64,000 bases of DNA. Origin: Bacteroidales bacterium (GTDB taxonomy: Bacteria > Bacteroidota > Bacteroidia > Bacteroidales > UBA3824). The stretch spans positions 68,644 to 132,643 of the forward strand of contig JAFPYR010000021.1 of the NCBI GenBank assembly GCA_017412115.1, given 5' to 3'. The position numbers and the translations under genes are program-made. The number at the start of each line of letters is the position of its first letter. Positions within the stretch are counted from its first letter, which is position 1. The notes under the pieces are model-generated. The model had not been told where the DNA came from and did no database searches. It saw only the letters and a program-made list of their open reading frames with translations. This document shows positions 1-64,000 of this stretch, piece by piece.

Positions 1-187
1 CGACAGACTGCTGTATTTTCAAATCGGACTTTCGTTGGCATTGGCACTTGCATTGCTGATAATTAATTACGAAAAGCCGAAAACCGAATATGAAAGCAAC
101 GAAACTCCTATTTTGGGCTTGGAAATGCAATTGATTGGGCCGTCAGATGCCTCAAATCATGTATTACCGCCTGAAATAAAAAAATGA
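1..187 (+). CDS. partial CDS (5' end outside window): small membrane-anchored protein resembling a TonB N-terminal anchor
   Basis: Frame 2 is open from the window edge to TGA 185-187 (...DRLLYFQIGLSLALALALLIINYEKPKTEYESNE...PPEIKK*). It has one hydrophobic helix similar to the anchor of the next gene. Too short for the ORF track. Confidence 0.3.
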   Translation, partial: DRLLYFQIGLSLALALALLIINYEKPKTEYESNETPILGLEMQLIGPSDASNHVLPPEIKK

Positions 188-324
188 AAAAAAAATTAAC
201 TTTAATTTCATTTTGTGAATATAAAGTGTTAATTTAGCGCAGCGAAATTTTAAGGTTTTGTACCGCAATTAGCACCTTTAAAACGTAGATTTTAAATAAT
301 AAACTTAGTAATACTTTAATTAAA

Positions 325-1020
325 ATGGCACAAAAAAAGACAGAAGCGGCTGATCTCGAAGGCAAAAGAGGTTATTTTTTGGAGATTGGTCTTATCGTAA
401 CCCTTGCAGCTTTTCTCGGTATATTCGAGTGGTCTACGAAGGTAGAAAAAGCAGATGAATTAATGGGCGTGCAGACAGTGTTGGAAGAAGAGGACATGAT
501 TCCTATCACCCGTCAAGAGGATGTTGTATTGCCTCCTCCGCCTCCTCCTCAGCAGACTGTTACCGACATTCTTGAGGTCTTGGACGATAAAGTTGAGGTT
601 CAGGACGATTTCTCGGCAGATGAACTTGATGAAGAAGATCAAGTAGATTATTCTGAGCCTATTGTTGAGGTTGAACAAAAAGAAGAAGTAATCGAAGAAC
701 CGGAGATTTTCTTGATCGTAGAGGAAATGCCTGAATTTCCGGGCGGTGAAACCGGTCTTAGAAAATACATCGCTGAAAATGTCCGTTACCCCGAAATGGC
801 TAAAGAAAACGATATTCAAGGTACTGTTTATGTTCGTTTCGTAGTTGATGAAAAAGGCAAAGTAACGAATGTTGAATTGTTGAGAGGTGTTGACCCGTTG
901 TTGGATAAAGAGGCTTTGAGAGTTGTTCAGAGTCTTCCGAACTGGAAACCGGGTAAACAAAGAGGTAAAGCGGTTAAAGTATCGCACTCTGTGCCGATTA
1001 AATTCGCTTTGAAAAATTAG
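325..1020 (+). CDS. energy transducer TonB-family protein
   Basis: N-terminal TM helix, Pro-rich PPPPPPQ linker, acidic spacer, and a C-terminal TonB domain (PEFPGGETGLRKYIAENVRYPEMAKENDIQGTVYVRFVVDEKGKV...PGKQRGKAVKV). Confidence 0.85.
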   Translation: MAQKKTEAADLEGKRGYFLEIGLIVTLAAFLGIFEWSTKVEKADELMGVQTVLEEEDMIPITRQEDVVLPPPPPPQQTVTDILEVLDDKVEVQDDFSADELDEEDQVDYSEPIVEVEQKEEVIEEPEIFLIVEEMPEFPGGETGLRKYIAENVRYPEMAKENDIQGTVYVRFVVDEKGKVTNVELLRGVDPLLDKEALRVVQSLPNWKPGKQRGKAVKVSHSVPIKFALKN

Positions 1021-1043
1021 TTTTTTCTCTTTCATTTTTACAT

Positions 1044-1092
1044 AAAAAAACGGCTGCTCTTAAAAAAAAGAGCAGCCGTTTTATTTTTTTTC
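1044..1092. terminator. bidirectional rho-independent terminator between convergent genes
   Basis: CGGCTGCTCTT-A8-AGAGCAGCCG stem, with an A-run on the left and a T-run on the right. Confidence 0.75.
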
Positions 1093-1094
1093 TT

Positions 1095-2915
1095 TTATTT
1101 CCAATCTTGTTTTTTCTTTTCGTACCAAGATTTCATAATGTAAAACGCCTTTTTCTTTTCGCCGTTGTCTGAGAAAAGACCTTTACGGTTATAATAATCT
1201 TGAATGTCGTTTAAAACTCTGCGGGGCGAACGGAAATCTTTCAAAATCCAAGGTGTTGTTCCTGCAAAACCATCAATTTTGTCTAACATTGCAATGTTTT
1301 GAATGTAAAGATTTTCTTGAAATTCTTCCGTCCAACGTTGATTCTTTTCGCCGTGATAACCATATTTTGCACCGCCGCCAAACTCGCTGATAATCACCGG
1401 TTTATTGTACGGTATTTCCCAAGTCATTTTAGGTGCGTCGTTTACGTCGCGATACCAGCCGATATATTGATTGAAACTGATAACATCAACGTATTTGCTC
1501 ATATTATCCTGAAGTTTGTTATGATAATTTGATGACGAGGTAACTTCCATTGCCATACTTATAAGACGTGTGGAATCCAAATTTTTGGCGTATTGCGCAA
1601 GTTCTGCAAGAAAATTTTCTCTGGCTTGTCCGTGAGGAGTCTCGTTAGCAATCGACCAAATGATAACATTTGCACGGTTTTGATCACGCAAAATCATATC
1701 TTTTAACTGATTTTTTGCATTTTGAAGTGTTGATGGATTTTCCCATGCAATAGTCCAATAAACGGGAATTTCTGACCATACGAGAATACCCATTTTTTCT
1801 GCCGTTCTTACCATGTATTCGTTGTGTGGATAATGCGCCAAACGGACAAAATTGCAGCCGAGTTCTTTTGCCCAACCTAATAATTTTTCAGCGTCTTCTA
1901 CACTGTTAGCACGTCCGCCGCCGTTTGGTTTTTCCTCGTGGATGCTGATTCCGCGTAAGAAAATGGGTTTGCCGTTAAGAATGATTTTTTTGTCCTTAGT
2001 TTCAATCGTGCGGAAACCTATCTCATCTTTTATTGTTGTATTTCCTAACAACAATTCTGCCGCATAAAGTTTCGGATTTTCAGGCGACCATAATTCCAAG
2101 GTTTTAACCTTTATAACGCCGGATATTTTACCGTCGTTGTCCGTTACAAAGCTTTGCTTTAATTTTAATTCCGGAAACGAAATTTCAATGGTTTTGCCCG
2201 AAAGTTTTTGATTGAGATTAGCCGAAAACGCAATTTCACGGAATTTTTGTTTCGGATTTTGAACTTTTTTCAACGTAAAACAATAGTTTTCAATATAAAC
2301 CTCCTCTGTTTCAATCAAAAAAACATCCCTTGTAATGCCGCCGTAATTCCACCAGTCAAAAATCAGAGTCGGAACATTTTCCGCTTTGCGTTTATTATCA
2401 ACTTTTACGATAACAAAATTTTCACCGTCTTTTATCTTGTCCGTAACATCATAATTAAACGCCGTGAAACCGCCTTCATGCCGTCCCAAAAGTTTCCCGT
2501 TAAGATAAACATACGTTTCGTAATTAACTGCTCCAAAGTACAAAATCACCTTCTTGTCTTGCTTTTTCTTATAATCGAACGACTTCTTAAACCATACCGT
2601 TCCCTCATAAAAAAATAACCTCTCATCCTTCGTATTCCAATCCGAAGGAATCTGCATTTGGGGCGCTTTGTCAAAATCATACTCTATCAAATCTTCCGGC
2701 TTCTCAGGCTTGGAATTCAAAAAAAAGCCCCACGATGTCGGATTCATCCTATAATCATAATAGCCTTCTTCTTGAACATCAACGATATAATTCCAATTTC
2801 CGTTGAGAGAAATTTTCTCCCTCGAAAGTACGTTCCCAATTTGCGGAATCTCCTGCGCTTTCGCTCCTAACGAAAACACTATAAAACATATAACCGCTTT
2901 TAATATTCTATTCAT
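1095..2915 (-). CDS. glycoside hydrolase family 2 (beta-glucuronidase/beta-galactosidase-like), secreted
   Basis: 606-aa ORF with a signal peptide. GH2 sugar-binding, Ig-like and TIM-barrel layout. Contains IIWSIANE (acid/base region) and ISEFGG (nucleophile region). Confidence 0.85.
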   Translation of the reverse strand: MNRILKAVICFIVFSLGAKAQEIPQIGNVLSREKISLNGNWNYIVDVQEEGYYDYRMNPTSWGFFLNSKPEKPEDLIEYDFDKAPQMQIPSDWNTKDERLFFYEGTVWFKKSFDYKKKQDKKVILYFGAVNYETYVYLNGKLLGRHEGGFTAFNYDVTDKIKDGENFVIVKVDNKRKAENVPTLIFDWWNYGGITRDVFLIETEEVYIENYCFTLKKVQNPKQKFREIAFSANLNQKLSGKTIEISFPELKLKQSFVTDNDGKISGVIKVKTLELWSPENPKLYAAELLLGNTTIKDEIGFRTIETKDKKIILNGKPIFLRGISIHEEKPNGGGRANSVEDAEKLLGWAKELGCNFVRLAHYPHNEYMVRTAEKMGILVWSEIPVYWTIAWENPSTLQNAKNQLKDMILRDQNRANVIIWSIANETPHGQARENFLAELAQYAKNLDSTRLISMAMEVTSSSNYHNKLQDNMSKYVDVISFNQYIGWYRDVNDAPKMTWEIPYNKPVIISEFGGGAKYGYHGEKNQRWTEEFQENLYIQNIAMLDKIDGFAGTTPWILKDFRSPRRVLNDIQDYYNRKGLFSDNGEKKKAFYIMKSWYEKKKQDWK

Positions 2916-2991
2916 CTTTGTTGAATTTTTAATTGTTATAATTTTTTCTCTACAAATGTACTATGAAATTTTGAAAAAAACAAATGATATG

Positions 2992-3193
2992 CACTACCTA
3001 CGGTAGTGAGTGCGCCTCATGCCGGCGGGGCAGTTCCCTTTTGAAAAAGGGAACCGGAAAACTTTTAGGAGATATAAAAAGGGAAAGCCCCTAAAGGCTT
3101 TCCCTTTTTATATCTCACAGAAGTTCTTTGGTTCTTTCTTTCAAGAAAGAACAGCCCCCGCGGCTTGAGCGGCATTCACCGCTGTAAGCGGTG
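2992..3193 (+). repeat. structured intergenic repeat, copy A (multi-hairpin; REP/MITE-like element or ncRNA)
   Basis: About 96% identical over its ~152-nt core to 35701-35850. Hairpins: CACTACC/GGTAGTG, GTTCCCTTT/AAAGGGAAC, a 21-bp perfect stem GAGATATAAAAAGGGAAAGCC/GGCTTTCCCTTTTTATATCTC, GTTCTTTCT/AGAAAGAAC, and CACCGC/GCGGTG. GC-rich outer arms GCCGGCGGGGC...GCCCCCGCGGC. Confidence 0.7.
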
Positions 3194-3194
3194 T

Positions 3195-3449
3195 TTAATC
3201 ATTGCTTTTTTTCATAATAGCATAGATTTCGAAGCAAAATCCGAATAGGACGACGATTGGAGCGAGAGTTATGTGTGTGAAGCTGAATATTGATTCGTCG
3301 AAGACGTTAGGGTCGTCGGAGCCGCCGCCGCCCATGAGGATAAAACCTATTAGGATAATGCCTAAACCTATTAGCATGAGTTTGTAGTTCTCTTTAGAGA
3401 GAGCCATTGAGAATTTAGAATCTTCTTTGTTATCGTTTTTTACTTCCAT
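3195..3449 (-). CDS. DUF3098-like small membrane protein
   Basis: 84 aa with two TM helices and a GGGGSDDP loop. Resembles the small Bacteroidota DUF3098 family (recalled, not searched). Confidence 0.55.
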   Translation of the reverse strand: MEVKNDNKEDSKFSMALSKENYKLMLIGLGIILIGFILMGGGGSDDPNVFDESIFSFTHITLAPIVVLFGFCFEIYAIMKKSND

Positions 3450-3464
3450 AATTTTGTGTGAATT

Positions 3465-4916
3465 TTATAGTTGTGGGAGTTCTCCGGTTATGAGGCGGAA
3501 AGTTAAGAGTGAAGTCATAGACACGCCTAATATGCCGTGAAGTCCTATATTTTGTCCTGTCCAGTAGATGTTGGAGGCGAGTTTTTGGAACGGCATTTTT
3601 TTGATTAAGCCGTAAGCACTGCCTTGAGCTGTTGAGGTGTAGTTTTGATATGTCAGGGGTGTTGAAACGTAGAATTTATCGACTGCGTTTTTTAGACCCG
3701 GAACATATTCTTGAGCAAGGTCAAGAAGTTGTTGAGCTTTTTGGAGTTTAAAATCTTCGTATTCTTTGCCTCTATGCATCGGGAGTGTGCCGTTATCGAA
3801 TTTTTCGACATCTTGATAGAGCATAGGCGTTAGAATATCAATGTTTTGAGCATAATCGCCTTGTTCGGGAACGGTGTAGCTGATAAGTGCGCATGAGGGT
3901 TTAAGAGAAGCTTTTTGAAAGCCTTCGCTCCAAATATCTTGAGTTTTGTGAATGTAGATATTGTTGTTTTGATATTTTAGAACGTCTTTTTTTAATGCGA
4001 TATTAACAGTAAACATTCCGAAACTGTTTTCTAATGCGGCATAGCGGCGTTTTTGAGCAGCGCGGACAAAGGTTACTTTGTCTAACATCGACATTAACTC
4101 TTTCGGGTGCACGTTTGAGACCACGTTTTTAACTTCGATTTTGCCTTTTCCTAAGATTTCCACGGCGGAGATTTCACCGTTTTTTTCTTCTAAGGATATG
4201 ACTTTGGAATCTGTTAAAATTTCACCACCGAATTTTTTAATATCTTCAGCGAGTTTTTGTGCAATTTGCATTCCGCCGCCTTTGATTCTGTACGCACTTT
4301 GAATGAAAGACGAATTGATTTGAGCGAAATGATAAAGCGGTAGTTTGTCAGTCAGCGGCAATTTCGGCGATGTACCCGACAAAACATTTTTTAAATTTTC
4401 ATCGGTTATAACGCTATCGAGATATTCTTTTGCCGGTTTGCTAAAAGGTGATTCGCTGTTTAGAATTTCTTCTTGAGTGCGGTTGAACGCCTCAAAAATA
4501 TTTTCACCGATTTCTTGAATAAAAGCGGTGTAGTTTTTAAGGTTTTCTTTTTGAGCGGGAAAATATTCCGTCATTTGTTCGCGGAAATTTTCGTAACCGT
4601 TTTTGAAAAGATATTTTTTGTCTTGATAATAGACATGATCAAACCCTTGAGTATCCATTTTGACCCACGGTAAGTCGATGAGGTTGAAGAGTTTGAAAAT
4701 TCTGTTGAGCGGCTGACCTTCGTCCAAACCGCCGATGTAATGAAATCCTGTATCAAAACATTGCGAGCCACGTTTAAAAGTTTGCAAACAGCCTCCTAAG
4801 AGTTTGCCTTGTTCCAAAACAATAACTTTCATACCTTTTTTTGCTAAAAGATATGCAGTTTGCAAACCACCTAAACCTGCTCCTATAACAGCTACGTCGT
4901 ACATTTTTCCCAACAA
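3465..4916 (-). CDS. NAD(P)/FAD-dependent oxidoreductase, phytoene desaturase (CrtI)-like
   Basis: N-terminal dinucleotide fold VAVIGAGLGGLQTAYLLAKKGMKVIVLEQ. 483 aa, CrtI-family length and layout. Last large gene of the ACP operon. Confidence 0.8.
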   Translation of the reverse strand: MLGKMYDVAVIGAGLGGLQTAYLLAKKGMKVIVLEQGKLLGGCLQTFKRGSQCFDTGFHYIGGLDEGQPLNRIFKLFNLIDLPWVKMDTQGFDHVYYQDKKYLFKNGYENFREQMTEYFPAQKENLKNYTAFIQEIGENIFEAFNRTQEEILNSESPFSKPAKEYLDSVITDENLKNVLSGTSPKLPLTDKLPLYHFAQINSSFIQSAYRIKGGGMQIAQKLAEDIKKFGGEILTDSKVISLEEKNGEISAVEILGKGKIEVKNVVSNVHPKELMSMLDKVTFVRAAQKRRYAALENSFGMFTVNIALKKDVLKYQNNNIYIHKTQDIWSEGFQKASLKPSCALISYTVPEQGDYAQNIDILTPMLYQDVEKFDNGTLPMHRGKEYEDFKLQKAQQLLDLAQEYVPGLKNAVDKFYVSTPLTYQNYTSTAQGSAYGLIKKMPFQKLASNIYWTGQNIGLHGILGVSMTSLLTFRLITGELPQL

Positions 4917-4922
4917 AAAAAA

Positions 4923-5285
4923 TTAAAGTCTATCGCATACAATACCCGAAAGGGTCATGTAAGTTGTTTGATTGAAGAAAATTTCCGCTGAAAGTTTTTC
5001 TCCCTCGTCTACTTTTATTTTGACATTTAAGGTAGGGGAGCCATCGGGGGTTACCATTGCCGTAAGACGACATCTGTCTATTGTTTTCAGTGTTAAAGGT
5101 TTACTTAGAACGTCCTCGGCTAACTCCTTAATCATCTGAATATTACAAACGCCGGGAGTAATCGGTTTTTCAGGAAAATGTCCCTGATAAACTTTATGTT
5201 TAGTGTTAAGGCTTACTTCGTAAAGGAAACCGCCGTCTTCGAGGGATTCTTTTTTATTGACGTAATAAAAATCTTCTATTAACAT
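4923..5285 (-). CDS. hotdog-fold 3-hydroxyacyl-ACP dehydratase (FabZ/ApeI-like)
   Basis: 120 aa with YQGHFPEKPITPGV, matching the FabA/FabZ active-site His motif region. Confidence 0.7.
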   Translation of the reverse strand: MLIEDFYYVNKKESLEDGGFLYEVSLNTKHKVYQGHFPEKPITPGVCNIQMIKELAEDVLSKPLTLKTIDRCRLTAMVTPDGSPTLNVKIKVDEGEKLSAEIFFNQTTYMTLSGIVCDRL

Positions 5286-5306
5286 GATGTTTTTTCAAAT
5301 TAAGAG

Positions 5307-5753
5307 TTAGCGGGAAAAAAATCCCCAGCGGTCTTTCCACTGAGCGTAAAATTCGGGATTTGAAGCTTCAAAAACACCGCTTCTGGTAACGAATAATTGA
5401 GTGGTTTGAGCCTCAATGATTACTGCGCCGTCGCTTTTTCGGGTTATGAGATAATTGAAAACCATTTTTGCGCTGCGCGTGGGAACGTAAGTAATCTTTA
5501 CATTAAGTAACTCGCTGATACGTGCTGAATTTTTGTATTTTATGTGCATATCTGCAACGGGTGCGAGATAGCCGCTGTTAAAAATATGAAGGTATTCAAA
5601 GCCGTATTTTGCGCCGAATTTTTCCCGTGCATCTTCCATGTATTTTACATAATTGCCGTGCCAGACCATTTGTATTCCGTCCAAATCATAAAACGGAACT
5701 TGAAAATCATAGTCAAGGCTCAAAACGGGAGCATTTTCAGTTTTGAGTTCCAT
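5307..5753 (-). CDS. acyl-CoA/acyl-ACP thioesterase (4HBT/YbgC-like hotdog)
   Basis: The track ORF extends to 5789, but an internal ATG at 5753 forms a TAATG stop/start overlap with the upstream gene. VPFYDLDGIQMVWHGNYVKYMEDAR is typical of 4HBT thioesterases. Confidence 0.7.
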   Translation of the reverse strand: MELKTENAPVLSLDYDFQVPFYDLDGIQMVWHGNYVKYMEDAREKFGAKYGFEYLHIFNSGYLAPVADMHIKYKNSARISELLNVKITYVPTRSAKMVFNYLITRKSDGAVIIEAQTTQLFVTRSGVFEASNPEFYAQWKDRWGFFSR

Positions 5754-6190
5754 TATTTCTTTTTGTCCATAAAAATTTTGATCTTGCAAGATGCAGCTGT
5801 TTTACCGTTGATTTTAGTAACTGCATTCATTAGCGTGATATTCAATGCGTTGGACACAACAACAAGAGATGACTCCAATTCATCTCCGACTTTAGCGGGA
5901 ATTTCGAGATTAAACTTTTTGATTTCGGCGATATAGCCCAAAACAATCGGTCTTTTGTTTATCCAATCATTGTAACCTGCAAAACAAGCCGCCGACTGTG
6001 CAATGTGTTCTATCATGCCCGATTCAGAAAACGAATTGCCGGAGACAAAAATATTGCCCCCGTCAATTGTAAGTCCTGTTTCGACCGAAGAGTCGTTAGC
6101 AGCAAAAATTTTGTCCACCATCAACATCGGTTCGCGTTGAGGTATAAAAGTTTTAATCTCTTCTCCTGCGTACATTACAGGTGCAGACAT
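5753..6190 (-). CDS. hotdog-fold dehydratase (ApeP/FabA-like)
   Basis: 145 aa. IPQREPMLMVDKI...GMIEHIAQSAA pattern resembles beta-hydroxyacyl-ACP dehydratases of aryl-polyene/flexirubin-type clusters. Confidence 0.6.
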   Translation of the reverse strand: MSAPVMYAGEEIKTFIPQREPMLMVDKIFAANDSSVETGLTIDGGNIFVSGNSFSESGMIEHIAQSAACFAGYNDWINKRPIVLGYIAEIKKFNLEIPAKVGDELESSLVVVSNALNITLMNAVTKINGKTAASCKIKIFMDKKK

Positions 6191-6202
6191 TTTTCCCTTT
6201 TT

Positions 6203-6448
6203 TTAAGCGTTGAGTTTGTCGAAAACAAAATCGTAAAGATTTTGGAAAGTTTTAACCTGAGATACGCTCTGACCTTTGATTTCAACGCCGAATTCTTCCT
6301 CTACCAAAGCAATCATGTCTACGAGACTAAGACTGTCTAATTGCAAGGTTTCCTTGATGTTAGCATCAGGAGTGATTGAAGATTCTTCTACTTCAAATTC
6401 GTTAGCGAGAACGGAATTCATTTTTGCTATGAGTTCGTTTTTTTTCAT
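6203..6448 (-). CDS. acyl carrier protein
   Basis: 81 aa with LQLDSLSLVDMIALVEEEFG, the phosphopantetheine DSL motif. Confidence 0.85.
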   Translation of the reverse strand: MKKNELIAKMNSVLANEFEVEESSITPDANIKETLQLDSLSLVDMIALVEEEFGVEIKGQSVSQVKTFQNLYDFVFDKLNA

Positions 6449-6680
6449 TTTGATTAAATATGTTTTTGATAATAAATATTAAGTGTGGCTGCAAAGTTCG
6501 TGATTTTTTTTCAGTATGGCAAAAAAAATCCGTTAAAAAAATAATAAGATTGCAAAAATTCGGATAATGCAGTTTTTTTGCCTTATTATCCGTTTTGTGC
6601 TTTTCCTTTTTTGATGTTAAGTTAGAAAATATTTTTTGCAAAAAAAAGAAATTTGCAATAGAAGAAAGGGATTTATGATT

Positions 6681-8609
6681 TTAAATCCCTTTTTCATATT
6701 CTTCAGTTGCTTTTTCCCAGATTTCCATTTCTTTTTCTAATTCGGCTTTGATTTCGTCGTAACGTTTAAACAAATCCATATCAGTTTGGTTTTCCGGGAG
6801 TTCTAATTTTTTTTGGACCTCTGACAAATCTGCTTCTAATTCTGCAATCCTTTTCTCTGACTTTTCGACAGCAGATTTTAGTTTTCTGACCGCTTTTTCC
6901 TTTTCTTTCTTTTGAAGATAATCCTGCTTTGAAGATGTTGGTGCAGCAGTTTCTGTTTTAACGGTTTGCTTATCGCCTTGAAGTTCAAACTGCCGCATAT
7001 TTTCCAATTTTAGTTTCTCTAAGAAATATGTTATGTCGCCGCGGTACTGTTTTACTTTTTTGTCCTTGAACTCATAAACGGTTTCAGCCAAGCCGTGAAG
7101 AAAATCTCTATCGTGAGAAACCAAAATAAGTGTGCCGTCATACGCCAAAAGTGCCTTTTTCAAAATATCTTTGCTCCTGATGTCTAAGTGGTTAGTCGGC
7201 TCGTCAAGCACCAAAAGCGAATACGGTTGAAAAAGAAGTTTCGCCATTTCGAGTCTTGCTCTTTCGCCGCCTGATAAGACTTTTACTTTTTTGTCGATGT
7301 CTTCACCGCCAAAAAGGAACGCACCAAGAATATCACGAACTTTTGTTCTCATATCGCCCGTTGCAATATCGTCAAGTGTTTGAAAAACAGTCTTTTCCAT
7401 ATCCAAAAGTTCGTCCTGATTCTGAGCGTAATAACCGATTGAAACATTGTAACCGAGTTTTAGTTCGCCTTCAAAGGGCAACTGACCGATAATGCAGCGC
7501 GAAAACGTTGTTTTACCTTCGCCGTTTCGTCCTACAAAAGCCACTTTTTCGCCCCTTTGCAACTCAAAATCAACACCGTCCAAAATCACTTTTTCTCCGA
7601 AAGCCTTTTTAAAATTAGAGGCCTTCACTACAATTTGACCTGAACGCGGTGCGGGCGGAAATTTAAAATGAATTGACGAATTATCTTCCAAATCAACTTC
7701 CAAACGCTCCATCTTTTCAAGCATTTTTATACGCGATTGCACCTGATTAGATTTCGTCGGTTTATAACGAAAACGCTCGATAAAATCTTCGGTATCCTGA
7801 ATGATTTTTTGCTGGTTTTCGTATGCGGCAATTTGTTGACGGCGACGCTCTTGTCTTAATTCCAAATATTTGGTGTACGGCGCATTGTAGTCGTAAATTT
7901 TTCCGAGCGAAATTTCAACGGTGCGTTTTGTAACGTTGTCCAAGAAACTCCTATCGTGCGAAATCAAAACAACCGCTCCTGCATAATCCTTCAAAAAATC
8001 TTCCAACCACTGAATTGACTCAATATCAAGGTGGTTAGTCGGCTCGTCAAGCAGAAAAACTGACGGTTTTCTCAAAATGACTTTTGCTAAAATGATTCTC
8101 ATCTTCCAACCGCCTGAAAATTCCGAAGTCATTCTGCTGAAATCACTTTGTTTAAAACCCAAACCTTTCAATACAACCTCTGCTTGTGCCTCATTTTGAT
8201 CGTTAGCAAGGAGTTGAAGTCTGTCCTGAGTTTCTGTCAAACGGTTTATTAATTGTAGATAATCGTCTGTTTCGTAATCAGTTCTATCGGCTATTTCAAG
8301 TGAAAGTTTATTAACTTCTTCCTCCAATTTTTTCTTATCTTCAAAACAAGTAAGCGTTTCAGCGATAACGGTTCTGCCCTTTGGTAGATCCATTTGTTGC
8401 GGCAAATAACCGATTGAAACTCCGCCCGGAATAGTAACACTGCCTCTTTCAACGGGTTGTTCTCCCGTGATGACTTTTAGAAGCGTGGATTTTCCTGCGC
8501 CGTTTTTTCCCGTCAGACCGATTCTGTCTTTCGGATTAATTACAAAACTTATGTCTTGAAAAAGGTCTGTGCCTGAAAATGTTACCGTTACGTTGTTGAT
8601 TGAAATCAT
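6681..8609 (-). CDS. ABC-F family ATPase (no membrane domain)
   Basis: Two ABC cassettes (GKNGAGKST and GRNGEGKTT; LSGGWKMR and LSGGERAR) and a C-terminal charged coiled coil. Confidence 0.9.
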   Translation of the reverse strand: MISINNVTVTFSGTDLFQDISFVINPKDRIGLTGKNGAGKSTLLKVITGEQPVERGSVTIPGGVSIGYLPQQMDLPKGRTVIAETLTCFEDKKKLEEEVNKLSLEIADRTDYETDDYLQLINRLTETQDRLQLLANDQNEAQAEVVLKGLGFKQSDFSRMTSEFSGGWKMRIILAKVILRKPSVFLLDEPTNHLDIESIQWLEDFLKDYAGAVVLISHDRSFLDNVTKRTVEISLGKIYDYNAPYTKYLELRQERRRQQIAAYENQQKIIQDTEDFIERFRYKPTKSNQVQSRIKMLEKMERLEVDLEDNSSIHFKFPPAPRSGQIVVKASNFKKAFGEKVILDGVDFELQRGEKVAFVGRNGEGKTTFSRCIIGQLPFEGELKLGYNVSIGYYAQNQDELLDMEKTVFQTLDDIATGDMRTKVRDILGAFLFGGEDIDKKVKVLSGGERARLEMAKLLFQPYSLLVLDEPTNHLDIRSKDILKKALLAYDGTLILVSHDRDFLHGLAETVYEFKDKKVKQYRGDITYFLEKLKLENMRQFELQGDKQTVKTETAAPTSSKQDYLQKKEKEKAVRKLKSAVEKSEKRIAELEADLSEVQKKLELPENQTDMDLFKRYDEIKAELEKEMEIWEKATEEYEKGI

Positions 8610-8697
8610 TTTAAATCAATTCTATAAAAAATTTTCGCAAAGTTAAGAATTGATAATGGATTTTGCAAATAAACATCATTTTTACACCATTTCTAAT

Positions 8698-9186
8698 TTA
8701 TGCAATTTTCTCCACTTTCCCAGAGTCTTGACATTCCTCTAAAAGTTGACGGACTGTTTTCTTAAAAACGGGATGAATGAAATCCGGCGCAATTTCTGTT
8801 AAAGGCACTAAAACAAATCTCCTTTCTTGCATAAGTCTGTGCGGGACAATTAATTGCGGTTCGTTTGAGATTATTTCTTCGCCGTAAAAAATAATGTCAA
8901 TATCTATTGTTCTTGCCTGATAACCTTTTTGTGTCCTTTTGCGCCCTAAAAGTTTTTCAATTTCTGAAATCTTCTTTAAAACTTCTTCCGCCGAAAAACT
9001 TGTTTCAAAAATAACTGCTTGATTCAGATATTGTTGATCCGTGTAACCCCAAGCATCGGTTTGATAATAAGAAGATTTTTTTTTGAGAGTTCCGATTTCA
9101 TTTTCCAATTCTGAAACCGCTTTTTTTAGCCATAAATCTCTATTGCCGAGATTACTGCCTAACATCAAAAAAACTTTTTCACTCAT
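8698..9186 (-). CDS. folK: 2-amino-4-hydroxy-6-hydroxymethyldihydropteridine diphosphokinase
   Basis: LGSNLGNR...TIDIDIIFYG...VPHRLMQERRFVLVPLTEIAP, canonical HPPK motifs. Confidence 0.85.
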   Translation of the reverse strand: MSEKVFLMLGSNLGNRDLWLKKAVSELENEIGTLKKKSSYYQTDAWGYTDQQYLNQAVIFETSFSAEEVLKKISEIEKLLGRKRTQKGYQARTIDIDIIFYGEEIISNEPQLIVPHRLMQERRFVLVPLTEIAPDFIHPVFKKTVRQLLEECQDSGKVEKIA

Positions 9187-9195
9187 AATTTTTTT

Positions 9196-9537
9196 TTATC
9201 CTAATTGTTCTTTTGTAAGCGGTTTGTCCCAAAAAACTTTTCCGTCAGCTTTAGATGCTAAACTGTCAATTTTTTCTTGAAGGATTTTTATGAATTCCTG
9301 TTCGCGTTTTTTGGAGCGACGGCCTTGTCCTTGATAAAGAATTTCGCTGAAATAGGCATCGTAAGAAATGCTGAAATCGGTTTCGTCATTGTGCGGAAAA
9401 AAACTTACGGCTGCCTCATATTTGATTTTTCCTTCTTGAGAATCTGATATAAGTAATACTAAAGCAGCCTTGCGCTTAACTTTGTTAAACTCAAGTGCTG
9501 CTTCAAAATACTGCTTATAAACATTTATTACTGCCAT
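9196..9537 (-). CDS. hypothetical protein
   Basis: 113-aa ORF tightly packed between metK and folK on the same strand. No family recognised. Confidence 0.5.
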   Translation of the reverse strand: MAVINVYKQYFEAALEFNKVKRKAALVLLISDSQEGKIKYEAAVSFFPHNDETDFSISYDAYFSEILYQGQGRRSKKREQEFIKILQEKIDSLASKADGKVFWDKPLTKEQLG

Positions 9538-9543
9538 GTTTTG

Positions 9544-10833
9544 CTAAAGAATTGAAAATTCTTTTTTAATAGTGTCTACGTAATCGAGTTTTTCCCACGT
9601 AAAGAATTCAATCTCTTTTTTAACGGTTTTGCCGTTTTCTAAAACTTCAGTAAACTCTTTGTAGGGTTTTCTTCCGAAATGTCCGTAAGAGGCTGTCGGT
9701 AAGAAAATTGGGTTTTTGAGTTTTAGACGTTTGATAATTGCCGCAGGGCGCATATCAAAAATTTTTGCAATTCTCTTGGCTATTTCACCGTCTGAGAGTT
9801 GAATTTTTTTAGTTCCGTAGGTATTAACATAAATTCCTACCGGCTCTGCAACGCCGATTGCGTAGGCAACTTGTACCAAAACTTCATCACAAACGCCTGC
9901 TGCAACGAGGTTTTTAGCGATATGACGTGCTGCGTATGCTGCCGAACGGTCTACTTTTGAAGGGTCTTTGCCCGAAAATGCTCCGCCACCGTGTGCGCCT
10001 TTGCCACCGTAGGTATCAACGATAATTTTTCTTCCCGTCAAACCGGTATCACCGTGAGGTCCGCCGATTACAAATTTGCCGGTCGGATTTACCAAAAGCT
10101 TGAAATCTTTTTCAAAAAGTGCTTTTTCCTTTTCTGACAATTCTTTTTGAAGTTCCGGCAAAAGAATATTTCTTACATCCTCGGTAATTTTATTGACCAT
10201 TGCTTGGTCTGCTGAAAGTTGTGCTTCTTCTGTCTCGTCAATCGGTTTGATAAAATCGTCGTGCTGAGTGCTGATAACGATTGTGTCAATTTTTTTCGGA
10301 GAATTGTTGTCATCGTATTCTATCGTAACTTGAGATTTGGAATCGGGACGCAAATAAGTCATAACTTTGCCTTCACGACGGATTTGTGAAAGCTTTTTAA
10401 GAATTTTGTGCGAAAGTTCAATGCTGAAAGGCATTAAATCTTCTGATTCTTTAACAGCATAACCGAACATCATACCTTGGTCGCCGGCACCTTGTTTTTC
10501 TTCCGATTCTCTTTCTACTCCGCGGTTGATGTCCTGACTTTGACCATGAATTGCAGAGATTACACCGCAAGAATTACCGTCAAACATATATTCGCCTTTT
10601 GTATAGCCGATTTTGTTGATAACATTACGTGCAACTTGCTGAACATCTACATATCCGCGGGTTTTAACTTCACCGCCCAAAACTGCGAGTCCCGTTGTTA
10701 CGAAAGTCTCACAAGCCACTTTCGATTCTGAATCCTGTTTCAAAAATTCGTCAAGCAGAGCATCTGAAATCTGGTCTGCAACTTTGTCAGGGTGTCCTTC
10801 GGATACCGATTCTGATGTGAAATAATAAGACAT
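9544..10833 (-). CDS. metK: S-adenosylmethionine synthetase
   Basis: [52 protein letters not shown]: full MAT signature set. Confidence 0.95.
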
Positions 10834-10966
10834 TTTTCTTTTTAGATTTTGTTTAAAAAATTAATGTATAGCGGTGGGTCTGAAAGAAATGTCTGCTTTT
10901 GCTTTAGCATTTTTTTTAAGCGGTTGCAATCAAAATCAAATCCGTCCGCAATTATCTTTACGGCGG

Positions 10967-10974
10967 CAAAGTTA
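10967..10974 (-). promoter_or_regulatory. Bacteroidota -7 box (TAACTTTG) for metK
   Basis: Reverse complement reads TAACTTTG. This leaves a ~125-nt leader before the metK ATG. Confidence 0.4.
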
Positions 10975-11053
10975 AGAATATTATTTCGTAAAAAAAAATG
11001 TAAAAATTCTTTTTTTTGGAATAAATTATTTTTCTTTGGAGCAAAAAAATGAT

Positions 11054-11061
11054 TAAATTTG
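11054..11061 (+). promoter_or_regulatory. -7 box TAAATTTG
   Basis: Matches TAnnTTTG, ~44 nt upstream of ATG 11105. Confidence 0.4.
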
Positions 11062-11104
11062 TGTTTTTTTAAAAAAAAGAACTAATTAAATACTTATAAA
11101 GAAA

Positions 11105-11590
11105 ATGAAAAAACTATTAATTCCGGCTATTGCAGCCATGATGACGGTATTTGCAACCTCTTGTAGCACTTCAAAATATATGGAGGCGAGGTCTGTGCCG
11201 ATTAATGATATTGAGGTCTTTTCAAAGCCGTTAGTGGCATCGCTTGAAGTAACATCCGAGCGTAAGACTTGGGTCGTTACAATCCGTAAAAAAGATGCTA
11301 TGGCAATGGGTCTTAATGTCAATAACATGAGAGCTTATGCTATTGCCGTTGCTTGTAAGGACGGTAATCCCGATTCTCAACCCGTTTATGATGCTATCGT
11401 GGGTGCAACCTACGTTATTAAAAGCTCAGGCAAACGCTATGAACTCGAGATTACGGGTTTCCCGGCTAAATATTCTTCGTTCAAGGATTTGGAAAAAGAC
11501 GATATTGAACTTTTAAGATTTTCTGGTCAGGGCGAAACTCTTGTGCCTTGTATTGAAAACGGACATCATTTTCCTATGTTTAAAAAGTAA
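11105..11590 (+). CDS. lipoprotein, function unknown
   Basis: Signal peptide with lipobox (FATSC). 161 aa. Confidence 0.6.
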   Translation: MKKLLIPAIAAMMTVFATSCSTSKYMEARSVPINDIEVFSKPLVASLEVTSERKTWVVTIRKKDAMAMGLNVNNMRAYAIAVACKDGNPDSQPVYDAIVGATYVIKSSGKRYELEITGFPAKYSSFKDLEKDDIELLRFSGQGETLVPCIENGHHFPMFKK

Positions 11591-11595
11591 CGGTT

Positions 11596-12252
11596 ATGCG
11601 TAGAATTATATTTTTGTTGATGCTTTTTGCGTTTGGTTTTCAGACTCTTAAAGCGCAGATTATAACAACCTCTTCCAATTCGGGAATTACTTCAAAACAA
11701 ATCGTTTCTTCGCAGCAAAATAGAGACGGCGGTGAAAAGTTTTGGTTTATGAAATTAGGTTGTAACTTATCCGGACTCGAACAAGATAACGGAGATTCTT
11801 ACGAATACGAGGATATTGACCGTTCGCTTGGTTATAATCTTGAATTCGGTTTCAATAAGCAAATTGCCCGCACACCGTTTTTTTATAAATTCAATTTCGG
11901 TGCGTGCAGCAATTTAAGCGGGTCGTATATTGATAAAAACAGCAATTTCAAAGATAATTTGAAAGAATTTGACCCCGATGACCTTCATCATGCAGCATAT
12001 ATTTCTCCTTTGAATTTCGGTGTGAAACTCAATTTCGGAATTTCACTTGAGGCTTCCATCGGAGCATTTTATATGTTTGAGTATACTCCTGATTTTCAAC
12101 ACGATTTCGGTGCTAATCTCGAAGCAGGTTTATGGTTGTCAAAATTCTATATCGGAGTTCTTGTTCAAAGGGGATTAGCTGAAAGAGACAGCGATGTTCC
12201 CGATAATTCGTATTTGAGCAATGTTGCCTTGCGTTTAGGATTCTCGTTTTAA
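11596..12252 (+). CDS. outer-membrane beta-barrel (porin-family) protein
   Basis: Signal peptide, alternating amphipathic strands, C-terminal ...ALRLGFSF aromatic terminus. Confidence 0.6.
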   Translation: MRRIIFLLMLFAFGFQTLKAQIITTSSNSGITSKQIVSSQQNRDGGEKFWFMKLGCNLSGLEQDNGDSYEYEDIDRSLGYNLEFGFNKQIARTPFFYKFNFGACSNLSGSYIDKNSNFKDNLKEFDPDDLHHAAYISPLNFGVKLNFGISLEASIGAFYMFEYTPDFQHDFGANLEAGLWLSKFYIGVLVQRGLAERDSDVPDNSYLSNVALRLGFSF

Positions 12253-12273
12253 TCTTAAAACTATAATTTAAAA

Positions 12274-12308
12274 GAAAAAAAGCCGCAAAAAAAATGCGGC
12301 TTTTTTTC
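12274..12308. terminator. bidirectional rho-independent terminator
   Basis: AGCCGCA-A8-TGCGGCT flanked by an A-run and a T-run, between convergent genes. Confidence 0.75.
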
Positions 12309-12328
12309 TTTTAAATGTTTTTCTTTTT

Positions 12329-13741
12329 TTAACCTTTTGAACTTCCGTCAAAACAGTGTGTGCAAAGTCTGTTTTTGGGCAATCCTATCGCTTCCACAAG
12401 GTCTGAAAGCTTTTGAAATTTCAATGTGGTTAAACCTAAATCCTTGCGGATTTGTTCTACCATGGATTTGTATTCCTCTGATTCGCTGTCGGCATATTTC
12501 GACCAGTCAATATCTTCAAGATTGCCTTTGAGTTTAAGAACGGCTTTTCTTGTTGCAAGTTCCATTGACGAACGCGAACGGCTGAAATTTAAATATTCAC
12601 AAGGATAAATCAGCGGCGGACAAGCAATTCTCATGTGTACTTCTTTGATTCCGTATTCAATTAAATCTTTTACGTTATCTTTCAATTGCGTGCCTCTGAC
12701 AATGGAATCGTCAAGGAAAATGCCTTTTTTGCCGTCGATTAACGCTGTGTTAGGAACGAGTTTCATTTTTGCAACAAGTTCTCTTTGTTTCTGATTCTGC
12801 GGCATAAAACTTCTCGGCCATGTCGGAGTATATTTTGCATACGGTCTTAAATACGGAATATGTATCGTGTTGGAATATCCTAAAGCGTGTCCTATGCCGC
12901 TGTCGGGAATACCGGCAACAAAATCTGCATCCATTTTGCCGTCAGCAAGTGCAAGTTTCTTTCCTGACTCATAACGGCTCTTATCAACGTTGATTCCTTC
13001 GTAGAATGATGGCGGATAACCGTAATAAACCCAAAGAAACGAACAAATCTGCATTTCTTCATTTTCTTTTTTCAATGTTTTGATACCTGTGGTTTTTACG
13101 GTTACGATTTCGCCGGGGCCGAGATATTGATAAATTTTGTAACCCAGATTAAGGAAAGATGTGGTTTCTGATGCAAGACAAAACGAACCGTCTTTGTGTC
13201 CTATTATAATAGGAGTTCTGCCTAATTTGTCCCTGCCGGCAATAATCTCATCTCCGTTTAGAATGAGAATCGAACAAGAGCCCTTTATCGTGTTGTAAAC
13301 GTTTTTGATACCTTCGGTGAAAGTTTCTTTTTCACAGATAAGCATTGCTACGAGTTCCGTCGGATTGATACCGCCTTGAGAGGTCTCGGCAAAGGTTTTG
13401 CCTTCCGATAAGAAACGCTGCGCTATTTGTTCGAGATTGTTGATTTTGGAAACTGTCGTAATGGCAAATCTTCCTAATTTAGAATAAATTACCAATGGTT
13501 GTGCTTCCGTGTCGCTGATACAGCCAATTCCGGCTTTGCCTTCGAATGAGGCTATATCGCCCTCGAATTTTGTCCTGAAATAACTGTTTTCAAGGCTGTG
13601 AATTGCGCGTTGAAACCCTTTGGTTTCGCTGTAATACGCCAAACCGCCTCTTTTAGTGCCTAAATGGGAATGATAATCCGTTCCGTAGAACACTTCAGAT
13701 ACGCAGTCCTCTTTTGAGACCGCACCAAAAAATCCGCTCAT
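12329..13741 (-). CDS. amidophosphoribosyltransferase-like protein (class II GATase fold + PRTase) lacking the N-terminal Cys
   Basis: PRPP-binding motif GIFLDDSIVRGTQ and an Ntn-type N-domain, but the N-terminus is MSGFFG instead of MCG. Confidence 0.8.
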   Translation of the reverse strand: MSGFFGAVSKEDCVSEVFYGTDYHSHLGTKRGGLAYYSETKGFQRAIHSLENSYFRTKFEGDIASFEGKAGIGCISDTEAQPLVIYSKLGRFAITTVSKINNLEQIAQRFLSEGKTFAETSQGGINPTELVAMLICEKETFTEGIKNVYNTIKGSCSILILNGDEIIAGRDKLGRTPIIIGHKDGSFCLASETTSFLNLGYKIYQYLGPGEIVTVKTTGIKTLKKENEEMQICSFLWVYYGYPPSFYEGINVDKSRYESGKKLALADGKMDADFVAGIPDSGIGHALGYSNTIHIPYLRPYAKYTPTWPRSFMPQNQKQRELVAKMKLVPNTALIDGKKGIFLDDSIVRGTQLKDNVKDLIEYGIKEVHMRIACPPLIYPCEYLNFSRSRSSMELATRKAVLKLKGNLEDIDWSKYADSESEEYKSMVEQIRKDLGLTTLKFQKLSDLVEAIGLPKNRLCTHCFDGSSKG

Positions 13742-13782
13742 TATAAATTTAGTGTGTGATGATTGTTTGTTTTTTCTCTTTG

Positions 13783-13790
13783 CAAAATTA
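13783..13790 (-). promoter_or_regulatory. -7 box TAATTTTG for the purF-like gene
   Basis: Reverse complement is TAATTTTG, ~42 nt upstream of ATG 13741. Confidence 0.4.
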
Positions 13791-13827
13791 GATAAAAAAA
13801 ATTAAGGGCGAAAATAAATCCGCCCTC
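13791..13827 (-). terminator. rho-independent terminator of the MCP gene
   Basis: Minus strand reads AGGGCG-loop-CGCCCT followed by AATTTTTTTT. Confidence 0.6.
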
Positions 13828-13841
13828 AGAATCAAAAAAAA

Positions 13842-16070
13842 TTAAAATCTGTCAAATTCTTGGTCTCTTTTATCATTGGCATCTTTCATCTGAATTATTG
13901 CGCCTTGTTTCTGACCGTATTTTTTACTCTTGAACTGTTCCAAAGAATTCGGCGAGGCAGAATTAAGACTTGGAATCGTTTTCCCTTGATTAAGGGACTT
14001 TGTTATCTCTGCTCTTGACAAAGATGCTGCGGTGTTAGACTGCGAGGGAAGCGTTGATGGTTTTGTTTGCTTTGAGGCTTGTGAAGTAGCTGTCGTATTA
14101 GTCTTTTTATTGGAACGTTCACTGCTGAAATCAGTATTTTTGAAATGACTCGTGGTCTTCTCTTTTGATATTCCCGGTTTTGATTTCTCTTTTTCGCCTG
14201 TTTTGAATGCTTTAACGGATTGTTTGAGCTCTTCGCTCTTTTCTGCAAGTTGCTGACTTGTTGCCGCAAGCTCCTCTGCTGAGGCAGCATAACGCTGCGT
14301 AATCTCGTTAAACTGCTGAACGGCTCCGTTTATCTGATTGATACCGCTGCTTTGTTCAGTACTTGCTGCGGCTATCTCTCTTACGAGGTCTGCTGTTTTC
14401 TCTATTTCGGGAATAATATTCTTTAACAAAGAGTCTGCGTTTTCGCTTATTGTAACACCTTCTTTTGAAACTTTGTCAATTTCAGAGGCTGCAACGGCAC
14501 TTCTTTCGGCAAGTTTTCTGACCTCGGCTGCTACAACGGCAAAACCTTTTCCTTGTTCGCCCGCTCTCGCGGCTTCAACGGCTGCATTAAGAGCAAGTAT
14601 ATTGGTCTGAAAGGCTATTTCGTCAATAATAGAAATTTTGTTTGCGATTTCTTTCATTGCCGCCATACTCAACTGACTCGCCTCACTACTTTGTTTGATG
14701 TTCAAAAGTGCTTTTTGCGCAATGTGTTCTGTTTGACGGGCATTGTCGGAGTTTTGACTGATTCCCGCGCTCATTTGCTCTACCGATGAGGAAACCTCTT
14801 CTGCCGAGGAGGCTTGATGTCCGGCTCCGTCGCTCATTTGTTGAGATGTTTTGGCAATCTCAAGCGAAGTCTGATTGATGTCCTCCGCATTAACGGTAAT
14901 ACTGTTGATGGATTTTCTCATCATTGATGCCATTTGATTTACGCTCTGAGCCATCTCGCCGAATTCGTCTTTGCTATCTACCTCGATAACGGCTGTCAAA
15001 TCTCCTGAGGCTATTGTATTAATACCATCAAGCGTTTTCTTGGCTTTACCGCCTAATCTCTTGGAAATTAGTATTGTATAGAAAATGCAGAAAATAAATA
15101 TCAATGCGGATACACAGATAAATATTTTTGCAATATTTACCAATTCTTCGTCAATTTTTACAAAAGCATCGTTGGTTTCATTATCGTTTTTCTGAGTTAT
15201 TTGTCTTGAAAGGTTGAGTATTATGTATCCTTTCTCTCCGTTGCCTTTAGCTAATCTTTCGTTTTCGTCTGCCATTTGATGGTAAGTCTTGCTACCCTCG
15301 GCATATCCTTGAATATTATTAATCGCATCATCTACTTTTCTTGATTTTCCGAGCTCTGAGGCAAAACCTCTTATTGAATTTACTTTGGAAGTTAAATTCA
15401 TGAAAACATCTTGAAGCTTTGATTTGTCGCTGATTTTACCTTTTGCTCTCTCTACCATACGGATAATCTCCGATACGATTTTTACTCGCTCTGCTATTTG
15501 TTTAGTATTTTTGCCGTTTTTGTTGTTAGAATTGATTACCGCCTCTCGTATTTCCTCCAAATCTGCATAAAAACTTTCTTTGTACTGCTCCAAATCTTGA
15601 TAAAGTTGAGCCATCTTTTTTTTGTTATCTACCATTTTTGCGGCAGCTTGTTTGTATGTCGATAGCGCTGAGGTGATACTGTCAAGTTTTCGTTGGTCTG
15701 AGGAAGAGAGTTTTTGCTTTTTCAGACCCGTTATGGCATTTTCAAGTTCTCCTAAATATTTATCTGCGTTGATTTGCTCTAAAGCGTCCTCCGGATTGAG
15801 CCTCATACCTCTTGCATGATACATTGCCATAAGTGCATAATAATTAATATCACCGCTGTATCGGTTTTGAGGCAATATGTCGTTAGACATGTGATCTAAA
15901 TGTTCGCCTGTCTTATTGAATGAAGTAATCATTATAACGGCGGCGGTTGTTATAGTAATACAAATAACCGTAAATATCCACGCTATTTTGCCGGCTATCT
16001 TCATGTCGTTGAAATTGAATATATTCATAACGTTTGCTTTTTTGGTATTAATATTATTTGTACTAATCAA
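13842..16070 (-). CDS. methyl-accepting chemotaxis protein (TM sensor, HAMP, MCP signalling domain, low-complexity tail)
   Basis: HAMP region ([27 protein letters not shown]) and the invariant hairpin tip [40 protein letters not shown]. Confidence 0.85.
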
Positions 16071-16098
16071 AATTTGTGCAAGATATGTATTTTTTTAT

Positions 16099-16106
16099 TA
16101 ATTTTG
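16099..16106 (+). promoter_or_regulatory. -7 box TAATTTTG
   Basis: Lies inside the 5' extension of track ORF 16074, which argues for the ATG at 16137 as the true start. Confidence 0.45.
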
Positions 16107-16136
16107 CACAAAAAAATATTAAAAATTTTAATAAAC

Positions 16137-16748
16137 ATGAAAATTTTTTGTATAGCAGCCAATTATCCTAAACACAATCAGGAAATAAAGATGAAAGCTG
16201 AGGCTGAGCCCGTTATGTTTATAAAACCTGAAACGGCATATCTTAAAAATTTCAGTGATTTTTATATACCCGAGTTTTCCTCACAGGTTGAATACGAAAC
16301 CGAAATAGTCTTGAAAATCAATAAGATGTGCAAATGTGTTGATAAGAAGTTTGCTTCACGTTATTATTCGGAATTAACATTAGGTCTTGATATTACAGCC
16401 AGAGATATTCAGAACTTAGCGAGGGAAAAAGGTTTGCCGTGGTTTTTGAGCAAAGGATTTGATTTTTCAGCTCCCGTTGGGGATTTCTTGCCTAAAACGG
16501 ATTTTGATACGGTTCACGACATAGATTTTTCTTTGAATATTAACGGTAAGGAAGTTCAAAGAGGAAATTCAAAGGATATGATATTTTCTTTTGACGAAAT
16601 CGTGTCATATATTTCGCAGTATGTAACCCTTAAAACGGGAGATTTAATCTTTACGGGTACTCCACAAGGGGTTGGAAAACTTAATATCGGTGATAAACTC
16701 GAAGGCTTTTTGTCTGGAAAAAAGGTTTTGGAGATTAATGTAAAATAA
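16137..16748 (+). CDS. fumarylacetoacetate hydrolase (FAH) family protein
   Basis: MKIFCIAANYPKH...EYETEIVL...GDLIFTGTPQGVG, typical of the FAH/2-keto-4-pentenoate hydratase family. Start moved from 16074 on promoter evidence. Confidence 0.8.
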   Translation: MKIFCIAANYPKHNQEIKMKAEAEPVMFIKPETAYLKNFSDFYIPEFSSQVEYETEIVLKINKMCKCVDKKFASRYYSELTLGLDITARDIQNLAREKGLPWFLSKGFDFSAPVGDFLPKTDFDTVHDIDFSLNINGKEVQRGNSKDMIFSFDEIVSYISQYVTLKTGDLIFTGTPQGVGKLNIGDKLEGFLSGKKVLEINVK

Positions 16749-17045
16749 TCATATAACCCTAAATGATAACTTTGTTCAAAGGACAAAATAATCATTTAAC
16801 CCTAAATGATAACTTTGTTCAAAGGACAAAATAATCATTTAACCCTAAATGATAACTTTGTTCAAAGGACAAAATGATCATTTAACCCTAAATGATGACT
16901 TTGTCCAAAGGACAAAATGATCATTTAACCCTAAATGATGACTTTGTCCAAAAGGCAAAATAATCATTTAACCCTAAATGATAACTTTGTCCAAAAGGCA
17001 AAATAATCATTTAACCCTAAATGATGACTTTGTCCAAAAGTGGAA
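16745..17045. repeat. tandem array, 7 x 43 bp, each unit with two dyad symmetries
   Basis: AACCCT recurs at 16755, 16798, 16841, 16884, 16927, 16970 and 17013, an exact 43-nt period. Each unit contains ATCATTTA-ACCC-TAAATGAT and TTTGT(T/C)C-AAA-GGACAAA. Confidence 0.9.
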
Positions 17046-17159
17046 AAAATATAATCAGAGGGCGTTATAATAAACTATTTTGGTTTTTATTATTAAACGT
17101 TATAATAAAATAAACGTCAAATAACAGAGTTTTTTAAATCATACAATCAAATTATTATA

Positions 17160-19625
17160 ATGAAAAAGATACTTTCTTTATTGACACTATTATTAATATG
17201 TCTTAATTCTTTTGCGGATAATTCACCGAATGATAAGGCCGCAATTTTAGGAAAAATTTTAGACGGCAAGACGGGACAACCCGTTGAATATGCAACAGTT
17301 GCCGTTTATGATCAACAGACAAGCGGATTGATTTCCGGAACTATTACCTCTAATGACGGAAGTTTCAAAATCGATGGACTCAAAAGCGGAACTTATTATA
17401 TTAAAGCGAGTTTTATCGGTTATGACGAAAAAATTGTCCGTGATATTGTATTGGAAGGCAAAAACAAAGATTTAGGTGTTATAAAACTTTCAACCTCTGA
17501 CGCCGAAATCGAAGAAGTTGAAATTGTTGCTCAAAAAAAGGACATCAGTTATCAGATTGACAAAAAAGTCATTAATCTTTCCACCGATATTAATGCCGAC
17601 AACGGAAGTGCCGCCGATGCTTTGGAAGGTGTTCCGAGTGTAGATGTGGATATTGACGGAAATGTTTCACTTCGTGGTAGCAGTAATTTTACTGTTTTGA
17701 TTGACGGCAAACCTACCGCTTTGGACGCAGCCGAGGTCTTAAAACAAACTCCTGCCGCTATGATTGATAATATCGAAATTATTACTAACCCTTCAGCAAA
17801 ATATGACCCCGAAGGTACTACGGGTATTATTAATCTTGTCACCAAAAAAAATATGATTCAAGGTATTAATGGTGTTGTTAATGCTAATGTAGGAAGTCAG
17901 GGACGTTACGGCGGAGATTTTCTTTTTAACCGTAGAAGAGATAAGATTAATTATTTTGTCGGAGGACATTATAATCAAAGAGGTTTTGATTTTAATTCTA
18001 TTTCAGACCGTATCACACATGAAACGGATTATGATAAATATGTTTATCAGAAGGCCAATCACGAGCGCAGATTCGGCGGTGGCGGTCTTAAAACGGGTTT
18101 GGATTATTACCTTAACGATAATAATCTTTTTAACTTTTCTATCGAAGGCGGACTTTTTTCAAGCAGTGTTGATGGTAATAACACTTATAAAAATTATGTT
18201 AAGACCCAAGATGTTGAGTCAGATCATGAAGATGTGAAATCTACGACTACTGAAGACGAAAATTCATATTATTATAACACGAGTTTGTCGTATACGCATA
18301 ATTTTGCGGGCAAAGGTCATAAATTGAATTTCAACGGTTTTTATTCTTATAACGACCGTGATGCGGATAATCTTTTTGTTCAAAAGTCTGAATTAGAAAA
18401 CGATATATTTAAAAAATCAGGTCATCAAATCGGTAATCAGAAAACAACCAACAGGGGACGTATTAATCTTGATTATACTAAACCTTTTGCTAACGGTAAT
18501 AAATTTGAGGCAGGTTTTCAGGAGGATTTGAACCATGCCGTAACCGATTATGACTTTGACGATTATGTGTCATCTTCCGATAGTTATGTTTATAATCCTG
18601 AGTTTACGAATGATGTAGTTTTTAAGCGTTATATTTCATCTGTGTATTCAACTTTTTCGGCAACTTTCGGAAATTTTGGTATGCAACTCGGATTAAGGGG
18701 TGAGTATACTTACAGGGAGATGAATACCAAAAACGGATTAATTGATACAACGTTTTTAATCGACCGTTTTGATTGGTTTCCTTCGATTCATCTTTCTCAA
18801 AACATAGGACAAAATTCTCTTCAAGCGGGTTATTCAAGACGTATACGCCGTCCTTGGGAGCAGGCGTTGAATCCTTTTCCCGCATATTCTGACGAATATT
18901 CAAGAAGAATAGGTAATCCCGATTTGAAACCTCAATACACTGATGTTTTTGAACTTAATTATCAGATGAATTTTGATAAGTTTTTTGTTGCCTTGGAGAC
19001 TTTTTACCGTCATACGGACGGAGCAACGGAAAATGTCAGCACTTTGGCTACCGACGGTTCAGGTATTTTGATTTCAAGATTTGAGAATCTTTCTACCAAT
19101 AATAATTTCGGGCTTGAACTCTCAGGTGATTATGAGATTAATAAATGGATTAAATTCAGTGCGAATTTTGAAGTCAGACAATATTATATAAGAGGTAATT
19201 ATAACGGTCAGATGCGTTATCAGGACGGAAAATCATGGCGCACGAAAGAAACATTATCTCTTTCACCGGGCAAGACTACAAAGATTCAGATTAATATGCG
19301 TTACCGTGGTAGCGACAAAACGCTTGTATCTTCCAATCAAGGCAATCTTGATTTAGGACTTGCAATCAGACAGAGTTTCTTTAAGAAAAGACTTTCTATG
19401 TCATTCAGTATGAGGGATATGCTTAATACGGGAACAAGTAAACAAACGACCGACACGCCGGAATATTGGCTTTATACTGAAAGACACCGTGCTGCTCCGA
19501 TGTGGAATTTAGGTATTTCCTTTAAGATTAATAGTTATAAGGAGAAACGTCCGAACGGTTATGAAGGCGGTGAAGGCGGCGAAGAAGGCGATATGGAAGG
19601 CGGCTTTGACGGCGGTGATTATTAA
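17160..19625 (+). CDS. TonB-dependent-receptor-like outer-membrane beta-barrel protein with N-terminal carboxypeptidase-regulatory-like domain
   Basis: Signal peptide; CarbopepD_reg-like GKILDGKTGQPVEYATVAVYD; plug-like region (LEGVPSVDVDIDGNVSLRGSSNFTVLIDGKP); long beta-barrel; Gly/Glu-rich tail. Confidence 0.8.
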   Translation: MKKILSLLTLLLICLNSFADNSPNDKAAILGKILDGKTGQPVEYATVAVYDQQTSGLISGTITSNDGSFKIDGLKSGTYYIKASFIGYDEKIVRDIVLEGKNKDLGVIKLSTSDAEIEEVEIVAQKKDISYQIDKKVINLSTDINADNGSAADALEGVPSVDVDIDGNVSLRGSSNFTVLIDGKPTALDAAEVLKQTPAAMIDNIEIITNPSAKYDPEGTTGIINLVTKKNMIQGINGVVNANVGSQGRYGGDFLFNRRRDKINYFVGGHYNQRGFDFNSISDRITHETDYDKYVYQKANHERRFGGGGLKTGLDYYLNDNNLFNFSIEGGLFSSSVDGNNTYKNYVKTQDVESDHEDVKSTTTEDENSYYYNTSLSYTHNFAGKGHKLNFNGFYSYNDRDADNLFVQKSELENDIFKKSGHQIGNQKTTNRGRINLDYTKPFANGNKFEAGFQEDLNHAVTDYDFDDYVSSSDSYVYNPEFTNDVVFKRYISSVYSTFSATFGNFGMQLGLRGEYTYREMNTKNGLIDTTFLIDRFDWFPSIHLSQNIGQNSLQAGYSRRIRRPWEQALNPFPAYSDEYSRRIGNPDLKPQYTDVFELNYQMNFDKFFVALETFYRHTDGATENVSTLATDGSGILISRFENLSTNNNFGLELSGDYEINKWIKFSANFEVRQYYIRGNYNGQMRYQDGKSWRTKETLSLSPGKTTKIQINMRYRGSDKTLVSSNQGNLDLGLAIRQSFFKKRLSMSFSMRDMLNTGTSKQTTDTPEYWLYTERHRAAPMWNLGISFKINSYKEKRPNGYEGGEGGEEGDMEGGFDGGDY

Positions 19626-19659
19626 TGTTTATTTAAATAACATTTTAAGGAAAAAATTT

Positions 19660-19667
19660 TATCTTTG
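19660..19667 (+). promoter_or_regulatory. -7 box TATCTTTG
   Basis: 32 nt upstream of ATG 19699. Confidence 0.45.
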
Positions 19668-19698
19668 CATCGAATATTAAAAAGTTACTTAACCGGGT

Positions 19699-20259
19699 AT
19701 GCAGAACGAAGTTATAAGATTGGCCGAAGCTTTAAAGAACGGCAAAGTGATATTGTATCCTACCGATACCGTATGGGGATTGGGCTGTGATGCAACAGAC
19801 GAAAAAGCGGTGGAAAAAGTTTTTGAGATAAAACACCGTCCAACTTCAAAAAGCCTTATCGTCTTGGTAAGTAACTTCTTGATGTTGCAACAATATGTAG
19901 AATCAGTGCCTTTCAAAGCCGTTGAATTGATGGATGAGGCTACCGGACCGCTTACGGTGATATATCCGCGGGCTAAAAATCTTGCTAAAAATCTTTTAGC
20001 GGAAGACGGTTCGGTCGGTATCAGAATTCCTGACGATGAGTTTTGTAAGGCGTTGATTTCTGCATTAGGACGTCCTATCGTGTCTACATCGGCTAATTTG
20101 AGCGGTGAAAAACCTTCAAGTATTTTTCAAGATATTTCTCAGCAGATTATAGATTCCTCTGATGAGGTATGCGGTTTAAGACATGATGATCAAACAATAG
20201 CTGCGCCTTCGCAGATTGTGAAAGTAAATCAGGACGGCAGCGTTATTAAAATAAGATAA
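19699..20259 (+). CDS. tsaC: L-threonylcarbamoyladenylate synthase (YrdC/TsaC type)
   Basis: LYPTDTVWGLGCDA...SLIVLV...VSTSANLSG, YrdC-domain signatures. 186 aa. Confidence 0.85.
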   Translation: MQNEVIRLAEALKNGKVILYPTDTVWGLGCDATDEKAVEKVFEIKHRPTSKSLIVLVSNFLMLQQYVESVPFKAVELMDEATGPLTVIYPRAKNLAKNLLAEDGSVGIRIPDDEFCKALISALGRPIVSTSANLSGEKPSSIFQDISQQIIDSSDEVCGLRHDDQTIAAPSQIVKVNQDGSVIKIR

Positions 20260-20271
20260 TTTTTTTCTCTG

Positions 20272-21361
20272 ATGTACAATAAAGACGAATATAAGGCTCT
20301 AATAAAACGAGTAGCGGAGCTGAGGAGGCATCTTTGACATTGATGTTAAAAGAGCTTTAGTAGCAAAAAAACAGTTAAAAACGGAGGAAGACGGTTTTTG
20401 GGACGATGCCAAAGAGGCGGAAAAGTATCTGAAATCAATATCCGACGAGAAAAAATGGATTACGGATTTTGACGAAGTAGAAGCCTCAGCAAAGGATTTG
20501 CAAGTTTTGGCGGAGTTTTCAGAGTTAGGGGAGGAGGTAGGTCAGGATTATGACCAGCAGTATTCTTTGACCCTGTCTTTGGTAGAAAATCTTGAGTTTA
20601 AGAATATGCTCCGTAACGAGGAGGATGCTTTTGACGCTATTTTGAAAATTAACGCCGGAGCCGGCGGCACGGAGTCAAACGATTGGGCGTCAATGCTTAT
20701 GCGTATGTATATGCGTTGGGCAGAGGACAACGGGTATAAAGTTTCGGTTACAAACCTTTTGGAGGGCGAGGATGCCGGAATCAAAACCGTTTCGTTGCAG
20801 ATTTCGGGCGAATATGCTTTCGGCTGGTTGAAAGGCGAAAATGGAGTTCACCGTTTGGTTAGAATTTCACCTTTTAATGCTCAGGGCAAACGTCAGACTA
20901 CATTTGCGTCTGTTTTTGTTGTGCCGCTTATCAACGACGATATTGAAATTACGATAAATCCATCCGAACTTGAGTGGGATACATTCCGCTCCTCGGGTGC
21001 CGGCGGACAAAATGTTAATAAGGTGGAAACCGGAGTCAGGGTAAAACACATTCCCTCTGGAATCGTAGTTGAAAACACCGAGAGCCGCACTCAAGGTCAG
21101 AACCGTGAAAATGCGTTGAGGATATTAAAATCGCATCTTTACGAAATCGAATTGAATAAAAAACGTGAAAAGCAAGCTGAAATCGAAGGTAAAAAGAAGA
21201 AAATAGAGTGGGGAAGTCAGATTCGCAGTTATGTGATGCACCCTTACAAAATGGTTAAGGATCTTAGAACTAATATTGAAACTTCTGATGTTCAGGCTGT
21301 TATGGACGGTGCACTAAATCCTTTCCTAAAAGGATATTTGATGCAGTTCGGTTCTGAGTAA
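20272..21361 (+). CDS. prfB: peptide chain release factor 2, requires programmed +1 frameshift at 20332-20338
   Basis: Frame 0 encodes MYNKDEYKALIKRVAELRRHL then TGA. Slipping +1 on CTT TGA C joins the 20336 frame, which carries SPF (ISPFNA) and GGQ (SSGAGGQNVNKVETGV). Confidence 0.9.
20323..20338 (+). promoter_or_regulatory. RF2 autoregulatory +1 frameshift site (SD-like AGGAGG + CTT TGA C)
   Basis: AGGAGGCATCTTTGAC read directly from the sequence. The reading frames were verified by codon counting. Confidence 0.9.
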
Positions 21362-21553
21362 CTTGCGGCATGGTATTTGTAATTTTATTGTAATAGAATA
21401 TTATTTTAACTAATTTTAACATAAATGTATGCAACCTTTGTATATTTTCTTCGTATAAGAAAGTACAAGCAATAAACAAAGGATTAACATAAAAATTAAA
21501 GGAGGATATGCCTATAAGGAAAGAGCTACGCTTAAATTTTAAACAGTACAAAC

Positions 21554-22144
21554 ATGGACTACACAAATCTTAAAGACCAAGAACTCGTTGACTTGTTTAT
21601 TTCAAGTAACGACAACGACTGCATCATAGAATTGATTAGACGTTACAAGAGCAAGGTATATACGTATATTTTGTTGAACGTTAAAGAATGCGAATTAGCG
21701 GAAGATATTTTTCAGGAGACCTTTATAAAAGTTATAAAGTCTCTAAGAAAAGGCAGATATATGGAGAAAGGCATTTTCTTATCATGGGTAGTAAGAATTT
21801 CGCACAACTTGATAATCGACCATTATCGCCGTGACAGACATTTGAAGATTACATCTACGGACCAAAATGATGCAGACCTCTTCAACAGCAAGAAATATGC
21901 TGATAGAAATATAGAGGACTTAATGGTTCAGAATCGTATAGAGTTTGAAGTAAGGCAGCTCATTAACGAACTTCCAAAAGACCAGAAAGAAGTGATATTG
22001 TTGCGTCATTATGGAGAAATGAGTTTCAAAGAGATTGCAGACCAGACTGGTGTTAGCATCAATACTGCCCTCGGTCGTATGCGTTACGCTTTGATTAACC
22101 TTAGGAAAATGATTGAAGACAGAAATCTCCAATTGTACGCTTAA
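21554..22144 (+). CDS. RNA polymerase sigma-70 family (ECF-type) sigma factor
   Basis: Region 2 (DIFQETFIKV...WVVRISHNLIIDHYRR) and region 4 HTH (SFKEIADQTGVSINTALGRMRYAL). Confidence 0.85.
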   Translation: MDYTNLKDQELVDLFISSNDNDCIIELIRRYKSKVYTYILLNVKECELAEDIFQETFIKVIKSLRKGRYMEKGIFLSWVVRISHNLIIDHYRRDRHLKITSTDQNDADLFNSKKYADRNIEDLMVQNRIEFEVRQLINELPKDQKEVILLRHYGEMSFKEIADQTGVSINTALGRMRYALINLRKMIEDRNLQLYA

Positions 22145-22202
22145 ACGAGGAAACAGTTATCATTATTCTTTCAAAAAAAAGATTTTAAAAAAAAGAATAA
22201 GA

Positions 22203-22238
22203 AAAGCCGGGTACTTGAAGGTGTCCGGCTTTCTCTTT
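22203..22238. terminator. terminator hairpin between convergent genes
   Basis: GCCGGGTAC-TTGAAG-GTGTCCGGC (9 bp including G-U pairs), followed by TTTCTCTTT. Confidence 0.5.
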
Positions 22239-22274
22239 ATATTATTATCTTAAAAGACAGATATCGAAAAAGTA

Positions 22275-22880
22275 TTATTTCTCTTTCAAATCCGTGTATG
22301 AAATCAATCTGTAACCGTCAGGTTTACGAACTATAACGACGCGCATCTTTTTGTATACTTCGGGAGTAATTTTGGAATCTTGCTCTTTCCATAAGATTTC
22401 TTCCGAATTATAATCGCCTTTCCAAGCCTTGTCGCAAGTATAAACATTCACCTTTAATAATAAAGTGTCGTTTTTCTCTTTGATTATCTCGTCTACTTTT
22501 GAGAATACCAATTCGTTTTTCTCAAAAGACATGATTTGATATTTATCTTCCTTTTTCTTGTAATCAACATCAACAGTGTTTTGAGGCTCTTTTATCGCAG
22601 ACGAAAAATATTGCACCGTTATTTTGTCTACTTCTTTTGCATCAACGGTAAAGAAATTGCCTTTTTCCGCTTTTGAAAACTTTTCGGGATTGCTCAAATA
22701 GAGTTTTTTTACCGAAAAATCTATTTTCGTAACATCATCCGCCTCCGGACCTTCGAAGGTTGCTGTGTAAACTTGTGATAAGTCTGTTAAAAAATTGTTT
22801 ATCCTTCCTATCTCTTCAAGGGTATTTTTACACCCCGAAAGTAAGAATAACGAAATAATTGAAAATATAACTTTTCTCAT
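22275..22880 (-). CDS. lipoprotein, function unknown
   Basis: Lipobox LLSGC. 201 aa. Confidence 0.55.
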   Translation of the reverse strand: MRKVIFSIISLFLLSGCKNTLEEIGRINNFLTDLSQVYTATFEGPEADDVTKIDFSVKKLYLSNPEKFSKAEKGNFFTVDAKEVDKITVQYFSSAIKEPQNTVDVDYKKKEDKYQIMSFEKNELVFSKVDEIIKEKNDTLLLKVNVYTCDKAWKGDYNSEEILWKEQDSKITPEVYKKMRVVIVRKPDGYRLISYTDLKEK

Positions 22881-23083
22881 TTTGCTGATATTATTTGTAT
22901 TAATGCCGCAAATATAGGAATTTTATATTAAAATACGAAAACAAATTGTTAAAAACATAAAGGAAATATTATACTTTTTATTTGACGGAAAAGTTAATTT
23001 TCGTCCTTTGTAGTTGCCTTAGTGTAGCATTTAATTAACAAAATCTTAAATAAAAAAGTGTTCTGCATAACAGATAAAGTTCG

Positions 23084-23091
23084 TATCTTTG
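23084..23091 (+). promoter_or_regulatory. -7 box TATCTTTG with ~140-nt leader
   Basis: TAnnTTTG match. The leader contains an AGCTCC...GGAGCT hairpin. Confidence 0.35.
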
Positions 23092-23236
23092 CACCGTAAT
23101 CAGAAAGGAAAAAGGTTACGAAAATTGATAGATATAAAAAACAAAAAAAGATGCAGCTCCCCAACACACATAAGGAGCTTTGGTGAGAAAACAATAAAGT
23201 AAACAGAGTTATTAATTTTAAAAAAAAGGAAAGATC

Positions 23237-23722
23237 ATGAAAAAGTTGAACAAAAAAATGGTTGTAGTTGCAATGGCTTTTGCAGCAACATTGTTGAATC
23301 CGGCAAACAGTTTTTCTAATGTTAGAATCGACACTCTTAAAACTGCTGATTCTGAAGAAACTGCAATCAGCCCCGATTTTGAAGAAGAATTGGAAGAAGA
23401 GGCTTTAGCTGTTGAAAAATGGATGTTTGAGCCCGTTTATGTAAACGCTGAAGAAAATCTTGAGGTTGAGGCTTGGATGAGCGAGAATTTATTTGAAAAT
23501 GCTGAAGAAAAGCTCGAAGTTGAGGCTTGGATGAGTGAAAACGCATTTGAGGATGCTGAAGAAAAACTCGAAGTTGAGGCTTGGATGAGCGAAAACGCAT
23601 TTGAAGATGCTGAAGAAAAACTCGTAGTAGAGGATTGGATGAGCGAAAAAATCTTCGAAGATGCTGAAGAAACGCTTGAAATCGAATCTTGGATGAGCGA
23701 TCCCGATTATTTCAAAAAATAA
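23237..23722 (+). CDS. secreted acidic protein with six (E/D/S)WM motifs (18-aa tandem repeats)
   Basis: Signal peptide, then AEEKLEVEAWMSENAFED-type units. Confidence 0.6.
   Translation: MKKLNKKMVVVAMAFAATLLNPANSFSNVRIDTLKTADSEETAISPDFEEELEEEALAVEKWMFEPVYVNAEENLEVEAWMSENLFENAEEKLEVEAWMSENAFEDAEEKLEVEAWMSENAFEDAEEKLVVEDWMSEKIFEDAEETLEIESWMSDPDYFKK
23447..23716 (+). repeat. in-frame 54-bp tandem repeat x5 inside the CDS
   Basis: aa 71-160 split into five 18-aa units: AEENLEVEAWMSENLFEN, AEEKLEVEAWMSENAFED (x2), AEEKLVVEDWMSEKIFED, AEETLEIESWMSDPDYFK. Confidence 0.9.
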
Positions 23723-23840
23723 TCAAAAACGCTAATTTCAGAAAAAAAAGAATTTATACCTATCAAGAAACAAACGATATTATTCTTTCAATGTGAAAGA
23801 ACATCCGGTTTCCAATAGTCCCTCTTTGGGAAACGGATGG

Positions 23841-23868
23841 CTGCGGTAGTGAAACGCAGTTTTTTTTA
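23841..23868 (+). terminator. rho-independent terminator
   Basis: CTGCG-GTAGTGAAA-CGCAG followed by T8. Confidence 0.7.
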
Positions 23869-24164
23869 TACTTTTCAAAAAAAAATAATTTTTCCCCCAT
23901 TTTTTAATAAATATTCAAAAAAAATACGCCCCGTTGATTACAAGGCGCATTTCTTATAAATAATCACAGCTCTTTTGTCTTTTTTTCTTTTTAGGAGAAC
24001 TTTAACCTCTTAAAATAATTATAAACACATCATCAAAAAAAACTTTTCATACAAAAAATAATAAAATTTATTAGGTAGCTTGTTTTGCGTATATATTGAA
24101 GTCTTAAGTTAATTCACTTATATAACACTTATTCAGAGCTTTACCCTATGTAAAAAAATGTTAA

Positions 24165-25265
24165 TTATTTCTTTTTCTTTTTTATTATTTCTGTTTCTAT
24201 GAAATAAGTCAGATAACGTGCCATTTCAGAGGCTTTTTTTGCCGAGGGGTGCCAATCTGCACCGTAGTCAGCGGGGTCTTCTGAAAGTTCTTGAAAATCA
24301 AAACGGAAAATTTTATTATCTTGCAAAACCTGCATTGCAGTTTTGGAATTAGCAATCGTATTCATCAAATCCTGACTTTGCTGATAATGCAGCATGGGAG
24401 AATTTACGAGGATAATTTTTGCAGAGGGATAATGTTTTCTGATAGTTTTAAGAAAAGCGATGTATCCGACTGCAAATTTTTCTAATTCGTAATTGTTTTC
24501 GCTCAAATCGTTGGTACCTAATCCTAAAACTACAATATCGGGTTTGAATTTTGAAAATTCCCATTTCGTGGTAGTATCGTTGATAAGAGTGTTTTCATAA
24601 ACTCTTGGCATCGGATATTCAGAACCGCTTTTTTTGTCTCCGTAATTTTTGTAAATGCCTATGCCAGAGCGTGCTACAACCATCGAAATAGCGTTTAGGT
24701 TTTTAATGGTAACACCGGCGAAGGATTTAGCGAAGTTTGAGGTCGAGTCGCTGAAAGAATCATCTCTGCCTGAGGCTTCATTACCGTAGCCGCAGGTTAT
24801 GGAATTGCCGATAAACTCTATTTTAATACGTTTTTTTGTATCGTATTTGAGGAGTTTTGCCTCTTGATTGAGTTCAAAACCGTAAAATTCGGGGTAGCAG
24901 AAAAGTCCTTCTGAAACAAGCATAATGCTTACTGTATGAACTCCTTGCGGCAAATTTTCAGCGATTTGAAACTTAAAAATTCCATCTGAGGATTCTGTTG
25001 TGTAGGTGGAAAACTTTTTGAAATCTTTTCCGTCTACCGAATAAACATAATAACCGGCATTGCTTTTGACTTTTACAGCAGCTGAGGTGCCGGAGAATGT
25101 TAATGAAAATTTTGTTCCCGGATAGCAATACGACAAACAATTATCTTTGTTGATAACCCTTCCTTCTACGAAAACGTAAGGATTGTCGTGTTTTACCGCA
25201 ACTTGTGCGGATAAATTCATTACTGAAGAAAGCATCAGTGTAAGAATAAAAAAATATTTCTTCAT
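24165..25265 (-). CDS. SGNH/GDSL hydrolase (CE2-like carbohydrate esterase) with N-terminal beta-sandwich domain
   Basis: Signal peptide; block I FIGNSITCGYG; LGTNDL; ADWHPS (Asp/His region). Confidence 0.8.
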   Translation of the reverse strand: MKKYFFILTLMLSSVMNLSAQVAVKHDNPYVFVEGRVINKDNCLSYCYPGTKFSLTFSGTSAAVKVKSNAGYYVYSVDGKDFKKFSTYTTESSDGIFKFQIAENLPQGVHTVSIMLVSEGLFCYPEFYGFELNQEAKLLKYDTKKRIKIEFIGNSITCGYGNEASGRDDSFSDSTSNFAKSFAGVTIKNLNAISMVVARSGIGIYKNYGDKKSGSEYPMPRVYENTLINDTTTKWEFSKFKPDIVVLGLGTNDLSENNYELEKFAVGYIAFLKTIRKHYPSAKIILVNSPMLHYQQSQDLMNTIANSKTAMQVLQDNKIFRFDFQELSEDPADYGADWHPSAKKASEMARYLTYFIETEIIKKKKK

Positions 25266-25383
25266 TTTTTATTTTATTTGCATTTGTTTTTTTTATATGG
25301 CAAATTTAATTCATTTTCATAAAACAAAAAAATCCGTGAATTCTATTTCACGGATTTTTACTATTATATGCAAATAAAATAAA

Positions 25384-26193
25384 TTATTTTAGCAAAAATA
25401 ACTGTCTTGCAGCTCCGAAATATTCAATTGTACGGGTATAAACTTTTTCGCTTTTGCCTTCAGGAGAGGTTATAGAAACAACGTCTTTTGTCCAGTTGCC
25501 TGTGGTATCTACCGTATAATTGTGATTTTCAACTGTTTTGCCGTTTTTAGCGGTAACGGTAACTACGCGGGCTGAGATAAAACCGTTTTTGTCGTAAGTT
25601 AAAGTTTCTTCGGTTTTTTCATCTTCGTTTTCAGTAACGCAAGAGTTTTTTCTGCCTTGTGCATCGTAAGAATAAGTGATAAGCCCGGTGTTGTTGCGCT
25701 CCGTTGCTATTTTACCGTCAGAGGTATAAGTAAATTTCTTCAAAACGTTGCCGTAAGCGTCATTGGTGCGTATTAAACGGGAGTTTTCATCGTAATAAAA
25801 CGAAACTTTAGAGTTGCTTGCCGTGCAAACAGTCATGTTATTGTTTTCGTCGTAAGTGTAGTTTTCGCGGTAATAACCTGATTCACTGTTTTGAGTATAT
25901 TCTACAAGGTTGCCTTTGCTGTTGTACTCGTAAATATACTTACCGTTTTTGTCAGAGGCCATTGAAAGTCTGTTTCTTGAGTCGTAAATATAACGTTGTT
26001 CATTATCGGTACGGTAGCCGTGGTCGTCAAACGTATAAGTTACGCTTCCTGAATTGTTGATACTTTCTGTTACTGATTTTACAGCACCTTTGAGTCCCAT
26101 TTTTTCGGTGTCGGGACGGTGATCTGTTTGTGCCGTTACATTCAAGGTTGCGGTAACGGCTGCAATTAATGCTACGGTTTTAAATGATGTCAT
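25384..26193 (-). CDS. YD/RHS-repeat-containing secreted protein
   Basis: Signal peptide plus about 9 YD-type repeats (YTFDDHGY, YIYDSRNRL, YEYNSKGNL, YTYDENNNM, YYDENSRL, YSYDAQGRK, LTYDKNGFI). Confidence 0.6.
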   Translation of the reverse strand: MTSFKTVALIAAVTATLNVTAQTDHRPDTEKMGLKGAVKSVTESINNSGSVTYTFDDHGYRTDNEQRYIYDSRNRLSMASDKNGKYIYEYNSKGNLVEYTQNSESGYYRENYTYDENNNMTVCTASNSKVSFYYDENSRLIRTNDAYGNVLKKFTYTSDGKIATERNNTGLITYSYDAQGRKNSCVTENEDEKTEETLTYDKNGFISARVVTVTAKNGKTVENHNYTVDTTGNWTKDVVSITSPEGKSEKVYTRTIEYFGAARQLFLLK

Positions 26194-26307
26194 GTTTGTA
26201 TGGTTTTAAATTGTTAATAATAATCTTGTTTACCAAATGTTCCTTTTTTATAACGATAGAAAAAAACAAAAATTGCATAAAAAAACTTCAGTTTTAAAAA
26301 AAAAAAA

Positions 26308-29300
26308 TTACGTTTTTTTTATGTTTTTCTTTTTTGCATGTCCGCTTGTGAAAATGTTTACGCATTTTTTAGGAATATCCAGCCAAAGCAATATAAACAT
26401 TATAACTGACCAACTCCAAAGAACTACCATGTTGAATTTATATGTGTCGAATCTGTTGTTTTTAATAATCTTGCACGGAGCATAAAAATGTGCCCTGCCT
26501 ATATCGGAAACAGGTTCCATAAAAATCGGGTCTTTTTTTTGTATTAATCTGTGTGTCGGCGAGTTATAAATCTTTTTAACAGCTCTTTTGTTCAAGACTA
26601 ATTCAGCAAGTTTTTCGTTGTAAAAGTCTTTTTGGAGCTGATACAAGCCGTCTTTGCCGAGTATTTTTTCTAAGCTGTCAAGTTTTCTTTGACGTGCTGC
26701 GTTGTATTCTTCGGCTATATCGTTATAATACTCTTTTTGCGCTCTTAAAAACAGTTGTAAAAAGTTGCCTATCATGGCGTTGAACTTACCCGGAACAAAT
26801 TCTTCGGTATGTTCAAATCCGATTTCAGGTTTTCTGTAATTGAGAAATTCTGTTTCGTTTTTCAAAATCAAAAGCAAATCCTCAAGTTCTTCTTGCTCTT
26901 CTTTTGAGGGATTTTCTATTTCACAAAGTTTGTTGCATCGAGCTGTAATATTGTCAAGCTCGCTCATTAAATAAGTGCTTAAATAAATACAGCGTGATTT
27001 TTCTTTGTCAAGTTCGTAAAATTCTTTTTCGTAAGGGTTGTTTTGAAACTGATCGACTGCCAAAGCCTCGTAACCCCATCTTGATACCATTAAATCGCCG
27101 ATAAAAGGAACGTTAATTTTATCGCTGACACTTTCGTGCAAATCGTCAAAATCTATCATCGCCCCGCCCAAAAGCATCTGAGGCACAAGTACAAACGGTA
27201 TCAAAATGTAAATCGCAATTACAGAATCCAATGCCGAGGAAATTATTAGTCCCATCATGTTTGCTGTACACGAGGTTGTGAACATAACAAACCAATAAGC
27301 CGTAGTCATGCCTTGAATTTCCAAAATATAATTGCCGACCAAAATAAAAGAAATTGTCTGAATTGCCGAAATCAAAAATACAATTATCGTTTTGTTTAAA
27401 AGGTAACTGAATTTCGACAGATTTAAGAATTTTTCCCTTTCAAGAATTTTTCTGTCCCTAATAATCTCGTCTGCCGCACAGGAAAGCCCCGTAAACAAGG
27501 CTACGACTACTATCATAAACAAAAAGACGGGTAAATTTCTGTTATCGGCAAAGACGTATTCGCCTTCGTCGTTGATGTATTTCGTGAAAAATCCCAAAAT
27601 GAAAGCCAAAACCGGCGACTCCAAAAATGTTATCGCCATGTATTGACGGTTTGCAAGTTTTGAGAGAATATTCCGCCTTAAAAATATCCAAAATTGTTTC
27701 AGAGGGTTAGGAATCGTGTATTTTGCCTTAGGAAGCGAAGCTTTGGTTTCCTCTTGAGTTTCAACTTCCGCAAATTCAAATTCACTGTTCGATAAAAATC
27801 TTTCATACCATTGTTTTGGGCTGACTTTTCGCTTTTGCGTATAAAAACCATGTTCGTTAACCTCGCGTGATTCAATGATTTGAAGAATTTCTTCGCTGTT
27901 TACGTTTCCGCAAGTCGGACATTCGCTTTCACCTGCGTCCACGTAATCGCTCATCAATTTGAAATACGTTATCGCCTCCATCGGGTTGCCGTTGTATATT
28001 ACATAACCGCCTTTGTCCATAACCCAAAGTTTGTCGAACATTTTGAAAATATTCGATGAAGGCTGATGTATGTTTACGATTACTATTGTACCTTTAACGG
28101 CTTGTTGCTTAAGAAGTTGCATAACGATTTCGGAGTCCGTACTCGATAACCCCGAGGTCGGCTCGTCCACAAACAAAACAGACGGCTCTCTGACAAGTTC
28201 CAAAGCAATGTTGAGCCTTTTGCGTTGTCCGCCCGAAATTACGGTGTGCAAATCGTCCCCGACTTTGAGATTTCTACATTCATACAAATCCAAATCCTTG
28301 AGAATTTTTGTTATATGAGCATCGAACTCTTTGTCAGAGAGGTTGTTAAGACAAAGTTTGGAGTTATAATAAAGGTTTTGCCAAACGGTGAGTTCCGCTA
28401 TCAAAAGGTCGTCTTGAGGAACTATTCCTATGATTCCGTCCGGCATTTTGTCTTTGCCCGAAATATTGTTGCCATTGATGAAAATTTCACCCGTATCGAG
28501 TTTGTATTTACCCGTCAAAACGTTTAGAAGCGTACTTTTGCCCGTTCCGCTGCCGCCCATAATGCCGACTAACATTCCCGATTCTACCGAAAAACTGAAA
28601 GGTTTTAATCCGTTTTGGGCGTTTTTGTAACTGAACGAAACATTGTTACCCGAAAAAACAACTTTTTGTCTGTCAGAAACCCTTGTGAAAATACTATTGA
28701 CAGAACTTTGATAAATCGAACCGATTTTTTCTCCGCGTATTATCGAACCGTTTTCAAAAAGTAGTACCTTGCCCGGCTGAATCATTTTGCCGTTTACAGT
28801 AAGTCCCGATAATCCGTCATAAACGAAAAATATATTGGATATGCTTCTGATATACAACATTCTAAGGCAGCCTTCCATTTCCGAAAGCTGAATATGTTTG
28901 GTTCCTTCCAAGGCTTTGGGTAAATTGTCGGCAAAAAGAAAATCCGCTTTGTTTTCGGCTATGCTCAAATCGTTTTTAACGAATGACAAAATGTTAAGGT
29001 ATTCAGAATGTTCGATGTTGAAACTCTCCGATACTGTTTCAACGAAATCTTTTGAGGCTTCGGAAAAATTATTATCCGTCAAAACGTATTCTATGAGTTG
29101 TATTATAACCGTAACTTTGTCCCGTTGATGAAGCTCTCTATTGATTTGGGCGCATATTTTAAGAATTTTAACCGAGCTTGAGGATATTCTTTTGTGAGAT
29201 TCTTTCCCTGATTTTTTGTCTTTGTAGGAATTGACATAACCTTCGTAACGGTTCAGATATTTTTCTGCGAGAGCCGGCGAAAGCATCCTCTGAAGATATG

Positions 29301-29400
29301 CCTGAACAACATCTTTTGATTTAGCGGCGTTGAGAGTATCTTCGGGGTCTATAATCAGCGCAAACAAACGCATTAAAGCATCGAGTATCTTTTCGTTCAT
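26308..29400 (-). CDS. ABCG-type ABC transporter (ATPase + ABC-2 permease) with long N-terminal regulatory extension
   Basis: Walker A GGSGTGKST, signature ISGGQRKRLNIA, Walker B LFVDEPTSGLS, and C-terminal multi-TM domain. A TAGATTTG -7 box at 29428-29435 lies inside the track ORF extension, so the start is set at ATG 29400. Confidence 0.8.
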   Translation of the reverse strand: MNEKILDALMRLFALIIDPEDTLNAAKSKDVVQAYLQRMLSPALAEKYLNRYEGYVNSYKDKKSGKESHKRISSSSVKILKICAQINRELHQRDKVTVIIQLIEYVLTDNNFSEASKDFVETVSESFNIEHSEYLNILSFVKNDLSIAENKADFLFADNLPKALEGTKHIQLSEMEGCLRMLYIRSISNIFFVYDGLSGLTVNGKMIQPGKVLLFENGSIIRGEKIGSIYQSSVNSIFTRVSDRQKVVFSGNNVSFSYKNAQNGLKPFSFSVESGMLVGIMGGSGTGKSTLLNVLTGKYKLDTGEIFINGNNISGKDKMPDGIIGIVPQDDLLIAELTVWQNLYYNSKLCLNNLSDKEFDAHITKILKDLDLYECRNLKVGDDLHTVISGGQRKRLNIALELVREPSVLFVDEPTSGLSSTDSEIVMQLLKQQAVKGTIVIVNIHQPSSNIFKMFDKLWVMDKGGYVIYNGNPMEAITYFKLMSDYVDAGESECPTCGNVNSEEILQIIESREVNEHGFYTQKRKVSPKQWYERFLSNSEFEFAEVETQEETKASLPKAKYTIPNPLKQFWIFLRRNILSKLANRQYMAITFLESPVLAFILGFFTKYINDEGEYVFADNRNLPVFLFMIVVVALFTGLSCAADEIIRDRKILEREKFLNLSKFSYLLNKTIIVFLISAIQTISFILVGNYILEIQGMTTAYWFVMFTTSCTANMMGLIISSALDSVIAIYILIPFVLVPQMLLGGAMIDFDDLHESVSDKINVPFIGDLMVSRWGYEALAVDQFQNNPYEKEFYELDKEKSRCIYLSTYLMSELDNITARCNKLCEIENPSKEEQEELEDLLLILKNETEFLNYRKPEIGFEHTEEFVPGKFNAMIGNFLQLFLRAQKEYYNDIAEEYNAARQRKLDSLEKILGKDGLYQLQKDFYNEKLAELVLNKRAVKKIYNSPTHRLIQKKDPIFMEPVSDIGRAHFYAPCKIIKNNRFDTYKFNMVVLWSWSVIMFILLWLDIPKKCVNIFTSGHAKKKNIKKT

Positions 29401-29427
29401 CGGTTTTTCTTGATTAAAAAACAAATG

Positions 29428-29435
29428 CAAATCTA
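29428..29435 (-). promoter_or_regulatory. -7 box TAGATTTG for the ABC transporter gene
   Basis: Reverse complement of CAAATCTA, ~28 nt upstream of ATG 29400. Confidence 0.4.
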
Positions 29436-29529
29436 ATAATTTTTTTTGTGTATACAAACAACTAACTATACTTATTTTTATTTTTTGAAAAAAACGGGGA
29501 TTATTTTTGGGAATTTGAGTTTATAACAT

Positions 29530-29537
29530 TAATTTTG
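29530..29537 (+). promoter_or_regulatory. -7 box TAATTTTG
   Basis: 20 nt upstream of ATG 29557. Confidence 0.45.
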
Positions 29538-29556
29538 CACTATAAAATTATCGGTT

Positions 29557-30027
29557 ATGAAGAAAATTTTTTTAGTATTACTCGTAGTTTTTTCTGTATT
29601 TTCTTGCAACAGAGGAAGAATTTACGGCGAAAGAGAGGAATTGCCGAATATGGTTTGGGATATGAACAACATATTAAAGTTTGAAGTCCCGGTTTTGACG
29701 GATACCGTAGCTTACGATATTAAAATCGATTTAAGAACGGTTGATTTTTATACATCTGCCAATTTGTGGTTGTTTCTTAAAATCGAAACACCTTCGGGTA
29801 AAGTAATGGCGGATACGTTAGAATGTATGCTTTATGACGACAAAGGTAATCCGCAGACCCAGAAAATGAGTTTCGGCGAGTTGGAAGACTATGAGTTTAT
29901 GTTCAAAGAAAACGTAAAATTTTCTGAAACCGGAGTTTATAAATTTAATATTCAGCACGGAATGCGTACGGAACAACTTCCGTATATTAAGGAAGTTGGT
30001 CTTATCGTAGAAAAACACGAAAAATAG
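29557..30027 (+). CDS. gldH: gliding motility lipoprotein GldH
   Basis: Lipobox VFSC. Size (156 aa) and the pattern Y-DIKIDLR...YTSANLWLFLKIETPSG...D match the GldH family as I recall it. Confidence 0.7.
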   Translation: MKKIFLVLLVVFSVFSCNRGRIYGEREELPNMVWDMNNILKFEVPVLTDTVAYDIKIDLRTVDFYTSANLWLFLKIETPSGKVMADTLECMLYDDKGNPQTQKMSFGELEDYEFMFKENVKFSETGVYKFNIQHGMRTEQLPYIKEVGLIVEKHEK

Positions 30028-30031
30028 AAAA

Positions 30032-30733
30032 ATGTCAAAAAACAAACTTGAAAAATTTGCGTTGATGGCTGAGTTCAAAAATGTGATTCAGCCCGAAGGA
30101 CTTTTTGTCGATAATTTTGAATTGAAAGGCAAATGGGCGGATAGTTTTTTCAAAAATTCCAACCCTTTGACCTTGGAGCTCGGTTGCGGAAAAGGCGAAT
30201 ATACCGTTGCTTTGGCTGGTCTTAACAAAGAAAAAAATTATATCGGTGTTGATATAAAGGGTGCGCGTATTTATACCGGCGCAAAACTCGCCCTTGAAAA
30301 CAATCAGGAGAATGCCGCATTCTTGCGCACGAGAATTGATATGATTGACAGATTTTTTTCAGAGGACGAGGTTTCGGAAATTTGGATAACTTTTCCTGAC
30401 CCGCAGCCCAAGAAACAAAACAAACGTTTGACTTCAGCGCATTTTTTGAATCTTTACGGCAAAATCTTAAAAGACGGTTCTATAATTAATCTTAAAACGG
30501 ACAGCCGTCTATTACATTTTTATACGTTGGAACTCTTGAAAGCCAATAATATAACTCCGATTGTACATACCGACGATTTGTATTCATCGGATTCTCTTAA
30601 CGATGTTTTGAGAGTTAAGACTTATTACGAAAAGCAGTTTTTGTCTGAAGGTAAAAAAATCACTTATCTGAAATTTAAGTTTGAAAAAAATAAACAGTTT
30701 GTAGAAATACCGAAATTTGAATTTTCGGAGTAA
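30032..30733 (+). CDS. trmB: tRNA (guanine46-N7)-methyltransferase
   Basis: LELGCGKGEYTVALA SAM motif, ITFPDPQPKK, NLKTDS. Confidence 0.85.
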   Translation: MSKNKLEKFALMAEFKNVIQPEGLFVDNFELKGKWADSFFKNSNPLTLELGCGKGEYTVALAGLNKEKNYIGVDIKGARIYTGAKLALENNQENAAFLRTRIDMIDRFFSEDEVSEIWITFPDPQPKKQNKRLTSAHFLNLYGKILKDGSIINLKTDSRLLHFYTLELLKANNITPIVHTDDLYSSDSLNDVLRVKTYYEKQFLSEGKKITYLKFKFEKNKQFVEIPKFEFSE

Positions 30734-31884
30734 TGAAAGAAAGCAAATTAAAAAAAATTGCCGGTTGGTTTTTGCGCTTGCCTAAAAGAATTAACGTTAC
30801 CGTTACTATACTTTTGATAACGGCAACGTTGATTTCTTACGCTTCAACGGTGCTAAACCCCGGTAAATATACCGCAATTCCTGCTTTTGCGGGTTTGGGA
30901 TTTCCGTATATTCTCTTTGTTGATGTTATTTTTGCGATGCTGCTTATTTTTGCCAAAAAATGGACGGCAGTTTTTATGATTTTAACTATTGCTTTCGGTT
31001 ACAAAAGAATTGACGAAACTGTTCAGCTCAATCCTATTCATTATCTTGAAGATTTTTCCAAAGAGGATTCTTCGTTTACGTTTATGTCCTTTAATGTCAG
31101 ATTGTTAGATCGTTATAATTGGATAGATTCTAAGGGTGGGACAAAAAACAAAATTTTTGAATTTTTGAAATACGAAAGCCCTGAAATTATTTGTTTTCAG
31201 GAATTTTATAACAATAGCAAGGATTCTTTGCCGAATTGCGAACTTATCCGTGATATTCTCAAAACTGATTATGTCATAAGGGATTATGACGAAAAAGATA
31301 CTATTCATAAGACAGACAAAGGGTATATTATTTTTTCAAAATATCCGCTTTGTAACCGTCGTCCGATTTTTGATTTTACCGATAATATGATTGGTATATC
31401 GGTTGATGCTGACATTTTCGGCAAAAAAGTCAGAATTTTTAATATTCATTTGAAATCCATAAAACTCGGTTACGACGATTATGATTTTATTGACAAAATC
31501 GAAAATAAGAACAATAAAGAGCAGCTTTCGGGTTTAGGTAATATTTTTACGAAAATTTCCAAAGCCTATCAAATCCGTGTTAAGCAAGCCGAATATTTGA
31601 GCATTTTGATAAAACAATCGCCTTATCCGGTGATTGTAAGCGGAGATTTCAACGAGCCGCCGGTTTCGTATTGTTATAATAAAATCAGGAAAAGCGGTTT
31701 GGAAGATGCTTTTTGTATGAGCGGGACTGGTTTTGGTGAGACGATGAGGGTGAAATTTTTGCATTTTAGAATTGATTATATCCTTCATTCTAAGGTACTT
31801 GAAAGTAAACGTTTTCGCACTCACAGAGAAAATCTTTCAGATCATTACGCCGTGAGTTGCAAATTTAAATTTTCAGGGCAATGA
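30733..31884 (+). CDS. endonuclease/exonuclease/phosphatase (EEP) family membrane protein
   Basis: N-terminal TM helices; MSFNV...CFQE...SGDFN...SDHYAV, the EEP catalytic motifs. Confidence 0.75.
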   Translation: MKESKLKKIAGWFLRLPKRINVTVTILLITATLISYASTVLNPGKYTAIPAFAGLGFPYILFVDVIFAMLLIFAKKWTAVFMILTIAFGYKRIDETVQLNPIHYLEDFSKEDSSFTFMSFNVRLLDRYNWIDSKGGTKNKIFEFLKYESPEIICFQEFYNNSKDSLPNCELIRDILKTDYVIRDYDEKDTIHKTDKGYIIFSKYPLCNRRPIFDFTDNMIGISVDADIFGKKVRIFNIHLKSIKLGYDDYDFIDKIENKNNKEQLSGLGNIFTKISKAYQIRVKQAEYLSILIKQSPYPVIVSGDFNEPPVSYCYNKIRKSGLEDAFCMSGTGFGETMRVKFLHFRIDYILHSKVLESKRFRTHRENLSDHYAVSCKFKFSGQ

Positions 31885-32957
31885 TCGTTTTTGAAATTTT
31901 TCTGATTTTAATTGCATCTGTTTATGCGTTTTTGGTTTTGAAATGTTGCCTGAAATTTTACTTTTATGAGCCTCAAAAAAAACTTGAAACCTCTTTTGAA
32001 AAAGTTTCCGTTATGGTTTCTGCCAAAAACGAGGAAGAAAATATTTCTAATTTTATCACGAATATTTTATCTCAGAGTACAGAAAATCTTGAATTTGTAT
32101 TGATAGATGACAATTCCTCGGACAAAACTTTTGAAATTGCCGAAAAATTTTCTGATATAATTTTGAAAAAAAATCCGTTTTCCGGCAAAAAATCAGCCTT
32201 AAAATACGGAATTGATTTTTGCAGCGGAGAATTTTTAATTTTAACGGATGCTGATTGTTTTGGTAATAATCAGTGGGCGCAAACTATTTCCAAAACGGCT
32301 TTTAACTATGATGCTGACATGATTTTAGCCCCCGTAATTATCTGTGCTGAAGATAGTTCTAATATTTTTCAAAGGCTTTGGGAGGCAGAGGGTTTTTCGC
32401 TTATAACTATAACTGCGGGAACTTGCATTTGGGGTAAACCCGTAATGTCAAACGGTGGGAATATCGGTTACAAAACGTTTTTTTTCAAAAATAATATTCT
32501 TTCTCTTAACAAAAAATATTCTTCCGGCGATGATATGTTTATGATGGAATCGGCTCAAAGGCAGAAGAAAAAAATCGTTTATGTAAAAGATAGAAATGCT
32601 GTTGTCAGGACTCTTGGTCCTAAAAATCTCAAACAACTTTTGCGTCAGCGTTCTCGGTGGGTTAGCAAAACGGGCGGTTATAAAGAAAAGTTTACGCTTT
32701 TTTTTGCGGGCGTGATTTTCTTCGGAAATTTTTTTGCTGCTTTGTTGCCTTTTATCGCCTCATTTACGGATTGGAAAGTTTCTGTTTTTATGGTTTTAAC
32801 GAAATTTTTATCAGACTTTTTTTCTGTGAAAGTCTCATCTGATTATTATCGCAAGAAACAGAAAATCAGTGATATAATAGTTTTAGAAATTATATATCCT
32901 TATTATGTTTTATCTTCGGTGGCATCGTTTTTATTCAAAGGCGTTAGGTGGAAATAA
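31881..32957 (+). CDS. family 2 glycosyltransferase (membrane-associated)
   Basis: VSVMVSAKNEE...LIDDNSSDKT...LTDADC DxD region, QRSRW-type motif (LRQRSRWV), C-terminal TM helices. Confidence 0.75.
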   Translation: MIVFEIFLILIASVYAFLVLKCCLKFYFYEPQKKLETSFEKVSVMVSAKNEEENISNFITNILSQSTENLEFVLIDDNSSDKTFEIAEKFSDIILKKNPFSGKKSALKYGIDFCSGEFLILTDADCFGNNQWAQTISKTAFNYDADMILAPVIICAEDSSNIFQRLWEAEGFSLITITAGTCIWGKPVMSNGGNIGYKTFFFKNNILSLNKKYSSGDDMFMMESAQRQKKKIVYVKDRNAVVRTLGPKNLKQLLRQRSRWVSKTGGYKEKFTLFFAGVIFFGNFFAALLPFIASFTDWKVSVFMVLTKFLSDFFSVKVSSDYYRKKQKISDIIVLEIIYPYYVLSSVASFLFKGVRWK

Positions 32958-32968
32958 AAAAAGTTTTT

Positions 32969-32976
32969 TATATTTG
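32969..32976 (+). promoter_or_regulatory. -7 box TATATTTG
   Basis: ~43 nt upstream of ATG 33019. Confidence 0.4.
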
Positions 32977-33018
32977 CGCTATTAATTTTTAATTACCAAA
33001 TTATATCAATATCATAAT

Positions 33019-33960
33019 ATGAAAAATGTAGCAGTAGGTATCGACATAGGCGGTACAAATACCGTTATGGGTGTCGTAACGGAAGATGCAAAAATTTTGG
33101 CGGAAAAATCTATTCCGACTCAGAATTTTGTTGAGCTCGCTGATTATATTTCAGCGTTGGCTTCAGGAATCAAAGATTTGCTTTTGAAAGCGGAAGGTTA
33201 TACTCTCAAAGGAATAGGTATAGGCGTTCCGAACGGCAATTATTACACGGGAACGATTGAAATGGCTCCTAATTTGCCATGGAAAGGCCGCGTAATGTTA
33301 GCCGATGAATTGAAACGTCATTTTGATTGCAAAATTATAGTTACAAACGATGCAAAGGCCGCAACAATCGGTGAAATGGTTTACGGCGGAGCTAAGGGCA
33401 TGAAGAATTTCGTGATGATAACACTCGGGACGGGTCTTGGTTCAGGTGTTGTGGTTAACGGTTCGTTAGTTTACGGTTCTGACGGTTTTGCCGGAGAATT
33501 CGGACACGTTACGGCTGTTCCGGGCGGAAGAATTTGCGGTTGCGGACGTCAGGGTTGTCTTGAAACTTACGCCTCTGCAACGGGTATCAAACGCACGGCT
33601 TTTGAACTTCTTGCAAAATATCCCGATGCTTCAAAAATGAGAGAAATTCCTTTTACGGAGTTAACGAGTAAGGATATTTATACTTTTGCAACTCAAGGCG
33701 ACAAACTCGCATTGAAAGCTTTTGATATTACGGCAGATATTTTAGGAAGAAAACTTGCGGATCTTTGTACAGTGATTTCTCCGGAAGCAATATTTATTTT
33801 CGGCGGTTTGGCTAATGCTAAAGAGTTAATCGTTGATGCAACAAAGGTTTACTTGGAAAAATATATGATGCCTGTATTCAAGGATAAGGTAAAAGTTTTG
33901 CCGTCAGCGCTTTTAGGAACTAATATCGCAGTTCTTGGTGCTTCGGCGTTAGTAATGTAA
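33019..33960 (+). CDS. ROK family glucokinase
   Basis: VGIDIGGTNT, TLGTGLGSGVV, and the zinc motif GHV...CGCGRQGCLE. Confidence 0.85.
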   Translation: MKNVAVGIDIGGTNTVMGVVTEDAKILAEKSIPTQNFVELADYISALASGIKDLLLKAEGYTLKGIGIGVPNGNYYTGTIEMAPNLPWKGRVMLADELKRHFDCKIIVTNDAKAATIGEMVYGGAKGMKNFVMITLGTGLGSGVVVNGSLVYGSDGFAGEFGHVTAVPGGRICGCGRQGCLETYASATGIKRTAFELLAKYPDASKMREIPFTELTSKDIYTFATQGDKLALKAFDITADILGRKLADLCTVISPEAIFIFGGLANAKELIVDATKVYLEKYMMPVFKDKVKVLPSALLGTNIAVLGASALVM

Positions 33961-33974
33961 AAATAATAAAAACT

Positions 33975-35660
33975 ATGGCTAAAAATTCAGTTACCGTTAC
34001 GAATCAAGAGGGGGGTGGCGATGTCGTTTTGGTTGTTAAAAAGAAAAAGTTTCCTTGGTGGATTTTGCTTTTCTTGTTGCCGCTAATACTTTTGATTCCT
34101 GTTAAAAGACAGATTTTCATAAGGTTTTTGGCGCAGCCTTCTAACATTGCGGTTTCACAGACGGCGGTTCAAGCCGTTTATCCTGAAATTTCAACGTTTG
34201 GCGGCGTAACAGAGAAACCTTTTTCCGGGACGACCGATGATAAAGGCGAGGTTGTTATCTCTGATGTTAAACAACCTTTATGGTACAAACTTTTCGGCGG
34301 TGCTAACGATTCCGTTTCTGTTACTTGTGTTAATACTTGTCAGGAATTAAACAATGCAAAATACGGTTTCAAGGAGTTTCCGTTTGATGATTTCAAGGAC
34401 GTTTATTTGACTTCAAAGACAAGCGTTGAAACCTTGAAAGTCATTGATTTGGACGATAATCAGCCTTTACCGGATGCTAATGTTAGCATTATAAGTTCAG
34501 CTGATGGCAGTTCAAACACGACAACCGTTACAACGGATGTTTCGGGCAGTGTTGATATTAATTCAATGCCTGTTTGCGGCTCTGTTAAAGTTGTGGCCTC
34601 AAAGGAAGGCTACGAAAACGATACGTTGGAGGCGACTCTCTTCGATCTGAACAACATGACGGAGTTGGAAAAATGTTTGAAACTCAAACCCTTGAAAGGC
34701 TGTGTGAAAGTTATTGTTAAAAACCTCAAGACTAAAACACTTTTGGCAGGTGCAATTGTGGAGCTGACGATTAACGGTCAGTCCCAAAAACTTAAAACTA
34801 ATACCAACGGTGTCGGTGTCGGAATGTTTGATTCGTTACGTATAACGCAGCAACTCAATTTTTTAGCCTCAAAATCAGGTTATGCGGACACATCACTTAC
34901 AGGTTCTACCGTCAAGGACTTTATGTCTTGGGACGAAGAAAAACGCACAATGTATTTGCGCCCGCTTACAACCTCATTAGTTTTTATTAACACTGATAAT
35001 AATAACGTTTTGGAAGGTGTTACAAACGTGATTTACAAAAACGGTACGAAAATCGCAACCGAATATAGTAATTCAAAAGGCGAATTTGTGGTCAGCAATA
35101 TCGCCGAAAACGATAAAATATCAATCGTTGCCTCCAAAACAGGTTATTCCACCAATTCTACAAAGGTTAAGAATCAAACCTTGTCAAGCCTTAACACTCA
35201 GGCTTCAAGAACAATTCCTTTAACCAAAAACGAAGTCAGACGTGTAGACCCGCCACCTGTTAACAATAATATCTCTGACTTAAAAGGTCAAAGCGGTGAT
35301 TTGCGTGTAAACCTTCAATGGTACACCAAAACAGACCTCGACCTCCATGTCATCGACCCGTGCGGAAACGAGATTTTCTTCTCTAAACGCCGCGCATCTT
35401 GTGGCGGCGGTGCAGGTACTCTCGACCTCGATGCTAACGCCCTATTCGGTACAACTTCTCGCCCTCAAGAAAATATCTACTGGAACAAACCTTCTAAAGG
35501 TACTTACACAATCAAAGTAGATTGTTTCAAATGGCGCGAAAACTCAATGGCTCCTTTAAGCTATAATATCACAATTATCGATAAAGGCGTCCGTACCGAT
35601 AAACGGGGAACTATTACTAAAGGTCAAAACATTATCGTTTGTAAACATAATGTGAACTAA
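33975..35660 (+). CDS. membrane-anchored protein with repeated carboxypeptidase-regulatory-like Ig domains and a C-terminal DUF2135/YfaP-like domain
   Basis: TM anchor; several ~80-aa beta-sandwich repeats (V.D.DDNQPLPDANV..., GAIVELTINGQ...); C-terminus LRVNLQWYTKTDLDLHVIDPCGNEIFF. Confidence 0.55.
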   Translation: MAKNSVTVTNQEGGGDVVLVVKKKKFPWWILLFLLPLILLIPVKRQIFIRFLAQPSNIAVSQTAVQAVYPEISTFGGVTEKPFSGTTDDKGEVVISDVKQPLWYKLFGGANDSVSVTCVNTCQELNNAKYGFKEFPFDDFKDVYLTSKTSVETLKVIDLDDNQPLPDANVSIISSADGSSNTTTVTTDVSGSVDINSMPVCGSVKVVASKEGYENDTLEATLFDLNNMTELEKCLKLKPLKGCVKVIVKNLKTKTLLAGAIVELTINGQSQKLKTNTNGVGVGMFDSLRITQQLNFLASKSGYADTSLTGSTVKDFMSWDEEKRTMYLRPLTTSLVFINTDNNNVLEGVTNVIYKNGTKIATEYSNSKGEFVVSNIAENDKISIVASKTGYSTNSTKVKNQTLSSLNTQASRTIPLTKNEVRRVDPPPVNNNISDLKGQSGDLRVNLQWYTKTDLDLHVIDPCGNEIFFSKRRASCGGGAGTLDLDANALFGTTSRPQENIYWNKPSKGTYTIKVDCFKWRENSMAPLSYNITIIDKGVRTDKRGTITKGQNIIVCKHNVN

Positions 35661-35676
35661 AAAGAATTCCAAAGTG

Positions 35677-35880
35677 CACTGCCTTGTCAGCAGTGGGGTT
35701 CGCCTCATGCCGGCGGGGCAGTTCCCTTTTGAAAAAGGGAACCGGAAAACTTTTAAGAGATATAAAAAAGGGAAAGCCTCTAAAGGCTTTCCCTTTTTTA
35801 TATCTCATAGAAGTTCTTTGGTTCTTTCTTTCAAGAAAGAACGCCCCCGCGGCGAGCGGCAACCGCAGCCGTAGGCGGCG
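35677..35880 (+). repeat. structured intergenic repeat, copy B
   Basis: Same orientation and hairpin set as 2992-3193. The long stem is 22 bp here (one extra A and one matching extra T). Sits between two convergent stop codons. Confidence 0.7.
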
Positions 35881-35904
35881 TTCTTTTTGAGTTCGTTTTT
35901 TAGT

Positions 35905-38900
35905 TTACAACCATTTTACCAAAGCGAAATCTGTTCTGTGAACGAGATTTTTGTTTGATGGGAATAGTCTGAAACCGTAGTTGAAGTTACCGGGTTTATC
36001 GGGTCTGAGGTCGATGCTGTAATGAGCGAAACGGCCTGCTTCTTTTTGGAGTTTAAGCGGAACGGTAGAGAGTAGTTTAGAGCTACCGTCTTGGCTAACT
36101 TCGGTCATAACCATTTCAATAGCGATATCTTCAGCTTTGAGGTCGCCTAAGTTTACGACAACTTCACCGTAGTATTCTTCGCCCATGTAGAGCGGGTCTT
36201 TTACGATGTCGTGGAATGAAACTTTTTCTACAGAGAGTTTATCCCAAGCTTGAACGACTTTATGTTTCCAAGCAGCGAGTTCGAGGGCTACTTTGTAGTT
36301 ATTTGCGCTAACGGTTGCTCCTGTTTCAGCGAGTTTGTTGTAATAACGTTCGTAGTAATCGTCCAACTGACGTTTCATTGTGAAGTTAGGAGCAATGTGT
36401 CCGATAGAGTTTTTGATAACGCTAACCCACTGTTCAGGAACGCCTTGTTCGTTTCTTGTGTAGAATTTCGGGCAAATGTCCTCAATGATTGTACGGTAGA
36501 TAGTAGCTGCGTCCAATTGGTTTTGGAAACCTTGGTCTTGATAAGCTCTTTCTTGCGGCAAGCACCAACCACCATCGGGGCGGTAACCTTCAACCCACCA
36601 ACCATCAAGTACTGAATAGTGAATAGCACCGTTCATAACGGCTTTCATTCCTGATGTACCTGATGCCTCGAGAGGACGTGTCGGGGTGTTCATCCAAATA
36701 TCAACGCCAGAAACAAGTTTCTTAGCCAAAGAGATGTCGTAATCTTCGAGGAAGAGGATTTTGCCGACAAATTCGGGACGTTTAGAAATCTCAACGATTT
36801 GTTTGATGATACCTTGTCCGCCGCCGTCAGCCGGGTGAGCTTTACCTGCGAAGATAAACTGAACGGGTCTTACGGGGTCGTTTACTATTTTTGACAAGAT
36901 GTCGAGGTTTGTCATAAGCAAGTTACCGCGTTTGTAAGTTGCGAAACGACGTGCAAAACCGATGGTCAAAGTGTTGGGATTCAAAGCGTTTTTGATTTTT
37001 ACCATTGATGAAGGATCTTCACCGCGTTTTTGGTAATCGGCTTCCATTTTGATTTTGATGTAGTCGATAAGTTCTTTACGCTTTTGCTGACGCATTTTCC
37101 AGATTTCTCCGTTATCAACACCTTGAATAGCATTCCAATAAGACTCGTTAGATTGGTCTTTGAGGAATTTCTTGTCAAATGTTTTTTGGTAGAATTGCTG
37201 CCATTCTTTAGCTGCCCAAGTCGGATAGTGTACACCATTTGTAACGTATCCGATATTAAGCTCTTCCGGGTAGTAACCGCTCCACATGTAGTTGAACATG
37301 TTTTTGGTAACCTCGCCGTGAAGCATTGAAACGCCGTTAACCTCTTGTGATAATTGACAAGCAAGGTAAGAGAAGTTGAATTCCTGACCTCTGTCATCAA
37401 CGTTGTTTTTACCCAAAGCTAAGAACTCTTTCCATGAGATACCGAGTCTTTCGGGATAGTGTCCCATGTAGGTTAAAATCATATCTTCGGGGAAAGCATC
37501 GTGTCCTGCCGGAACGGGCGTGTGAGTAGTGTAAAGCGTTGAAGCACGTACAATTTCCAAAGCCTCGTTGAGAGTGAAATTGTGTTCTTGGATAAGGTTG
37601 TTCAAACGCTCGATACCCATCAATGCCGCATGACCTTCGTTCATGTGGTAAATCTGTTTTGTGATGCCCATTTTTCTAAGAGCGCGGATACCACCGACAC
37701 CGAGCAACATTTCTTGTTTCAAACGGTTTTCTCTGTCGCCGCCGTACAAGTGGTGAGTTACCCAACGGTCTTGATCCCAATTAGCCTCGAAATCAGTATC
37801 CAAAAGATAAAGTTCGATTCTTCCCACTTGAGCTTTCCAAACTTGAGCGGTAAGTTTTCTACCCGGGAATGCCACTTGAATGGTCATTTGATTGCCGTTT
37901 TCGTCTTTTACGGCCGTGATGGGCAAGTATCTGAAGTCCTGAGGAACGTCCTCTGCAATTTGGTCGCCCCAAACAGAAATCTTCTGACGGAAATATCCGT
38001 AACGGTAAAGAAGACCGACTGCAACCATATCAACGTTAGAGTCAGAAGCCTCTTTCAAATAGTCGCCGGCTAAGATACCAAGACCGCCTGAGAAGATTTT
38101 CAAGGAGTCATGAATACCATATTCCATACAGAAATATGCAACGGATGGACCTTTTGCATTTTTCTTTTCTTCCATATATGCACGGAAATCGGCGTAAACT
38201 TTTTCGTATTTAGCTATAAAATCCTGATCGTTTTCCAAAACGGACAATCTGTTAAGGTCAACCTGACGAAGCAAGGCAACGGGATTTTTACCCGATTTTT
38301 CCCACAGACCGTCTTCTCCGATGGTCTGCCACATTTCTTCGGCCTCGAAATTCCAACACCACCAGAGGTTGTAGGACATTTCTTCCAAGCCTTTAAATTT
38401 TCCTGAAAGGTTCGGGTGAACCTGAATGTTTCTCCAAATAGGGTTGTTCACTTTTATTTCTTTTATGTTAAACGATTCGTGTGAATATTTTGAAAAATCA
38501 GCCTCTTCAAAACGTTTTACCGTTCTGTCTAATGCAATTGAATAGGCTTTTAAATAATATTTCGTGAGATTCTTCCACAAGAACTGTTGCGAAAGTTCGT
38601 ATGCCGCCTTTTTAGTTTTTTCCATGTCGGCTTTTGACAAAGCGGCATAGTCAATAACGGCTTTTGCAAGATTATAAACGACATCGTTATAATTATCATC
38701 GTTGCGGTGAAGTACTATAACGGGTTTTGTTTCTTTTGGCAAAAGATTTTCCGTATACTTTCCAAAACCTGCAAGGTCGGTTGTGATTGTCGGCACACTG
38801 AATGCAATACTTTCAAGAGGCGTGTATCCCCAAGGTTCGTAATATGAGGGGAATGCCGTTATGTCCATACCGACTAACAAATCGTAGTAAGGCATATTGA

Positions 38901-40158
38901 AAATACCGTCATCACCTTTTAAATATGAAGGAACGAAAATAAGTTTCAATTTGCTGCCTTCTGCGTTGTCAAGGCCGAGCGAGATAGCGCGGTTGCATAC
39001 GGCGTCATATTCTACGTGGTGAAGACCGTGGGTCAAGTACTTAGAATATTTGTCGTTTGAAACTTTCTCTTGTTTGCCCTCCAAAGCGGCTTTAAGGTCT
39101 TGACGTGCTCCGTAGTTGTTTGCGGGAACGGTTATTAACGCCAAAATATTTTTCTTACATTCACCTAAGTCGATGATTTTTTTCAATGCATCCAAAAAAA
39201 CATCAATACCTTTGTTCCTGTATTCGTAACGTCCTGAAGTTCCGAGAATTAAAGTATCATCGGAGAATTTCTCACCAAAAAGTTTTGATGCAACGTTGAG
39301 TATAGTTTTTCTTGCTGCTGCACGTTTTGTGTTGTAAACGCTGCCTTTAGGAACAAAATCGTCTTCAAAACCGTTAGGCGTTACAATATCTACTTTTCTG
39401 TATGTGAATTGTTTACACTCGATAGCGGTGATATCAGAAACCGTTGTATAAGCATCAGCGTTGAGTGCTGAAAGTTTTTCACAACTTTGTTTTGCCACCA
39501 TGTTGAACTCACGTGCCTTTGTATCGCCGTCGTATGAGTTAATCGGAGAGTACAAGGGCTGACCGTTTCCGGCAATACTTCTGCCGATTGCTGTGGCGTG
39601 CGTTGTGAAAACGGTTGCAATTTCGGGTGCGTATTTTTCAATGTAAAGAATACCTGCACCTGTCATCCACTCGTGAAAATGCGCTACGACACGGTTTTCG
39701 GGCTGAAGGTTGTATTGACAAAAACTTTCAATTACTTTACCTGCGCTGTAACCGAAAATTACGGGTTCGATATACCCCCAATCGCCTGAAATTGAATCAA
39801 GTTTGTAAGTTTCCCAAAATTCTGCGAAAATTGAATCTTTTTTGGAGATGTTTTGGGAAAAATCTACGAGGATAACGATAGGTTCACCGATGATTTTCCA
39901 GCGTCCGATTCTAACACGGGTTTCGGTGCGGTTTATAACCCTTCTCCAATCTGCGAAAAGAGTTTTGTCCTCAACGAATTCCGGATTGTCTTCCGTGTTA
40001 CGCCAAATGTCAGGACCAATCATGACGAGGTTGTCACCGAATTTTGCCTTTAAGGTCTGCGCTTTTGTTGAAACGACGGTATGGATTCCGCCTACTTTGT
40101 TGCAGACTTCCCAACTCGTTTCAAACACGAAATCGGGAGTTTGTTCTGTTGATGCCAT
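35905..40158 (-). CDS. fused glycogen synthase (GT3-like) / alpha-glucan phosphorylase (GT35)
   Basis: N-terminus FETSWEVCNKVGGIHTVVSTKA (eukaryote-type GT3 signature). The C-terminal half has alpha-glucan phosphorylase motifs and the PLP-lysine region EASGTSGMKAVMNG. Confidence 0.9.
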   Translation of the reverse strand: MASTEQTPDFVFETSWEVCNKVGGIHTVVSTKAQTLKAKFGDNLVMIGPDIWRNTEDNPEFVEDKTLFADWRRVINRTETRVRIGRWKIIGEPIVILVDFSQNISKKDSIFAEFWETYKLDSISGDWGYIEPVIFGYSAGKVIESFCQYNLQPENRVVAHFHEWMTGAGILYIEKYAPEIATVFTTHATAIGRSIAGNGQPLYSPINSYDGDTKAREFNMVAKQSCEKLSALNADAYTTVSDITAIECKQFTYRKVDIVTPNGFEDDFVPKGSVYNTKRAAARKTILNVASKLFGEKFSDDTLILGTSGRYEYRNKGIDVFLDALKKIIDLGECKKNILALITVPANNYGARQDLKAALEGKQEKVSNDKYSKYLTHGLHHVEYDAVCNRAISLGLDNAEGSKLKLIFVPSYLKGDDGIFNMPYYDLLVGMDITAFPSYYEPWGYTPLESIAFSVPTITTDLAGFGKYTENLLPKETKPVIVLHRNDDNYNDVVYNLAKAVIDYAALSKADMEKTKKAAYELSQQFLWKNLTKYYLKAYSIALDRTVKRFEEADFSKYSHESFNIKEIKVNNPIWRNIQVHPNLSGKFKGLEEMSYNLWWCWNFEAEEMWQTIGEDGLWEKSGKNPVALLRQVDLNRLSVLENDQDFIAKYEKVYADFRAYMEEKKNAKGPSVAYFCMEYGIHDSLKIFSGGLGILAGDYLKEASDSNVDMVAVGLLYRYGYFRQKISVWGDQIAEDVPQDFRYLPITAVKDENGNQMTIQVAFPGRKLTAQVWKAQVGRIELYLLDTDFEANWDQDRWVTHHLYGGDRENRLKQEMLLGVGGIRALRKMGITKQIYHMNEGHAALMGIERLNNLIQEHNFTLNEALEIVRASTLYTTHTPVPAGHDAFPEDMILTYMGHYPERLGISWKEFLALGKNNVDDRGQEFNFSYLACQLSQEVNGVSMLHGEVTKNMFNYMWSGYYPEELNIGYVTNGVHYPTWAAKEWQQFYQKTFDKKFLKDQSNESYWNAIQGVDNGEIWKMRQQKRKELIDYIKIKMEADYQKRGEDPSSMVKIKNALNPNTLTIGFARRFATYKRGNLLMTNLDILSKIVNDPVRPVQFIFAGKAHPADGGGQGIIKQIVEISKRPEFVGKILFLEDYDISLAKKLVSGVDIWMNTPTRPLEASGTSGMKAVMNGAIHYSVLDGWWVEGYRPDGGWCLPQERAYQDQGFQNQLDAATIYRTIIEDICPKFYTRNEQGVPEQWVSVIKNSIGHIAPNFTMKRQLDDYYERYYNKLAETGATVSANNYKVALELAAWKHKVVQAWDKLSVEKVSFHDIVKDPLYMGEEYYGEVVVNLGDLKAEDIAIEMVMTEVSQDGSSKLLSTVPLKLQKEAGRFAHYSIDLRPDKPGNFNYGFRLFPSNKNLVHRTDFALVKWL

Positions 40159-40462
40159 AATTCTTGTTATACTTCTTTAATTTATTTAAAAGTTTTCTGT
40201 TATGGGACAATTGGGCATCAATCTTCCGATAGCCAATTTGACCTTAGTTAATTGTTAATTGCCAAAAGTTATTAACAAAAAAGTGTTGATAACCTTTTTC
40301 AAGTCGCCAAAGTACGAAGTATTTTTTTAATTTCCAACATTCATTTCGTTTATTTTTTAACTTTTTTTTGAAATTCTGCATTAACTTTTTGATTATCAGC
40401 TCAAAAAAAATAACTTTTTTCCTTTAGAAAAACAAAATTACGGGAAAACGAAAAAAAATATT

Positions 40463-40470
40463 TATTTTTG
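40463..40470 (+). promoter_or_regulatory. -7 box TATTTTTG
   Basis: ~30 nt upstream of the GTG/ATG at 40497/40500. Confidence 0.4.
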
Positions 40471-40496
40471 CAGCCGTATTTTTCTTATTATAAAAC

Positions 40497-42212
40497 GTGA
40501 TGAAAAAAGTTTTTCAGATTTTTTTGTTGTTAATGGCGTTTTCCGTTAAGGCTCAGGACTTTAGAGTTGAAATTTTGAACCTTGACGAAGAAAACTCTCT
40601 GATAGTTTGTCCCAAAACGACTTGCTTGTTTTCCTCAAAAGCCACACTTGACGGACAAGAAGTCGCAGCAACTTTCCTTTGGGATTTTGATAACGGCGAT
40701 AGAGTTGAAACTCAAGAAAATTCCGTTAATTATATTTATCAAAAAGGCGGTGCATATATTATAAGTGTTAAAGCTGTTTATAATGATTATCAGGCTTTCT
40801 CTTACGGGAAACTAAAAGTTGGTGTAAGTCCTTATTTTTCAAAGTATTATAACGATATTGACAAAAGTTTTAGCGGTATTTGTTTGGGTAGTAAAGCGGT
40901 TTTAACGATGCCTTTGAACGATACTTTGGTCGAATATTCTGGGGAAAATTCTTTCTCTGCCAAAACTCCTCAAACCTTTTATTCAACCTCGTGGAGGGAG
41001 TTTGTAACGGTTAAAAATTTTAATAATCAGACTGTTACGAGCGGAGACGATATTAAATCCGTCAGAGTGAAACTTGTTCATACAAATTCCGAAAATTTGA
41101 AAATTTCTTTGTTATCGCCTGATAATAAAGAAGTTGTATTGAAAGATTTTTCTGATAAAAAATATTTTTTAGGAATTCCGCAGGAGGGAAAAGCCGGGAC
41201 ACTTTATAATTATACGTTTTCTTCAAAAGCAAATTCTACGTTGAACTCCGTGGTTTTAAGCGAAGAGGATAATAATGTTATAAGTGAGGGAGAATATTTG
41301 CCTGAGGAGGGTTTTGAAAAGTTTTTAACCTCGCCTATAAATGGTCAGTGGACCTTGATTTTGACCTCTGAGGGAGACGAAAGTGAAGGTTATGTATCTG
41401 ATTTTGAGATAGTTTTTGATGAAGAAAAACTATTGTCCGAAAAGTGGAATTTTTCTCAGAAATATGATTTAAGACGTGCCGTTTGGTCGGGCAAAGGCAT
41501 TTCAGCGACGCGTAACGCCGTTGCAGAATGTACGCCTAAAGAATACGGAACTACGAAATATACGTTTACGGTTTCTGACGATTTTTCATGCGTTCACGAT
41601 ACGGCTGTTTTTATTGAAGTCGAAAAACCGCAGTTTTCGGGAGCAGGCGATTCAACTATTTTTATCGGTGATGAAATAAATTTTGAATCTAAAACCTCGT
41701 GGGCTAATGCTTGTTTGTGGACGGCGGGCGATGAGTCAAAGCCCGAAAGCGGAAATCCTTTTGTTAAAGTATATTACGAAAAAGGTCTTTATCAAGTGAT
41801 TTTGGAAAATACTGACCTTTCAGGGTGCAGCGACAGGGATACGCAAACCGTTAAAATCGTTCCGAGACCTTTGGAGGTTAAGGAAGTTAATATTTTTACC
41901 CCTGATGATAACGGTCAAAACGATGTGTTTACATTTTTCAACGAAAAGGATTCTTTCTTGAAAAGCGGCGGTCTGACCAAAATGCCGGCTAATATCCGTT
42001 CTATTAAAGGTAAGATTTATAATGTTTTAGGACAAGTGGTTTACAAATGGGACGAGGTTGAAGCCTCTGTTTTCGGTTGGGACGGTACTATCGGAAACAA
42101 TGGCAATAGAAAATGCCCTCCCGGAACATATTTTTACGATATTGTGGTCTTCGGTAAAGACGGTAATTCCTTGAAACGTTCAGGGACGATTTTTCTTTAC
42201 CGTCAAAAATAA
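40497..42212 (+). CDS. T9SS type-B sorting-domain protein with PKD-like and proprotein-convertase P domains
   Basis: Signal peptide; P-domain-like VRVKLVHTNSENLKISLLSPDNKEV; C-terminal gliding-associated CTD (NIFTPDDNGQNDVF...WDGT...PPGTYFYDIV...GTIFLYR). ATG 40500 is an equally plausible start. Confidence 0.75.
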   Translation: MMKKVFQIFLLLMAFSVKAQDFRVEILNLDEENSLIVCPKTTCLFSSKATLDGQEVAATFLWDFDNGDRVETQENSVNYIYQKGGAYIISVKAVYNDYQAFSYGKLKVGVSPYFSKYYNDIDKSFSGICLGSKAVLTMPLNDTLVEYSGENSFSAKTPQTFYSTSWREFVTVKNFNNQTVTSGDDIKSVRVKLVHTNSENLKISLLSPDNKEVVLKDFSDKKYFLGIPQEGKAGTLYNYTFSSKANSTLNSVVLSEEDNNVISEGEYLPEEGFEKFLTSPINGQWTLILTSEGDESEGYVSDFEIVFDEEKLLSEKWNFSQKYDLRRAVWSGKGISATRNAVAECTPKEYGTTKYTFTVSDDFSCVHDTAVFIEVEKPQFSGAGDSTIFIGDEINFESKTSWANACLWTAGDESKPESGNPFVKVYYEKGLYQVILENTDLSGCSDRDTQTVKIVPRPLEVKEVNIFTPDDNGQNDVFTFFNEKDSFLKSGGLTKMPANIRSIKGKIYNVLGQVVYKWDEVEASVFGWDGTIGNNGNRKCPPGTYFYDIVVFGKDGNSLKRSGTIFLYRQK

Positions 42213-42213
42213 T

Positions 42214-42258
42214 AAAAAAACGGCGGAAACATTTTTTTGTATCCGCCGTTTTTTTTAT
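42214..42258. terminator. bidirectional rho-independent terminator
   Basis: ACGGCGGA-loop-TCCGCCGT with an A-run on the left and T8 on the right. Confidence 0.7.
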
Positions 42259-42743
42259 TTCAGATTGCTGACAATGGCCATAAATTCTTTCATCGAATCC
42301 TTGTCCGTCAGCTCTACACCGTCCCTGAAGCATTTGTAAATCTGATTATCTTTGAAATAAGCAGTTTCCAAATAATTGGAATCAACGTCCAAAATCACTT
42401 CCCTTGCCAAAAGTACGGGTTCGGAATTTTTGTAATAAACCTCCGTATTCTCTCTTACGGAATCTCCTACAACCGAAATCCTTACAGTATCATTGTTCAA
42501 GACTCCCATAATGGTTTTGTTACCTTTCTTTTCCTTTCTGATAAAATCCAACTGTTCGCCATTGGCTTTTATGTAATTGACATAGTAATCTACGTCATTG
42601 AGGTAATTGCTGTTTAAGATTTCAGGCATTTGAGTATTGCTGATGTCTGATTTTATGGTTGATACGGTATCGCGTCTGAAATTAGAACACGATACGGCAG
42701 TACATAACCATATCAGTGTAATAATAAATAAATACTTTTTCAT
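42255..42743 (-). CDS. lipoprotein, function unknown
   Basis: Lipobox AVSC. 162 aa. Confidence 0.5.
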   Translation of the reverse strand: MKKYLFIITLIWLCTAVSCSNFRRDTVSTIKSDISNTQMPEILNSNYLNDVDYYVNYIKANGEQLDFIRKEKKGNKTIMGVLNNDTVRISVVGDSVRENTEVYYKNSEPVLLAREVILDVDSNYLETAYFKDNQIYKCFRDGVELTDKDSMKEFMAIVSNLK

Positions 42744-42797
42744 TTCCTTTATACGTTAAATTCTGTAATTAAAGTCCGCAATATATAACATTTTGTG

Positions 42798-43964
42798 TTA
42801 ATTTGCAATAGTTTGTTTGTTAATTTTTTTACTCCCCGAATAAATTTCAAAACATTCGAGCTTGCACTCTAACGGACCGTTGAAAAGTTTGATTTTCTTT
42901 TTAGGGTGAAGACCGATAGTTTTCAAGGCCGGAAGGTTGCCGCTTAAAATCCATGCTTTGTAACCTTCATAATTGTTTTTGAGCGTATCGCCGATATTTT
43001 TGTAAAATTCACCGATTTCGTTTTCCGTTTCCAAACGTTCTCCGTAAGGCGGATTCATTATCAGAAAACCTTCCTGTGCAGGTTTAGGATTGTCGAAAAA
43101 ATCTTTTCTGTTGAAATCTATGAAATTTTCAACACCTGCCTTTGTCGCATTCTGACAACTTGCGTCTAATGCCGTAACGTCAATGTCAAAACCGCAAATT
43201 ATGTTTTCGGTTTTTGTTTTTATAATATCTTTTTGTTCTTTTTTTAATTCCGCCCAAATTGAGGAATCGAAATTTCTCCATTTTTCAACGGCGAAATGTC
43301 TGAAATTGCCCGGAGCGATGTTCATTGCCATTAATGCCGCCTCTATCGGAAAAGTTCCCGAGCCGCACATCGGATCGGTAAACGCCTCTGAGGGTTGCCA
43401 AAGAGCAAGTTTTAAGATTCCGGCTGCTAAAACTTCATTAACGGGAGCCTCCGTTTGACGGACTTTGTAGCCGCGTTTGCTCATCGGTATTCCCGTTGAA
43501 TCGAGTGAAACCGTAATATCCGAATTATAAATATGAATATTGATTCTTAAATCAGGATATTCCGTATCAACACTCGGACGGCGTCCACGTTTGTTTCTGA
43601 AATAATCCGCAATGGCATCTTTGCATTTTAATGCGGCGTATTTAGAATGTGTGAAAACAGGCCCTGAGGCGGTGCAATCAATTGCAAAAGTATCACTGAC
43701 AGCCATATAATCCTGCCAATTGATTTTAATAACCTCTTCGTAAAGTTCCTTGTCGTTGAACGCCTTAAATTTTTTGATCGGTACAAGTATTTTCAGTGCG
43801 GTTCTCAGCCAAAAATTAGCACGGTAAAGCACTTGAATATCGCCTCTAAAAACTACGGCTCTTGTTGATAGTTTTATGTCCGAGGCTCCGATTTTTGTTA
43901 ATTCTTCCGCCAAAACTCCTTCCAAACCGAAAAAAGTTGTGGCCGTCATATCAAATTTTTCCAT
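42798..43964 (-). CDS. THUMP-domain class I SAM-dependent RNA methyltransferase (RlmL/COG0116-like)
   Basis: N-terminal THUMP layout; DPMCGSGTFPIEA SAM motif; NPPYGERL catalytic motif. Confidence 0.85.
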   Translation of the reverse strand: MEKFDMTATTFFGLEGVLAEELTKIGASDIKLSTRAVVFRGDIQVLYRANFWLRTALKILVPIKKFKAFNDKELYEEVIKINWQDYMAVSDTFAIDCTASGPVFTHSKYAALKCKDAIADYFRNKRGRRPSVDTEYPDLRINIHIYNSDITVSLDSTGIPMSKRGYKVRQTEAPVNEVLAAGILKLALWQPSEAFTDPMCGSGTFPIEAALMAMNIAPGNFRHFAVEKWRNFDSSIWAELKKEQKDIIKTKTENIICGFDIDVTALDASCQNATKAGVENFIDFNRKDFFDNPKPAQEGFLIMNPPYGERLETENEIGEFYKNIGDTLKNNYEGYKAWILSGNLPALKTIGLHPKKKIKLFNGPLECKLECFEIYSGSKKINKQTIAN

Positions 43965-43982
43965 TTTTTGCGTTTTTAATAA

Positions 43983-44429
43983 TTAGAAACGGTTGTTCGT
44001 AATTCTTACGGCGTTTCCCGTATTATCGGTAATGGTTTCGTATTCTCTTAAAGCGTGTTTTGCTTTTCCTGAGACTACGATTCCGTGTAGAAGTACGCTA
44101 AACCTTGAGTTACAGTTTGTTACAGTATCTTGATGACAAAGACATTTTGTTTTTTCATCAAAGACCAAAGGTGCGTGTTTCGGATTAAGACTGCACGCAC
44201 GGTCAAAAGCGTAAAAAGTTCTGCCGTCAAAGTTATAAAGCAAAATGCCGTTATAACCGCCGGTTATGTAAACCTTGCCGCCCGGCGACTGAAGTGCCGA
44301 AAACCTTGAATCGCTCAGGTGTACGATTATATCAACGTAAGTCTCTGGCACAGGGTTGTCTTTTTCGCTGTCGCATGACAAAAAAAATATAAAAAAAACG
44401 GCAATAAAAGCCGGTAATTTTAATTTCAA
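43983..44429 (-). CDS. lipoprotein, function unknown
   Basis: Lipobox FLSC. 148 aa. Cys-rich C-terminal half. Confidence 0.45.
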   Translation of the reverse strand: MKLKLPAFIAVFFIFFLSCDSEKDNPVPETYVDIIVHLSDSRFSALQSPGGKVYITGGYNGILLYNFDGRTFYAFDRACSLNPKHAPLVFDEKTKCLCHQDTVTNCNSRFSVLLHGIVVSGKAKHALREYETITDNTGNAVRITNNRF

Positions 44430-44507
44430 TTTTTTTTTATTTAAGTTTGTAGCGGATTTTTTTCGTAATCCGAGGCAAAGTTAAACAAAAAAATTAAACT
44501 TCAGTAT

Positions 44508-45569
44508 ATGAAAAATTTAATATTAAAGACATTAATTTTTGTTTTTCTGATAACTATCTCATTTTCAGATAGTATCTATGCTCAGTACGAAGGTGGAAAA
44601 GCAAATTTAGGAGCGGAGTTTGCCCCTTCGGGAAGTCAGTTTACGCAAGATGGTTTTTTAATCGAGAGAGGTTTGAAGCGTAAAAAGCAGAAAAAACTTT
44701 ATGAAAAATGGAAAAAACATCAAGATAAGCAAAAAAAGAAAATGGCGAAAGATTCTCTTAAAGCCGTCAAAAAATTGGAGAAAGATTCTCTAAAAGCAGC
44801 AAAAAAGTTGCAGGACGATTCTGAGGAGGATGAAGAGGTCAGCGAAAAGAAGGAAAAGAAAGCCGATAAAGCTGATGGTGATGTTATAATGGATAAGAAA
44901 GCCAGAAAGGAGCAGAAGAAAAAGGAGAAAGAAGAAAAAAAGAAGCGTAAGGAAGAAGAAAAGAAGAAGAAAAAAAGCGGAGAGTCTTTGGATGATAATT
45001 TAGATATGGATTATGACGTGCCTGACCTTGAGGATTTTGGTAAGGAGGGCGAGAGTGCTGAATTTGAAGTTCAGCAGGAGGCCGTCTTTGAAAAAACAGA
45101 TGATGTGGAGCAGGAAGAAAAGTCCAAAGACAAAAAAGAGAAGAAAGAAAAATCCAAAATGACTAAAGAGCAAAAGGAGGCTAAGAAAAAACAAGATAAA
45201 ATAACGAAAGATTTTAAGAAAAACAGCGGCAAGACTGTTGATAGGAAAAAGAGTCAGAAAATCAGGGAGAAGGAAATGCAGAAAGCCCAAAAAGAAGCAG
45301 AAAAGAAAGAGGCTGATGCAGAGCTTCATGCCCGTGCTGCCTCAGGCGGTGATTTGACCTCCAAGGAGAGAAAAACTTTGGAAAAGGAGCAGCGTAAACA
45401 GTATATTGCCGATTATAAACATCAGAAAAAGGCTAAAAAGGCAATCTTGAAAATTCAAGACAAAAAAACAGCCCGACAAATGAAAAAACATCATAAAAAG
45501 ACAGATAAAAAAATGAGGGACAGACACAAAAAATCGAAACCCGGATTTTTAAAGAACTTTTTTAAATAA
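44508..45569 (+). CDS. secreted Lys/Glu-rich low-complexity protein
   Basis: Signal peptide, then ~300 aa dominated by K, E and D (KKEKKEKSK, KKRKEEEKKKKK). Confidence 0.5.
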   Translation: MKNLILKTLIFVFLITISFSDSIYAQYEGGKANLGAEFAPSGSQFTQDGFLIERGLKRKKQKKLYEKWKKHQDKQKKKMAKDSLKAVKKLEKDSLKAAKKLQDDSEEDEEVSEKKEKKADKADGDVIMDKKARKEQKKKEKEEKKKRKEEEKKKKKSGESLDDNLDMDYDVPDLEDFGKEGESAEFEVQQEAVFEKTDDVEQEEKSKDKKEKKEKSKMTKEQKEAKKKQDKITKDFKKNSGKTVDRKKSQKIREKEMQKAQKEAEKKEADAELHARAASGGDLTSKERKTLEKEQRKQYIADYKHQKKAKKAILKIQDKKTARQMKKHHKKTDKKMRDRHKKSKPGFLKNFFK

Positions 45570-45580
45570 TATAACAAAAA

Positions 45581-45964
45581 ATGAGTACGGCAGCATTTAC
45601 ATCTATTATGCTAATTGTAATTTTTGCGTTTATAGCTGCAATGATATGGGCTTACAGACGCAATGATTACAAAGCTCAGGAGAGAACTTTTACCCCGGAA
45701 GTTCTTAATAGTCTTGACGATACGATGAAGACTATAACCTCTTACAGTGAGCAGTATTTAAAGGATTTGCAGCAAAAGGAGGAACAGGAAAAGAAAAAAA
45801 ACGAAGAAGAGGAGCGGCAAAAAGACCCGCTTGCTAAGGTTGAGGCTTTAACCAGCAGAGCGAAGATGATTCAAGCTAAAAATCATATTCGTAAATCTGC
45901 TGCTGACGAGTATTTTGAAAAAACGCGCAAGATTGCAAACGAAATTTTAAAACCCAAAACCTAA
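45581..45964 (+). CDS. single-pass membrane protein with charged coiled-coil tail
   Basis: TM helix FTSIMLIVIFAFIAAMIWAY, then a K/E-rich region. Starts 12 nt after the previous gene. Confidence 0.45.
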   Translation: MSTAAFTSIMLIVIFAFIAAMIWAYRRNDYKAQERTFTPEVLNSLDDTMKTITSYSEQYLKDLQQKEEQEKKKNEEEERQKDPLAKVEALTSRAKMIQAKNHIRKSAADEYFEKTRKIANEILKPKT

Positions 45965-45994
45965 AAAAAAATTTTTTTTCTCAAAAAAACGTGT

Positions 45995-46002
45995 TACATT
46001 TG
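45995..46002 (+). promoter_or_regulatory. -7 box TACATTTG for greA (~105-nt leader)
   Basis: TAnnTTTG match upstream of the leader hairpin. Confidence 0.4.
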
Positions 46003-46028
46003 CAGCGTAAAAGATTATTAAAGTTAGG

Positions 46029-46084
46029 CAAGGGAGAATCCAAAAGGTGATGAGCGTTTTGAATTCTTCTTTGTTTTTTGTTTT
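46029..46084 (+). promoter_or_regulatory. terminator-like hairpin + T-tract inside the greA leader (candidate attenuator)
   Basis: CAAGGGAGAATCC (46029-46041) pairs with GAATTCTTCTTTG (46061-46073): 12 of 13 positions including 2 G-U pairs. Followed by TTTTTTGTTTT. Confidence 0.4.
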
Positions 46085-46108
46085 ATCAAAAAAAATAAAA
46101 TTAGAAAA

Positions 46109-46582
46109 ATGGCTAAAATCACTTATTTAACGGATGAGGGTTTGAAAAAACTTAACGATGAACTCGATCATCTTATCGCCGTAGAGCGTCCGAATATATC
46201 TAAACAAATCGCCGAGGCAAGAGAAAAAGGCGATCTTTCAGAAAACGCCGAATACGATGCCGCTAAAGAGGCTCAAGGTCTTTTGGAATTGAAAATTTCA
46301 AAACTTCAGGATTTGATTAAAAATGCTCGTGTTATTGATAAAAGTCAAATTCAATCGGATATCGTTCAGATTTTGAGTAAGGTAACGATTCAAAACGTTA
46401 AAACCAAAATGAAAATGACTTATACTTTGGTTGCTGAGAGCGAGGCTAATCTCAAAGAAGGTAAAATTTCTGTTGAAACGCCTATCGCTAAAGGTCTTAT
46501 GGGCAAAAAAGTCGGTGATACGGCTAAAATTAAAATTCCTGCCGGTGAAGCAGAATTTAAAATTATCGACATCAGTATTTAA
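46109..46582 (+). CDS. greA: transcription elongation factor GreA
   Basis: ITYLTDEGLKKLNDELDHL...REKGDLSENAEYDAAKEAQ, then the C-terminal FKBP-like domain. Confidence 0.9.
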   Translation: MAKITYLTDEGLKKLNDELDHLIAVERPNISKQIAEAREKGDLSENAEYDAAKEAQGLLELKISKLQDLIKNARVIDKSQIQSDIVQILSKVTIQNVKTKMKMTYTLVAESEANLKEGKISVETPIAKGLMGKKVGDTAKIKIPAGEAEFKIIDISI

Positions 46583-46619
46583 AGAAATTCATAATGCATA
46601 ATTCATAATTAAGAAAAAT

Positions 46620-47018
46620 ATGGCAACAATTTTTTCACGTATTATAAAGGGTGAGATTCCTTGTTATAAAATTGCTGAAAACGATGAGTTTTTCGCATTT
46701 TTGGATGTTAATCCTATCCAAAAAGGACACACGTTGGTTGTTCCGAAAGAGGAAATAAGTTATATTTTTGACATCGACGACGACAAACTCGGTCGTTATA
46801 TGGCTTTCGCAAAAAAAGTTGCAGCAGCTATCAAAGCTGCAATTCCTTGCGTTAAAGTCGGTATTGCGGTTGTCGGACTTGAAGTTCCTCATTCCCACAT
46901 ACATCTTGTTCCTCTCAATCAAGTAAACGATATGTCGTTTGAACACAAAATGACTCTCGAAAAAGAGGAAATGCAGCAGATTGCTGACAAGATTGTTAAA
47001 AATTTTTCTATGAATTAG
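46620..47018 (+). CDS. HIT family hydrolase
   Basis: IFSRIIKGEIP... and the histidine triad HSHIHLVP. Confidence 0.9.
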   Translation: MATIFSRIIKGEIPCYKIAENDEFFAFLDVNPIQKGHTLVVPKEEISYIFDIDDDKLGRYMAFAKKVAAAIKAAIPCVKVGIAVVGLEVPHSHIHLVPLNQVNDMSFEHKMTLEKEEMQQIADKIVKNFSMN

Positions 47019-47076
47019 TTTTAGAACTTTTGGGGCGGGAAATTTTATTTTTCTTCGCCCTTCGTTTTATAAAAAA

Positions 47077-47934
47077 ATGGGAACATTAGAGGCTTTAATT
47101 TTAGGCATTGTTCAGGGGTTGACCGAATTTTTGCCTGTCAGCAGCAGTGGACATCTTCAAATAGGACAACATATTTTAGGTACGACTGAAACCGGCGGTT
47201 TAACATTTGACATCGTCGTACACGTGGCTACCGTTTTGGCGACAATCGTAATTTTCAGAAAACAAATTTGGGATTTGATTTGCGGTTTTTTTAAGAAAAT
47301 TAATCCCGATAATTCACTTTCTTTTTGGCGCAGGCTCAACGAGGCTCAGCGTTATGTGATTTTAATCGTGATTTCAATGATTCCGATCGGCATCGTGGGA
47401 CTTTGTTTTAAGGATAAGGTTGAAGAGATTTTCTCCTCAAGCATTACCGTGGTAGGTGTTTGTCTTATTATAACCTCAATTCTTTTGACTTTAACACATT
47501 ACATCAAACCCCAAGAAGGAAAAGAAAAACAAGATATTTCACCCATACACGCTTTTATAATCGGTTTGGCGCAGGCTGTTGCCGTTTTGCCGGGACTTTC
47601 AAGGTCGGGTTCAACGATTTCTACGGGCTTGGTTTTGGGAAACAAACGCGAGAATGTGGCTCAATTTTCGTTTTTGATGGTTATTCCTCCGATTTTGGGC
47701 GAAGCACTTTTGGATTTTAAACATATTTTTGCACCTTCGGCAGAATATCTTGCTCAACATGGCGGCGAAATGGTTCAAGTCCCGACTTTAGCCTTGATAG
47801 TCGGTTTTGTTGCAGCTTTTATCAGCGGTTGTATCGCTTGTAAATGGATGGTGCAATTAATTAAGAAATGCAAACTTATTTATTTTGCAATTTATTGTTT
47901 TATAATGGGTTGCGTTTGTATTGCTTTCCTTTAG
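47077..47934 (+). CDS. uppP: undecaprenyl-diphosphate phosphatase
   Basis: GIVQGLTEFLPVSSSGHL and PGLSRSGSTISTG, the BacA/UppP motifs. Polytopic. Confidence 0.9.
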   Translation: MGTLEALILGIVQGLTEFLPVSSSGHLQIGQHILGTTETGGLTFDIVVHVATVLATIVIFRKQIWDLICGFFKKINPDNSLSFWRRLNEAQRYVILIVISMIPIGIVGLCFKDKVEEIFSSSITVVGVCLIITSILLTLTHYIKPQEGKEKQDISPIHAFIIGLAQAVAVLPGLSRSGSTISTGLVLGNKRENVAQFSFLMVIPPILGEALLDFKHIFAPSAEYLAQHGGEMVQVPTLALIVGFVAAFISGCIACKWMVQLIKKCKLIYFAIYCFIMGCVCIAFL

Positions 47935-48030
47935 CCGTAACTGAATAAAAAATATTTTAAAAAAAAACGTTCCGAATGATAATCGGGGCGTTTTTTTTGC
48001 ATTATTTATTTTATTTATTAATTTAGCGGT

Positions 48031-50121
48031 ATGATTACAAAGCGGAGTTTTAAAGCTTTTTTGATTGTTTTTTTGATGGCAATCTTTGTAAATCAGAGAG
48101 TTTTGGCTTTTGAGCCTGAAGAAACTTTCGGAATGGAGCTTTGTGCGCATAATCAAACCTATACCTCAAGCGAACTTTTAGCTTGTGTTTTGGTTTCGAT
48201 TTCGGTTTTAATGGTAGCCGTTTTGTATGTCAGAAGATTTTATCTTGAAAAATTATTGAAGGCTCAGGACGATTTGAAAAGTCAAACGGATAGTTTCAAT
48301 GCGACCAAAGAATTATTGGAGTCGCAGCAAGAGAGTCTTAACAATGCTTTGCTGGATTTGTCGGTTTTAAGTGAGTCAGGTCAGTGTATAATCAAAAGCC
48401 AAAGCATGAAAGATATTTCTCAAAACGTTTATAAGGAGATTAAAAAGTTTTTTGAAATTGATTATATAGGAGTCGGTATTTACAACGGTCCTCATTCGAG
48501 TATTGATTTTCCGTCCTTTGTCTTAGATGGCAATGTAATGCCTTTTGCACGTTATAATGTTGAAAATATAAGTAACATGATTGTCTGGTCGTTTATCAAC
48601 AGAAAATCAGTTGTTATCTCCGATTACAAATCCGAGGTCGGTAATTATATTGATACGGATTATTATAAATTAGACACTTCGCTTTTCGGTTCCGCTGTTT
48701 ATGTTCCCTTGTACGACAATGATATGACAATCGGAATGTTTACCGTTCATAGTCTTAAAAAAAATTTTTTCACATCTTATCATTTGAGTATTATCAACAA
48801 TTTGGCAACTTACGTGGAGTTTGCCATTGTTAATATTTCGTATATCAGACGTAACGAATTTCAGAAAAAACTTATTGAAGAAAGAAATGTTGAACTTCAG
48901 AACACGTACAACGATTTAAAAGAGAATCAGCAGAAACTTGAGGATTTGAATTCTGAACTTCAGAGATTTTCCGTTTCGGTCAGCAATACCGAAAATGCCG
49001 TTATCATGTTGGACGAAAACCGTAATATTATTTGGGTAAACAACGCATTTACAAAGATTTACGGTTATACATTCGAAGAATATACAGCCAAAGGTGCTAA
49101 TTATAAAGTTGCCATGAACAATCCCGCTACGATAGCCTATTACGATGAGGTTTTTAGAGATTGTAAGCCGAAAACTTTTACACTTTTGCATTATACTAAA
49201 ACGGGCAAGGAGATTTGGATTCAGTCGTCTGTAACGCCTATTCTTGATTCTAACGGAAATGTTATTCAAACGGTTTCCGTTGATACGGACATTTCAAAAG
49301 TGAAATTTGCCGAAACCGAAATTACCAAGCAGCGCAACGAAATTGAGCTTAAAAACAAGGAAGTTACGAAATCCATTGAATATGCTTCTATTATTCAAAC
49401 CGCTCTGATGACGGGAAAAGCCGCATTGCAGCAACTCTTTAGCGACAGTTTTTATCTTAACCTGCCTAAGGCTATCGTTTCTGGCGATTTCTTGTGGATA
49501 GGTAGTAAATTCGGGCGGAAATATATTGCGCTTTGCGACTGTGCAGGACACGGTGTCCCGGGAGCTTTTGTTTCGTTGATGGGTAAAATGTTTTTGGACG
49601 AAATCCTTCAAACGGCTTGCGAAGAAGATACTCCGGGTATTTTAATTAGGGAATTGAATGATAAACTTCATAATTCCGTTAATAGTTTGAGTAATAAAAT
49701 CGGCGGTGTTGACGGTATGGATTTGTCGTTTTGCATTGTTAATTCCGATAATACGATGTTGGAATATGCCGGGGCTTACCGTCCGCTTTATATTGTCCGT
49801 CAAGGTGAGTTGTCAAAATTTCAGCCTGACCGTTGTTCACTCGGAAATATTGACGAAGATTCTGATTTTCAGTTTGCAACGCATGAAATTGAATTGCAAA
49901 ACGGAGATTTTTTGTTTATGACCTCTGACGGTTATTCCGATCAGTTCGGACAAGAAAACGGGAAAAAAATGGGACGTGTTAATTTTTATAAACTTATAAT
50001 AGAGGCCGCTTCTTTGAGTTGTGATGAGATGTCGGAATTTTTTCTTGAGCATCATATTTCCTGGCGCGGAAGTCTGGAGCAAGTCGATGATATTTCTATG
50101 GTGGGCATACGGATTTCATAA
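48031..50121 (+). CDS. membrane sensor protein: GAF-like + PAS + SpoIIE/PP2C phosphatase
   Basis: TM segments; PAS (NAVIMLDENRNIIWVNNAFTKIYGYTFEE); PP2C/SpoIIE (SGDFLWIG...CDCAGHGVPGAFVSLMG...MTSDGYSDQ...DDISMVGIRI). Confidence 0.8.
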   Translation: MITKRSFKAFLIVFLMAIFVNQRVLAFEPEETFGMELCAHNQTYTSSELLACVLVSISVLMVAVLYVRRFYLEKLLKAQDDLKSQTDSFNATKELLESQQESLNNALLDLSVLSESGQCIIKSQSMKDISQNVYKEIKKFFEIDYIGVGIYNGPHSSIDFPSFVLDGNVMPFARYNVENISNMIVWSFINRKSVVISDYKSEVGNYIDTDYYKLDTSLFGSAVYVPLYDNDMTIGMFTVHSLKKNFFTSYHLSIINNLATYVEFAIVNISYIRRNEFQKKLIEERNVELQNTYNDLKENQQKLEDLNSELQRFSVSVSNTENAVIMLDENRNIIWVNNAFTKIYGYTFEEYTAKGANYKVAMNNPATIAYYDEVFRDCKPKTFTLLHYTKTGKEIWIQSSVTPILDSNGNVIQTVSVDTDISKVKFAETEITKQRNEIELKNKEVTKSIEYASIIQTALMTGKAALQQLFSDSFYLNLPKAIVSGDFLWIGSKFGRKYIALCDCAGHGVPGAFVSLMGKMFLDEILQTACEEDTPGILIRELNDKLHNSVNSLSNKIGGVDGMDLSFCIVNSDNTMLEYAGAYRPLYIVRQGELSKFQPDRCSLGNIDEDSDFQFATHEIELQNGDFLFMTSDGYSDQFGQENGKKMGRVNFYKLIIEAASLSCDEMSEFFLEHHISWRGSLEQVDDISMVGIRIS

Positions 50122-50157
50122 TTTCCCCCTTTCTTTTTTTTAGAAAAAAATCAGTTT

Positions 50158-50283
50158 TTAGAATGTCGAGATGATTTTTTTTATCATTGCAACGATAAAA
50201 AATATGCACGAAGATAATGCAGCTGTTATCAAGCTGAACCCAATGAAAATCAACGCTTTTTTCAGTTTTATATTATTTTCCAT
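50158..50283 (-). CDS. possible 41-aa small hydrophobic protein
   Basis: Hand-translated: MENNIKLKKALIFIGFSLITAALSSCIFFIVAMIKKIISTF*. One TM-like helix in an otherwise empty 340-bp gap. Confidence 0.25.
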   Translation of the reverse strand: MENNIKLKKALIFIGFSLITAALSSCIFFIVAMIKKIISTF

Positions 50284-50431
50284 GTTTTTTGTGTGTTAAA
50301 GGAAAGTTAATTTTGTTATTTTCTGCATATATAACACGGGAAATGTTATCAACCCTATAAAAAAAATTAGAAATTTTTATTCAATTCTGAAGTTTTTTTT
50401 CATCAATATAAAATTTAATGTTTTTTATTTT

Positions 50432-50439
50432 TATATTTG
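50432..50439 (+). promoter_or_regulatory. -7 box TATATTTG
   Basis: 25 nt upstream of ATG 50464. Confidence 0.4.
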
Positions 50440-50463
50440 CCTTAAAAAAATAAAATCGAAATT

Positions 50464-50823
50464 ATGGACATCGAGAAGTTTCGCGAATATTGTCTTTCCA
50501 AGCCTTGCGTTACAGAGGATTTTCCCTTTGACGAGGACCTTTTGACATTTCGTATTTGCAACGAGATATTTGCTTGTATTTCAATGAGTAACCCTGAACT
50601 TGCCGTTATGAAATGCGACCCTGAAAAAGCTCTTGAACTTAGAGAGCAATACTCTTCAATCGAAGGCGCGTTTCATTGGAACAAGAAGTTTTGGAATCAA
50701 ATCCGTTTCAACAGCGATGCTAACGACAAACTGATTTTCTCTCTTGTAGACCATTCGTATGACGAGGTTGTTAAGAAATTAACAAAGAAAGAAAAGTCCC
50801 AAATCATGGGTTCAGATTCCTAA
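50464..50823 (+). CDS. MmcQ/YjbR family DNA-binding protein
   Basis: FREYCLSKPCVTEDFPFDEDLLTFRI...FHWNKKFWNQI, typical YjbR fold signature. Confidence 0.8.
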   Translation: MDIEKFREYCLSKPCVTEDFPFDEDLLTFRICNEIFACISMSNPELAVMKCDPEKALELREQYSSIEGAFHWNKKFWNQIRFNSDANDKLIFSLVDHSYDEVVKKLTKKEKSQIMGSDS

Positions 50824-50885
50824 AAAAACATGTAAAATTAACTTCTGCATTAGAGAAAAAAATTGACTTTTTCTCAAAATTTTAT

Positions 50886-50893
50886 TAATTTTG
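50886..50893 (+). promoter_or_regulatory. -7 box TAATTTTG for the hemN operon
   Basis: ~23 nt upstream of the TTG start at 50916. Confidence 0.4.
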
Positions 50894-50915
50894 CGGTCTG
50901 AAAATCAGCAAAATT

Positions 50916-52280
50916 TTGAAACAAAATATCATCGAAAAATACAATGTACCTGTGCCGAGGTACACAAGTTATCCGCCCGCAAACTATTTTGCAGAGTTTA
51001 GCGAAGCGGACTTTAAAAATGCCGTCTTAATCTCTAACGAGGAAAAAGACAGCAATTTGTCGTTTTATATTCATTTCCCGTATTGCCCAAGGCTTTGCCA
51101 TTATTGTGCTTGCAATTCTTATGCTATGCCTCAAAAGGTAGATGTCGAAAAATATATCAAGGCTCTACACAAGGAAATCGACATGATTTTGCCGCTTTTG
51201 AACTCTAACAGAAAAATTTCACAAATTCATTACGGCGGCGGCACTCCTACGGCAATGCCTCTAAATGCAATTAAAGAACTTAATCAGCATTTACTGAGTA
51301 GTTTTCAGACGATTGAAAAGCCCGAAATCGCAATAGAATGTCATCCCGGCTATCTCGACGAAAAAGGTTGGCAAACTCTTGCCGAGGCGGGATTTACGCG
51401 GATGAGTTTGGGTATTCAGGATTTTAATGCTGACGTGCTTAAAACCGTTAATAGAAAACCTTCGCTGATTCCTATTGAAGAGGTGTTTAAGATTTTGCGT
51501 CAAAAAAATATTAAAATTAATCTCGATTTTCTTTACGGACTTCCGATTCAAACACCTGAGAGTTTTTATAACACTATCAGTAAGGCAGTTGCGCTTTCAC
51601 CGGATAGACTTGTAACTTTCAGTTACGCTCATGTGCCATGGATTAAAAAAGCACAATTAATCCTCGAAAAAGCAGGACTTCCAACGCCAGAAAACAAGGA
51701 AAAAATGTTTGAAAATGCTGCTCAACTCCTTGAAAAAGAAGGATATGTGCGCATCGGAATGGATCATTTCGTAAAACAAGATGACGAACTTTTTGAAGCA
51801 CTTCAAAACCATCGTCTCCACAGAAATTTTCAAGGCTATTGCACAAGACGTACAACGGCTCAGGTTTATGCTTTTGGCGTAACGGGAATTAGTCAGCTTA
51901 CCTCGGCTTATGCACAGAATACCAAGGATATAGCCGAATATGTTGATGAGGTTTTTAATGGTAAAATACCTGTTAGAAAGGGTTATCAACTAAATAAAAA
52001 TCAACAATTGGTACGAGAGGTTATTGAGGCCTTGATGTGTAATTATTACGTTGATTTTAAGGAAATTGCAGAAAGATTAAAGGTCGAAATTAAAGATCTA
52101 AAATCTGCAACGGAATATAATTTAGAAGTTTTTTCCAAGATGAGGGACGACGGTATTTTGGAATTTGACGAAAATACTTTAAAAATCACCGCCGAAGGGT
52201 CGCCTTTTGTGCGCAATGTTGCCGCTTCTCTCGATCCGCTGATGAAGAACACTACAAAATCATTCTCAAAACCGATTTAA
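50916..52280 (+). CDS. hemN: oxygen-independent coproporphyrinogen III oxidase (radical SAM); TTG start
   Basis: PRYTSYPPANYF; radical-SAM CPRLCHYCAC; HYGGGTPT. Confidence 0.9.
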   Translation: MKQNIIEKYNVPVPRYTSYPPANYFAEFSEADFKNAVLISNEEKDSNLSFYIHFPYCPRLCHYCACNSYAMPQKVDVEKYIKALHKEIDMILPLLNSNRKISQIHYGGGTPTAMPLNAIKELNQHLLSSFQTIEKPEIAIECHPGYLDEKGWQTLAEAGFTRMSLGIQDFNADVLKTVNRKPSLIPIEEVFKILRQKNIKINLDFLYGLPIQTPESFYNTISKAVALSPDRLVTFSYAHVPWIKKAQLILEKAGLPTPENKEKMFENAAQLLEKEGYVRIGMDHFVKQDDELFEALQNHRLHRNFQGYCTRRTTAQVYAFGVTGISQLTSAYAQNTKDIAEYVDEVFNGKIPVRKGYQLNKNQQLVREVIEALMCNYYVDFKEIAERLKVEIKDLKSATEYNLEVFSKMRDDGILEFDENTLKITAEGSPFVRNVAASLDPLMKNTTKSFSKPI

Positions 52281-52281
52281 A

Positions 52282-53658
52282 ATGAAAACAGATATATTAA
52301 TTATAGGTGCGGGTCTTACGGGACTTACAACCGCCTACACGTTAGCCTCAAAGGGCAAAAATGTTCATGTGTTGGAGCGTATGGAACGCCCCGGAGGTCA
52401 GATTCATACGTATTCAGAAGATGGTTTTGTTTTTGAAAGCGGTCCCAACACAGGCTCGATTTCAAATCCGGAGGTCGTAGAACTTATGCAGGAACTCGAA
52501 AAAACATCCAACGGAAAATGCCGTCTTGAAACCGCCCCCGATTCGTCGAAAAGGCGTTTGATTTGGAAGGGCGACCGTTTCAGAGAATTGCCTTCGGGAC
52601 TTGGAAGCGCAATCACAACTCCGCTTTTTACCCTCGGAGATAAATTTAGAATTTTGGGCGAACCGTGGCGAAAAAAAGGTACTAACCCCGATGAAACGGT
52701 TGGCGAATTGGCACGCCGCAGACTCGGAAAATCTTTCGTTGATTATGCCGTAGATCCTTTTCTTTCTGGAGTTTATGCCGGCGACCCTAATACTTTGGTA
52801 ACACGTTACGCATTGCCAAAACTTTATAATTTGGAACAAAATTATGGTTCGTTTGTGCGCGGTGCTATTAAAAAAGCAAAAGAGCCCAAAACCGACCGCG
52901 ACAAATTGGCTACAAAAAAAGTATTTTCTGCCATCGGTGGACTTTCAAATATAACAGATTCGATGGCTGACTTTTTGGGAGATAGAATTTCGCTCGGTGT
53001 CAGCAATTTAAAAATAAATCCGAAAGAAAACGCTTGGGAAGCAACTTTCTTGGATAAAAGCGGTAATTCTCAAACAATTAGCGCATTAACGGTGATAACA
53101 ACTTGCGGTTCGTATTCGTTGCCGGAGATTTTGCCGTTTGTGGAAACCGAGGATATGAATAAAGTTAATAACTTAAAATACGCTCCGATGATTGAAGTTT
53201 GCGTGGGCGTAAAAGATACTTTAGGCGGAGATTACAATGCTTTTGGCGGACTTGTGCCGACAATTGAAAAGAAAAAAGTTCTTGGAGTTTTGTTTCCATC
53301 AGCATGTTTTTCGGGACGTGCGCCTAAGTGCGGAGCGTTGTTTACGTATTTTATTGGTGGTGTTAAACACGCTGATATGCTCGAAAAATCCGACTCGGAA
53401 ATCACCTCTATCGTTGAGGAAGTTTTTCACGATATGCTGAAATTTCCATCGTCTGCAAAGCCTGATTTGATAAAAATTTTCAGACATAAGACGGCAATTC
53501 CGCAGTACGAACTTTCAACAGGAGAGCGACTTGCAGCCGTTGAAAAACTGCAAACAAAATATCCAGGACTTATCATTGCGGGCAACCTTCGCGATGGTAT
53601 CGGTATGGCTCACCGCATAAAACAAGCCCGCGACATTGCCGAAAAATTAATCGGATAA
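52282..53658 (+). CDS. hemY: protoporphyrinogen oxidase (FAD, HemY type)
   Basis: ILIIGAGLTGLTTAYTLA...VLERMERPGGQIHT; 458 aa; located within the heme operon. Confidence 0.8.
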   Translation: MKTDILIIGAGLTGLTTAYTLASKGKNVHVLERMERPGGQIHTYSEDGFVFESGPNTGSISNPEVVELMQELEKTSNGKCRLETAPDSSKRRLIWKGDRFRELPSGLGSAITTPLFTLGDKFRILGEPWRKKGTNPDETVGELARRRLGKSFVDYAVDPFLSGVYAGDPNTLVTRYALPKLYNLEQNYGSFVRGAIKKAKEPKTDRDKLATKKVFSAIGGLSNITDSMADFLGDRISLGVSNLKINPKENAWEATFLDKSGNSQTISALTVITTCGSYSLPEILPFVETEDMNKVNNLKYAPMIEVCVGVKDTLGGDYNAFGGLVPTIEKKKVLGVLFPSACFSGRAPKCGALFTYFIGGVKHADMLEKSDSEITSIVEEVFHDMLKFPSSAKPDLIKIFRHKTAIPQYELSTGERLAAVEKLQTKYPGLIIAGNLRDGIGMAHRIKQARDIAEKLIG

Positions 53659-53662
53659 AAAG

Positions 53663-54658
53663 ATGATAAAGTGTTTTCAAAATATTAATCGTCCGCCGGT
53701 ATGGTTGATGCGTCAGGCGGGAAGAGTGTTGCCAAGGTACAGAAAATTAAGAGAAAAGTATAGTTTTCGTGAACTTATGGAAACTCCGCAACTTGCCTCT
53801 GATGTTACACTTATGCCAGTAGAAGACCTTGGAGTGGATTTCGCAATTATTTTTAGCGACATTCTAACAGTACCGACGGCTTTGGGCATGGAAATAGAAT
53901 GGACGGAGTGTGGTCCGAAGTTTTTGAAACCACTTTGTGAGTTGGATAATCCGTCGAAATCGCTGAAAATAAATACTGAAAAATTTTCACACGTTTATAA
54001 GGCGATTGATAATGTTGTAAGTAGAAAAAATGTGCCGTTAATCGGTTTTTGCGGTGCTCCGCTTACAACGTTATGCTATATGATTCAGGGTGTTAGCAGC
54101 AAACAAAATTTTCCTGAGGCAAAAAAGTTTTTCTATACTCAAGCCTCAGACGCAAAAAAACTGATTGAAATTGTTACTGAAATTTCAATCGAATACGCTT
54201 TGAAACAGGTAGAGCACGGTGTTGAAGTTTTTCAGATTTTTGAGAGTAACGCCGGAATTTTGCCGACCGAAATGTATAAAGCGTTGATTTTGCCGAGTGT
54301 CAAGAAAATCTCTGACGCTGTACGCTCAAAAGGTGTCCCCGTGATTTTCTTTCCAAAAGGTATCGGGTTGGGACTAAAAAATATAACGTCGGAAATTTGC
54401 GATATTGTTGGAATAGATTGGCAGACAGATATTTGGGAGGCTCGACAAGTGGTTGATAACAAGGTAATGCTTCAAGGCAATTTTGACCCGCACTTGCTTT
54501 TGTCGCCACAAGAAAAAATCGCTGAGGAAATTGAAAAATATAGAAATTTCTTCTCTGAAAATCCTGATTGGATTGTCAATTTAGGTCATGGTGTTTTGGC
54601 GGAAACACCGTTTGAAAATGTAAAATTTTTTGTTGATAAAATAAAAAGTTTAAGATAA
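53663..54658 (+). CDS. hemE: uroporphyrinogen decarboxylase
   Basis: RPPVWLMRQAGRVLPRYRKLRE, the UroD signature. Confidence 0.9.
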   Translation: MIKCFQNINRPPVWLMRQAGRVLPRYRKLREKYSFRELMETPQLASDVTLMPVEDLGVDFAIIFSDILTVPTALGMEIEWTECGPKFLKPLCELDNPSKSLKINTEKFSHVYKAIDNVVSRKNVPLIGFCGAPLTTLCYMIQGVSSKQNFPEAKKFFYTQASDAKKLIEIVTEISIEYALKQVEHGVEVFQIFESNAGILPTEMYKALILPSVKKISDAVRSKGVPVIFFPKGIGLGLKNITSEICDIVGIDWQTDIWEARQVVDNKVMLQGNFDPHLLLSPQEKIAEEIEKYRNFFSENPDWIVNLGHGVLAETPFENVKFFVDKIKSLR

Positions 54659-54659
54659 A

Positions 54660-55556
54660 ATGATTCAGTATAAGTCAATTAGCCATCAGAATACGTCGCT
54701 TGCCGATAGGGAGCGATTTTTTAAGGAGTTTAACCGAGAAGGTGTTGGACCGTCTGTTTTTTTGCAGACTTGCAACCGTGTGGAACTTTACTATGGCGAC
54801 GGTGAGATTCCAAGTGAAGTATCGCGTCATCTTTTCCGTGTGGTTTGCGGTTTGGAATCGGCTATTACGGGCGAAAAAGCGGTTCAGGGACAGGTGAAAG
54901 ATGCTTATCTTGCGGCTCGAAATTCGCAAAAATTGCCTACGCCGATGCACAAACTTTTCGAAAGTGCCTTGCAAATTGGCAAACGTGTTCGCAACGAGAC
55001 GGAGATTTCGCACGGTGCGGTAAGCCACTCCTTGGCTGCTATTGAAATCATTGAACAAGAAAAAATCGACCTTTCAAATGCGAGGATTACGATTATTGGT
55101 GTTAACAAATTGACTGCTGACATCATTAAATTTTTGCACAATAAGGGTGCGCGGCTTGTTTTTCTTGCCAACAGAACGGAAGAAAAAGCCCGCAAACTTG
55201 CTGAACCATACGGCATTGATGTTTTCACGCTTGACGAGAAAGCAACATTTATGCAAGAAACCGACATTTTGATAAGTGCAACCTCGGCGCCATGTTCTAT
55301 TATCAAGAAATCGGATATTAATCCTAATCGTCCGTTGTTGGCTATTGACCTTGCTTTTCCGCGTGATATTGAACCCGATGTTACAGAAATTGAAGGCGTT
55401 ACGCTTTACAACCTTCATGATGTGGAGCAGAAAGTAAAGGATAATATTTCGATTCGTGAAGACGAAGTGAAAAAAGCGGAAGCCCTCATTGAAGAAGAAA
55501 TTGCTGAATTACAAGATATTATGGAACGTCGCAAACGTTATACGATGATAGCATAA
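54660..55556 (+). CDS. hemA: glutamyl-tRNA reductase, short form (298 aa)
   Basis: Catalytic motif LQTCNRVELY; GLESAITGEKAVQGQVK; Rossmann-like ITIIGVNKLTADII. The protein ends shortly after the NADPH domain. Confidence 0.75.
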   Translation: MIQYKSISHQNTSLADRERFFKEFNREGVGPSVFLQTCNRVELYYGDGEIPSEVSRHLFRVVCGLESAITGEKAVQGQVKDAYLAARNSQKLPTPMHKLFESALQIGKRVRNETEISHGAVSHSLAAIEIIEQEKIDLSNARITIIGVNKLTADIIKFLHNKGARLVFLANRTEEKARKLAEPYGIDVFTLDEKATFMQETDILISATSAPCSIIKKSDINPNRPLLAIDLAFPRDIEPDVTEIEGVTLYNLHDVEQKVKDNISIREDEVKKAEALIEEEIAELQDIMERRKRYTMIA

Positions 55557-55583
55557 TAAGCGAAAATTTTTTTTAAAGGAAAG

Positions 55584-55619
55584 AGACTATTGAACTTTTG
55601 GGTCAATAGTCTTTTTTTT
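55584..55619 (+). terminator. rho-independent terminator after hemA
   Basis: AGACTATTGA-loop-TCAATAGTCT followed by T8. Confidence 0.8.
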
Positions 55620-55641
55620 GTATTTTTTCTTAAAAAAATTT

Positions 55642-55649
55642 TATCTTTG
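55642..55649 (+). promoter_or_regulatory. -7 box TATCTTTG
   Basis: ~37 nt upstream of ATG 55686. Confidence 0.45.
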
Positions 55650-55685
55650 TAGCAAGAAATAAACTTAAAAAAATAGTAATCAATC

Positions 55686-56555
55686 ATGTCGAAATACCTT
55701 GACCCGAAGGCGGATTTGACCTTCAAAAAAGTGTTCGGAGAACATCTGAACCTTGTTTTAAGCCTTTTGAACGCATTGTTGCCGTTACCTGAGGGCATGG
55801 AAATAAAAACAGTGGAATATCTTTCGCCGGAAAACATTCCTGAAAATCCTGGCAAAAAATATTCTATCGTTGACGTGTATTGTACTGACAATCACGGCAG
55901 ACATTTTATCGTAGAAATGCAGTCGTATTGGAATACGGAATTTTTTTCGCGGACTTTATTCAATGCGGCTTCAATGTATGCCAAACAGTTAGAAAAAGGC
56001 AAGAGTTTTGGCGAGTTGAAAGATGTTTACGCTTTGTGCTTGGTAAATGATGTTAAGGCGTTTCCCGAATATGGCAAAGAGTATATTCAAGAATATTATT
56101 TGACAAACAAAAATCACACTGCCGACAAACATACTGATTTGTCGATGGTTTTTATAGTTTTGCCGAATTATACGCCTCAAAACCGTGCCGAAAAAAAAAT
56201 GCACGATTTATGGTTAAGGTTTTTAACTGAAATTGACGAAAATACCGACGATGCCGACCCCGAACTTTTGGCGAATAAAGAAACGTCAGAGGCTTTGGAA
56301 TTGTTAAGACGTTCAGCGTTTACACCCGGCGAATTGTTGGCATACAATCAGTATTGGCTTAATATCAGCACAGAAAAGTCGGCAATGGAGCGTGAGCGCA
56401 AAGAAGGAGAACAAATCGGTTTTGAAAAAGGCCGAGCGGAAGGCGAAAAGTCCAAAGCAGTTGAGATTGCTCGTAACTTTAAAAAAGCCGGTATTGACAT
56501 CAACGTTATTGCAGAAAACACCGGTCTTTCAGCCAACGAAATTTCAAAATTGTAA
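55686..56555 (+). CDS. Rpn-family / PD-(D/E)XK nuclease 'putative transposase' protein
   Basis: N-terminus YLDPKADLTFKKVFGEH...YSIVDVYCTDNHGRHFIVEMQ (D...E.Q nuclease core), characteristic of the PDDEXK_2 / YhgA-like family. Confidence 0.8.
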   Translation: MSKYLDPKADLTFKKVFGEHLNLVLSLLNALLPLPEGMEIKTVEYLSPENIPENPGKKYSIVDVYCTDNHGRHFIVEMQSYWNTEFFSRTLFNAASMYAKQLEKGKSFGELKDVYALCLVNDVKAFPEYGKEYIQEYYLTNKNHTADKHTDLSMVFIVLPNYTPQNRAEKKMHDLWLRFLTEIDENTDDADPELLANKETSEALELLRRSAFTPGELLAYNQYWLNISTEKSAMERERKEGEQIGFEKGRAEGEKSKAVEIARNFKKAGIDINVIAENTGLSANEISKL

Positions 56556-56652
56556 TTTTTTTATGGAATTTTTGTTTTTCCTACTCCAATAGAAAAACAA
56601 CGAACAAAAATGCAAAAAAGTCAAGTAAATAATACATTATAAAAGTCAAGTA

Positions 56653-56661
56653 GGGGGGGGG
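56653..56661. repeat. G9 homopolymer tract next to a direct repeat AAAGTCAAGTA x2
   Basis: TAGGGGGGGGGAAAAG read directly. Only long G run noticed in this AT-rich window. Confidence 0.8.
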
Positions 56662-56706
56662 AAAAGTCCTTTCTACTTTACTTCGATTTGAAATGATAAT
56701 TTCTTG

Positions 56707-56753
56707 TCCCTTGTGGAGAGTGTAAAAAAGCACTCTCCACAAGGGATTTTTTT
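56707..56753 (+). terminator. strong rho-independent terminator
   Basis: TCCCTTGTGGAGAGTG-TAAAAAA-GCACTCTCCACAAGGGA followed by T7. Confidence 0.8.
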
Positions 56754-56776
56754 GTTTTATAAAATAAAAATAACAA

Positions 56777-58039
56777 ATGAAAAAGTTAAATTTTTTATTG
56801 TTAAGTGCATTAGTATTTGCGCTAACATTTTTTTCGTGCAACAAGCACGACGATGACAAAACCGAACCCGAAAAAACGCAGGTTGAAAACAACAATTCGG
56901 GCAACACTGAAGTTACACCCGAAAAAGTAACAGTAGCTTTCAATATTTCCGGCGGAACGGGTGCAGTTGAATCTCAAACCGTTGAAAAAGGCACAAAAAT
57001 CACCTTGCCCTCAGGCGAAGGTATTACAAAAGAGGGTTACAAGTTTTTGGGGTGGAATTTAAAAGAAAACGGAGAAATCATTTCAGAATACACCGTAACC
57101 GAAAAGGAAGTAACACTTTTTGCTGTATGGGTACAAACGTTTACCGTAGAATTTGATACCGACAAAGGAACGGGTGAATTTGCTGCACAGACAATCGAAA
57201 AAGGTAAGACGGCAACAGAACCTGAAACCAAACCATCAAAAGGAGGTTTTAAGTTTTTAGGTTGGTATGATGGTGACACGGAGTTTGATTTTTCAAGCCC
57301 GATAACAACAGAAATTACTTTGAAAGCAAAGTATGAGTATGCCAAGTTTTCAGTAGCCGAGGGCAAACAAGTTGCTTTTAGCGGTGGCAATTTGCAGTAC
57401 CACTGCAAAAACGGAACTTGGCGTTTTGCCCCGAATCAATACGACCTTATCGGAGATGCTAACCAAAACATCTCTGCAGATTACGACGGTTATATTGACC
57501 TCTTTGGATGGGGAACATGGCTTGATGGAGGCAATCCTATAAACAACAGCGAAATAAACAGCGATTACACTTGGAACAATACCAAAAAGTCTGCTATTGA
57601 TAAAGAAGGTGAAGAATGGGTAACACTAACCAAAGACGAGTGGGTATATTTAGAAGACCATAGCGTAATTGGTGTAGCCGCAGTTGACGGTAAACAAGGT
57701 TTGGTAATATTGCCTGATGATTGGACATTACCTAATGGCGTTACATTCAATAGTGGTTTTGCAGACAACTATGGTGCAGACTATTATCAAGAAAAAAACA
57801 ATTACACTACAAACCAATGGGAGAGTATGGAGGCTAACGGTGCGGTGTTTCTTCCCGCTGCCGGCCGCCGCTACGGCTCTGACGTGGTCGGTGTCGGAGG
57901 CTGCGGCCGCTACTGGTCGGCTACGGCTGGCGGCTCCGAGAACGCGTGCTACTTGTACTTCTCCTCGGACATCGCGGATTGGGGCAACGACAACCGTTAC
58001 TTCGGGAATTCGGTTCGGTTGGTGCGGGTTTTGCAGTAG
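56777..58039 (+). CDS. surface lipoprotein: two Listeria-Bacteroides (InlB B-type) repeats + C-terminal FISUMP/DUF1566-like lectin-fold domain
   Basis: Lipobox FFSC; repeats ...EGYKFLGWNLKENGE...FAVW and ...GGFKFLGWYDGDTEFDF...; C-terminus AVFLPAAGRRYG...GRYWSA...RYFGNSVRLVRV. Confidence 0.75.
   Translation: MKKLNFLLLSALVFALTFFSCNKHDDDKTEPEKTQVENNNSGNTEVTPEKVTVAFNISGGTGAVESQTVEKGTKITLPSGEGITKEGYKFLGWNLKENGEIISEYTVTEKEVTLFAVWVQTFTVEFDTDKGTGEFAAQTIEKGKTATEPETKPSKGGFKFLGWYDGDTEFDFSSPITTEITLKAKYEYAKFSVAEGKQVAFSGGNLQYHCKNGTWRFAPNQYDLIGDANQNISADYDGYIDLFGWGTWLDGGNPINNSEINSDYTWNNTKKSAIDKEGEEWVTLTKDEWVYLEDHSVIGVAAVDGKQGLVILPDDWTLPNGVTFNSGFADNYGADYYQEKNNYTTNQWESMEANGAVFLPAAGRRYGSDVVGVGGCGRYWSATAGGSENACYLYFSSDIADWGNDNRYFGNSVRLVRVLQ
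57841..58036 (+). other. A-depleted GC-rich 3' cassette (candidate DGR variable region)
   Basis: Hand counts: ~22 A in 196 nt, and 81 G+C in 120 nt for 57841-57960. The preceding 120 nt of the same gene has 44 A. Confidence 0.5.
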
Positions 58040-58078
58040 TTACCGAGTTCTGTCTTGACAGAAGAAAAAAAAATAATC

Positions 58079-58108
58079 AGCCCACCGATTTTTTCGGTGG
58101 GCTTTTTT
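58079..58108 (+). terminator. rho-independent terminator
   Basis: AGCCCACCGA-TTTTT-TCGGTGGGCT followed by TTTTT. Confidence 0.8.
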
Positions 58109-58165
58109 GTGAAATTGATAAAAAAAATTACCTTTGCCAATAAAATTATAAAGCAAACATAAACC

Positions 58166-58267
58166 ATGCAGTATTACGACCCAAAAACCGACGTTGTTTT
58201 CAAGAAAATTTTTGCTACACATCTTAGCCTTTTAAAAGTGTTTTTCGCATCAGAAATACATTCTTAA
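58166..58267 (+). pseudogene. 5' remnant of a second Rpn/PD-(D/E)XK transposase-like gene
   Basis: Hand-translated MQYYDPKTDVVFKKIFATHLSLLKVFFASEIHS*. Its first ~23 codons align with MSKYLDPKADLTFKKVFGEHLNLV of 55686. It has its own TACCTTTG box at 58129-58136 and is cut off next to the MBL gene 3' end. Confidence 0.55.
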
Positions 58268-58294
58268 AAGGCAATTTTTAGTTTATAATTTTTC

Positions 58295-59161
58295 TTAATA
58301 TGGTAGGTGCATACCGCAGATTATGAGATTGTTAGATTTTGCTAATTCCAAAATTCTCTTGCGTGAAGCGATGGCTTTTTCTTTGTCACCGTCAAAATTT
58401 GCACAATATTCAGGATGCGGCAACTGCAAAGCAGCAGCGTGCATTAAATCTCCGATTATCAACAAATTGCCTTTTTGAAAAACTGTATGACCCGGTGTAT
58501 GTCCAACAGCGTCAATAGCAAGGACATCTTCGGGAAGTTTGTCACCAAAGTTGAAAACATGAATTTTGTCGCCGTATTGCTCAAACATTTGTACTGCTAA
58601 ATCTTGTTTGCCAAGGTCTGACTCTTTTTCTAGACGCGAAACATACACTTCGGCATTAACAAAAACTTTCTTGCCCTCAGCAGTCAGCATTCCGCCAATA
58701 TGGTCGCCGTGAAAATGTGTAATACACACATAATCAATTTGTTCCGGAGTTACGCCAATTTTAGAAAGTTCATCCAAAAGTTGCCCGTTAGCCTTCTGAC
58801 CAAGCCCCGAATCAAACAGAATATTTTTGCCGTTAACCTTTATCAGATAGGCACTTATCGACGAGGGCATACCATCGGGCATATTAACCTCTTTTTTAAC
58901 GTCGTCGGCAACATTTCCAAACAAGTCAAACGGAAATTTGTGGTCGCCGTTGTTGTCTTTAAGCCAGTAGACAGTGAAACCGTCAAACGCCTTTTCTTTG
59001 CTGTCAAGAAACTTGTAATCAGATTGTTGTGCCGATTTGTCGCAACATTGAGCGCTTACCTGATTGTCGCATTGAGGATTGTTTTGAGCACTATTTTTGG
59101 CATTGTTGCCACAGCCCGCAGCAATCAAAGCCGCACACGAGAATAATAAAAAATTGTTCAT
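58295..59161 (-). CDS. MBL-fold metallo-hydrolase lipoprotein
   Basis: Lipobox AAGC; HFHGDHIGG zinc motif; later GHTPGH and DLMH. Confidence 0.85.
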   Translation of the reverse strand: MNNFLLFSCAALIAAGCGNNAKNSAQNNPQCDNQVSAQCCDKSAQQSDYKFLDSKEKAFDGFTVYWLKDNNGDHKFPFDLFGNVADDVKKEVNMPDGMPSSISAYLIKVNGKNILFDSGLGQKANGQLLDELSKIGVTPEQIDYVCITHFHGDHIGGMLTAEGKKVFVNAEVYVSRLEKESDLGKQDLAVQMFEQYGDKIHVFNFGDKLPEDVLAIDAVGHTPGHTVFQKGNLLIIGDLMHAAALQLPHPEYCANFDGDKEKAIASRKRILELAKSNNLIICGMHLPY

Positions 59162-59251
59162 TTGAAATTGATTTTAATGATGATTAAACATTGCTTAGAC
59201 TTTAAAAATTAACAAAAGTAAAAAGATATTCAATATTTTCTCAAAAATATT

Positions 59252-59259
59252 TATCTTTG
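59252..59259 (+). promoter_or_regulatory. -7 box TATCTTTG for hemC-D-B-L
   Basis: 21 nt upstream of ATG 59280. Confidence 0.45.
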
Positions 59260-59279
59260 CACCACGAAACATTAAGATT

Positions 59280-59933
59280 ATGAACGTTAACAATACAATC
59301 CGCATAATAGCCCGCGAGAGTCGTCTCTCAAAAATTCAAGTGGAGGAATTTATAAAAAAATTCCCTGAATTAAAATTTTCAGTAGAATATATTTCGTCGT
59401 TTGGCGACAAGAACCAAAAAATTTCTCTACTTAACGGCGAAGCACCCGACGATATGTTTACCCGCGAACTTGACGAGGCAATCATAGAAAACCGTGCTGA
59501 CATTGCAGTTCATTCGGCAAAAGATTTACCGCAAACGCTTAATCCGAAGATTCAGTTAGCGGCTCTGTATGAGGCTTTTGACAAAACTGACTCACTTGTT
59601 AGCCGTGATAATTTGAAACTTTCGGAACTTCCCGCCGGCAGCAAAATCGGCACAAGTTCGCCGCTTAGAAAAAAAGAAATTCTTTCGCTCCGTCCCGACC
59701 TCGAAATTGTTGGTATACGCGGCTGTATCGAAGACCGTGTAAATCAAGTACGTAGCGGGAAAATCGATGCGGCAATCGTTGCAACGTGCGCTCTCAAACG
59801 CCTTGGAATGGAAAACGAAATCGCTGAAATCTTGCCTTTTGAAACGCACCCAATGCAAGGACGTTTGGCGGTAACATGCAGAAAAGACGATAATTACATT
59901 TGCGAACTTCTTAAAAAAGGTTCGATATTATGA
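59280..59933 (+). CDS. hemC: hydroxymethylbilane synthase homolog, domains 1-2 only (217 aa)
   Basis: IRIIARESRLSKIQ, ADIAVHSAKDLP, IGTSSPLRKKE, RGCIEDRVNQV...DAAIVATCALKRLG and GRLAVTCRKDD align with HemC motifs. The ORF stops where domain 3 should begin. Confidence 0.75.
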   Translation: MNVNNTIRIIARESRLSKIQVEEFIKKFPELKFSVEYISSFGDKNQKISLLNGEAPDDMFTRELDEAIIENRADIAVHSAKDLPQTLNPKIQLAALYEAFDKTDSLVSRDNLKLSELPAGSKIGTSSPLRKKEILSLRPDLEIVGIRGCIEDRVNQVRSGKIDAAIVATCALKRLGMENEIAEILPFETHPMQGRLAVTCRKDDNYICELLKKGSIL

Positions 59934-60535
59934 CGGTGCTTTATACGGGCGCAGTTTGTCCAAATTCGTCATATATCCATACACCGTTAATCGAGATTGA
60001 CAAAGTGGACGATGATACGCTGCTACGTTCTGCTACTAATCGTCTACAAGAATTTGATTATCTGCTCTTTACAAGTCGTTTTGCTGTAAAATATTGGATG
60101 CTTTCAGGCGGAGGATTTGATATTAAAAAAATAGTGTCGATAGGCGAAAAAACGAGTGAGGCCTTACGAAAGGCTGGTGTTAAAAATATAAATCAAACAT
60201 TAAAAGACGATTCTTTCGGCGTGATTGATTGGTTTTCTATGCAGAAAAAAGGACGAGTTCTGATTCCACGCAGCAATATAGCATTACCGATAATTCCGGA
60301 AGGTTTAAAGTCGTTAGGTTTTGACGTTGAAACAGTTACAGCATATATCAACCGTATGCCCGAAAATCCCCAAAAAGTTAATCTTGATAATATCGACAAA
60401 ATTATTTTCACCTCGCCAAGTACGGTTGATAATTTTTTGAAACTTTACGGCGCTATTCCCCGTTATAAAGAATTGGTAACAAGAGGCGTGGTGACGCAAA
60501 AAAGATTGGAGGAGTATTTTACGAAAAATTCTTGA
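59930..60535 (+). CDS. hemD: uroporphyrinogen-III synthase
   Basis: ATGA overlap with hemC. Two-lobed HemD pattern (LLFTSRFAVKYW ... IIFTSPSTVDNFL). Confidence 0.7.
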   Translation: MTVLYTGAVCPNSSYIHTPLIEIDKVDDDTLLRSATNRLQEFDYLLFTSRFAVKYWMLSGGGFDIKKIVSIGEKTSEALRKAGVKNINQTLKDDSFGVIDWFSMQKKGRVLIPRSNIALPIIPEGLKSLGFDVETVTAYINRMPENPQKVNLDNIDKIIFTSPSTVDNFLKLYGAIPRYKELVTRGVVTQKRLEEYFTKNS

Positions 60536-60555
60536 ATAGTTTTCAAATTATTTGG

Positions 60556-60563
60556 TAATTTTG
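60556..60563 (+). promoter_or_regulatory. internal -7 box TAATTTTG ahead of hemB
   Basis: Lies within the TTG-initiated extension of track ORF 60552. Supports ATG 60585 as the hemB start. Confidence 0.35.
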
Positions 60564-60584
60564 CAGAAAAATATTTTTTACGAT

Positions 60585-61571
60585 ATGGAATTGAAGTCAT
60601 TCAAAAGATTTAGGATTTTCCGTGTATCTCAGGAGACACGCGACAAATATGCCGACATTAAAGTAGAGGCAGAAGATTTTATTTACCCGTATTTCGTGGT
60701 TGAAGGCAGCAACGTTAAAGACGAAATTTCAACAATGCCGGGAATTTTCAGGTTTTCAATTGATACACTCGTTGAAGACGTTAAAGAAATCAAAGCGTTA
60801 GGAATCAACAAAGTATTGCTTTTCGGCGTTATTCCCGACAGCGAAAAAGACGAACGTGGCTCTAAGGCTTACGATGAAAACGCACTTGTTTGCCGTGCCG
60901 TTAAAGCGATAAAAAATGCAGTTCCCGATATGATTGTGATTACCGACGTCTGCCTTTGCGAATATACAAGTCATGGACACTGCGGACTTCTTTGCAATCA
61001 TGACGTGGACAACGACAGCACATTGCCGCTACTTGCAGAAATGGCCTACGTTCACGCCAAAGCAGGTGCAGATTTTGTTGCGCCGTCGGCTATGATGGAC
61101 GGTCAGATTGCCGCTCTTGACGCACGTTTGAAAGAAGGCGGTTTGAGGGACAAATGCAAAATTCTCGCTTATTCAGCCAAATATGCTTCGGCTTTTTACG
61201 GACCGTTCCGTGATGCAGCCGATTCTGCACCGTCGTTCGGCGACAGAAAAACCTATCAAATGGACTTCCGCACTCACGACCAAGGTTTGGAAGAAATAGC
61301 CGCCGACATCGAAGAAGGTGCTGACTGGACAATGGTAAAACCCGCAATGCCTTATCTTGACATGATTGCACGCGGCGTTGAAAAATACCCGAACGTCCCG
61401 ATGGTGGCTTATCAAGTCAGCGGAGAATATTCGATGCTGAAAGCAGCCGCAAAACTGAACTATTTGGACGAGAAACGCACTGTTTTTGAGAGTCTTATCG
61501 CAATCAAAAGAGCCGGCGCAAAATATATTATTTCGTATTACGCAAAAGAATACATGCAAAAATGGGCATAA
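60585..61571 (+). CDS. hemB: porphobilinogen synthase (delta-aminolevulinate dehydratase), Zn type
   Basis: Cys-rich zinc site DVCLCEYTSHGHCG; active-site region VKPAMPYLD; AYQVSGEYSM. Confidence 0.9.
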   Translation: MELKSFKRFRIFRVSQETRDKYADIKVEAEDFIYPYFVVEGSNVKDEISTMPGIFRFSIDTLVEDVKEIKALGINKVLLFGVIPDSEKDERGSKAYDENALVCRAVKAIKNAVPDMIVITDVCLCEYTSHGHCGLLCNHDVDNDSTLPLLAEMAYVHAKAGADFVAPSAMMDGQIAALDARLKEGGLRDKCKILAYSAKYASAFYGPFRDAADSAPSFGDRKTYQMDFRTHDQGLEEIAADIEEGADWTMVKPAMPYLDMIARGVEKYPNVPMVAYQVSGEYSMLKAAAKLNYLDEKRTVFESLIAIKRAGAKYIISYYAKEYMQKWA

Positions 61572-62839
61572 ATCAAAGACCTTTATCTCTGGCAGCATAC
61601 GAAAGGGCTTGTCAGGTAATTCCGGGCGGTGTTAATAGTCCCGTCCGTGCGCTGAAAAGTGTCGGCACAACTCCGCTTTTTGTCAAAGATGCAAAAGGTG
61701 CATATTTCAACGACATTGACGGCAACAAATTTGTAGATTTTTGTATGTCGTGGGGAGTTTTTATCCTCGGACATAACAATTCAGAAGTGTCAAATGCTGC
61801 AATCAAGGCGGTTCTTAACGGCAGCAGTTACGGTATACCTTGCGAGGCGGAGACACTTTTAGCGGAAAAAGTGCGTGAAGCGTTTCCGTCGATGGAACGT
61901 TTGAGGTTTGTTAACAGCGGCACTGAGGCGACAATGTCGGCAATTCGTGTTGCACGTGGCTATACTGGTAGGGACATTTTAGTAAAGTTTGAAGGCAATT
62001 ATCACGGACATGCTGACCATCTTTTGGTTTCGGCGGGCTCTGGCGTGGCAAACATTAGCAACGCATCGTCGGCAGGCGTTCCTTCTGATTTTGTGAAACA
62101 TACTGCTGTTTTGCCTTACAACGATGTTGAGGCTCTCAAAAAATATTTTGACGAAAACGGCGACAAAGTTGCGGCACTTATCATAGAACCTGTTGCCTGC
62201 AACATGGGCGTTGTGCCGCCGAGTGAGGAATTTTTGAAATTAACCCGCGAGGTTACACAAAAGCACGGCGCGGTATTGATTTTTGACGAGGTGATAACAG
62301 GTTTCAGACTTTCATACGGCGGAGCGCAGCAACGTTTTGGCATTAAACCCGATATGACAACGGTTGGAAAAATTGTCGGCGGCGGTTATCCTGCGGCGGC
62401 CTTTGGCGGAAGAGCCGACATTATGAAATGTCTTGCACCGGAAGGTCCTGTTTATCAGGCAGGAACGCTCAGCGGAAATCCCGTAGCAATGGCGGCAGGT
62501 CTTGCAACGCTAAATATTCTCAGCAACAAAAAAGTTTATGAAGACCTTGAAAAACGCAGCGACAGTTTTATCGCCCGCCTGAAAAAAATAATTGACGGCA
62601 AAGGCATTCAACTCAACCGTTGCGGCACGATGTTCACGCTGTTTTTCAATGAGAATCCCGTGCGTAATTTTCAGGACACAAAACGCAGTAATCAGGAGAA
62701 ATTTGCAAAATATTTTCGCAATATGCTTTCACGCGGCATTTACGTCAGTCCGTCGCAGTTTGAGGGAAACTTTATTTCAGTTTGTCATACCGACGAGGTT
62801 CTGGAAAAAGTTTTGAAAGCGATAGAAGAAAGTATTTAA
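61562..62839 (+). CDS. hemL: glutamate-1-semialdehyde 2,1-aminomutase
   Basis: IPGGVNSPVRA; FDEVITGFR; PLP-lysine region TTVGKIVGGG. Confidence 0.9.
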   Translation: MGINQRPLSLAAYERACQVIPGGVNSPVRALKSVGTTPLFVKDAKGAYFNDIDGNKFVDFCMSWGVFILGHNNSEVSNAAIKAVLNGSSYGIPCEAETLLAEKVREAFPSMERLRFVNSGTEATMSAIRVARGYTGRDILVKFEGNYHGHADHLLVSAGSGVANISNASSAGVPSDFVKHTAVLPYNDVEALKKYFDENGDKVAALIIEPVACNMGVVPPSEEFLKLTREVTQKHGAVLIFDEVITGFRLSYGGAQQRFGIKPDMTTVGKIVGGGYPAAAFGGRADIMKCLAPEGPVYQAGTLSGNPVAMAAGLATLNILSNKKVYEDLEKRSDSFIARLKKIIDGKGIQLNRCGTMFTLFFNENPVRNFQDTKRSNQEKFAKYFRNMLSRGIYVSPSQFEGNFISVCHTDEVLEKVLKAIEESI

Positions 62840-62860
62840 GAGAAATAAATTAAAAATTGA

Positions 62861-62905
62861 AATAATGGGGCAAATTCTATGATATTTGTCCCATTATTTG
62901 TTTTA
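62861..62905. terminator. bidirectional terminator hairpin
   Basis: AATAATGGGGCAAAT-loop-ATTTGTCCCATTATT (one mismatch), then TGTTTT, between convergent genes. Confidence 0.6.
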
Positions 62906-62915
62906 AAAAAAATCA

Positions 62916-64000
62916 TTAGAGAACAATTCCAAGTACGTGTACGTCGTCAGTTTGTTCGTATTCGCCTTTCCATTTTAAGTAGGTCTTTTCTAACTCTTCA
63001 CGCTGTTCTTCCATCGGAAGGCGGCAATATTTTAGTAGAACTTTTTCGAAATTTGCGACATAAAACCTTTTTTGCTTTTCACCGCCGAATTGGTCTGTGT
63101 AGCCGTCTGTGGTTGCGTATGCAATGTCGCCATGATTGACTTTGAATTTTATGCTCGTAAACGGTACGGTATCACGTCTGTTAATACCGATGGTCATGTG
63201 GTCTGCTTTTAGGCGTATCAGGTATACTTTTTCGTCCTCGCTTTTGAAAATCTTACAACCCGTTTTCTCGCATATAGCTTTGGTTTCTTCGTCTGGCGTT
63301 CCAAATCTTAATAAGTATGCGTGTGAATATGCACCTGCGTAGTCAATGATGCAGTTTTCTCTGTCGTATACAAACATGCTTGCGTCCATGCTGTCGCTAA
63401 GAGCACCTTCTTTATCCCTTTGGTGCAATTGGTGAATGATGCCGGTGCGAAGCATATTGAGAATATTTGCAGCTGTAATGTCGTTTAGTTTGTCAAGTGT
63501 CTGTGCTAACATTACTTGCGCTAACATACTGATAAATGCACCCGGAACGCCGTGTCCTGTGCAGTCAGCAACCGTAAAGATAGAAAGTCCGTTTTTATAA
63601 GCGACCCAATGAAAATCGCCGCTGACGATATTGCGCGGTAGATTAATAACGAAATGGTTGCCTAAAATCTCGTCTGAAAATATTTTCATCGGCTGTACGG
63701 CATCTTGGATGCGGCGTGCATAAGAAATGGAAGAGTTGATTTCCTCGTTTTGAGCTTCTATTTTTTCGTATGCTTGATGTAACTCGGTAATGTCAGTGCT
63801 TACCCAAACTATCATTTTTATATCTCCGTGGTCGTCAAGCACCGGAGTAACGGAACTTTTTACCCAAAATGGAGGTCTTTCCAAATGTTTCATCTCAGCA
63901 GTGTAAATCTGTGACTTTTTAGTGGCAAGCACTTTTTCGTAGGCGGCTTTTGTCTCAGGTGTCATTGCTGATTTTTTGAGTGCGGGATGCGTGTGTATTT
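62916..64000 (-). CDS. PAS + SpoIIE/PP2C phosphatase protein (N-terminus beyond window edge)
   Basis: SGDFHWVAY...ADCTGHGVPGAFISMLA...TTDGYTDQ...DDVHVLGIVL. The frame stays open upstream of the listed ATG (63965) to position 64000. Confidence 0.8.
   Translation of the reverse strand, partial: IHTHPALKKSAMTPETKAAYEKVLATKKSQIYTAEMKHLERPPFWVKSSVTPVLDDHGDIKMIVWVSTDITELHQAYEKIEAQNEEINSSISYARRIQDAVQPMKIFSDEILGNHFVINLPRNIVSGDFHWVAYKNGLSIFTVADCTGHGVPGAFISMLAQVMLAQTLDKLNDITAANILNMLRTGIIHQLHQRDKEGALSDSMDASMFVYDRENCIIDYAGAYSHAYLLRFGTPDEETKAICEKTGCKIFKSEDEKVYLIRLKADHMTIGINRRDTVPFTSIKFKVNHGDIAYATTDGYTDQFGGEKQKRFYVANFEKVLLKYCRLPMEEQREELEKTYLKWKGEYEQTDDVHVLGIVL

Follow-up and report, generated by a model that had tools for sequence, protein, structure and literature searches.

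The stretch of DNA analysed here (the window; 64,000 nt) contains an intergenic element in two copies, copy A at 2992-3193 and copy B at 35677-35880, which have the same orientation. Aligned by BLASTN, positions 3013-3164 match 35701-35853 over a core of 154 nt with 96.1% identity (E = 3.6e-64), which bears out the two near-identical copies of the preliminary description; a BLASTN search of the window gave no third copy. The paired differences listed in that description are all present in the alignment, namely the A5/T5 versus A6/T6 indel, the G..C pair that becomes A..T, and the outer stem that is CACTACC/GGTAGTG in one copy and CACTGC/GCAGTG in the other. The G+C content of the element is 49-50% compared with 38% for the window, and no plausible ORF was found in it; it is thus GC-rich relative to its surroundings and encodes nothing plausible, as had been noted. 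A rumen-type Bacteroidales genome is indicated as the origin of the window by its DUF3098 gene, by a long-loop SAM-II riboswitch and by 95% DNA identity to the MAG RGIG6989.

Copy A is flanked on one side by the stop codon of a DUF3098 gene (minus strand, 3195-3449) and on the other by the promoter preceding a GH2 gene, and an amine oxidase-like gene is also among its neighbours. The promoter (2953-2984, minus strand) was called as a pattern match, TTTG-N20-TACATTTG, to the Bacteroidetes-type consensus, and is conserved in L181-L186; it lies just outside copy A and forms no part of the repeat. Starting from the left, an A-rich flank (2973-2991), which on the minus strand reads as a T-rich tail after the outer hairpin, is followed by the left outer hairpin CACTACC-TAC-GGTAGTG (2992-3008), part of a locus-specific outer layer. 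The strand then continues as the GC arm X (CGCCTCATGCCGGCGGGGCA, 3013-3032) and forms the hairpin H1, GTTC-CCTTTT-GA-AAAAGG-GAAC (3033-3054). From here it passes into the L segment, C-GGAAAA-C-TTTT (3055-3066), in which GGAAAA is the mirror of the purine arm AAAAGG of H1. The central hairpin (3068-3118) has 21 bp and the loop CCTAAA; its sequence differs among copies, and the loop is flipped in some strains. On the right side the order is reversed, with the R segment, AGAA-G-TTCTTT-G (3119-3130), where TTCTTT is the mirror of the pyrimidine arm TTTCTT of the next hairpin, then H3 itself, GTTC-TTTCTT-TC-AAGAAA-GAAC (3131-3152), and the GC arm Y (AGCCCCCGCGGCTTGAGCGG, 3153-3172). The right outer hairpin CACCGCT-GTA-AGCGGTG with its T-rich tail (3177-3212) abuts the DUF3098 stop codon.

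Copy B has the same arrangement, and is flanked by the stop codons of two convergent genes. Its A-rich flank and left outer hairpin, CACTGC-CTTGTCA-GCAGTG, occupy 35655-35695, the hairpin beginning 17 nt past the stop of a 561-aa gene. The core (35701-35859) comprises the X arm (35701-35720), H1 (35721-35742), L (35743-35754), the central hairpin (35756-35808), R (35809-35820), H3 (35821-35842) and the Y arm (35843-35859). The right outer hairpin CGCAGCC-GTA-GGCGGCG and T-rich tail TTCTTTTTGAGTTCGTTTTTT (35864-35901) end 4 nt short of the stop of a 1417-aa glycogen synthase/phosphorylase gene on the minus strand. Both copies therefore have an A-rich left flank and a T-rich right flank.

Both strands of the element are structured. 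Folding with RNA parameters gave z-scores of -12.0 to -14.2 on the two strands, with none of 200 shuffled sequences folding as well, and folding with DNA parameters gave a z-score of -9.4. With DNA parameters the minimum-energy fold is that described previously, in which the GC arms enclose three hairpins. With RNA parameters a single long hairpin, reliant on G.U pairs, takes up the whole element, and the consensus of this fold over 16 copies (RNAalifold) rests on five invariant G.U pairs. G.U pairing also accounts for the fold of the plus strand being 7-15 kcal/mol better than that of the minus strand. The element is one nested palindrome rather than three independent hairpins.

The two copies belong to a larger family. 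An exact-pattern scan of species-representative genomes put the number of copies at 13 or more: RGIG6989 has nine sites, Tb.RUG.530 three and RGIG6747 one, all three being MAGs of rumen Bacteroidales. A metagenome scan with a degenerate pattern added one further Bacteroidales copy (L088) among the matches listed. The preliminary description had proposed a count of copies, and had allowed for the case that there were only two, with no covariation; more than two exist, and the consensus of 16 copies contains 57 base pairs, of which 14 have changed on both sides. The multiplicity is also visible in short-read assemblies. Logan contigs that contain the gene upstream of copy B all end 67-70 nt beyond the stop codon of that gene, where they have entered the shared core by one 31-mer, and a repeated sequence would lead one to expect this. 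The element was intergenic at each of 12 distinct Bacteroidales loci, where no convincing gene spans it, thus answering the earlier question of whether it is always so. The flanking genes are convergent at six of these loci and tandem at five, only one flanking gene was called at the remaining locus, and at none are they divergent.

Alignment of the copies reveals a layered structure, running from the outer hairpins or flanks through the GC arms X and Y to H1, L, the central hairpin, R and H3. The outer hairpins or flanks are specific to each locus and are inverted repeats of each other. The arms occur in the arrangements X..Y, Y'..Y and Y'..X'. The sequence of the central hairpin is unrelated in L005, L010/L016, L013 and L195, and in every case a hairpin is formed. 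The element in L195, from another Bacteroidales MAG, has no arms, which reduces the minimal unit to H-L-centre-R-H'; the arms form a further layer around it, which in the subfamily of the window extends the unit to a core of ~155 nt. H and H' are A/T-rich hairpins of 22 nt, each with a mirror tract that comes after its own hairpin in L and before it in R. Overall the element is 110-200 nt in size, and its 30-34 nt H+L module recurs inverted at the other end. Searched against Rfam at the gathering threshold, the window and ten related loci gave no family at the element. Its diagnostic sequences occur in no paper found by a full-text literature search, and a PLSDB plasmid search with the element of the window gave no match. 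This is a previously undescribed family of nested-palindromic intergenic repeats.

The copies have not simply been inherited in place. Over 170 nt, copy A has 99.4% identity to L004, which occupies another locus, and its identity to its own ortholog, L011, is 93.7%; copies have thus been exchanged or newly placed. Across unrelated loci the 155-nt core is 86-99% identical. The gain or loss of the element can be followed at orthologous sites. The spacer between the ROK gene and the 561-aa gene measures 14 nt in the window; in L192 it measures 19 nt, and in L195 it holds a 132-nt armless element. This site is also empty in L008. Among the high-GC relatives described below, L168 is filled where L171 and L144 are empty, and L160 is filled where L138 is empty. 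All three insertions (L195, L168 and L160) are within tight operon junctions. There is no obvious target-site duplication in the filled/empty pairs, the flanks of which are just 70-88% identical. Many copies, an invariably intergenic location in the Bacteroidales and orthologous sites that are either filled or empty all agree with the REP/MITE-like palindromic unit that was one of the original suggestions.

The element also differs in orientation between strains. In L008, the ortholog of locus B (94.7% identical over 8 kb), the whole element is inverted together with its outer hairpins. In L011, only the ~155-nt core is inverted. Six further strains with an identical DUF3098 protein all have the element at locus A, and in one of them (L184) the core is inverted relative to copy A; in both L011 and L184 the left outer hairpin has stayed put. 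The central loop at locus A is CCTAAA in four strains and TTTAGG in two, with the same orientation of the core, and in L012, L014 and L088 the inner parts are inverted relative to the arms. Inversion differences are present at four nested levels. An assembly artefact was considered and rejected as the source of these flips. The repeats at the borders of the inverted core are imperfect and much shorter than the k-mers used, and the inverted alleles also differ by substitutions, so the differences in orientation are real. The inverted cores at locus A (L011 and L184, with several substitutions) could be the result of replacement by another copy and not of a simple inversion.

Among strains with an identical DUF3098 protein, the ~155-nt core, which has short inverted repeats at its ends, faces either way upstream of the GH2 gene. 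This is what might be expected of an inverton, flipped by a site-specific recombinase in order to control that gene. We consider this extremely unlikely. The interior is itself a palindrome, so that inversion changes little, and the GH2 promoter is outside the element. There is no adjacent recombinase gene, the neighbours of copy A being the DUF3098, GH2 and amine oxidase-like genes. Moreover copy B, like half of the other copies, has convergent genes on its two sides, and inversion at four nested levels leaves no single defined site.

The position of the element and its flanks suggest a function as a two-way terminator or 3′-end structure. A simple scan returned terminator-like matches at the GC arms of both copies and, in copy A, also at the outer hairpins (2992-3008 on the minus strand, 3186-3207 on the plus strand). 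L014 has the flanks AAAAAAGGGGTGTCGCC|..|GGCGATATGCCTTTTTTTT. A GC-rich hairpin followed by a run of T on both strands is thus located at the 3′ ends of genes, and at 0 of 12 loci are the flanking genes divergent, both of which fit the earlier proposal of a two-way terminator or insulator. A strong terminator in every copy would, however, be awkward for the three insertions into tight operon junctions.

It might then be supposed that these are ordinary two-way intrinsic terminators, alike through common descent and selection, with neither copying nor mobility. Their location at gene 3′ ends, the succession of A-tract, GC hairpin and T-tract as in two-way intrinsic terminators between convergent genes, and the terminator-like matches are all in keeping with such a view, and the same gene end in L195 has a plain terminator, AAAAAAAAGAGTCGC..GCGGCTCTTTTTTT. 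Yet ordinary terminators have neither sequence conservation between loci nor flanking A/T hairpins, and here the core is strongly conserved at unrelated loci, non-orthologous copies are closer than orthologs, and orthologous sites are filled or empty, operon junctions included. The same 30-mer is moreover found in Bacteroidales, in high-GC contigs and on a plasmid of Pseudoroseomonas cervicalis. Ordinary terminators are consequently an improbable explanation.

The matched changes on the two arms had been taken as a sign that the structure is maintained, possibly as that of a small RNA. A structured small RNA or cis-regulatory RNA, with stems kept by selection on the transcript, would account for the very stable folds, for the 14 of 57 pairs with double changes, and for the better fold of the plus strand. 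Set against this, at one and the same locus the element faces either way with respect to its neighbouring genes, depending on the strain, and loops and inner parts flip independently in an element that is structured on both strands. Copy B lies between convergent stop codons. No Rfam match rises above noise: in E-value mode the top score, 39.9 bits where the threshold is 100, belongs to a plant miRNA hairpin model, so that only generic hairpins far below threshold are recovered, and no known family was recognized. The double changes are mostly in the central hairpin and arms, and are concentrated in a perfect DNA palindrome. Both arm-to-arm templated repair (quasi-palindrome template switching) and inversion within palindromes yield paired changes. 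In a DNA palindrome that is structured on both strands and present in either orientation at one locus, paired changes are thus no argument for a functional RNA. An RNA family is very unlikely, and we infer from the paired stem changes a palindrome kept up in DNA on both strands and not a selected RNA.

A related and very abundant element is present in bacteria of high G+C content. A degenerate pattern fitting both end modules was scanned against metagenomes and viral contigs (IMG/VR), with matches in at least 120 metagenome stretches and 44 IMG/VR stretches. Nearly all of the matches listed are in contigs of 63-67% G+C that carry the exact 30-mer GTTCTTTTTTGAAAAAAAGAACCAAAAAAC, which is also the right module of the Bacteroidales element in L195. 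The high-GC element has the same architecture, built as H, C-A6-C-TTTT, a GC-rich central hairpin, AAAA-G-T6-G and H'; L and R here supply the A- and U-tracts on either side of the GC hairpin, as in a two-way intrinsic terminator. Both groups share the end module GTTC-Yn-GA-Rn-GAAC-C-(mirror of Rn)-C-TTTT, of 30-34 bases, and have in common three features that the search pattern did not impose, namely a GA loop, TTTT following the third tract and an inverted partner module. Modules on the plus and minus strands are paired at distances of 20-160 nt (mostly 40-80 nt) in 108 cases among the matches listed, and the high-GC contigs also contain back-to-back modules and a tandem array of three units (L139). 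The high-GC modules are intergenic in 319 of the 324 listed, many of them 2-20 nt from a stop codon. The only named host among the matches listed is P. cervicalis (Acetobacteraceae), where on plasmid pL11-B the unannotated element fills the gap between two convergent CDSs. A search of PLSDB with the high-GC element returned the P. cervicalis matches and two low-complexity look-alikes, from Bacillus and Enterococcus; the Bacillus match was rejected as a member of the family on inspection.

Taken together, the element is probably a dispersed, non-coding, nested-palindromic mosaic repeat similar in kind to REP/BIME or MITE elements, which is either tolerated or put to use as a two-way terminator and 3′-end structure. 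It is from the distribution of the copies, and not from a mechanism, that we infer mobility. The repeat would be spread by an enzyme acting in trans, or by copying between palindromes. Copies might then persist as a large symmetric hairpin at a gene end, either harmless or useful as a two-way terminator, insulator or 3′-end protection, with the paired changes in the stems being kept up at the level of the DNA. The terminal inverted repeats, small size, lack of coding capacity and presence/absence polymorphism are those of a MITE, and the extragenic inverted pairs, with at least nine copies in one MAG, are those of a REP/REPIN. In the 1.2 Mb examined we found neither a transposase with these ends nor a cognate RAYT, and no ORF matched a regular expression for the HuH/Y1 transposase motif. 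No recurrent ORF, and hence no recurrent transposase, was found near the modules on clustering 835 ORFs from the high-GC module loci, nor, in this limited sample of module loci, a parent insertion sequence with the same ends. With no such enzyme found among the modules, a REP-like system whose enzyme acts in trans, or spread by recombination, is favoured, and a MITE that descends from a same-ended insertion sequence less so. A composite transposon was also considered and set aside; facing module pairs are not enriched and have only housekeeping genes between them, the genes so placed being those for a rhodanese, a Cys/Met PLP enzyme, a MazF/PemK-like toxin, ThyX and ATP synthase subunit a.

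The end modules obey a further rule. The set comprises 348 listed modules with a perfect hairpin and a purine-only arm, and in 347 of these the third tract has the same length as the stem tract (5, 6 or 7 nt). Where the purine tract Rn is asymmetric, and the module is thus informative, the third tract is the mirror of the purine arm in 101 out of 101 modules, and a direct repeat of it in none. There are five classes, AAGAAA/AAAGAA, AGAAAAA/AAAAAGA, AAAAGG/GGAAAA, AGAAAA/AAAAGA and AAAAGA/AGAAAA; for third tracts of the same composition in random order we estimate the chance of five mirror matches as ~4e-5. A rescan of the viral contigs in which only the foot, loop and TTTT were forced, leaving the Y/R tracts, the hairpin and the mirror free, gave mirrored tracts in 16 of 17 informative perfect hairpins, and no new variants. 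Where the two modules of one element differ (in the copies in the window and in L190) the rule holds for each module while Watson-Crick pairing between L and R is broken. In nine modules the purine arm is interrupted by C, and the third tract then has A at the mirrored position (T on the other strand). A T.CG triplet was reportedly described for pyrimidine-motif triplexes by Yoon and co-workers in 1992, and this arrangement fits the sequence of the nine modules better than a plain complement rule would. A 'shifted direct repeat' was tried in place of the mirror rule; it explains just three of the five variants, and fails for AAAAGG/GGAAAA and AAAAGA/AGAAAA. A reversal without complementation cannot be made by DNA copying, and must therefore be selected.

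One reading of these data is that, in a family common to Bacteroidales and high-GC bacteria, selection has shaped the end modules to form an intrastrand triple helix in single-stranded DNA or RNA, and that this structure is the purpose of the element. Based on the sequences, this is possible but remains tentative, and we think it more probably wrong than right. It adds to the explanation as a mobile repeat and does not exclude it. The two strands would form different triplexes, one of the purine type, Y-R-R (class II), with a reverse-Hoogsteen R, and the other of the pyrimidine type, Hoogsteen Y - Y - R (class IV), composed of U.A-U (T.A-T in DNA) and C+.G-C triples. A helix of this sort demands precisely the mirror relation seen in the modules. 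The structure could have a role in protecting RNA 3′ ends, in blocking a polymerase or as the recognition structure for a mobilizing enzyme. In addition to the equal lengths, the mirror relation in all five classes and its maintenance in each differing module at the expense of L-R pairing, the C-interrupted modules would also be explained. The order of the blocks and the lengths of the loops are within the definition of an intrastrand triplex of Holder et al. 2015 (three blocks, with stems of 6-15 nt and loops of 1-6 nt; PMC4666352). Here Y, R and mirror-R are consecutive, with loops of 2 and 5 nt and stems of 5-7 nt, which places the element at the lower limit of that definition. Among natural RNA triple helices of solved structure, the number of consecutive triples does not exceed six (PMC7102945), with which the short tracts would be comparable.

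Several observations weigh against a triple helix. Only five independent sequence classes lie behind the rule. The tracts are short (5-7 triples) and A/T-rich, and motifs of such sizes are near random expectation (Holder et al., PMC4666352). The 4-bp GTTC/GAAC foot is situated between the third tract and its target with a linker of 1 nt, which is sterically hard in B-DNA; for A-form RNA, only the analogy with loop 1 of an H-type pseudoknot makes such a geometry plausible. Finally, the full palindrome offers the third tract an alternative, which is to pair with its partner tract. If the end modules do form triple helices, this would be one of the few cases in which natural three-way covariation, and not test-tube work, argues for a bacterial triplex. 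Transcription in either direction would yield a class IV module, with a U-rich strand, GUUC, a second U-rich strand, a loop and an A-rich strand.

Dispersed palindromic repeats have been well studied in Proteobacteria, and to our knowledge are barely described in Bacteroidales, which dominate gut and rumen communities. The present family breaks metagenome assemblies and marks the ends of transcription units. Within a species it varies by inversion from strain to strain, and so matters for strain typing and for the evolution of operon boundaries. The common 30-34-nt module in two distant groups, with a mirror covariation for which a triple helix would be the only explanation, makes a role for intrastrand triplexes testable, and P. 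cervicalis strain PL22-11A is an isolate that has both the element and sequenced plasmids.

Among known systems, the element most readily invites comparison with the REP/BIME/REPIN repeats mobilized by RAYTs. Like these it is made up of short hairpin units located outside genes, two of which in inverted orientation combine into a longer hairpin, and its mosaic clusters of alternating orientation, high copy number, location at gene 3′ ends and lack of an internal transposase are also as in REP/BIME. It differs from REP at the foot of the hairpin, which in nearly all modules reads GTTC or CTTC (CTAC..GTAG in one variant) where a REP has its GT[AG]G or CGTC tag, in hairpins that are A/T-rich and not G/C-rich, and in the mirror tract attached to each hairpin, and from REPIN in the lack of a RAYT in the 1.2 Mb. 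The RAYTs of subclass 2.6 in Bacteroidetes have on their flanks 'atypical secondary structures' that lack GT[AG]G (Quentin et al. 2018, PMC6006769), and are a lead to the mobilizing enzyme, though only that.

The Correia/NEMIS MITEs of Neisseria are also similar, being non-coding elements of 130-200 nt with long terminal inverted repeats (corresponding to the 34-nt modules here), a variable interior, insertion polymorphism and possible terminator activity. In contrast to them, the present element has no visible target-site duplication (given flanks of 70-88% identity) and no same-ended insertion sequence was found at the module loci sampled, and its palindrome runs into locus-specific flanks. 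The flips might be likened to the flip/flop of the terminal repeats of the parvovirus AAV, in which small internal palindromes lie within a larger one and adopt two orientations relative to the outer stem. The AAV repeats are the ends of a linear single-stranded genome made by hairpin-primed replication, whereas the elements here are internal chromosomal repeats.

The strand order of the putative class IV module is that of the MALAT1/ENE triple helix, which protects RNA 3′ ends. The closest parallel to the mirror rule is provided by BoxC/PIT/TM_ECO of Escherichia coli (Hoyne et al. 2000; Holder et al. 2015, PMC4666352), a G/C-rich intrastrand triplex motif that is likewise a dispersed bacterial repeat ordered as Y - loop - R - loop - mirror R. 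TM_ECO also belongs to class II on one strand and to a pyrimidine-motif class on the other, and has been linked to rearrangement between strains. Whereas TM_ECO has G/C-rich stems of 9 nt and a second loop of 3 nt, the modules here have A/T-rich stems of 5-7 nt and loops of 2 and 5 nt, with the 4-bp foot inside the second loop, and the case for a triplex comes from natural covariation across five variants rather than from biophysics.

Metagenome assemblies are fragmented by the window's element, the nested-palindrome intergenic repeat present as copies A (2992-3193) and B (35677-35880). Logan short-read contigs running towards it stop 67-70 nt past the stop codon of the 561-aa gene that lies upstream of copy B, a distance corresponding to one 31-mer into the repeat; the contigs end at 4753 in L001, 2707 in L002 and 2185 in L003. 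On the other side of copy B is the convergent gene for a 1417-aa protein (35905-40158, minus strand), in which a glycogen synthase-like domain (PF05693) is joined via DUF3417 to an alpha-glucan phosphorylase domain (PF00343).

Unrelated palindromic repeats, of which GTTTAACGAATTAGGCGTTT...AAACGCCTAATTCGTTAAA is an example, are found at the same gene junctions in related Bacteroidales. These are intergenic, and are located at 3690-3790 of L192, 1866-2000 of L196 and L197, and 1845-2000 of L198. The genomes of these relatives seem to carry several palindromic repeat families.

The high-GC element, which shares the end module (a hairpin followed by a mirror third tract) with the window's element, occurs on many contigs labelled viral, which may be prophages, gene-transfer-agent regions or misclassified chromosome. 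Many of these IMG/VR contigs (L137-L180 and L201-L274) carry several elements apiece; the 31-kb contig IMGVR_UViG_3300049216_000612, for instance, has five or more. The contigs group into sets of orthologues, within which sites are filled on some members and empty on others. In L139, an IMG/VR contig whose source is an isolate genome, three units are arranged head-to-tail with a period of ~148 nt (3990-4320, minus strand). In L024 a parS-like perfect palindrome, TGTTTCACGTGAAACA, is located ~15 nt upstream of the element, at about 8427-8442. A look-alike of the module, AAAG-TTTTTT-G-TTTC-TTTTTTT-CA-AAAAAAA-GAAA, is present at 401-440 of L200, the Enterococcus cecorum (Firmicutes) plasmid pEC66; this could be a chance occurrence in A/T-rich DNA.

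The window also contains two tandem repeats. The first (16742-17038) comprises 6.9 copies of the 43-nt unit AAAATAATCATTTAACCCTAAATGATAACTTTGTCCAAAGGAC with 96% identity, each unit containing two small hairpins, and is mostly intergenic, between ORFs 16074-16748 and 17160-19625. The second (23447-23700) has 4.7 copies of a 54-nt unit with 85% identity, and may lie inside a coding region because its period is a multiple of three. A further feature, on the minus strand at 10894-10955, matches a known riboswitch, the SAM-II riboswitch of the long-loop type (RF01726); its score is 66.1 bits, where the threshold is 44.

Follow-up and report, generated by a model that had tools for sequence, protein, structure and literature searches.

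Introduction

The MIRU of Mycobacterium are variable-number tandem repeats (VNTRs) that lie inside operons; they are not known to be arrays of palindromic dyads or to go with a particular gene family. Among published elements, those of the order Bacteroidales that come closest are MITEPgRS (MITE464) and BrickBuilt. In Porphyromonas gingivalis, MITEPgRS carries a 41-nt tandem 'Repeat C' and BrickBuilt a 23-nt minisatellite; these arrays sit inside MITEs that have IS5-type terminal inverted repeats (TIRs), a leader and tail or Repeats A and B, and many copies of the same sequence (PMC2575886, PMC4596501). Further afield, the sopC centromere of plasmid F repeats a 43-bp unit 12 times in direct orientation, and SopB binds a 16-bp inverted repeat in every unit (PMC3177203).

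Here we analyse a tandem array of 43-bp units found in a 64,000-nucleotide stretch of DNA (hereafter the window, to which all plain coordinates refer) from a Bacteroidales genome, and compare it with the same site in related genomes, with other arrays of the same period in its own genome, and with arrays across its clade and order. The host is an uncultured bacterium of the ruminant gut, represented by a MAG.

Results

A row of alternating dyads

TRF finds a single array at positions 16742-17038, with a period of 43, 6.9 copies, 96% matches, 0 indels and a score of 503. To define unit borders we cut the sequence every 43 bp from 16742, which yields seven units at 16742-17042 (no strand assigned) with the consensus AAAATAATCATTTAACCCTAAATGATAACTTTGTCCAAAGGAC; across four assemblies the number of units is 6 to 7. 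The motif AACCCT occurs at 16755, 16798, 16841, 16884, 16927, 16970 and 17013, that is, at all seven positions given in an earlier note on this DNA, and the array of seven 43-bp units that the note described is real. Its details need correction. The identical pair is formed by units 2 and 3 instead of 1 and 2, unit 1 being distinguished by ATATA. Four polymorphic positions had been counted, whereas seven to eight vary within the array (6, 12, 27, 35 and 40-43) and eleven over all four alleles, so that the array is not exact.

Each unit holds the two dyads that had been proposed. Dyad 1, ATCATTTA-ACCC-TAAATGAT (8-4-8; 16791-16810 in unit 2), starts at 16748, 16791, 16834, 16877, 16920, 16963 and 17006, and this 20-mer has 7 matches, six of them exact and one with a single mismatch, where shuffled sequence would give 0.01. 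Its core is constant in every allele save at position 12. Dyad 2, TTTGT(T/C)C-AAA-GGACAAA (7-3-7; 16814-16830 for unit 2), crosses the unit junction, recurs like dyad 1 every 43 bp, and has as its right arm the most variable part of the unit; neither dyad is assigned to a strand. From centre to centre the two dyads are separated by 21.5 bp, half of the 43-bp period exactly, so that two kinds of dyad alternate along the array with one every 21.5 bp. Since 32 of the 43 positions of the whole unit are self-complementary, the array is also a long quasi-palindrome. If DNA has 10.5 bp per turn, a 43-bp period drifts off one helical face, a point against the explanation that we favour below.

The units abut directly, with no CRISPR-type spacers between them, and the view that the array is non-coding and not a CRISPR stands; the genuine CRISPR arrays, with repeats of 47 nt, are on other contigs of the genome. 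Inside the array we found no promoter or terminator consensus, and a search with Rfam 15 returned sub-threshold chance matches only, none of which reached its gathering score. Run on 13 related arrays, Rfam likewise found nothing at them.

The array lies between two genes on the + strand. Upstream is a fumarylacetoacetate-hydrolase-family (FAH) gene at 16074-16748 (Pfam PF01557, E 5e-49). Its stop codon TAA (16746-16748) falls within unit 1, in agreement with the earlier statement that the array begins on this codon, and unit 1 shares its first 7 bases with the end of the gene, whose last codons and stop read GTAAAATAA. Downstream, at 17160-19625, is a gene for an outer-membrane beta-barrel, TonB-dependent-receptor-like protein (Pfam CarboxypepD_reg and OMP_b-brl_3). 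The distance from the array end to the ATG at 17160 had been given as about 115 bp; the last unit ends at 17042, 117 bp before that ATG. The named relatives of the receptor gene all come from 'Bacteroidales bacterium' MAGs of sheep, goat, deer and horse gut.

A putative Bacteroidetes-type promoter (TTTG-N-TAnnTTTG; 16073-16106, + strand), identified by consensus match only, precedes the FAH gene. It is the sole exact match nearby, and none occurs between the array and the ATG of the receptor gene. Pfam assigns the seven flanking ORFs to an MCP, an amidotransferase, FAH, the receptor, Sua5, RF2 and an ECF sigma factor; among these seven there are no ParA/ParB (SopA/SopB) genes, and the absence of a Rep-like domain from the neighbouring ORFs in the same search argues against an iteron-type origin. 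The contig is 141 kb long and appears chromosomal.

An insertion between two neighbouring genes

In five congeners (G013, G020, G007, G010 and G003) the FAH and receptor genes are adjacent and there is no array between them. The FAH gene has the same 3' end in all five, so that GTAAAATAA is the ancestral end of this gene. The gap between both genes is 56 bp in G013, G020 and G007 as opposed to 411 bp here, which indicates that about 344 bp have been inserted at this locus. By alignment with these three genomes the extra DNA spans approximately 16749-17092 and comprises the array and a 50-bp tail (17043-17092, no strand assigned) without a recognisable unit. Beyond it lies the ancestral part of the intergenic region, TTAAAC...ACGTCAAA... 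(17093-17159, + strand), common to the congeners that lack the array. We considered the tail as a degenerate eighth unit and rejected this, as its similarity to the unit was not above that of shuffled sequence.

No terminal inverted repeats were found around the insertion, the only inverted repeats being internal to the array, and the 400-bp flanks of the array have no second match in the genome. The tie to the outer-membrane barrel gene that the earlier note had drawn is not borne out, given that five congeners keep the FAH-receptor pair without the array, three of them with the 56-bp gap.

Whole units vary among four assemblies

The same insertion is present in three further assemblies. The array has 7 units in our genome (G000), 6 in its nearest relative G018, a sheep-rumen MAG, and 6 in each of two JGI metagenome contigs, in three different unit orders; these counts come from short-read MAG and metagenome assemblies, in which repeats of 300 bp may be mis-counted. 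The adjacent flanks are about 98-100% identical among the four, the JGI contigs falling to about 91% further upstream. G018 differs from our genome by 1 change in 120 bp upstream and 0 in 160 bp downstream, and its six units show a different order of variants. The JGI contigs have an identical junction followed by six units in the third order. The array is thus a VNTR or minisatellite, differing in copy number between conserved flanks. Across alleles the first unit is the most conserved and the last is more divergent, a pattern that fits turnover of interior units through unequal exchange or slippage, and the differences in copy number and unit order agree with the mode of evolution suggested earlier (unequal crossover or slippage).

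Other arrays of 43-bp period behave alike. An array on contig C111 has 7.1 copies in G000 and 8.4 in G018, and two arrays adjoining DUF6261 genes (see below) have 6.1 versus 7.5 and 6.0 versus 5.0 copies in the same two genomes. In congeners, many DUF6261 genes lie at contig ends, which shows that the arrays break assemblies.

Arrays of exactly 43 bp recur in the genome and three of them precede DUF6261 genes

TRF on the whole 4.09-Mb genome returned at least eight arrays of exactly 43 bp with at least three copies, in four sequence families, and at most one array for every other period between 35 and 50. The exact palindrome does not occur in this genome outside the locus studied here, and in viral contigs it gave merely two chance single matches within coding sequence. 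The array at 16742-17042 constitutes family A. Families B and C resemble it no more than shuffled sequence does (best shuffled score 26/43), whereas the family D unit, on the opposite strand, is identical to that of A at 35 of 43 positions (81%). The A unit is also 33/43 identical to a family of G010 that has a copy linked to a DUF6261 gene (G010:C115).

Array B (on contig C14), array C (on C94 but not within the window) and array D (on C101) each precede, by about 245 bp, a homologous gene of about 229 aa, which Pfam assigns to DUF6261 (PF19775). The stretch between array and gene is conserved among these paralogues and holds a Bacteroidetes-type promoter, TTGCATAATTAAAA...TTTTATCTTTGCAG (TTG...TAnnTTTG). 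A fourth DUF6261 paralogue has upstream of it degenerate 43-bp periodicity only; a link between array A and these degenerate repeats (G000:C43) was rejected as too weak (27/43 against a shuffle maximum of 26).

Array A itself has no DUF6261 gene within several kb; the nearest match (C94:50327-51010) that its contig holds is outside the window, at a distance of about 34 kb. Its features are those of the class but no DUF6261 gene adjoins it, and we therefore consider it an orphan. It is not alone in this respect: stray arrays of the class adjoin unrelated genes (an EamA transporter, GreA/atpB, a TPP enzyme and uxaC), so that the nearness of array A to the receptor gene is incidental. Within this one genome, the units of the linked array on C101 and of the orphan array on C111 are 42/43 identical, implying that array DNA has recently moved between loci without the gene. 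Comparison with family D and with the linked array G010:C115 suggests that the side of array A corresponding to the DUF6261-proximal one is the left, which abuts the FAH stop. This orientation, with 35 against 26 matches to family D for the two orientations, is only moderately clear because so much of the unit is self-complementary.

The DUF6261 link holds across the clade and the order

To place these arrays in a wider frame, we examined DUF6261 loci in the same clade and across Bacteroidales. Of the 20 DUF6261 loci in the clade, 15 are preceded by an array. The period is 43 in all 15, and their units represent at least eight unrelated sequences; the five exceptions are genes at contig edges or preceded by degenerate arrays. 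Congeners contain additional 43-bp arrays of yet other sequences. The clade has more than 20 arrays that agree in the exact 43-bp period while being unrelated in sequence. In the order, PF19775 occurs in 21 of 201 genomes, often in many copies. Upstream arrays, here with a period of 41-42 bp, were detected by TRF at 19 of the 30 DUF6261 loci fetched across Bacteroidales. The distance from the array end to the first ATG is 67-492 bp and exceeds 200 bp at only two of the 19. Among the remaining 11 loci the strongest autocorrelation is at lag 41-43 in seven. Within a lineage, then, the period is constant (43 bp in this clade, 41-42 bp elsewhere) and the sequence is free. A fixed length with free sequence favours a physical or protein-imposed constraint over simple descent.

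All units of the class contain one or more strong dyads, whose arms measure 5-10 bp and whose loops, in many cases, have a mere 0-2 nt. These arrays form a class of phased palindrome minisatellites, in which head-to-tail units of 41-43 bp carry one or two dyads each and the sequence is private to the locus. Their normal site is a short way upstream of the promoter that serves a stand-alone DUF6261 gene. The earlier suggestion of a dimeric binding site repeated at about four helical turns fits this class. In the literature on 43-bp tandem repeats in Bacteroides and on DUF6261-linked arrays we found no description of it, and the class is apparently undescribed.

DUF6261 is the natural candidate for a protein that reads the arrays. 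Nothing in its structure, fold, sequence or pI marks it as a DNA binder. The predicted model is an all-helical bundle (pLDDT 89.8) for which the PDB holds no fold match (best E 0.075), no sequence match and no solved homologue. The family is absent from NCBIfam and PHROG, protein searches returned no named relatives, and its members are mostly acidic (median pI 5.9). Downstream of the DUF6261 genes there is no conserved gene partner, the neighbours being heterogeneous.

Discussion

The observations above are best accounted for if the array is an orphan of the phased palindrome minisatellite class that has recently been inserted at this locus, varies by whole units and is most probably dispensable where it stands, and we hold this to be the probable explanation. 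About 344 bp, units and tail together, entered between the FAH stop and the receptor gene before this species and its nearest relative diverged from their ancestor, bringing neither a DUF6261 gene nor a promoter module. The sequence AAAATAA, common to the start of the unit and the end of the FAH gene, may have served as microhomology for the insertion or for its trimming. Afterwards the array changed through gain, loss and reshuffling of whole units, far faster than its flanks. Its main effect at this site is probably to widen the FAH-receptor gap, and its role here is probably minor. Its dyad-symmetric sites every 21.5 bp would suit cooperative binding by a dimeric or structure-specific DNA-binding protein, and the architecture suggests that the array is probably a protein-binding platform at the level of DNA.

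The first alternative is that the array acts as RNA. FAH and receptor genes share a strand, and the 56-bp gap seen in relatives suggests that they are co-transcribed, in which case the array is intercistronic here; some 14 hairpins could then act by stabilizing the mRNA upstream of them, by attenuating read-through or by fixing the FAH:receptor ratio, in the manner of REP/BIME or MIRU elements. The position of the only exact promoter consensus nearby, before FAH and not after the array, agrees with such an operon. Both strands fold far better than shuffles (z -12.4 and -9.1), and in units 1-3 dyad 2 is kept through a T.G pair on the + strand. Folding, however, follows from palindromy alone and would be obtained with any palindromic repeat. 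In the dyad arms of 24 arrays of the class oriented by their gene we counted 33 G.T, 26 A.C and 49 other mismatches, in a crude count that ignores indels. G.T and A.C are thus about equally common, others are commoner, and there is no strand bias that would point to selection on one RNA strand. This, together with the loops of 0-2 nt in many dyads of the class and the location of linked arrays upstream of the promoter of their gene, favours a dyad at the DNA level over an RNA hairpin. No terminator-like site was found, and congeners manage without the array. We consider an RNA element at this locus unlikely.

A second alternative, the option that the earlier note put first, is that of a dedicated operator, iteron or UAS array, through which a dimeric regulator would control the receptor gene. 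The array ends 117 bp upstream of the ATG, its dyads are perfectly symmetric, its period is near four helical turns, and it is kept in four assemblies. The array is nonetheless missing upstream of the orthologous gene in five congeners, and stray arrays of the class adjoin unrelated genes. The exact motif is found nowhere else in the genome, no regulator gene is adjacent, and both sequence and copy number change rapidly. These points make a dedicated operator quite improbable.

The array could also be the minisatellite inside a mobile element of MITE type, similar to MITEPgRS/MITE464 or BrickBuilt and moved in trans by an IS5-family transposase. These elements belong to the same order and are, like the array, intergenic, with a similar unit length, a variable copy number and a polymorphism of insertion and empty site. 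The insertion lacks their terminal inverted repeats, though, and around nine arrays look-alikes of IS5-type TIRs do not exceed the genome-wide background rate. A conserved leader or tail is missing, as are Repeats A and B, the flanks match nothing else in the genome, and the exact unit is present at a single locus. On these grounds we regard a MITE as very unlikely.

A private partner gene immediately preceded by direct tandem repeats of some 40 nt is also reminiscent of toxIN, and the array might be a toxI-like repeat RNA from a module resembling type III toxin-antitoxin systems that has lost its protein partner. Such a module would have an endoribonuclease as its protein component, but the helical bundle modelled for DUF6261 matches no endoribonuclease fold, and in this clade a promoter stands between array and gene. 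The even wobble-pair counts and the empty Rfam search also disagree with a repeat RNA, and array A has no partner gene next to it, so that we give this reading hardly any credence. Just as implausible is an assembly artefact or a purely neutral one-off minisatellite: every source is a short-read MAG or metagenome assembly and the exact motif is unique in the genome, but the same array is found at the same site in four independent assemblies and within the clade its exact period recurs in more than 20 arrays whose sequences are unrelated.

The same evidence answers two comparisons that the earlier note had proposed, one among strains and one across the genome. The first bore fruit, copy number being variable (7, 6, 6 and 6 units), and the second did not, as no exact palindrome was found elsewhere. 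The note would have taken an invariant copy number, an absence of transcription or protein binding, and a motif unique to this locus as the mark of a neutral minisatellite. The motif is unique, yet copy number varies and related arrays exist elsewhere, so that a neutral one-off minisatellite is not the whole story.

A bolder extension of the orphan reading, which we advance as a long shot, is that the 41-43-bp arrays are landing pads for a reader, possibly DUF6261 acting as a new, sequence-adaptable DNA binder, and that strays such as this one are live extra sites. If so, the reader would set the period, at 43 bp in this clade and 41-42 bp elsewhere, and stray arrays would be decoys, anchors or centromere-like pads that tie unrelated genes, here that of a nutrient receptor, into the system.

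Taken alone, the inserted orphan array is a modest find, usable as a strain marker for an uncultured rumen bacterium. What is new here is that arrays of this class can live apart from DUF6261 genes, that one of them can be set against a clean empty site, and that 43 bp is a strict constant of this lineage. Arrays of the class, the companions of almost all DUF6261 genes in Bacteroidales, can exist, be copied and stay homogeneous on their own, and orphans offer a clean test bed for finding the factor that reads the repeat. They also carry a warning for annotation, namely that such arrays are not to be taken as regulators of whatever gene lies downstream.

Set beside known systems, the array resembles MIRU-type VNTRs in the size range of its units (40-100 bp), its location between genes on the same strand, its start on the upstream stop codon and a copy number that varies among strains. 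With MITEPgRS and BrickBuilt it shares the order Bacteroidales, an intergenic location, spacerless tandem units of about 41 nt and a variable copy number, and it differs from them in having neither TIRs nor shared flanks and a sequence confined to one locus. The likeness to sopC lies in the 43-bp period, the spacerless tandem units and a dyad in each unit, that is, in a multi-site platform for a dimeric binder. Unlike sopC, our array has no SopA/SopB genes nearby, lies on a chromosomal-looking contig and carries two dyads per unit, and there are many arrays per genome, each different in sequence. The nearest kin are the DUF6261-linked arrays. Array A departs from them in that no DUF6261 gene or promoter module adjoins it, the end that would face the gene abutting instead the stop codon of the unrelated FAH gene. 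It matches them in its 43-bp period, in spacerless head-to-tail units with one or two dyads each, in a locus-private sequence and fast unit turnover, and in a unit 81% identical to that of a linked array in the same genome (G000:C101; 35/43, best shuffled score 26/43).

Arrays with a damaged or missing DUF6261 gene

Outside the window, the genome under study (G000) holds 43-bp arrays whose DUF6261 gene is damaged or absent. On contig C14, the DUF6261 paralogue at G000:C14:61070-61747 carries two in-frame stops, one TAG and one TAA, while the array upstream of it is still intact, with 6.1 units at 93% match; the orthologous array in the nearest relative, the sheep-rumen MAG G018, has 7.5 units. 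A second array, belonging to sequence family C, has no DUF6261 gene and is followed by rpsL (G000:C43:48558-49324). This array retains about 180 bp of the conserved module that runs from array to DUF6261 gene, and it looks intermediate between arrays linked to the gene and orphan ones. We also located the left edge of an orphan array on a third contig (G000:C111:41985-42020), between a gene for a small secreted protein and uxaC. Its first unit is inverted, and the resulting head-to-head junction creates a larger palindrome at that edge.

Array surroundings and assembly in congeners

For many DUF6261 genes of congeners (loci L094, L095, L096, L100, L103, L109 and L111), the contig stops within 100-700 bp of the gene, in the direction in which an array would be anticipated. 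The 43-bp arrays evidently break short-read assemblies, and array counts in MAGs are therefore underestimates. In the congener G020, matches to the Rfam Acido-Lenti-1 RNA (45.5 and 37.4 bits) stand directly beside its 43-bp array, and a DUF805b RNA motif is found closely 3′ of the DUF6261 gene both in G020 and in a second congener, G007. Taken together, the matches to these two families are at L012:1287-1430, L012:2810-2844 and L017:338-372.

Other repeats and neighbouring genes

Across the whole genome, tandem arrays built on heptamers, of the (ACAATTG/AATTGAC)n type, occur in great numbers: 41 have a period of 7, 16 a period of 14 and 22 a period of 21. They form a repeat class separate from the 43-bp arrays. 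Outside the window, the contig ends G000:C65:1-2358 and G000:C70:1-594 carry CRISPR arrays, in which the repeat is 47 nt long (GTTGTGAATTGCTTTCAAATTTTTAACTTTGCAATGTCAAAAACAAC) and the spacers measure about 30 nt. In the window, positions 23447-23700 hold 4.7 tandem copies of a 54-bp unit, with an 85% match between copies.

Among the genes near the studied array, a full methyl-accepting chemotaxis protein of 742 aa (4HB_MCP, HAMP and MCPsignal domains) is encoded on the minus strand at 13842-16070. It is carried here by the MAG of an uncultured member of the Bacteroidales, an order in which chemotaxis receptors are unusual. The release factor 2 ORF is listed from 20498 without its N-terminus because prfB contains a programmed +1 frameshift site (20290-20340, with AGGAGG CAT CTT TGA C at 20332-20338), which is of the classic type.

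Follow-up and report, generated by a model that had tools for sequence, protein, structure and literature searches.

The locus described here lies in the window, i.e., the whole 64-kb stretch of DNA that was analysed, and belongs to an insert of about 3.7 kb between hemA and hemC. An Rpn-like nuclease gene is followed by a lipoprotein gene whose 3' end is a candidate variable region (VR) of a diversity-generating retroelement (DGR). The features, with the evidence for each in brackets, are:

55686-56555, + strand: intact upstream gene for an Rpn-like PD-(D/E)XK nuclease (PF12784, E = 1.4e-39)
56777-58039, + strand: lipoprotein coding sequence, 420 aa (ORF call; identical to GenBank MBQ3688834.1)
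56777-56839, + strand: signal peptide and lipobox, ..LTFFS-C21 (read from the translation)
56939-57331, + strand: two Listeria-Bacteroides/InlB B repeats, Flg_new (PF09479, E = 5.9e-23, in two stretches)
57347-58036, + strand: C-terminal domain of 230 aa, predicted ligand-binding type (homology to verified DGR targets; AlphaFold2; Foldseek)
57846-58036, + strand: putative VR (GTGTTTCTTCC...TTGCAG), A-poor and GC-rich (composition; homology to templates; codon-position inversion)
58010-58036, + strand: 3' anchor TCGGTTCGGTTGGTGCGGGTTTTGCAG, encoding SVRLVRVLQ (alignment of nine related VRs)
58037-58078, + strand: stop codon and rearranged 3' flank (alignments with relatives; folding)
58079-58109, + strand: intrinsic terminator, a T-run after a 10-bp stem that has 7 GC pairs (folding, z = -6.1 for 58037-58115)
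58166-58264, + strand: 32-codon remnant of a second Rpn-like (PDDEXK_2) gene (BLASTP, E = 7e-7 to the intact neighbour)

The protein MBQ3688834.1, a member of the exact-sequence cluster P0232, is annotated as 'InlB B-repeat-containing protein' in a MAG named Bacteroidales bacterium, and its gene is present on four to five metagenome contigs. The first-pass annotation had read both the ORF at 56777-58039 and its C-terminal peptide correctly, and its description of a surface lipoprotein gene with an unusual segment at the 3' end agrees with the intact ORF and with the lipobox cysteine, which in the translation is followed by an acidic stretch (MKKLNFLLLSALVFALTFFS-C-NKHDDDK). Acidic residues after the lipobox cysteine are typical of surface-exported Bacteroidota lipoproteins; going by this general knowledge of the lipoprotein export signal, the protein is predicted to reach the cell surface. 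The N-terminus is kept in homologues and gives weak matches to Bacteroidota lipoprotein families. The InlB B repeat region, which also matches PF18998 (Pfam, E = 3.5e-5), probably forms a stalk.

The accessory insert had been described as lying next to Rpn-like nuclease genes, which is correct, with one gene intact (PF12784) and the second reduced to the 32-codon remnant. The N-terminus of this remnant, MQYYDPKTDVVFKKIF, matches MKYYDPRADILFKKIF of relatives; in related loci the Rpn-like gene comes after the VR gene, and the remnant is its counterpart in the window. The pairing of an Rpn-like nuclease gene with a VR lipoprotein gene is conserved.

The segment at 57841-58036 contains 22 adenines in 196 nt and has a GC content of 63.8% (direct count); its first 120 nt (57841-57960) consist of 10 A, 38 C, 43 G and 29 T (81/120 G+C), compared to 44 A in the 120 nt that immediately precede the segment in the same ORF. 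Earlier hand counts of these bases (81/120 G+C with 10 A, about 22 A in 196 nt, and 44 A) were exact on recount, and only the GC content of the window, put at mid-30s percent, was slightly low; it is 38.1% over the 64 kb. Among all 196-nt intervals of the 64 kb, this stretch has the lowest adenine count (21-22) and the highest GC content (127/196); only 0.009% of the intervals are equally A-poor, and 0.03% are equally GC-rich. A DGR target can be recognisable by composition alone, even without a retroelement nearby.

The C-terminal domain (residues 191-420) shares 46% and 50% identity (E = 2e-50 and 1e-62) with two targets encoded in cis with their DGRs (L036 and L039, respectively), which were verified by comparison of template (TR) and VR; 85% and 84% of their mismatches fall on adenines. 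The homologues carry the label DUF8237 (PF26707), which is recorded for many of them and for TR ORFs, not for the window protein, and the domain is FISUMP/DUF1566-like. The assignment of the scaffold to the DUF1566/FISUMP type stood only in part: the sequence scores remain below threshold, with 13.9 bits against a cut-off of 34.9 for Lcl_C (Pfam) and 27-29 bits against 41.65 for TIGR02145 (FISUMP), although with E = 2e-6, and the fold shows the relationship only in part, by similarity to the C-terminal domain of Lcl and phage FISUMP proteins. The AlphaFold2 model of the domain (mean pLDDT 96) was matched by Foldseek most closely to the Lcl C-terminal domain 8q4e in the PDB (probability 0.98, over only 43 columns), with weak CTLD matches, and in BFVD to two phage FISUMP-domain proteins (probabilities 1.0 and 0.98, about 244 columns, TM of just 0.37-0.41). 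TvpA and Mtd were not recovered by this fold search, and a PDB sequence search with the domain and a 43-sequence profile returned nothing. Support for a C-type-lectin fold is local or of low TM, which counts against the DGR reading. The VR is proposed to be the exposed end of a C-type-lectin-like or FISUMP-like domain with a predicted ligand-binding function; on a surface lipoprotein, the element would then vary a ligand-binding surface, and a family of rumen Bacteroidales lipoproteins that has so far been annotated only as 'InlB B-repeat-containing protein' would join the hypervariable ligand-binding proteins.

The homology between the TRs and VRs of relatives begins at the equivalent of GTGTTTCTTCC, and the VR at 57846-58036 runs to the stop codon of the lipoprotein gene. 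Invariant columns of the alignment contain 4 A in 100 and variable columns 22% A, as computed on six of the nine aligned VRs. Pairwise differences per codon position (first/second/third, six-locus alignment) amount to 0.43/0.44/0.28 in the VR core and to 0.30/0.29/0.42 upstream; variation is thus linked to adenine, with an A-poor scaffold, changes at codon positions 1 and 2, and codons of the form NNC. The closest relative (L059) is 88-93% identical just upstream of the VR, with many third-position changes, and 72-83% identical inside it, where the changes are distributed 18/16/6 by codon position. VR lengths vary among paralogues (-18/+15 nt in L002, +12 nt in L059, +6 nt in L019), and no single TR could be in register with all of these VRs, a point that counts against a DGR origin. 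All nine related VRs agree in the first 19 nt of the 3' anchor, and eight of them over its full 27 nt, with deviations in the last bases in L016 and in L047; third positions elsewhere in the compared genes differ by about 40%. It is probably in this anchor that the match to the TR ends and the recognition region (IMH) starts; in the control cassettes described below, the equivalent stretch is common to TR and VR, and divergence sets in just after it.

A predicted TR peptide, i.e., the VR translation with asparagine placed at the variable codons, was used as a protein query and brought up 111 short proteins, of which almost all are Asn-rich ORFs with the pattern ..VFLPAAGNRNGTSVNNVGSNGNYWSST..NNNNRYNGQSVRLV..; all three whose contigs were inspected lay directly upstream of an RVT_1 reverse transcriptase (RT). 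With this Asn-substitution recipe, which worked here, a short-ORF search brings out templates together with their reverse transcriptases. The complete cassettes in rumen Bacteroidales (L036-L039, L076) have the order target, 180-aa accessory gene, Asn-rich TR, and RT; in two of them, 28 of 33 and 27 of 32 TR/VR mismatches are located at TR adenines. The accessory protein of about 180 aa had no match in Pfam, NCBIfam or PHROG. The cassette RTs carry the motifs IGNLTSQ..YVDD, and among solved structures they come closest to the 328-aa RT of 8ub7-8ube (E = 1.8e-31), which we take to be the Bordetella phage DGR RT; the next match of any kind (8bgj) reaches 2.4e-8, and the best group II intron RT (6me0) 2e-7. 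Compared at the DNA level, three TRs match the window VR at just 74-80% of non-A positions. The domain homology, the A-poor scaffold with its NNC pattern, and the recovered TR ORFs support the earlier proposal that the gene ends in a DGR-type VR, orphan within the window. On these sequence comparisons, 57846-58036 is very probably a VR written by a DGR, a remote target whose TR and RT would lie outside the 64 kb.

Transcription of a TR, adenine-directed misincorporation and replacement of the VR constitute the established DGR mechanism. Applied to the window VR, a TR of the same length and rich in AAC codons would be transcribed; the DGR RT and its accessory protein would copy this TR into cDNA, misincorporating opposite template adenines; and the cDNA would take the place of the VR, with the conserved 3' end as its anchor, whereby AAC (Asn) codons would become NNC. 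Scaffold residues in A-free codons would never be mutated, and an A-free scaffold combined with NNC codons would, in a 38% GC genome, produce an adenine-depleted, GC-rich stretch.

The initial statement that the 64 kb hold no RT ORF and no second copy of the segment was borne out: permissive blastn and tblastn searches of the window found no second copy or TR (only chance matches of at most 19 nt), and a motif scan and tblastn with two DGR RTs found no RT there. The TR partner that the first-pass annotation had proposed to look for did not turn up; there was no cognate TR in IMG/VR, GTDB representative genomes, JGI metagenomes, or the called ORFs of a 5.8-billion-protein collection. Exact scans with the 19-nt anchor gave eight unrelated chance matches in IMG/VR, four related loci in three Bacteroidales MAGs among the GTDB genomes (all VRs), and five related loci in JGI metagenomes (all VRs or remnants). 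TR-specific patterns with AAC at the variable codons retrieved nothing from IMG/VR or JGI metagenomes; viral contigs yielded three distant relatives, all without RT or TR; 50,697 phage records had no BLAST match to the VR, the domain or the VR peptide; and none of the NCBI-derived TR ORFs came from the window's MAG, by accession number. As a caveat, an exact anchor scan can miss a TR that differs in the last bases of the 19-mer, as in L039; a shorter piece of the anchor is TCGGTTCGGTTGGTGCG. Standard DGR surveys accept repeats only beside an RT and, by their own statement, miss remote targets; for a cognate TR, they set a threshold of at least 75% of TR/VR mismatches at A (PMC8144416). A cognate TR of the window VR would exist, or would recently have existed, elsewhere in the same genome.

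The 3' flank of the gene differs from that of its relatives, in which the element AACTAACCATATC..CAAACAAAAA is kept; the window has TAGTTACCGAGTTCTGTCTTGACAGAAG.. instead. This replaced downstream element and the changes from CAG to AAT and from AAC to TAG at the 3' end are not explained by adenine mutagenesis, and count against the DGR reading. The inverted repeat TTCTGT-CTTG-ACAGAA, previously pointed out as a hairpin 3' of the stop codon, does exist at 58048-58063 within the rearranged flank, but it is neither significant nor conserved: the 6-bp hairpin folds with -3.5 kcal/mol (z = -1.8), 8 of 200 shuffled sequences fold as well, and it is absent from every related locus compared. As a DGR cruciform it was rejected for its weak folding and its restriction to the window. 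The stronger structure at 58079-58103 looks like the plain terminator of the lipoprotein gene, and folding of the 3' flank produced no GC-rich cruciform adjoining the VR.

Between five assemblies from at least two studies the VR was identical and showed no hypervariability; these assemblies are 99.93-100% identical overall, and the comparison has therefore little power. Two near-identical strains of a sister lineage (L019 and L047; upstream identity 98.4%) show differences at 11 of 165 sites in the VR versus 17 of 1082 upstream (p = 4e-4). For the paralogues MBQ3691577 and MBQ3691005, the accession numbers are neighbouring, and the samples with the window gene also contain MBQ3691577 (P0002); most likely, at least two paralogous targets built on the same scaffold are present in the same genome.

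Among known systems, TvpA of Treponema denticola and LdtA of Legionella pneumophila are DGR-diversified lipoproteins, according to the references given in a DGR survey (PMC8144416, refs 4, 5). The window protein resembles them as a lipoprotein with presumed surface display, a C-terminal VR encoded at the gene's very 3' end, adenine-specific NNC variation, and a scaffold of the G..G.YWS...A...R..G.SVR type; it differs in its 230-aa domain, which is preceded by InlB B repeats and matched no solved structure by sequence, and in its surroundings, since TR and RT adjoin the target in TvpA and LdtA whereas the 64 kb contain neither, and no cognate TR was found. The rumen cassettes (L036-L039, L076) share with the window gene the 230-aa target domain (46-50% identity), the TR family, and the logic of a 3' anchor coding for SVRLVR; unlike the window gene, their targets are encoded in cis and have no Rpn-like neighbour, and comparison of their TRs with the window VR shows differences at synonymous anchor positions in addition to 20-26% of the non-A sites. 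Targets away from RT and TR have a parallel in Thiohalocapsa PB-PSB1, where for some remote VRs a distant TR agrees at all non-A sites, and one of these VRs is undiversified (PMC10907252); a complete genome supplies the matching TR in that case, in contrast to the window, which comes from a MAG and for which no TR was found. The prototype DGR, Mtd and bRT of Bordetella phage BPP-1, is similar in the mechanism proposed here, in the RT of the related cassettes (closest to 8ub7-8ube), and in the divergence of their TRs and VRs just after a shared 3' stretch, comparable to IMH versus IMH*; the differences are a cellular lipoprotein instead of a phage tail fibre as target, an accessory protein of about 180 aa, and no cruciform by the VR.

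As a DGR target, the lipoprotein VR is of an ordinary and known kind, either remote or retired. Retirement, in which a DGR wrote the VR in the past, the element or the recognition sequences were lost, and the tail now evolves as ordinary coding sequence, has about an even chance of being the correct account; it is a sub-case of the DGR explanation and differs only in present activity. It is consistent with the lack of a cognate TR in any collection searched, with the identity of the VR in five assemblies, with a 3' flank that is conserved in relatives, even for cis VRs, and replaced here from 58037 on, with a final 30 nt that contains two or three non-adenine substitutions, and with the truncated partner Rpn gene; in-frame indels among paralogous VRs and the pseudogenised relatives L075 and L053 point the same way. 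Yet the scaffold of the first ~160 nt follows the group consensus throughout, though the flanking gene has diverged by 7-40%; the ORF is intact, the sister lineage L019/L047 shows recent VR-specific change, and a TR could have been overlooked by exact-match scans if it differs in the last bases of the 19-mer (cf. L039), or lie in the missing parts of incomplete MAGs.

Continued but rare rewriting of the VR in trans, by a cassette elsewhere in the genome, in a prophage or on a mobile element, is possible, if rather doubtful; the events would be rare enough for consensus assemblies to look identical. Intact scaffold and ORF, several paralogues that combine one scaffold with different variable codons (probably in one genome), and, in a paralogue lineage, the excess of VR changes that separates near-identical strains argue for such activity, and there are precedents in trans-acting DGRs and in static VRs that still match their TR (PMC10907252), and in remote targets that escape standard detection (PMC8144416). 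The rearranged 3' flank argues against it, together with the window free of TR and RT, the collections searched without finding a cognate TR, and the VR shared by five assemblies. An origin without any DGR, i.e., a GC-rich domain end acquired by horizontal transfer or recombination, for example with the Rpn-like gene, and ordinary positive selection, is highly improbable: it would agree with an insert that splits a haem operon and with a block of 3' anchor, intergenic region and Rpn gene that is 85-100% identical across loci compared to only 55-73% for the lipoprotein bodies, a pattern of recombination or concerted evolution with its boundary at the VR, but it leaves unexplained the 4% A in invariant versus 22% in variable columns, the stronger variation of codon positions 1-2 than of the third, and the Asn-rich templates of the same family beside bRT-like RTs, with their A-specific mismatches to targets that have the entire domain in common with the window protein.

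With the VR taken as DGR-written, the conservation of the downstream block, to which the Rpn gene of L047 (about 60%) is an exception, leads to a further proposal that is itself unlikely: in this lineage of rumen Bacteroidales, template-less VRs born from DGRs would persist and travel as two-gene modules with a gene for an Rpn-family PD-(D/E)XK nuclease. The nuclease might promote the exchange of ready-made VR cassettes among paralogues, or it might assist trans-homing at remote targets; either role, if true, would be a second diversification layer on top of retrohoming, and a functional Rpn link would join two systems of recombination and diversification between which the literature, as far as searched, draws no connection. 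Stand-alone ORFs that consist of a VR only (P0134/L075 and L053) were considered as a mobile VR unit and rejected; L075 keeps degraded upstream gene sequence with an in-frame stop, and these ORFs are therefore pseudogene remnants.

Every base count given for the compositional island by the first-pass annotation was exact: positions 57841-57960 contain 10 A and 81/120 G+C, 57841-58036 contain 22 A in 196 nt, and the 120 nt ahead of 57841 contain 44 A; the segment does form the 3' end of ORF 56777-58039, with the peptide quoted for it confirmed. The 64-kb window has an overall GC content of 38.1%, and 57841-58036 shows the lowest A count and the highest GC among all its 196-nt windows, with a composition step at about 57820-58060 in the profile along the window. 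In the variable region (VR, 57846-58036), third codon positions are A1 C29 G11 T7. Unrelated to the VR, the opposite compositional extreme of the window is ORF 44508-45569, with a strong excess of A and few T (419 A and 138 T in 885 nt).

The gene encodes a 420-aa lipoprotein with the following parts:
N-terminus: signal peptide and lipobox (..LTFFSC, then NKHDDDK)
ahead of the C-terminal domain: two Flg_new / InlB-B repeats (PF09479, E = 5.9e-23)
after the repeats: C-terminal domain of 230 aa

The product is identical to GenBank MBQ3688834.1, whose source MAG bears the label Bacteroidales bacterium; ruminant gut metagenomes also contain the locus, on contigs with 99.93-100% identity to the window, and the protein has >2,900 homologs, the named ones from Bacteroidales and Paludibacteraceae MAGs. 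The C-terminal domain had been assigned to the C-type lectin fold of the DUF1566 / Fibrobacter-paralogous type; this claim gained partial fold matches, but the sequence matches stayed below threshold, both to Lcl_C/DUF1566 (13.9 bits; cut-off 34.9) and to FISUMP TIGR02145 (27-29 bits; cut-off 41.65). An AlphaFold2 model of residues 190-420 was confident (mean pLDDT 96). Its only PDB matches in Foldseek were 43 columns of the Legionella Lcl C-terminal domain, with very high probability, and weak CTLD matches; in BFVD it matched two phage proteins named "Fibrobacter succinogenes major paralogous domain" over ~244 columns, with near-certain probability and TM 0.37-0.41. Membership in the fold is therefore plausible, not demonstrated.

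The window was aligned with related loci on other contigs (L002, L013, L016, L019, L024, L047, L059, L075), which share one nucleotide scaffold, about ATGGAGGCTAACGGTGCGGTG to GTTTTGCAG, broken by codons that vary as NNC. In a six-locus alignment, pairwise differences by codon position were 0.43/0.44/0.28 in the VR core and 0.30/0.29/0.42 upstream in the same genes. The closest relative, L059, is 88-93% identical to the window over the 180 nt preceding the VR and 72-83% identical inside it, where mismatches fall 18/16/6 by codon position. Among six of the nine aligned VRs, 4 of 100 invariant columns are A, and the 105 variable columns contain 22% A. The VR ends in a conserved 27-nt anchor, TCGGTTCGGTTGGTGCGGGTTTTGCAG, whose first 19 nt are identical in 9/9 VRs; the full 27 nt are identical in 8 of nine, and the last bases differ in L016 (..TTTTAG) and L047 (GTTGTGCAG). 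Scaffold and NNC pattern are the product expected when the scaffold codons of a template lack A and its variable codons are AAC; the GC island is explained as well, because A is avoided in scaffold codons, forcing G, C or T at all three positions.

Templates of the same family were recovered. A 67-aa query, in which Asn was placed at the variable codons to predict a template repeat (TR) peptide, brought up 111 short proteins, of which nearly all were Asn-rich ORFs (for example ..VFLPAAGNRNGTSVNNVGSNGNYWSSTANGTNNAYNLNFNS..NNNNRYNGQSVRLV..), and an RVT_1 gene followed immediately downstream in 3/3 cases where the contig of an Asn-rich ORF was inspected. The cassettes L036-L039 show the order target gene, roughly 180-aa accessory gene, Asn-rich TR ORF. 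As a positive control, TR and VR were compared within two complete cassettes of other rumen Bacteroidales: mismatches fell at TR adenines in 28/33 cases in L036 and 27/32 in L039, and in both the SVRLVR-coding stretch is common to TR and VR, with divergence right after it. The cassette reverse transcriptases (RTs) contain IGNLTSQ and YVDD; in the PDB they are closest to the 328-aa RT of 8ub7-8ube (E = 1.8e-31), presumably the Bordetella phage DGR RT, with group II intron and retron RTs far behind. The cis targets are homologous to the window protein over its whole 230-aa domain (46% and 50% identity), so the window gene belongs to a verified family of DGR targets. The earlier proposal of a DGR variable region is thus supported by the A-free scaffold, the NNC variation and the domain common to cassette targets.

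The accessory genes between target and TR (L036 9346-9900; L039 2420-2962) encode a ~180-aa product without matches in Pfam, NCBIfam or PHROG; the Avd proteins of classical DGRs are shorter. In public assemblies the TRs routinely appear as "hypothetical proteins" of 50-118 aa (P0121-P0231; for example L036 10001-10336 and L039 2986-3321) and bear precomputed matches to PF26707 (DUF8237) and PF07603, so that non-coding templates are counted as protein-family members.

Within the 64 kb, the absence of an RT ORF and of a second copy of the segment, already noted by eye, held up: permissive blastn found no second copy, tblastn with the C-terminal domain and the predicted TR peptide matched the lipoprotein gene only, and neither a motif scan nor tblastn with two DGR RTs found an RT. 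The wider search for a near-identical TR beside a DGR RT yielded no cognate: when the 19-nt anchor was scanned for exactly, GTDB genomes and JGI metagenomes gave nothing beyond VRs and their remnants, and IMG/VR gave only chance matches; TR-specific pattern scans found nothing, and the protein collection searched contained no TR ORF with the scaffold of the window VR. The recovered TRs match this VR at only 74-80% of TR non-A positions and use other synonymous codons in the anchor; the accessions of NCBI-derived TR ORFs, where carried (four have none), all lie outside the range of the window's MAG. These searches covered incomplete MAGs, and TRs are not always called as ORFs; moreover, the L039 TR differs from its VR at the base equivalent to position 18 of the 19-mer, so that an exact anchor scan can miss a TR.

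Whether the window VR is still rewritten was weighed from both sides. Recent or ongoing templating is consistent with a scaffold intact over ~160 nt in an open ORF, and with the paralogs MBQ3691577 (P0002) and MBQ3691005 (P0238), which have neighbouring accession numbers and share a scaffold but differ in variable codons; P0002 was found together with the window gene in two samples. In a paralog lineage, two strains 98.4% identical upstream differ at 11/165 VR sites vs 17/1082 upstream sites (p = 4e-4). However, the window VR is unchanged across five assemblies, though nearly clonal ones, and the more distant relative P0011 shows no differences among 17 contigs from separate samples. VR lengths vary between paralogs, so one TR is not in register with every one of them; the last 30 nt of the window VR region carry non-adenine changes (CAG to AAT, AAC to TAG); and AACTAACCATATC..CAAACAAAAA, located 3' of the VR in related loci, with similar versions at the L036 and L039 cis VRs, is replaced in the window from 58037 on. 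On balance we judge it slightly more likely that the target is retired or rarely used. P0011 is one paralog of a distant family branch (L025-L031; e.g., L025 6863-14828) with arrays in which three paralogs (645, 637 and 398 aa) alternate with genes of the RhuM family; some members carry the VR-bearing domain in two tandem copies.

Earlier work describes remote and trans-diversified targets, among them static VRs whose match to a distant TR persists (PMC10907252), and surveys requiring an adjacent RT state that such targets escape them (PMC8144416); lipoprotein targets, Treponema TvpA and Legionella LdtA, are among those cited in the latter source. The window gene adds to this known kind and involves no new mechanism.

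As described earlier, the gene lies in an accessory insert with Rpn-like neighbors; this insert of roughly 3.7 kb (Rpn-like gene, lipoprotein gene, MBL-fold gene) splits a haem/tetrapyrrole biosynthesis cluster between hemA and hemC:
50916-55556, cluster, first part: radical-SAM HemN-like, amino-oxidase HemG/Y-like, URO-D, GlutR
55686-56555, intact Rpn-like PDDEXK_2 gene, upstream of the lipoprotein gene
58079-58109, 10-bp GC-rich stem with T-run, ordinary terminator
58166-58264, 32-codon remnant of another Rpn-like PDDEXK_2 gene, downstream
59280-62839, cluster, second part: PBG deaminase, HEM4, ALAD, class-III aminotransferase

The hairpin proposed just past the stop codon, TTCTGT-CTTG-ACAGAA, was considered as a DGR cruciform and rejected: it can fold (-3.5 kcal/mol), but it is weak, with 8/200 shuffles as stable, and occurs in none of the related loci.

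The VR stop is followed, at about 140-165 nt, by the start of a PDDEXK_2 gene in most of the related loci examined; in the window the 32-codon remnant is what is left of this partner. Rpn-like partners include:
L002 3898-4764
L024 2188-3048
L053 548-1456
L075 5462-6334

The intergenic region and Rpn gene are 85-100% identical across most loci (the L047 Rpn gene, at ~60%, is an exception), whereas the lipoprotein bodies there are 55-73% identical; genomic contexts differ, with suf genes in L002 and L024 and fumarase in L075. Sequence downstream of the VR is beyond what retrohoming can homogenise, so a second process, be it recombination, concerted evolution or module mobility, acts there. L075 (4990-5356) and L053 (about 300-420) carry 5'-degraded VR-gene pseudogene remnants, each before an intact Rpn gene; the former has an in-frame stop, and the latter begins mid-VR directly behind another gene. 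In the literature searched, no paper mentioned Rpn or PDDEXK alongside DGRs.

The spacer separating the Rpn-like gene from the start of the lipoprotein gene contains a run of nine G (56653-56661), of the same length in four other assemblies in gapless alignment, and an 18-bp perfect stem-loop with T-run (56706-56747); by slipped-strand mispairing, the G tract could act as a switch in the promoter region of the lipoprotein gene. On the minus strand, 58295-59161 encodes a protein of the metallo-beta-lactamase fold whose N-terminus resembles that of a lipoprotein (..AAGCGNN); its match to the anti-Pycsar Apyc1 family is weak and below threshold (19 bits; cut-off 50).
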